Source: Myxococcota bacterium (GTDB taxonomy: Bacteria; Myxococcota; SpSt-1050). Taken from it: 14,858 nucleotides of DNA. The translations under genes and the position numbers were made by a program. Location of the stretch: NCBI GenBank assembly GCA_049969675.1, contig JBMFOP010000075.1, forward strand, positions 1-14,858, in the 5' to 3' direction. The notes under the pieces are model-generated. The model ran no database searches. It was given only the letters and a program-made list of their open reading frames with translations, and was not told the DNA's origin. Positions 1-14,858 of the stretch are shown here, in pieces. Each line of letters starts with the position of its first letter. Position 1 is the stretch's first letter.

Positions 1-149
1 CTTTTCTACTTTCTATAATAAATATTTTTTCAGTAATGCAGCACTATTGTCTTAAACACCTTCTTCACTATCAAATTTTAGCGCGTCGTGATGGCGGGAT
101 TTTCTATCTAATGGGGTAAAGAGATTATTCATAAGCATTGCTATTATCT

Positions 150-278
150 TCAAGAGATAAATCCCTTTATTCCTCTCCCTTCCCCTCTCTTTGCCTTATA
201 AAATATATTCTTAGAAATCTGTAGAATTTGCTTACGCCAATCATAGATTTGTCCAGAGATAATGATATATTTACTCAT
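150..278 (-). other. Short 42-aa ORF with strong Shine-Dalgarno (small protein or 5' end of a decayed gene)
   Basis: On the minus strand AAGGAGG (285-291) lies 6 nt before ATG at 278. Translation MSKYIIISGQIYDWRKQILQISKNIFYKAKRGEGRGIKGFIS ends at TGA 152-150. No recognisable domain. Confidence 0.3.
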
Positions 279-341
279 AGAAAACCTCCTTTCAGTTTCT
301 ATCTGACAAAATAATCTTACACTACAGAGGCTCCCATATTA

Positions 342-367
342 AAAAAATTTATTTTAGACAGATGTGT
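342..367 (+). repeat. Dispersed repeat, type-2 end (AAAAAATTTATTTTAGACAGATGTGT)
   Basis: First 19 nt match the reverse complement of 14801-14819 at 17/19. Shares the TTATTYTRGACAG..GTGT core with type-1 copies. Confidence 0.6.
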
Positions 368-380
368 ATAGACATTTATC

Positions 381-412
381 TTTTCAAATCAGATTATTTT
401 GGACAGCAGTGT
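381..412 (+). repeat. Dispersed repeat, type-1 end (TTTTCAAATCAGATTATTTTGGACAGCAGTGT), IS/MITE terminal-repeat-like
   Basis: 29/32 identical to the reverse complement of 12987-13018; last 22 nt are 20/22 identical to 9437-9458. Confidence 0.8.
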
Positions 413-559
413 TTCAGCATTATAAGGTATTTTTAGGTTAAAGGTTATGAGTGTCCTCCTTTTTTATAATCTTTAGTGAAAGTTCCCTTATGATTGACCA
501 CAATTTTCCATAAAAGTCAAAGATTTGATACACTATGAAGGGAGGGATTTAATTTTTTG

Positions 560-607
560 TTGCTGAATTAGAATTACTAATATATTATAAATTACCACTT
601 AAAGGAG
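560..607 (+). promoter_or_regulatory. Putative sigma70 promoter (TTGCTG-17-TATTAT) and RBS AAGGAG for the PEGA/NifH-like operon
   Basis: -35 at 560-565, -10 at 583-588, AAGGAG at 602-607, ATG at 616. The AT-rich background lowers specificity. Confidence 0.4.
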
Positions 608-615
608 TTGGTGTA

Positions 616-2016
616 ATGAATAGATTTAAGTTTGCAATTTTTATACTACCCTTAATAACAACCTCATTTACATATGCAGGTGAACTCCCCTCGTTGATAG
701 TATTTAATATGGGTGCTGAGGAGGGAGTTACAAAGGGAAAGGCAAATATGCTGACAGAGATATTGATTGATGAGATAAATAAACTCAATCAATTTAAGGT
801 AATAGGTCAGAAAGATCTGGATTCAATGTTCTTCTGGGAGCAGAATAAGCAACTCAAGAATTGCACAGAGTCCTCCTGTCTCTCAGAAATTGCCGGTGCT
901 ATGGGGGCAGAATACTATGTAGAGGGGTCGGTTGGTCAATTGGGAGATAGGTATATTATTGCTGTAAAGTTGATTAATGCTCATAAGGTTGAGATAGTTA
1001 ATAGATTGATAAGGAAGGTATATAAGAGTGATAATGCCCTTGTAGATGAGGTCCCAAAGATGGTAAAAGAGCTCTTTGACCCTAAAAAATTGAAGATGGA
1101 ATTTGATTCGGTTCAGGGTGAGATATCTTTTACCTCCGGCCTTGATATAGTAAGTGAGCCATCTGGTGTAAAGATAATTATTGACAATGAAGATAAAGGG
1201 GTAACCCCAATTAAGATTGAAAAACTTAGAAACGGTAGACATACTATTATTGCAAAGAAAGATGGATACAAAGATGAGACAGTTAATGTAAATCTCAATA
1301 AGGATGAGATAAAGCCGTTGATGATTAAGCTAAAAAAGAGGGTATGTTCAATATATGTTGAGACCTCACCGGTGAGTGCTGATGTATATTTTCAGGGGAA
1401 AAAATACTATACCCCAGCAAGGATTGAGAATGTGACTCCGGGAAAGTATGAATTAAAATTCTTCAATAAGAAATATGGTGAGAGAAGGATGGATGTGGTT
1501 GTTTCTGATAATGAAGAGGAGACAAAGGTGATGCTTGATTTTGAGGCTACTACGATAGAGGCTGTAAAAAAATATAAAAAAGATATTGGTTCCGGATATT
1601 TTACAAATGATTTATTTTATAGTTTTGGGGGCTCATATTTTGGAGATAGTGAAAAATCCACAGCTCATACATTTCAGGTAAGGAGCAAACTTTCTCTCTT
1701 CCCTGTGCTGCTTATCCCTGAGGCACAGGTGTTTGTCACAAATACAAAATATTTTGGGGCAAACCTATCACTTGTCCTGTTCAGCACCCAGCAATTTGAA
1801 TTGTTAACTCTCGGTTATGGATTTGTTAAGAGTAATATGGGGAACGGAGCGGGGTTGGCATTAAATCTTTATAGAATGAATGTGGCATTACATACTGTTA
1901 CCTCAAATAATGACATGCATCTGTTTATCGGCTTTTTAGATGCCTACATAGGTAAAGATAACTATGTAATAAATTTGATATCATTGGGACTTGGGTGGGG
2001 ATTTTATATGTATTGA
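616..2016 (+). CDS. Secreted/outer-membrane PEGA-domain protein with N-terminal CsgG/FlgO/TolB_N-like domain
   Basis: Signal peptide (MNRFKFAIFIL...TYA). Motif CTESSCLSEIAGAMGAEYYVEGSVGQLG. Two PEGA repeats (IVSEPSGVKIIIDN..GVTP...GRHTIIAKKDGY; VETSPVSADVYF...PGKYEL). Amphipathic beta-strand C-terminus ending LGLGWGFYMY. Confidence 0.8.
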   Translation: MNRFKFAIFILPLITTSFTYAGELPSLIVFNMGAEEGVTKGKANMLTEILIDEINKLNQFKVIGQKDLDSMFFWEQNKQLKNCTESSCLSEIAGAMGAEYYVEGSVGQLGDRYIIAVKLINAHKVEIVNRLIRKVYKSDNALVDEVPKMVKELFDPKKLKMEFDSVQGEISFTSGLDIVSEPSGVKIIIDNEDKGVTPIKIEKLRNGRHTIIAKKDGYKDETVNVNLNKDEIKPLMIKLKKRVCSIYVETSPVSADVYFQGKKYYTPARIENVTPGKYELKFFNKKYGERRMDVVVSDNEEETKVMLDFEATTIEAVKKYKKDIGSGYFTNDLFYSFGGSYFGDSEKSTAHTFQVRSKLSLFPVLLIPEAQVFVTNTKYFGANLSLVLFSTQQFELLTLGYGFVKSNMGNGAGLALNLYRMNVALHTVTSNNDMHLFIGFLDAYIGKDNYVINLISLGLGWGFYMY

Positions 2017-2023
2017 GGTGTCT

Positions 2024-2839
2024 ATGGAGAGTATTGCCTTCTATGGCAAAGGTGGAATTGGTAAATCGTTTATTTCGGCAAATATAAGTTACTATCTGGC
2101 AAAGAAGAAGAAGAGGGTCTTACATATTGGTTGTGACCCAAAGCATGACAGTACTTTTTTATTGCTTAATGATAATAAGCGAGCCTCAACTGTGCTGGAT
2201 ATGATAGGTGATAATGTGACTATGATAGATGCGTCAAAAATCATTAATACGGGAAAACTCGGAATAAATTGTGTTGAGGCAGGGGGACCGCCGCCCGGTG
2301 TAGGTTGTGCGGGCAGGGGAGTGGCGAGGACACTTGAATTCCTTGAGGAGAGCAGGGTAATTGATTCAAAGAGATATGATGTAGTAATCTATGATGTTCT
2401 GGGAGATGTGGTATGTGGTGGGTTCGCCGCGCCTTTGAGACTCGGCTTTGCAAAGAAGGTTGTGATTGTTACCTCAGAGGAGGGTATGTCTTTATATGCA
2501 GCCAATAATATTACAAAGGCTATCAATACATATTTTGAGAATGGAATCTATCTTGCTGGTCTGATTGTAAATCTTAAGAGAAATGATGCCGATATAGATA
2601 TTCTGAAAAATTTTGCAAAAAGGATCAATTCAGAGATACTCGGATTTATAAAGAGGTCAAACCTTGTGTCTGAGGCAGAAAGGGAGAGAAAGACATTGAT
2701 TGAAAGATTTCCCGATTCTTCTGAGTCTAAAATGATAGCCAGGATAGCCGAAGACCTTTATAAACACAGAGGTAAGTATGAGCGCCCGCGCCCGATGGAG
2801 GATGAGGAGTTCTTTGAATTCATAAAGAAGGGTAGGTAG
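2024..2839 (+). CDS. Nitrogenase iron-protein-like ATPase/reductase (NifH/BchL/BchX/CfbC superfamily), function unknown
   Basis: YGKGGIGKS P-loop, GCDPKHDST, EAGGPPPGVGCAGRG, YDVLGDVVCGGFAAP (both [4Fe-4S] Cys ligands) and LYAANNI. Start revised to ATG 2024 behind GAGGTG (2015-2020), giving 271 aa. Confidence 0.92.
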   Translation: MESIAFYGKGGIGKSFISANISYYLAKKKKRVLHIGCDPKHDSTFLLLNDNKRASTVLDMIGDNVTMIDASKIINTGKLGINCVEAGGPPPGVGCAGRGVARTLEFLEESRVIDSKRYDVVIYDVLGDVVCGGFAAPLRLGFAKKVVIVTSEEGMSLYAANNITKAINTYFENGIYLAGLIVNLKRNDADIDILKNFAKRINSEILGFIKRSNLVSEAERERKTLIERFPDSSESKMIARIAEDLYKHRGKYERPRPMEDEEFFEFIKKGR

Positions 2840-2840
2840 C

Positions 2841-5195
2841 TCAACTGGTTGTAATCAATTCAACATCACACTCTCTCTTCTTCAGGAGTTCCCTTAGATT
2901 TAAATGTCCCGGTTGCAATAGTTCGGGGTCTTCCTTGAGGATTTTAATTGCTGCCTCTCTTGTCTCTTCAAGTATATCTGCATCACGGATGAGGTTGCTC
3001 ATATGCAGGTCTGGAAGTCCGGATTGTCTGGTCCCTGCCAGCTCGCCGGGCCCGCGAATCCTCAGGTCCTCCTCTGCTATCTTAAATCCGTTATTGGTCT
3101 TCTCCATAATCTTAAGCCTTTCATAGGCATTTTCGGTGAGCCAGTTGTAGGCTATCAGATAGCAGAACGAGGTCTTCGTCCCCCTTCCAACTCTCCCCCG
3201 AAGTTGATGTAATTGGGAGAGTCCGAATCTCTCTGCATGTTCAATTACCATAATGGAGGCATTCGGGACATCTACCCCTACCTCAATGACAGTGGTTGCA
3301 ATCAAAATCTGTAACTTCCCTTCTTTGAATTCATTCATTATTCTAATCTTCTCATCATCTGAAATCCTACCGTGTATAAGTCCTATCGGTATCTCTCTGA
3401 ATTGGGTCTCTTTGAGATGCTGGTACATATCTTCTGCCGCTTTTAAGTCCAGTTTGTCGCTCTCTGAGATGAGTGGATATACAATATAACACTGCTGATT
3501 CTCTTGAGTAATCTGTCTTTTGAGGTCAATATAAAATCTCTCAGCCTTATCTCCTCTGATGACCTTTGTGATTACCTCCTTTCTACCTGGTGGGAGCTCT
3601 TTAATCAGACTTATATCCAGATCTCCGTATAGTGAAATTGCAAGGGTTCTTGGAATCGGTGTGGCGCTCATCATCAGAAGGTCGGCATTTATCCCTTTGG
3701 ATTTCATCTTTGCTCTCTGATTTATTCCAAACTGATGCTGTTCATCAATGATTACATAAGTAAGATTCTTGAACTGGATATTCTCCTCAAGCAGGGCGTG
3801 AGTGCCAATAATTATTTTTATATGACCCAGAGAGATGTCGCCAACAATTCTACTTCTCTCAGCACCTTTGATTGAACCAGTCAATAATCCTATTCGGCTT
3901 TTGATGTCTGGTAGTAGTTTACAAAAATTATTATAGTGTTGTCGTGCTAATATCTCAGTAGGAACAAGGATGGCAGTCTGTGAACCAGATAGAGCAGCCA
4001 GATAAGAAGTAATCATTGCTACAGCAGTCTTTCCAGACCCCACATCACCTATCAATAGTCTGTTCATCTGCTTATCGCTCTTCATATCCCTGATAATCTC
4101 TTGCAATGACTGATTTTGTGATCTGGTAAGTTCAAATGGGAGTTTCTTTATTGCATCCGCAACAGTAGATTCTTTAATATTATGTGTAAAGCCCATCTGT
4201 CTCTTATATCTCTCCTTCCTCATCACAAGGAGCATTTCAAGGGCAAATAGTTCATCAAATATCAGTCTCCTTCTCGGTCTCCATCTGTTGGATTGAATCT
4301 CCTCAAAATCGGTGTTGTTGGATGGGAAATGTATCTCTCTAATTGCCAGATTTAGCGGTATAAGATTATATCTCTGTATGAGGTAATCCGGAAGCGGGTC
4401 TATAATATAATTTGAAAATTCATCCACAATAGTCTTCATAATCTTGATTAGGTGTCCTTCAGATATCCCTTCAATGGCTGAATATACAGGGATGATTCTC
4501 TTAAAAAAGAGGTCATCTTCTATATTCCCAGTCTCTTTAATGATAGGATGATTTATCTGAATATTCCTTTTAAACATTCTCGCCTTACCACTTACTATTA
4601 CGGTAGTGTTGGGTTTATATTTATTGATAAGATGCTCCTCATAGTGTGGCTGTATATGAAACCATACAAGGTCCAGAAATCCGCTCGTATCGGATATAGT
4701 CATTGTAAAAGTCTTTCTGGTTTTGCCAGAGCGTATCACTTTTCCGACCACAGTTACATTCTCTCCGGGGACGATTCTATTTATTGGAATAATTGCCCTC
4801 CTGTCTTCATAATCCCGTGGAAAGAAGAAGAGGGCGTCCCTGATTGTGTTTATGCCCTTTCTCCTGAATCGTTCAAAGAGTACAGGCCCAACACCTTTTA
4901 TATACTGGATTGGTTTATTGAGTGTCTCTTCTGCATAAAATGTATTACCCGCTGATTGAATATTCTCTCTTTTACCATCTGTCTTAATAACCTCACTCTC
5001 AAGTAGTATCTTAAATAATCTTAGAGAGAGCTCATTGCAATTGATTGTGGTCTGATACAGGTCTTCAAAGAATCCTTTCTTCTCTGGAAATTCAATCTTT
5101 AATCTTTTTATCTCCTCTCTGATAGTTGATATATCTACCTGAGACTCCGCAAGATTCAGCAGGATACCGAGTCTTTCATTGTAAAGATTTTTCAT
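2841..5195 (-). CDS. recG: ATP-dependent DNA helicase RecG
   Basis: IKGVGP, FPRDYEDRR wedge/OB region, GDVGSGKT, PTEILARQH, DEQH, MSATPIPRTL, ATTVIEVGVDVPNA, QLHQLRGRVGRG, DLRIRGPGE. Confidence 0.97.
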   Translation of the reverse strand: MKNLYNERLGILLNLAESQVDISTIREEIKRLKIEFPEKKGFFEDLYQTTINCNELSLRLFKILLESEVIKTDGKRENIQSAGNTFYAEETLNKPIQYIKGVGPVLFERFRRKGINTIRDALFFFPRDYEDRRAIIPINRIVPGENVTVVGKVIRSGKTRKTFTMTISDTSGFLDLVWFHIQPHYEEHLINKYKPNTTVIVSGKARMFKRNIQINHPIIKETGNIEDDLFFKRIIPVYSAIEGISEGHLIKIMKTIVDEFSNYIIDPLPDYLIQRYNLIPLNLAIREIHFPSNNTDFEEIQSNRWRPRRRLIFDELFALEMLLVMRKERYKRQMGFTHNIKESTVADAIKKLPFELTRSQNQSLQEIIRDMKSDKQMNRLLIGDVGSGKTAVAMITSYLAALSGSQTAILVPTEILARQHYNNFCKLLPDIKSRIGLLTGSIKGAERSRIVGDISLGHIKIIIGTHALLEENIQFKNLTYVIIDEQHQFGINQRAKMKSKGINADLLMMSATPIPRTLAISLYGDLDISLIKELPPGRKEVITKVIRGDKAERFYIDLKRQITQENQQCYIVYPLISESDKLDLKAAEDMYQHLKETQFREIPIGLIHGRISDDEKIRIMNEFKEGKLQILIATTVIEVGVDVPNASIMVIEHAERFGLSQLHQLRGRVGRGTKTSFCYLIAYNWLTENAYERLKIMEKTNNGFKIAEEDLRIRGPGELAGTRQSGLPDLHMSNLIRDADILEETREAAIKILKEDPELLQPGHLNLRELLKKRECDVELITTS

Positions 5196-5410
5196 TTATT
5201 TTTTTTATTGATACGATTATTTATTGCTGTAAGCAATTCCTTTAAGGAGACATTGTGCATCTCTGCGGCATCCTCAATAGTTGAGGTGGGTGCGAGTACA
5301 CACTCATTACAGGGCATCCCGAAACTCTCCAGAACTTCGCAGACTTCAGGGTACTGTCTTATCAACTCATCAATCAATATATCTTTGTGAATAATCTCTC
5401 TCTTCTTCAT
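5192..5410 (-). CDS. DUF1858 / hybrid-cluster-associated redox-disulfide domain small protein
   Basis: IHKDILIDELIRQYPEVCEVLESFGMPCNEC...TIEDAAEMHNVSLKELLTAIN (CxxC). Its TGA overlaps the recG ATG (ATGA). Confidence 0.85.
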   Translation of the reverse strand: MKKREIIHKDILIDELIRQYPEVCEVLESFGMPCNECVLAPTSTIEDAAEMHNVSLKELLTAINNRINKKNK

Positions 5411-5412
5411 CC

Positions 5413-6702
5413 CTAAAACTGACCTGTGGCTGAGACATTCCAGAAGATTATAAATGTATCAGCTAACCTAAATCTATTTCCTCTCTGGTCAAGTATTGGC
5501 TCATATACGGGATTGGGCACATCCCCTTCATCTCTTGAACAACGTCCATTGTTGTTCCTGTCGTCCGAGCAGGAGTTTGCAAATGTAAGATAATGCAAAG
5601 TATCGTGTCCAAATCCGATATTGGCCATAAGCCTTAAGTATTTTGCTACAACAAAGCTGAGTCCAAAGAGCCCTCTAAATTCAAAGTATTGTTCTGTAGC
5701 TGTAACCCTTCCCCATGAGTCTATCAATGGTAATCCATCATCTCCGTTTATATAATTTCCATTTGCATCCTTCTTAAAGTTTGGAAGGAATTCGGCTATC
5801 TCAGAATAAGCCTTATCGGCATTGCTTACAAATGTGGCTGAGAGTCTGAAGTCAAATGCAAATTTATTGCCGAGCTGTACATCTTCGTATGGGATAATCT
5901 CTGTACCTATATCAAAGCCAGCCCTATGAGATCCAGTAATAAGGGAACTGTTGATTGTGAGCGGGAGATTATAGGAGACACCAAAATATGGGTCAACATA
6001 TTCAAATCGCTTTGAAAATGCAGTCCAGAAGGAGAGTATCTGAAGTTTCTTCCCTATGTCACCTTTATTTGAACCGGTTGCCTGTTCATCCAGGTCATAT
6101 CTTGCACCTGTCGGGATAGTGTATTCAATGCCCAGTACCCAGGTTGCCATCGTGTCGTCCCAGTTGAGCTTCCCTTTATCTCTCTTAAGTATGTTATATG
6201 GCTTCTGATCATAAAATGGTGCCCATTTGATACCCACTGACATATCTCCAAAACCACCTCTTACTGCCTTATCCGGGATATTGCGAATTATCTTGTTGGG
6301 GTCTGGAGTTGTCTGTCCATAATATGTGTTGGTTTTATTCATTGTAATCTGTTTCCATCCAGATTGAGTGGCGAAGTTTATAGATTTTTCATAGTTCAAA
6401 TAGATCGGCAGAACTGTATATAATTCAAGGTCTCTAAATACGCCGAGTTCAAGTTTTGGGGAGAGGAGATAGTATGTTTCATTGTAATCCAGATTCTTTG
6501 CATCAATTAAGATCCCTCTATTCTTATCCAGAAATTCTCTCGTGATAGTTGAGTTCTTATAAAACCCCTGAAAGAATATCTCTATATTGGCATCAAATGG
6601 ATCGTCTTCGTAAAATGCGCCCGCCACCTTTGTGTAGTTAGACGCAGATGCCTGCGATGAAATGATAATAAAAATAATCGACAACCTCATAAAGAGTTTC
6701 AT
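5413..6702 (-). CDS. Putative outer-membrane beta-barrel protein, function unknown
   Basis: Signal peptide, GFGDMSVGIKWAP and YTIPTG motifs typical of transporter-like barrels, alternating beta strands, C-terminal WNVSATGQF (BamA-type terminal Phe). RBS AAGGAG upstream. Confidence 0.65.
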   Translation of the reverse strand: MKLFMRLSIIFIIISSQASASNYTKVAGAFYEDDPFDANIEIFFQGFYKNSTITREFLDKNRGILIDAKNLDYNETYYLLSPKLELGVFRDLELYTVLPIYLNYEKSINFATQSGWKQITMNKTNTYYGQTTPDPNKIIRNIPDKAVRGGFGDMSVGIKWAPFYDQKPYNILKRDKGKLNWDDTMATWVLGIEYTIPTGARYDLDEQATGSNKGDIGKKLQILSFWTAFSKRFEYVDPYFGVSYNLPLTINSSLITGSHRAGFDIGTEIIPYEDVQLGNKFAFDFRLSATFVSNADKAYSEIAEFLPNFKKDANGNYINGDDGLPLIDSWGRVTATEQYFEFRGLFGLSFVVAKYLRLMANIGFGHDTLHYLTFANSCSDDRNNNGRCSRDEGDVPNPVYEPILDQRGNRFRLADTFIIFWNVSATGQF

Positions 6703-6779
6703 AAAACAACTCCTTAATGTAAAAGCCAGATTTCCCTTTTCAGTTCTTAAGGGACGAGCCCTTAATAAAACTTTGTAAG

Positions 6780-6808
6780 AATATACTTGGTAGATTAATA
6801 ATTGTCAA
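6780..6808 (-). promoter_or_regulatory. sigma70 promoter TTGACA-17-TATATT for the barrel-DUF1858-recG operon
   Basis: Consensus -35 at 6808-6803 and -10 at 6785-6780 with exact 17-nt spacing. Confidence 0.6.
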
Positions 6809-6853
6809 GACCAAGAGATAAGAAGAAAAAATTTATTTTGTGCCGAACATCAC

Positions 6854-6881
6854 TTGATTATTTACTTTTTTCTATTATGAT
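6854..6881 (+). promoter_or_regulatory. Putative divergent sigma70 promoter TTGATT-16-TATGAT
   Basis: Lies upstream of RBS GAGGAGG (6895-6901). Confidence 0.4.
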
Positions 6882-6906
6882 ACCATCAATTTTAGAGGAG
6901 GAAATG

Positions 6907-7968
6907 ATGAATAGAATAACATTGATTATTTTGGGTCTCTTGATAATTAATCCACTATTATTTGCACAGGATAAATCAAAGGCCGAACCACAAAAGGCAG
7001 AGAGTAAGGATGTTGCCCCTTCAAAGGGTGTAAAAGAGGAGAAAAGATCTGAAAAAAATGAGGAGAAGAAGAGTGAGAAGAGGGATATAGGGTCTGACAA
7101 GAAGGAGATTCAAATAAAACTGAAATCTGTTGCAAAGAATATAAGCAAGGAACTTGAAAGGATAAAGGCTGGTGCAATTGTAAGGGTGGTGGTAAGCAAC
7201 TTCTCAAATAATGGTGAACTCGCAAAGAAGAAGGAGATAGGTACTCTTGTAATGGGTGAATTGATGCTAAATCTGGCAAGGTTTAATAATATTGAACTCA
7301 TTGAGAGAGAGAAGCTCGCAAAGGTTCTGGATGAGATGAAGCTTGTACAACTCGGCTTTGCCGATGAGAAGACCGCTGCTCAGGTGGGCAGGATGTTACA
7401 GGCTCAGGTAGTTATAGTCGGAGAGGTGGCGGAGGCGGGAGACAAATTTGTTATAAACGCGAGAGTTGTAGATGTTGAATCGGCAAAGGTATTATACCAG
7501 GAGGGGTTTAATTCTCCAATGGAAGGTATGATAGCACTCTCAAGTGAGTCGCTTGTACTCAGGAGCAAATTTGACGCCACATATAGATCCCTTATTCTCC
7601 CCGGATGGGGTCAGTTTTACAACGGTGATAATGTCAAAGGTATCCTCTTCTCTGTAATAGAAGTCGGTCTTTTTGGCACTGCTATATGGATGCATTTGCA
7701 GGGTAAGAGCAAAGAAGATGATTATAAGAAGATGGATTGTACAGATGCAGAACAGGATTGTATTGATAAGGTACAGAAGTTAAAGTCAGATGGTGAAGAT
7801 TACTATAAGATGCGAAACTACTTTATTTATGGTGGGGCTGCGGTCTGGGCATTGAATGTAGTTGATGCATATCTCTCTGGAAAGGACTTTGACTCGGCAC
7901 TTAAGACAGCTCAAAATACAGGTCTTCATATCACAACCGAGGGTTTGAGATTGAGTCTCTCCTTCTAA
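6907..7968 (+). CDS. CsgG/HfaB/FlgO-like domain protein with C-terminal DUF5683-like membrane region
   Basis: Start revised to ATG 6907 (or 6904) after GAGGAGG. Signal peptide, K/E-rich linker, IELIEREKLAKVLDEMKL...AAQVGRMLQAQVVIVGEV...INARVVDVESAKV, then SLILPGWGQFYN...WALNVVDAY and terminal LSLSF. Confidence 0.75.
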   Translation: MNRITLIILGLLIINPLLFAQDKSKAEPQKAESKDVAPSKGVKEEKRSEKNEEKKSEKRDIGSDKKEIQIKLKSVAKNISKELERIKAGAIVRVVVSNFSNNGELAKKKEIGTLVMGELMLNLARFNNIELIEREKLAKVLDEMKLVQLGFADEKTAAQVGRMLQAQVVIVGEVAEAGDKFVINARVVDVESAKVLYQEGFNSPMEGMIALSSESLVLRSKFDATYRSLILPGWGQFYNGDNVKGILFSVIEVGLFGTAIWMHLQGKSKEDDYKKMDCTDAEQDCIDKVQKLKSDGEDYYKMRNYFIYGGAAVWALNVVDAYLSGKDFDSALKTAQNTGLHITTEGLRLSLSF

Positions 7969-7969
7969 T

Positions 7970-8569
7970 ATGGGAATATACAACAGAAAGGATTATTTTT
8001 ATAAAAAGGCTAAGGCAGAGGGATATAGGTCAAGGGCAGCATATAAGTTGATTGAACTCAATAGACGATATACCTTAATTAGAAAAGGGGATTTTGTAGC
8101 AGACCTTGGATGTGCACCGGGTGGTTTTTTGCAGGTGGCGGCGGAGATAGTGGGTGAAGAGGGGATTGTGGTAGGTGTAGATTTGAGCCCTGTTCTGCCA
8201 TTGGGCAGAAATATCTTTATAATCACCGGAGATTTTACAGAGAAGTCAGTCCAGGATAAGATGCTCTCATTAGCAAAAGGAAGACAGTTTGGTGTACTCC
8301 TCTCGGATATGGCGCCAAAGACCTCCGGAATTCAGTTTAGAGATACCTATTTGTCTTTTCAACTTGCCGAGGCGGCATTCAATTCAACGGCAAAATTACT
8401 TAGAAAGGGCGGTAATATATTGATAAAGGTCTTTGAGAGTGAGGATGTAAAGGGAATGGTCTCAAGAATGAAAGAGATTTTTGGAATGGTGCACTTAAAT
8501 CGCCCTGATTCTACTCGCAAAGGTTCAAAGGAGATCTATATTATTGGGAAGAATTATCTTGGGGTCTAA
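7970..8569 (+). CDS. rlmE: 23S rRNA Um2552 2'-O-methyltransferase RlmE (FtsJ/RrmJ)
   Basis: GYRSRAAYKL, DLGCAPGG, GVDL, GDF, SDMAP, IKVF and STRKGSKEIY, with the K-D-K-E tetrad intact. Confidence 0.95.
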   Translation: MGIYNRKDYFYKKAKAEGYRSRAAYKLIELNRRYTLIRKGDFVADLGCAPGGFLQVAAEIVGEEGIVVGVDLSPVLPLGRNIFIITGDFTEKSVQDKMLSLAKGRQFGVLLSDMAPKTSGIQFRDTYLSFQLAEAAFNSTAKLLRKGGNILIKVFESEDVKGMVSRMKEIFGMVHLNRPDSTRKGSKEIYIIGKNYLGV

Positions 8570-9312
8570 AAGAATCTTATCCTCAATCTATAAGAGCCTA
8601 TATCAATGTAATCATCTTTTTTTAATATTCTTTCAGAGACCTTTACACCATTTACATAGACAGCAGGGAAACTTTTGAGGGCAATCAGTTTGATATTTTC
8701 ACCATCATATTCTATCTTGGCGTGTCTGGAGGCGATGAGTAATCCGTTAATTCTTACTTTGCATTCCGGTGCTTTGCCTATATAAATAATCTCGTCAGAT
8801 ATATTTATCTTCTCTTTTGTGTCCGCGAATTCAATATATGCGATTGGTTTTATCTCTTTCTTCCCTTTTCCATCTGTCCTGGGTTGATTATACTTTATAA
8901 CGAGAGTCCTGTCAAACCTGATACTCTCATCTATCTTTCCCCTCCAGCCATTTGAAGATTCTTCATCCTCTTCAAGGAGCTTCTTGAAATCTATAGAATA
9001 TGCCGGGTGCGCATCTTTTACCTGTGAGGATTCAAAAAATATTATCTTATACTTACCTATTACAAGTTCTATTCCCTGATTTAGTTGAACAAGTGAGACC
9101 TTTGAGCTGTTCAGGTATGTCCCATTTGTGGAACAGAGGTCTTCATAAAACCATTTCCCATTCTTTCTGAATATCCTTCCGTGCTTTCTGGATACAGCAA
9201 GATTTGGTATAAATATATCCGATTCAGGCGACCTACCGAGAATGACGGTATCTTTGTCAATATTATGACTGCTTATCTCTCTAGCTCCAAGTAGGATCTT
9301 TATGCTACTCAT
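8566..9312 (-). CDS. Tandem FHA-domain protein
   Basis: FHA1: LGRSPESDI...VSRKHG...DLCSTNGT. FHA2: IGKAPECKV...ASRHAKI...VYVNG...DDYIDIG. Confidence 0.9.
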   Translation of the reverse strand: MSSIKILLGAREISSHNIDKDTVILGRSPESDIFIPNLAVSRKHGRIFRKNGKWFYEDLCSTNGTYLNSSKVSLVQLNQGIELVIGKYKIIFFESSQVKDAHPAYSIDFKKLLEEDEESSNGWRGKIDESIRFDRTLVIKYNQPRTDGKGKKEIKPIAYIEFADTKEKINISDEIIYIGKAPECKVRINGLLIASRHAKIEYDGENIKLIALKSFPAVYVNGVKVSERILKKDDYIDIGSYRLRIRFF

Positions 9313-9436
9313 AGTAGGTATTTTTACCTAAGGTAATTAACTTAGTCAAGTAATTTTTTTGTTAATAATAGAACTAACAGGGTTTTAAAAAAATGGATTT
9401 ACCTCCTTATTTTACAAATCCTTAATTTATCAGTTT

Positions 9437-9458
9437 AGATTATTCTGGACAGCAATGT
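9437..9458 (+). repeat. Dispersed repeat, truncated type-1 end (AGATTATTCTGGACAGCAATGT)
   Basis: 20/22 identical to 391-412. Confidence 0.7.
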
Positions 9459-9619
9459 AGTCTTATATAAAGCGTCTTGAATGAAAATGACTCATTGAGA
9501 AATATGACTTATGTGAAGACTTTCTGATTTTACCAAATAGCATCTGGATCTGGTAAAAGCGCATAATATTATCTATTTGTTTTTGGAATGGTTTTTGAAA
9601 TTTTAAGAGAATTTAAAAT

Positions 9620-9657
9620 AAAAAAACCCCGTGAATCAACAGATTCACAGGGCTTTT
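9620..9657 (-). terminator. Rho-independent terminator of the lipoprotein gene (possibly bidirectional)
   Basis: Minus strand GCCCTGTGAATC-TGTT-GATTCACGGGGT followed by a T-run, ~20 nt after the stop at 9677. Confidence 0.85.
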
Positions 9658-9676
9658 AGTAATAAAATCAATTATA

Positions 9677-10072
9677 TTACTTTGCCTTTGCAGGAGCAGG
9701 CTTGAACTTCGGCTTCTTTTCTTCTGCAGGGGCTGCTGGTTTCTTCTCTTCTTTCTTCTCTTCCTTCTTTGCAGCCTCTTTCTTCTCCGGGGCCTTTGTG
9801 TCCTTCTTTGCCTCTTCCTTCTTCTCTTCCTTCTTCGGGCAGGCCTCTAAATCCTTCTTGATCTGCTCATTTTCTGCCTTTAATGCATTGAGCTGATTGG
9901 TGAGTTCATCTCTTGCCTTGGTGAGCTCAGCCTCTTTTGCTTTGAGACTGTCTCTCTCCTGGGTAAGAGAGCTTACCTGTTCATTCAGCTTCTTGAGCTC
10001 TTCCTGATTGCAACCTGCAAAGAAAATGCCCATCAGGAATACTACTACTGCTAATAATACTACTTTTTTCAT
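9677..10072 (-). CDS. Small coiled-coil lipoprotein with K/E/A/P-rich tail
   Basis: MKK + hydrophobic stretch + lipobox FAGC, heptad coiled coil, KKEEKKEE repeats. RBS AAGGAGGTG and its own terminator. Confidence 0.85.
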   Translation of the reverse strand: MKKVVLLAVVVFLMGIFFAGCNQEELKKLNEQVSSLTQERDSLKAKEAELTKARDELTNQLNALKAENEQIKKDLEACPKKEEKKEEAKKDTKAPEKKEAAKKEEKKEEKKPAAPAEEKKPKFKPAPAKAK

Positions 10073-10296
10073 CTAAACACCTCCTTGGGGTTATTGTTGA
10101 AAACCCAACCTAATTAATTTGGTTGTCTTATCAAGAAATAATAACCGTGTCAATAAAATAAAATTAGGCATATTCTATTTTCAAAGAACCAGCGAATTAT
10201 TAATACTGGTTTTATTGATTGTCAAGAAAATTTTTCTCTCTGCTGGTATTACTCCAAAATATTTTATAACTCTCTTTTATTAATTTTACCATTTTC

Positions 10297-10324
10297 TTGA
10301 CAATGAATATAATAAATGTAAAAT
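10297..10324 (+). promoter_or_regulatory. Putative sigma70 promoter TTGACA-16-TAAAAT
   Basis: Upstream of RBS GGAGG (10352-10356) of the LysM gene. Confidence 0.5.
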
Positions 10325-10362
10325 ACCAAAAAGGTTGAGAAATTTTGATTCGGAGGAATCAA

Positions 10363-11571
10363 ATGAAAAAAATATTTTTAATTTTATTGGCTTCCTTTGT
10401 GGTTGTATTTATATTTGGTGCAGGGGAGAATCCAGCTATCAAAGATGACTCTGCCAGAGAATTGCTTGAGGGAAAGAGCGATAAAGTATCTGAGAAGGCT
10501 GTTATCAGAGAAGAGGGGACAGTCTCTACCTCTTCGCAGGAGAAGTATATAATTCAACCCGGAGATACTTTATGGGATATAAGTGCAAAGCTCTTGAATT
10601 CTCCATGGTATTGGCCGAAGCTCTGGTCCTATAATCCATACATCTCAAATCCTCACTGGATTTATCCGGGAAATGAATTGAAACTAACTCCAGGAGGGGA
10701 AGAGATGCCAGCCCTTGTAGAGAGCTATGAGCCTGTAGAGGAGAAGGAACCAAAGGAGCTTTCAGAGGTGTCAATGGGGACTGTAGAGGGTATGGGTATT
10801 GATGTGCCGGAGGATTTGGAAGGCTCTGTAAGTATGACTGGAAAGATAGTAAGTGCGGCAAATTTTACTTCGTTTATAAGGCGTGATACATTTGTTTCAA
10901 AGAAGGAACTTGAATATGCTGGCAGGATAATCTCATCTTTTGAAGAGAAGAATATGCTCTCAACAAATGATTCGGTCTATCTCAGATTTGCCAATATGCA
11001 GGAGATAAAGGTAGGGGATAGATTTATGATATTTGATAAACCAAAGCCTATAAAACATCCGAAGAATAAGGATGTAATTGTAGGATATGTGATTGAGATA
11101 GTTGGTGGGCTCAAGATTGTAAAAGTGGATGAGGATGTGGCTACTGCCAGAATATTTACTTCTTATTCTGATATTGAAAGAGGGATGTATGTACTCCCCT
11201 GGCAGGAGGATAGTTTGAGAAAGATTAAGGCGAGACCTTCACAGGTGGATTCAAAAGGCTATATTGTATATACTACAGTTGACGACAGAATCATTTCTGG
11301 CGAGCATCACATTGTAGTGATTGACAGAGGTAGAGAGGATGGAATATTTGAGGGCAATGTCTTCTTTGTAGTTAGGAGGGGCGACCAGCTTGATACAAGT
11401 GTGCTTAAATATGATTATGAGTTTGAAGGTAGTATAAAATATCCTGATGAGATTGTGGGCGCAATAATGGTGATTGACGCACGGGATAAGGCATCCACTG
11501 GCTTAATAATCACCTCATTAAGAGAGCTTGTAGTAGGTGATGAGGTGTTGACAAAGGCTGTCTCAAAATAG
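10363..11571 (+). CDS. LysM peptidoglycan-binding protein, TsaP-like (type IV pilus secretin-associated)
   Basis: YIIQPGDTLWDIS...PWYWPKLWSYNPYISNPHWIYPG, then FlgT_C-like beta domains (VIDRGREDG, IVGAIMVI, STGLIITSLRELVVGD). Start revised to ATG 10363 after GGAGG. Confidence 0.8.
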   Translation: MKKIFLILLASFVVVFIFGAGENPAIKDDSARELLEGKSDKVSEKAVIREEGTVSTSSQEKYIIQPGDTLWDISAKLLNSPWYWPKLWSYNPYISNPHWIYPGNELKLTPGGEEMPALVESYEPVEEKEPKELSEVSMGTVEGMGIDVPEDLEGSVSMTGKIVSAANFTSFIRRDTFVSKKELEYAGRIISSFEEKNMLSTNDSVYLRFANMQEIKVGDRFMIFDKPKPIKHPKNKDVIVGYVIEIVGGLKIVKVDEDVATARIFTSYSDIERGMYVLPWQEDSLRKIKARPSQVDSKGYIVYTTVDDRIISGEHHIVVIDRGREDGIFEGNVFFVVRRGDQLDTSVLKYDYEFEGSIKYPDEIVGAIMVIDARDKASTGLIITSLRELVVGDEVLTKAVSK

Positions 11572-11580
11572 GTTCCTGGA

Positions 11581-12699
11581 ATGAAGGCATACAATTTATT
11601 ATTTATTGCATTTTTCTTCCTATTTGCAGTTATTTATATCTGCTGTTCTTCTAATAATGACAACTCTGCCGATGTAATAGGTTCAGATATGGGGAATTTT
11701 GAGGATGTCAGCAATGGAGATATAGATATTACTGATACATCTTCTGATTCAGGATTAAAAGATAAGTACTTTGCTATTAGTTTTGATGAGAGGAAACTGG
11801 CCTTCTTTGACAGAAAGAATCTATCAGATGAGCCATTTTTGATAATCAATGCAGGTGGAGAGATTTCTACTGTTGAGATTATTAGAGAGAATAACATCAT
11901 TGTCTATTCTGACCTAAAAGCTAAAGAGCTTATTCTCTTGAAAGATTTTAAGGAGATCAAGAGAATTTCTAATATTGGTGATTATCCATATTCAATGACC
12001 TATATCCCCAGGATAAAACTTCTAATTATTCCAGATAAGAGTTCAAATAGATTATATATTTACGATATGGATAAGATGGAATTTTCCTCTCTCTCTCCAA
12101 TGACGGCAGGTGGGAATAGCCCAATCTCTCTCTGCTTTGATGACTCACCCCTCACTCAGGGGCTGCAGGTGAGGCTTTTAATTCTCAACTATGGAAGTCT
12201 CAATGTGAGGGCTTATGATATATTTGATAAAGAGAACTGGGCACTTAGACCTGAGAAGCTTCCTACCCTCTCAGAACCACTAAAAATAGCCTGTGATTCG
12301 GTCAATAGAAGGCTGCTCGTTGTAAATTCCGCCTCAAATAATATATCAGCCTTTGAACTTAATGACCTTGTTCAGATTGCAAATTCACCTTTTGAGGCAG
12401 GTAAGAATCCTACCTTTGCGGCGATGCACAGCGGAGCCTCAATTGCGTATGTTACCAATACCAATGATGACAGTCTTACAATATTTTCAACTAAGGAGAT
12501 GAAGGCAAAGGGTGGAATCAGTTTCAAACCACAGGATAGACCCAGCAGGGTATATGTAAATGAATCTGAAAATAGATTGTATGTACTTTTATCAGGGGCA
12601 AAGGCTCTACTTATCTACGATATTGAAGACCCACTTCTGCCAGTGAAACTCGGACAGATAAATTTTGATAGCACGCCAAGAGAGGTGATTTATAGGTAA
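11581..12699 (+). CDS. YncE/YVTN-family beta-propeller, probable lipoprotein
   Basis: Signal peptide ending ICCSS, acidic linker, repeated blades (IGDYPYSMT, AGGNSPISL, AGKNPTFAA...AYVTNTNDDSLTIF, RPSRVYVN). Confidence 0.75.
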   Translation: MKAYNLLFIAFFFLFAVIYICCSSNNDNSADVIGSDMGNFEDVSNGDIDITDTSSDSGLKDKYFAISFDERKLAFFDRKNLSDEPFLIINAGGEISTVEIIRENNIIVYSDLKAKELILLKDFKEIKRISNIGDYPYSMTYIPRIKLLIIPDKSSNRLYIYDMDKMEFSSLSPMTAGGNSPISLCFDDSPLTQGLQVRLLILNYGSLNVRAYDIFDKENWALRPEKLPTLSEPLKIACDSVNRRLLVVNSASNNISAFELNDLVQIANSPFEAGKNPTFAAMHSGASIAYVTNTNDDSLTIFSTKEMKAKGGISFKPQDRPSRVYVNESENRLYVLLSGAKALLIYDIEDPLLPVKLGQINFDSTPREVIYR

Positions 12700-12752
12700 A
12701 CCAGTTATTAGAAAAAAACTTTATATAATCCCCAATCTTTAGACTCTTTAAT

Positions 12753-12950
12753 CATAACTTTTACGCAAAATGCGCGGAAAATTTTTTATGTATTTTGGTT
12801 ATGGCTATGCCGAATTAGGACTATATTCAGACAAAAGACCATTTTTAATCAGGAAGTGATAAATTTTGTAATAATACACCAGGGAAAGATAATTGATAAA
12901 CATCCAGCCTTCAAATGAATAGCAATTCCTCCTATAAATTCTATCAGACT
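12753..12950 (-). mobile_element. Relic of a DDE transposase C-terminus (IS1634/IS4-superfamily-like) with possible terminal repeat
   Basis: Fragment SDRIYRRNCYSFEGWMFINYLSLVYYYKIYHFLIKNGLLSEYSP resembles the C-terminal 'D..Y.....GWMFIN..AL..YY.IY..L....LL..YSP' segment of such transposases (recalled, not searched). CATAACTTTTACGCAAAATGCGCGGAA (12753-12779) may be the end. Confidence 0.6.
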
Positions 12951-13023
12951 CACTGTTATCCAAAATAGATCTGATTTGAGAAGTTAACACCGCTGTCCAG
13001 AATAATCTTATTTGAAAAGTTAA
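12951..13023 (-). repeat. Head-to-tail tandem (37+36 bp) of the type-1 dispersed repeat
   Basis: CACTGTTATCCAAAATAGATCTGATTTGAGAAGTTAA and CACCGCTGTCCAGAATAATCTTATTTGAAAAGTTAA are 30/37 identical. Both match the reverse complement of 380-412. Confidence 0.8.
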
Positions 13024-13515
13024 CTATTTGTAAAATAAGAATTTTTGGCGGGTAAACCCATATTTTCAAAATCAGGTTATCCCAATTCTCTTTTGGGAAA
13101 TTTGAGTTAATCATTACACACCCATATTTGCATTACTTGTTTGAGTAATGATGCAGGAACAGATTCTTTTGCCGTGCAGAAATATATAGTTTTAAATAAA
13201 CTTACAGAGAAGAGATAGACTATAGTCCCATTAGAACAAGGTGGGTTTTTGTACTAAACATTGATATAATAAAACTTCTATTACTAAAATTTTGGAGTGT
13301 TACGGATTAGAATTTTTCTGTTACAGAAAATGTGTCAGTTTTCTTTGGGTTACGAGTAGAAAGTGGGGTGGAGTGCATTTTAATGGATGTTTATATTTGG
13401 GTGAAATATTTGAGATTCAAATGATGATAGAATTTGGGTAATATATAACTGGCGTGTTGGCATATAATAAGGATAGGTAGCAAAATGCTGGATAAGGATT
13501 TATAATAAGTGAATA

Positions 13516-14277
13516 CTATTCTATATTGTCTTCATTTTTCTCGTCCATACTATCTTTCTTCTCTTCAAGTATGGTATCTTTATCAAGTTTAATATTGGCA
13601 GGCCTTGCCTCATCTGGCTTCTGCTCTTTCTGTTCTTTTAGTTCCGGCATCTCGCTCTTTGCACCTTTGCCAAATTCAGTGATGTCTATCTCAAGGTCCG
13701 GGGATTTGAGCTTTGCCATTCCAAATATGGGGACATCTTTTGACATCCAGACAGTAAATGGAAGCTTATCTATTCTAAAATCATAGACTGTTGTGGAGAT
13801 ATTTCTAATAGCCACCTTTAGCGGTTCTTTCTGCTTTTTGACCTTTGCATTTTTCGGTATATCCTGCCCAATCCCCTTTGGCATTTTGGAAATATCCTCT
13901 GGTTTCATCAGAACAGGATTTCTCTTCCCGATGCGAGATATCATCTTCTTTATATTTATTGGATCTCTTGGGTCTCCAGATACAAGCATCTTGGAGAGGA
14001 GCCCATAACCACTGGATTCAAGTCTTGAGAATATCTCAACCCAATAACATCTCTGTGGCTTCTTCTTCTTATCCAGACTCTCTTCACAGGCTGATTCACC
14101 CACTATAGCAATCTTGATTATTTGAACGGAGTCAGAGTCCAGTTCATGAACTCTGTATTCAACATATTCACCTACCACTGGCTTAAACTCACCGAATATG
14201 GTAGGCATCTGGATAATTCCTATTGGCCCCACCTGTGAGTAGATGTTGAGAAGTAATGCAAGCATCATACTGTTCAT
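13516..14277 (-). CDS. Hypothetical, probably exported protein
   Basis: RBS AAGGAG, short hydrophobic N-terminus, beta-rich core (GEYVEYRV, YWVEI, VWMSKDVPIFGMAK) and charged tail. No family recognised with certainty. Confidence 0.75.
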   Translation of the reverse strand: MNSMMLALLLNIYSQVGPIGIIQMPTIFGEFKPVVGEYVEYRVHELDSDSVQIIKIAIVGESACEESLDKKKKPQRCYWVEIFSRLESSGYGLLSKMLVSGDPRDPINIKKMISRIGKRNPVLMKPEDISKMPKGIGQDIPKNAKVKKQKEPLKVAIRNISTTVYDFRIDKLPFTVWMSKDVPIFGMAKLKSPDLEIDITEFGKGAKSEMPELKEQKEQKPDEARPANIKLDKDTILEEKKDSMDEKNEDNIE

Positions 14278-14289
14278 AAAATACTCCTT

Positions 14290-14715
14290 TTAATTTACTG
14301 AAATGATTCTAAGTAAGTTTATACCAAAAATAATATTCTTTATAACCCCCTTTAACTCTATCTTTTTAGTAAGTAACTTCTTTAATATATTAATGCCTCC
14401 CTTATTTATTAAAAATGGATAACCAAAGAGTAATTTTATATTGCTGAGGCCGATGATATCTTCTGAATTTGCTCTGATAATGAAATCGGATTTATGCGAC
14501 TGACCATTGTATATTGATACCCTCCCTCTATCAAATGAGAGAAGGATAGATACCTCTGCATCCGTAGCGACTATTGTCACATCGCCTTTAAGTTTAGAAA
14601 ATATCCTCCTTTTATTCTGACTTGCTGTTATATTCTCACGAATCAGAGAAGAGATTAGCTCTGCAAGCCCAATATCTTCTGCATCTCTATTTATTTCAAT
14701 CTCTATATCTCTCAT
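14290..14715 (-). CDS. SCP2 sterol/lipid-binding-like domain protein
   Basis: SCP2-type pattern (VTIVATD..VSILLSFDRGRVSI...SDFIIRANSEDI...LLTKKIELKG). Confidence 0.6.
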   Translation of the reverse strand: MRDIEIEINRDAEDIGLAELISSLIRENITASQNKRRIFSKLKGDVTIVATDAEVSILLSFDRGRVSIYNGQSHKSDFIIRANSEDIIGLSNIKLLFGYPFLINKGGINILKKLLTKKIELKGVIKNIIFGINLLRIISVN

Positions 14716-14795
14716 AACACTTAAAACAGAGCAATATATTACCTGAATTATCTCTTGTTCACAACAGAAAAGTTATATTTTATTTAATTTATCTA

Positions 14796-14819
14796 ATCTG
14801 TGTCCAGAATAAATTTTTT
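14796..14819 (-). repeat. Dispersed repeat, type-2 end
   Basis: Reverse complement AAAAAATTTATTCTGGACACAGAT versus 342-363 AAAAAATTTATTTTAGACAGAT. Confidence 0.55.
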
Positions 14820-14858
14820 CCTGGCATTAGAGTATCAGATGGAGATAATTATAATTAG

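Follow-up and report, generated by a model that had tools for sequence, protein, structure and literature searches.

The window, meaning the whole 14,858-nucleotide stretch of DNA analysed here, is an entire contig (C75) of a 3.05-Mb genome that is 99.9% complete. Two genes on the forward strand follow each other closely in it, and a third converges on them:

616..2016, forward strand: PEGA-domain gene (466 aa; TGA stop at 2014-2016; Pfam PEGA E 1e-18, in two stretches)
2015..2020, forward strand: GAGGTG, a Shine-Dalgarno-like site for the NflH gene that shares bases with the TGA of the PEGA gene
2024..2839, forward strand: NifH-like gene, assigned below to Group VI as NflH (ATG at 2024, TAG to 2839; 271 aa; PF00142 281.6 bits)
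2841..5195, reverse strand: recG, convergent housekeeping neighbour (TIGR00643 730 bits, cut-off 659)

An earlier sequence-only reading had described a nitrogenase-type Fe protein translationally coupled to a PEGA protein. The features on which it relied, namely the 7-nt gap between the two genes, the overlap of GAGGTG with the TGA and the head-on recG, were all confirmed in the sequence, with the recG stop codon (2841-2843) lying 1 nt from the end of the NifH-like gene. A TTG at 1991 was considered as an alternative start of the NifH-like gene and rejected: it would place the start inside the PEGA gene, and the homologues begin at ATG 2024 or close to it. Both junctions are ordinary in their tightness, because small gaps are common genome-wide: according to a rough ORF caller, 638 of 1,599 same-strand neighbouring pairs lie no more than 7 nt apart, 203 of the 1,599 combine a gap of 3-12 nt with a Shine-Dalgarno-like motif, and 54 of 223 convergent pairs are at most 1 nt apart. 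Across the four genomes of the source genus the gap between the PEGA gene and the NifH-like gene (hereafter H) measures 7, 7, 9 and 11 nt. GAGGT, the core of the motif, occurs in all four and overlaps the PEGA stop in three, the exception being G003, where TAA is followed by tc and then GAGGT, giving an 11-nt gap without overlap. A scan for promoters and terminators returned 12 promoter-like sites against 10.3 expected by chance, and no Rfam match was found.

Elsewhere in the window, a 72-aa DUF1858 gene (5192-5410, reverse strand) overlaps the start of recG and is kept at 69-71% identity in three genus genomes. A 42-codon ORF with a strong ribosome-binding site (150-278, reverse strand) is divergent from the PEGA gene and is possibly a gene remnant; a purD block takes the place of this side of the PEGA gene in G001 and G002. 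About 800 bp of AT-rich sequence (12700-13515) contains no ORF of 80 aa and has no Rfam match.

The product of H carries a Walker A motif (GKGGIGKS, residues 8-15), switch I D38, Cys95 (in GCAGR), Arg98, switch II D124 and Cys131. Cys95 and Cys131 are invariant in 34/34 alignment rows and match the equivalents of Cys97/Cys132 and the GXGXXG motif of Group VI. Compared with the three genus orthologues, its uncorrected pN is 0.13-0.16 and its pS 0.72-0.80, which shows purifying selection on the gene. The protein falls below all NCBIfam cut-offs, that is, those for CfbC (Group IV-B; NF033200, 294.9 versus 402 bits), nifH (TIGR01287, 293.9 versus 394.35 bits), BchL (200 versus 345 bits) and BchX (167 versus 331 bits). 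In a 48-row tree, which holds neither a Group III row nor a labelled MarH row, it lies in a starred 20-row clade (95/97) together with the Elusimicrobia-named P0083 and with H proteins linked to NifD/NifK-like (D/K) genes, while CfbC (three matches over the CfbC cut-off), BchL, BchX and NifH I/II form separate starred groups. AU tests reject its union with CfbC (p 5e-7) and with NifH I/II (p 1e-56) and leave sisterhood with the long-branched BchL (p 0.22) or BchX (p 0.15) unrejected. Identity with MarH (Group IV-C) is argued against by the missing nifB-type gene: nifB was found in 0/4 genus genomes, and the control G033 was positive.

This clade matches the Group VI nitrogenase-like systems named in 2020, a label that rests on one database-named Elusimicrobia anchor (P0083) together with matching features and stands apart from the reference set of the original paper. 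The proposal of an undescribed system thus gives way to one already named (10.1101/765248; PMC13474568, as far as the accessible text of both goes). The placement does lie outside NifH I/II, CfbC, BchL and BchX, and the clade is still uncharacterised. With regard to the earlier suggestion that an undescribed system would be refuted by nesting in a characterised clade with distant partner genes and by a PEGA linkage kept in no relative, what was found is mixed: the partners lie elsewhere in the genome and the clade has a name, but none of its members has been characterised and every close relative retains the PEGA linkage.

Several related loci were seen in passing. One (L010:7211-11819), in a Methanosarcinales archaeon record, belongs to the same clade and joins its genes in the order D-K-H-radical-SAM. 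A search of 25 relatives at E <=1e-40 found no NifH-type gene, and the unit reflects either transfer or mis-binning. Another (L118:7078-8916, in G268) is a 613-aa ORF with two tandem NifH-like domains, both long-branched. NifH-NifD-like fusions of ~710-790 aa occur in Anaerovoracaceae, Methanomassiliicoccales and Fibrobacter records (L011, L013, L014) and fall outside the NflH clade.

The gene had been called an orphan, and a non-N2-fixing paralogue with a distantly encoded D/K-like partner had been proposed. The first holds for the window, where no nifDK, bch, cfbD, radical-SAM or tetrapyrrole gene is present among the 12 ORFs scanned, but not for the genome, in which a search for Oxidored_nitro (PF00148) found one NifD/K-like pair on contig C1:

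C1:66570-68378: NflD-like gene (602 aa; PF00148)
C1:68320-69699: NflK-like gene (459 aa; PF00148)

The pair lies at least 42 kb from either contig end, and the genome has one full-length PF00142 gene to go with it. Each of the three genus relatives likewise has one D/K pair, on another contig than H, and D/K are intact in 4/4 genus genomes. Cys186 and Cys267 of D are invariant in 18/18 D rows and Cys53 of K in 18/18 K rows; the P-cluster cysteine set is absent, and the three invariant cysteines are within the at most four of six seen in Group VI. From this pattern we infer a simple cluster on D/K, rather than a P-cluster or FeMo-cofactor.

The partners also track H in occurrence and in phylogeny, which bears out the idea of a distant partner. 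Among 301 genomes of the phylum (>=85% complete), the clade's H is found in 19 and an orthologue of the C1 K gene in exactly the same 19, counts that are not independent and overstate independence, as the 19 genomes represent only 5 families, with 12 in one. Outside the genus, no more than 500 bp separate H from D or K in 14/15 genomes, the fifteenth being a 3-kb contig that ends in H. The nearest non-genus H proteins (G025, G149 and G119; 50-52% identity) go with the nearest D (32-33%) and K (34-35%), and G004, of the same order as the source genome, is below these three in all proteins (H 45, D 24, K 31%); the identities do not follow host kinship. They do covary (Spearman 0.72 and 0.69; 105 pairs from 15 genomes, not independent of each other, leaving out G003, G006 and G032, which did not pass an extraction filter, and G065 and G085, in whose locus D is missing). 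We are highly confident that the gene at 2024-2839 encodes the NflH of the C1 D/K pair.

The N-terminal domain of D gave weak hhalign matches to radical-SAM extensions (E 0.003, probability 10%, and 0.011); six other such comparisons had E >=0.19, no hmmsearch match fell under E 0.25, and no usable Atlas feature match was found (best TM 0.47). This domain is tandemly duplicated in G149 (L105) and G119 (L106), and in G119 two D/K sets flank one H.

Further candidates for the system come from the neighbours of H in relatives, which are HxsB/HxsC-like enzymes and the His-Xaa-Ser precursor itself. Their orthologues in the source genome are dispersed and include C16:22388 (53-62% identity where adjacent to H), C132:2718, C74:7837, C74:10146, C20:34654, C61:15110, C31:30089 and C43:17091; H, D/K and the radical-SAM partners together are spread over at least six contigs amid housekeeping genes, with no radical-SAM gene near H in the window. 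The source genome exceeds the cut-offs for HxsA4 (69.6 versus 55 bits), HxsB (537.9 versus 370 bits) and HxsD (56.6 versus 50 bits). Among the 35 proteins scanned, none reached the HxsC4 cut-off of 500 bits (best 186 and 182 bits), and the other enzymes are HxsC/HxsC4-like but below cut-off. Its HxsA4 precursor has 15 uninterrupted repeats ending in Trp. The density of PF04055 radical-SAM domains is very high, at 62 matches (61 over cut-off) in 3.05 Mb, with some genes holding two domains.

Orthologues of C16:22388, an HxsC-like radical-SAM enzyme, are present in 19/19 genomes with H versus 9/282 others, and all nine of the latter have HxsA4 over cut-off. HxsA4 itself exceeds its cut-off in 16/19 genomes with H versus 11/282 others; counting two that fall below cut-off but are clear, a (His-x-Ser)n precursor is seen in 18/19, and in the remaining genome, G070, none was found. 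In 9/15 non-genus genomes HxsA4 is on the contig of H within 40 kb. The H genomes are nested within those with the type-4 pathway. A PF00148 gene is missing in 3/5 checked HxsA4 genomes without the clade's H, and the D/K reductase looks optional because type-4 systems occur without any D/K. No link between Group VI and His-Xaa-Ser peptides was found in the accessible literature text.

Most HxsA4 leaders (L148-L166) have TRRD followed by a hydrophobic stretch, which looks Tat-like; those of the source genus and of G004 have TRG, though TatC is present. G004, a same-order genome, keeps an intact cluster (L053; G004:C59:8000-27000) with HxsB, HxsA4, four PF00148 genes and H. Among the matches seen outside the genus, none comes closer than its HxsB (60%) and its C16-type enzyme (66%), but its H, D and K do not rank first, and the kit of the source genus may be a mosaic.

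Taken together, these findings suggest that NflH is the ATP-driven electron donor of a Group VI reductase, pairing in trans with the NflD/NflK-like proteins of C1. By analogy with the family, two NflH subunits would bind one [4Fe-4S] cluster through Cys95 and Cys131; hydrolysis of MgATP by this homodimer would drive low-potential electrons, one at a time, to a simple cluster that D (Cys186, Cys267) and K (Cys53) would share at their interface. Occurrence and linkage point to D/K as an optional reductive tailoring step of the type-4 His-Xaa-Ser pathway, the parts of which, likewise scattered over the chromosome, would be the precursor HxsA4, HxsB, HxsD and several HxsC-like radical-SAM enzymes. 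The PEGA gene would be the neighbour behind which H landed when an ancestral cluster broke up, and H probably uses its promoter. We put the probability of this whole account (NflH, the C1 D/K pair, a bystander PEGA gene and a peptide pathway) at roughly 0.6. A more specific claim is put forward tentatively, at a little under even odds: NflHDK may be the first case of a nitrogenase-fold enzyme that reduces a ribosomal peptide, namely a radical-SAM-modified (His-Gly/Ala-Ser)n-Trp product that is perhaps an exported anti-phage effector.

The same H and D/K enzyme might instead reduce a tetrapyrrole or another small cofactor, with the His-Xaa-Ser genes as co-inherited neighbours or downstream users. 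The two-plus-one cysteine pattern would suit a simple cluster as in DPOR and COR, going by what is known of the family, and sisterhood with BchL or BchX is left unrejected by the AU tests; B12-type radical-SAM genes are present as well, so that a ring might conceivably be salvaged. A tetrapyrrole is, moreover, the published proposal for Group VI, and peptides go unmentioned in the accessible text of the sources (10.1101/765248; PMC13474568). On the other hand, hemB and hemC were found in 0/4 genus genomes, while G025, the positive control, has both. Their absence favours a peptide over the published substrate, but it only weakens the latter, as rings can be salvaged. HxsB/HxsC-like enzymes and the precursor adjoin H in relatives, and the H genomes lie within the type-4 set, which also speaks against a tetrapyrrole. 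We regard this alternative as unlikely, yet deserving of real weight, and a peptide substrate as favoured by the gene content.

The place of the PEGA protein in the reductase account calls for separate consideration. It is probably exported, given a likely Sec signal peptide at ~aa 1-22 (recognized by eye); an N-terminal domain resembling CsgG/LpoB is combined with two PEGA domains and a likely outer-membrane beta-barrel at the C-terminus, with Atlas feature matches of 0.93 to CsgG/PEGA and 0.92 to outer-membrane beta-barrel/PEGA. Its AlphaFold model (pLDDT 37.5) was too weak for use and was left out of the fold search; residues 310-466 gave 9 clusters. PEGA-H is a fixed genus-level adjacency, joined in 3/3 genus genomes and in 5/5 metagenome loci at >=79% identity, and co-transcription of the two genes is plausible. 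Conservation ends at the genus: the PEGA gene is near H in 0/15 non-genus H loci, and it is missing from the archaeon-labelled locus and from a metagenome H locus at 48% identity. Full-length PEGA orthologues occur in 4/301 phylum genomes, all of the source genus; some match to the protein is found in 202/301, those listed from outside the genus spanning mainly common N-terminal or PEGA domains.

One could suppose that this genus has drawn the PEGA protein into the pathway, with a role such as exporting or anchoring the mature peptide, and that this role would explain a co-expression with NflH. Besides the adjacency itself, the genes upstream of PEGA vary among close relatives while PEGA-H stays joined, which counts against a bystander. 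Many HxsA4 leaders carry the presumably Tat-like stretch, and the canonical HxsA effector is periplasmic (PMC13128918). Against recruitment stand the 15 non-genus H loci without PEGA, the tight gaps that are the norm in this genome, and the synteny beyond the pair: recG holds the same position in 3/3 genus genomes, and synteny equal to that of PEGA extends to another four to five genes. Other parts of the system also have neighbours that are unrelated and yet just as constant throughout the genus: D/K close a series of PilZ, MEMO, DnaJ, CapA and DUF374 genes, the C16 radical-SAM gene is flanked by genes for a TPR protein and a LigD phosphoesterase, and the HxsB-A4 core likewise has unrelated genes beside it. 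Since recG and the genes beyond it are as fixed as PEGA, and since the unrelated genes beside the other parts are too, we consider the PEGA gene a bystander with good confidence and its recruitment improbable. One break-up of the cluster in the ancestor of the genus is the simplest reading.

A stand-alone Fe-S redox-sensing ATPase, acting on envelope function without D/K, had also been suggested. The separation of H from D/K in 4/4 genus genomes would fit such a sensor, but D/K are intact in all four and would be left without an Fe protein if H did not serve them, the identities of H, D and K covary (Spearman 0.72 and 0.69; 105 non-independent pairs), no signal peptide or membrane segment was found in NflH while the PEGA protein is likely exported, and PEGA is full-length only in the genus, all of which makes this repurposing very unlikely. 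Nitrogen fixation, F430 synthesis or (bacterio)chlorophyll synthesis has a negligible chance: CfbC and nifH give the top profile scores and nitrogenase iron proteins the top solved-structure matches, but every score is far below cut-off, the AU tests reject CfbC and NifH I/II, nifB, hemB and hemC are absent from the genus genomes, and D/K are without the P-cluster cysteine set.

The reductase account matters in several respects. The genus provides a natural control, in which the break-up of the cluster has cost neither H and D/K nor the precursor and the radical-SAM partners, and hemB/hemC are missing; this retained kit names a concrete candidate substrate for Group VI. If the account is true, all parts of the kit persist as dispersed single-copy core genes in a genus that makes no tetrapyrroles, which offers a minimal set of one H, one D and one K for reconstitution. 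The PEGA adjacency serves as a caution that a tight, genus-wide junction need not imply common function.

Among the known nitrogenase-fold reductases, DPOR (BchL/N/B), COR (BchX/Y/Z) and CfbC/D use an Fe-protein dimer and ATP to supply electrons to a simple cluster carried by a partner of the nitrogenase fold. The predicted working mode of NflHDK would be alike, going by the family; unlike these enzymes, NflH stands in a separate clade and scores below their cut-offs, and its genus is without the tetrapyrrole pathway. On the peptide side, the HXS anti-phage system comprises HxsD-HxsB-HxsC-HxsA, and the word "nitrogenase" occurs 0 times in the accessible text of the HXS paper (PMC13128918). As in this system and the NCBIfam type-4 set (HxsA4 NF038313, HxsC4 NF038332), the source genome has a His-x-Ser repeat precursor, HxsB and HxsD. 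It differs in the several HxsC-like paralogues, none over cut-off, in the dispersal of the genes, in the added nitrogenase-like module, and in a precursor of 15 uninterrupted repeats ending in Trp.

The closest likeness is to Group VI itself. Meheust et al. described its NflH/NflD/NflK from Elusimicrobia and fourteen Myxococcales genomes, with 0 to 13 radical-SAM copies nearby (10.1101/765248), and the group was reviewed in 2026 by North and Shafaat, according to whom, in the accessible text, it has no characterised member and gene context is of little help on the substrate (PMC13474568). Shared with it are the Walker A motif and two cluster cysteines in H, highly divergent D/K with few cluster cysteines, the lack of nifB, the many radical-SAM genes, and the taxa concerned, Elusimicrobia and Myxococcales. 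Unlike the reported systems, as far as their accessible descriptions go, the source genome has H, D/K and radical-SAM partners split over at least six contigs, and its genus is without hemB/hemC. The source genome adds a further representative to a kind that is named but uncharacterised, with its genes split up in an unusual way.
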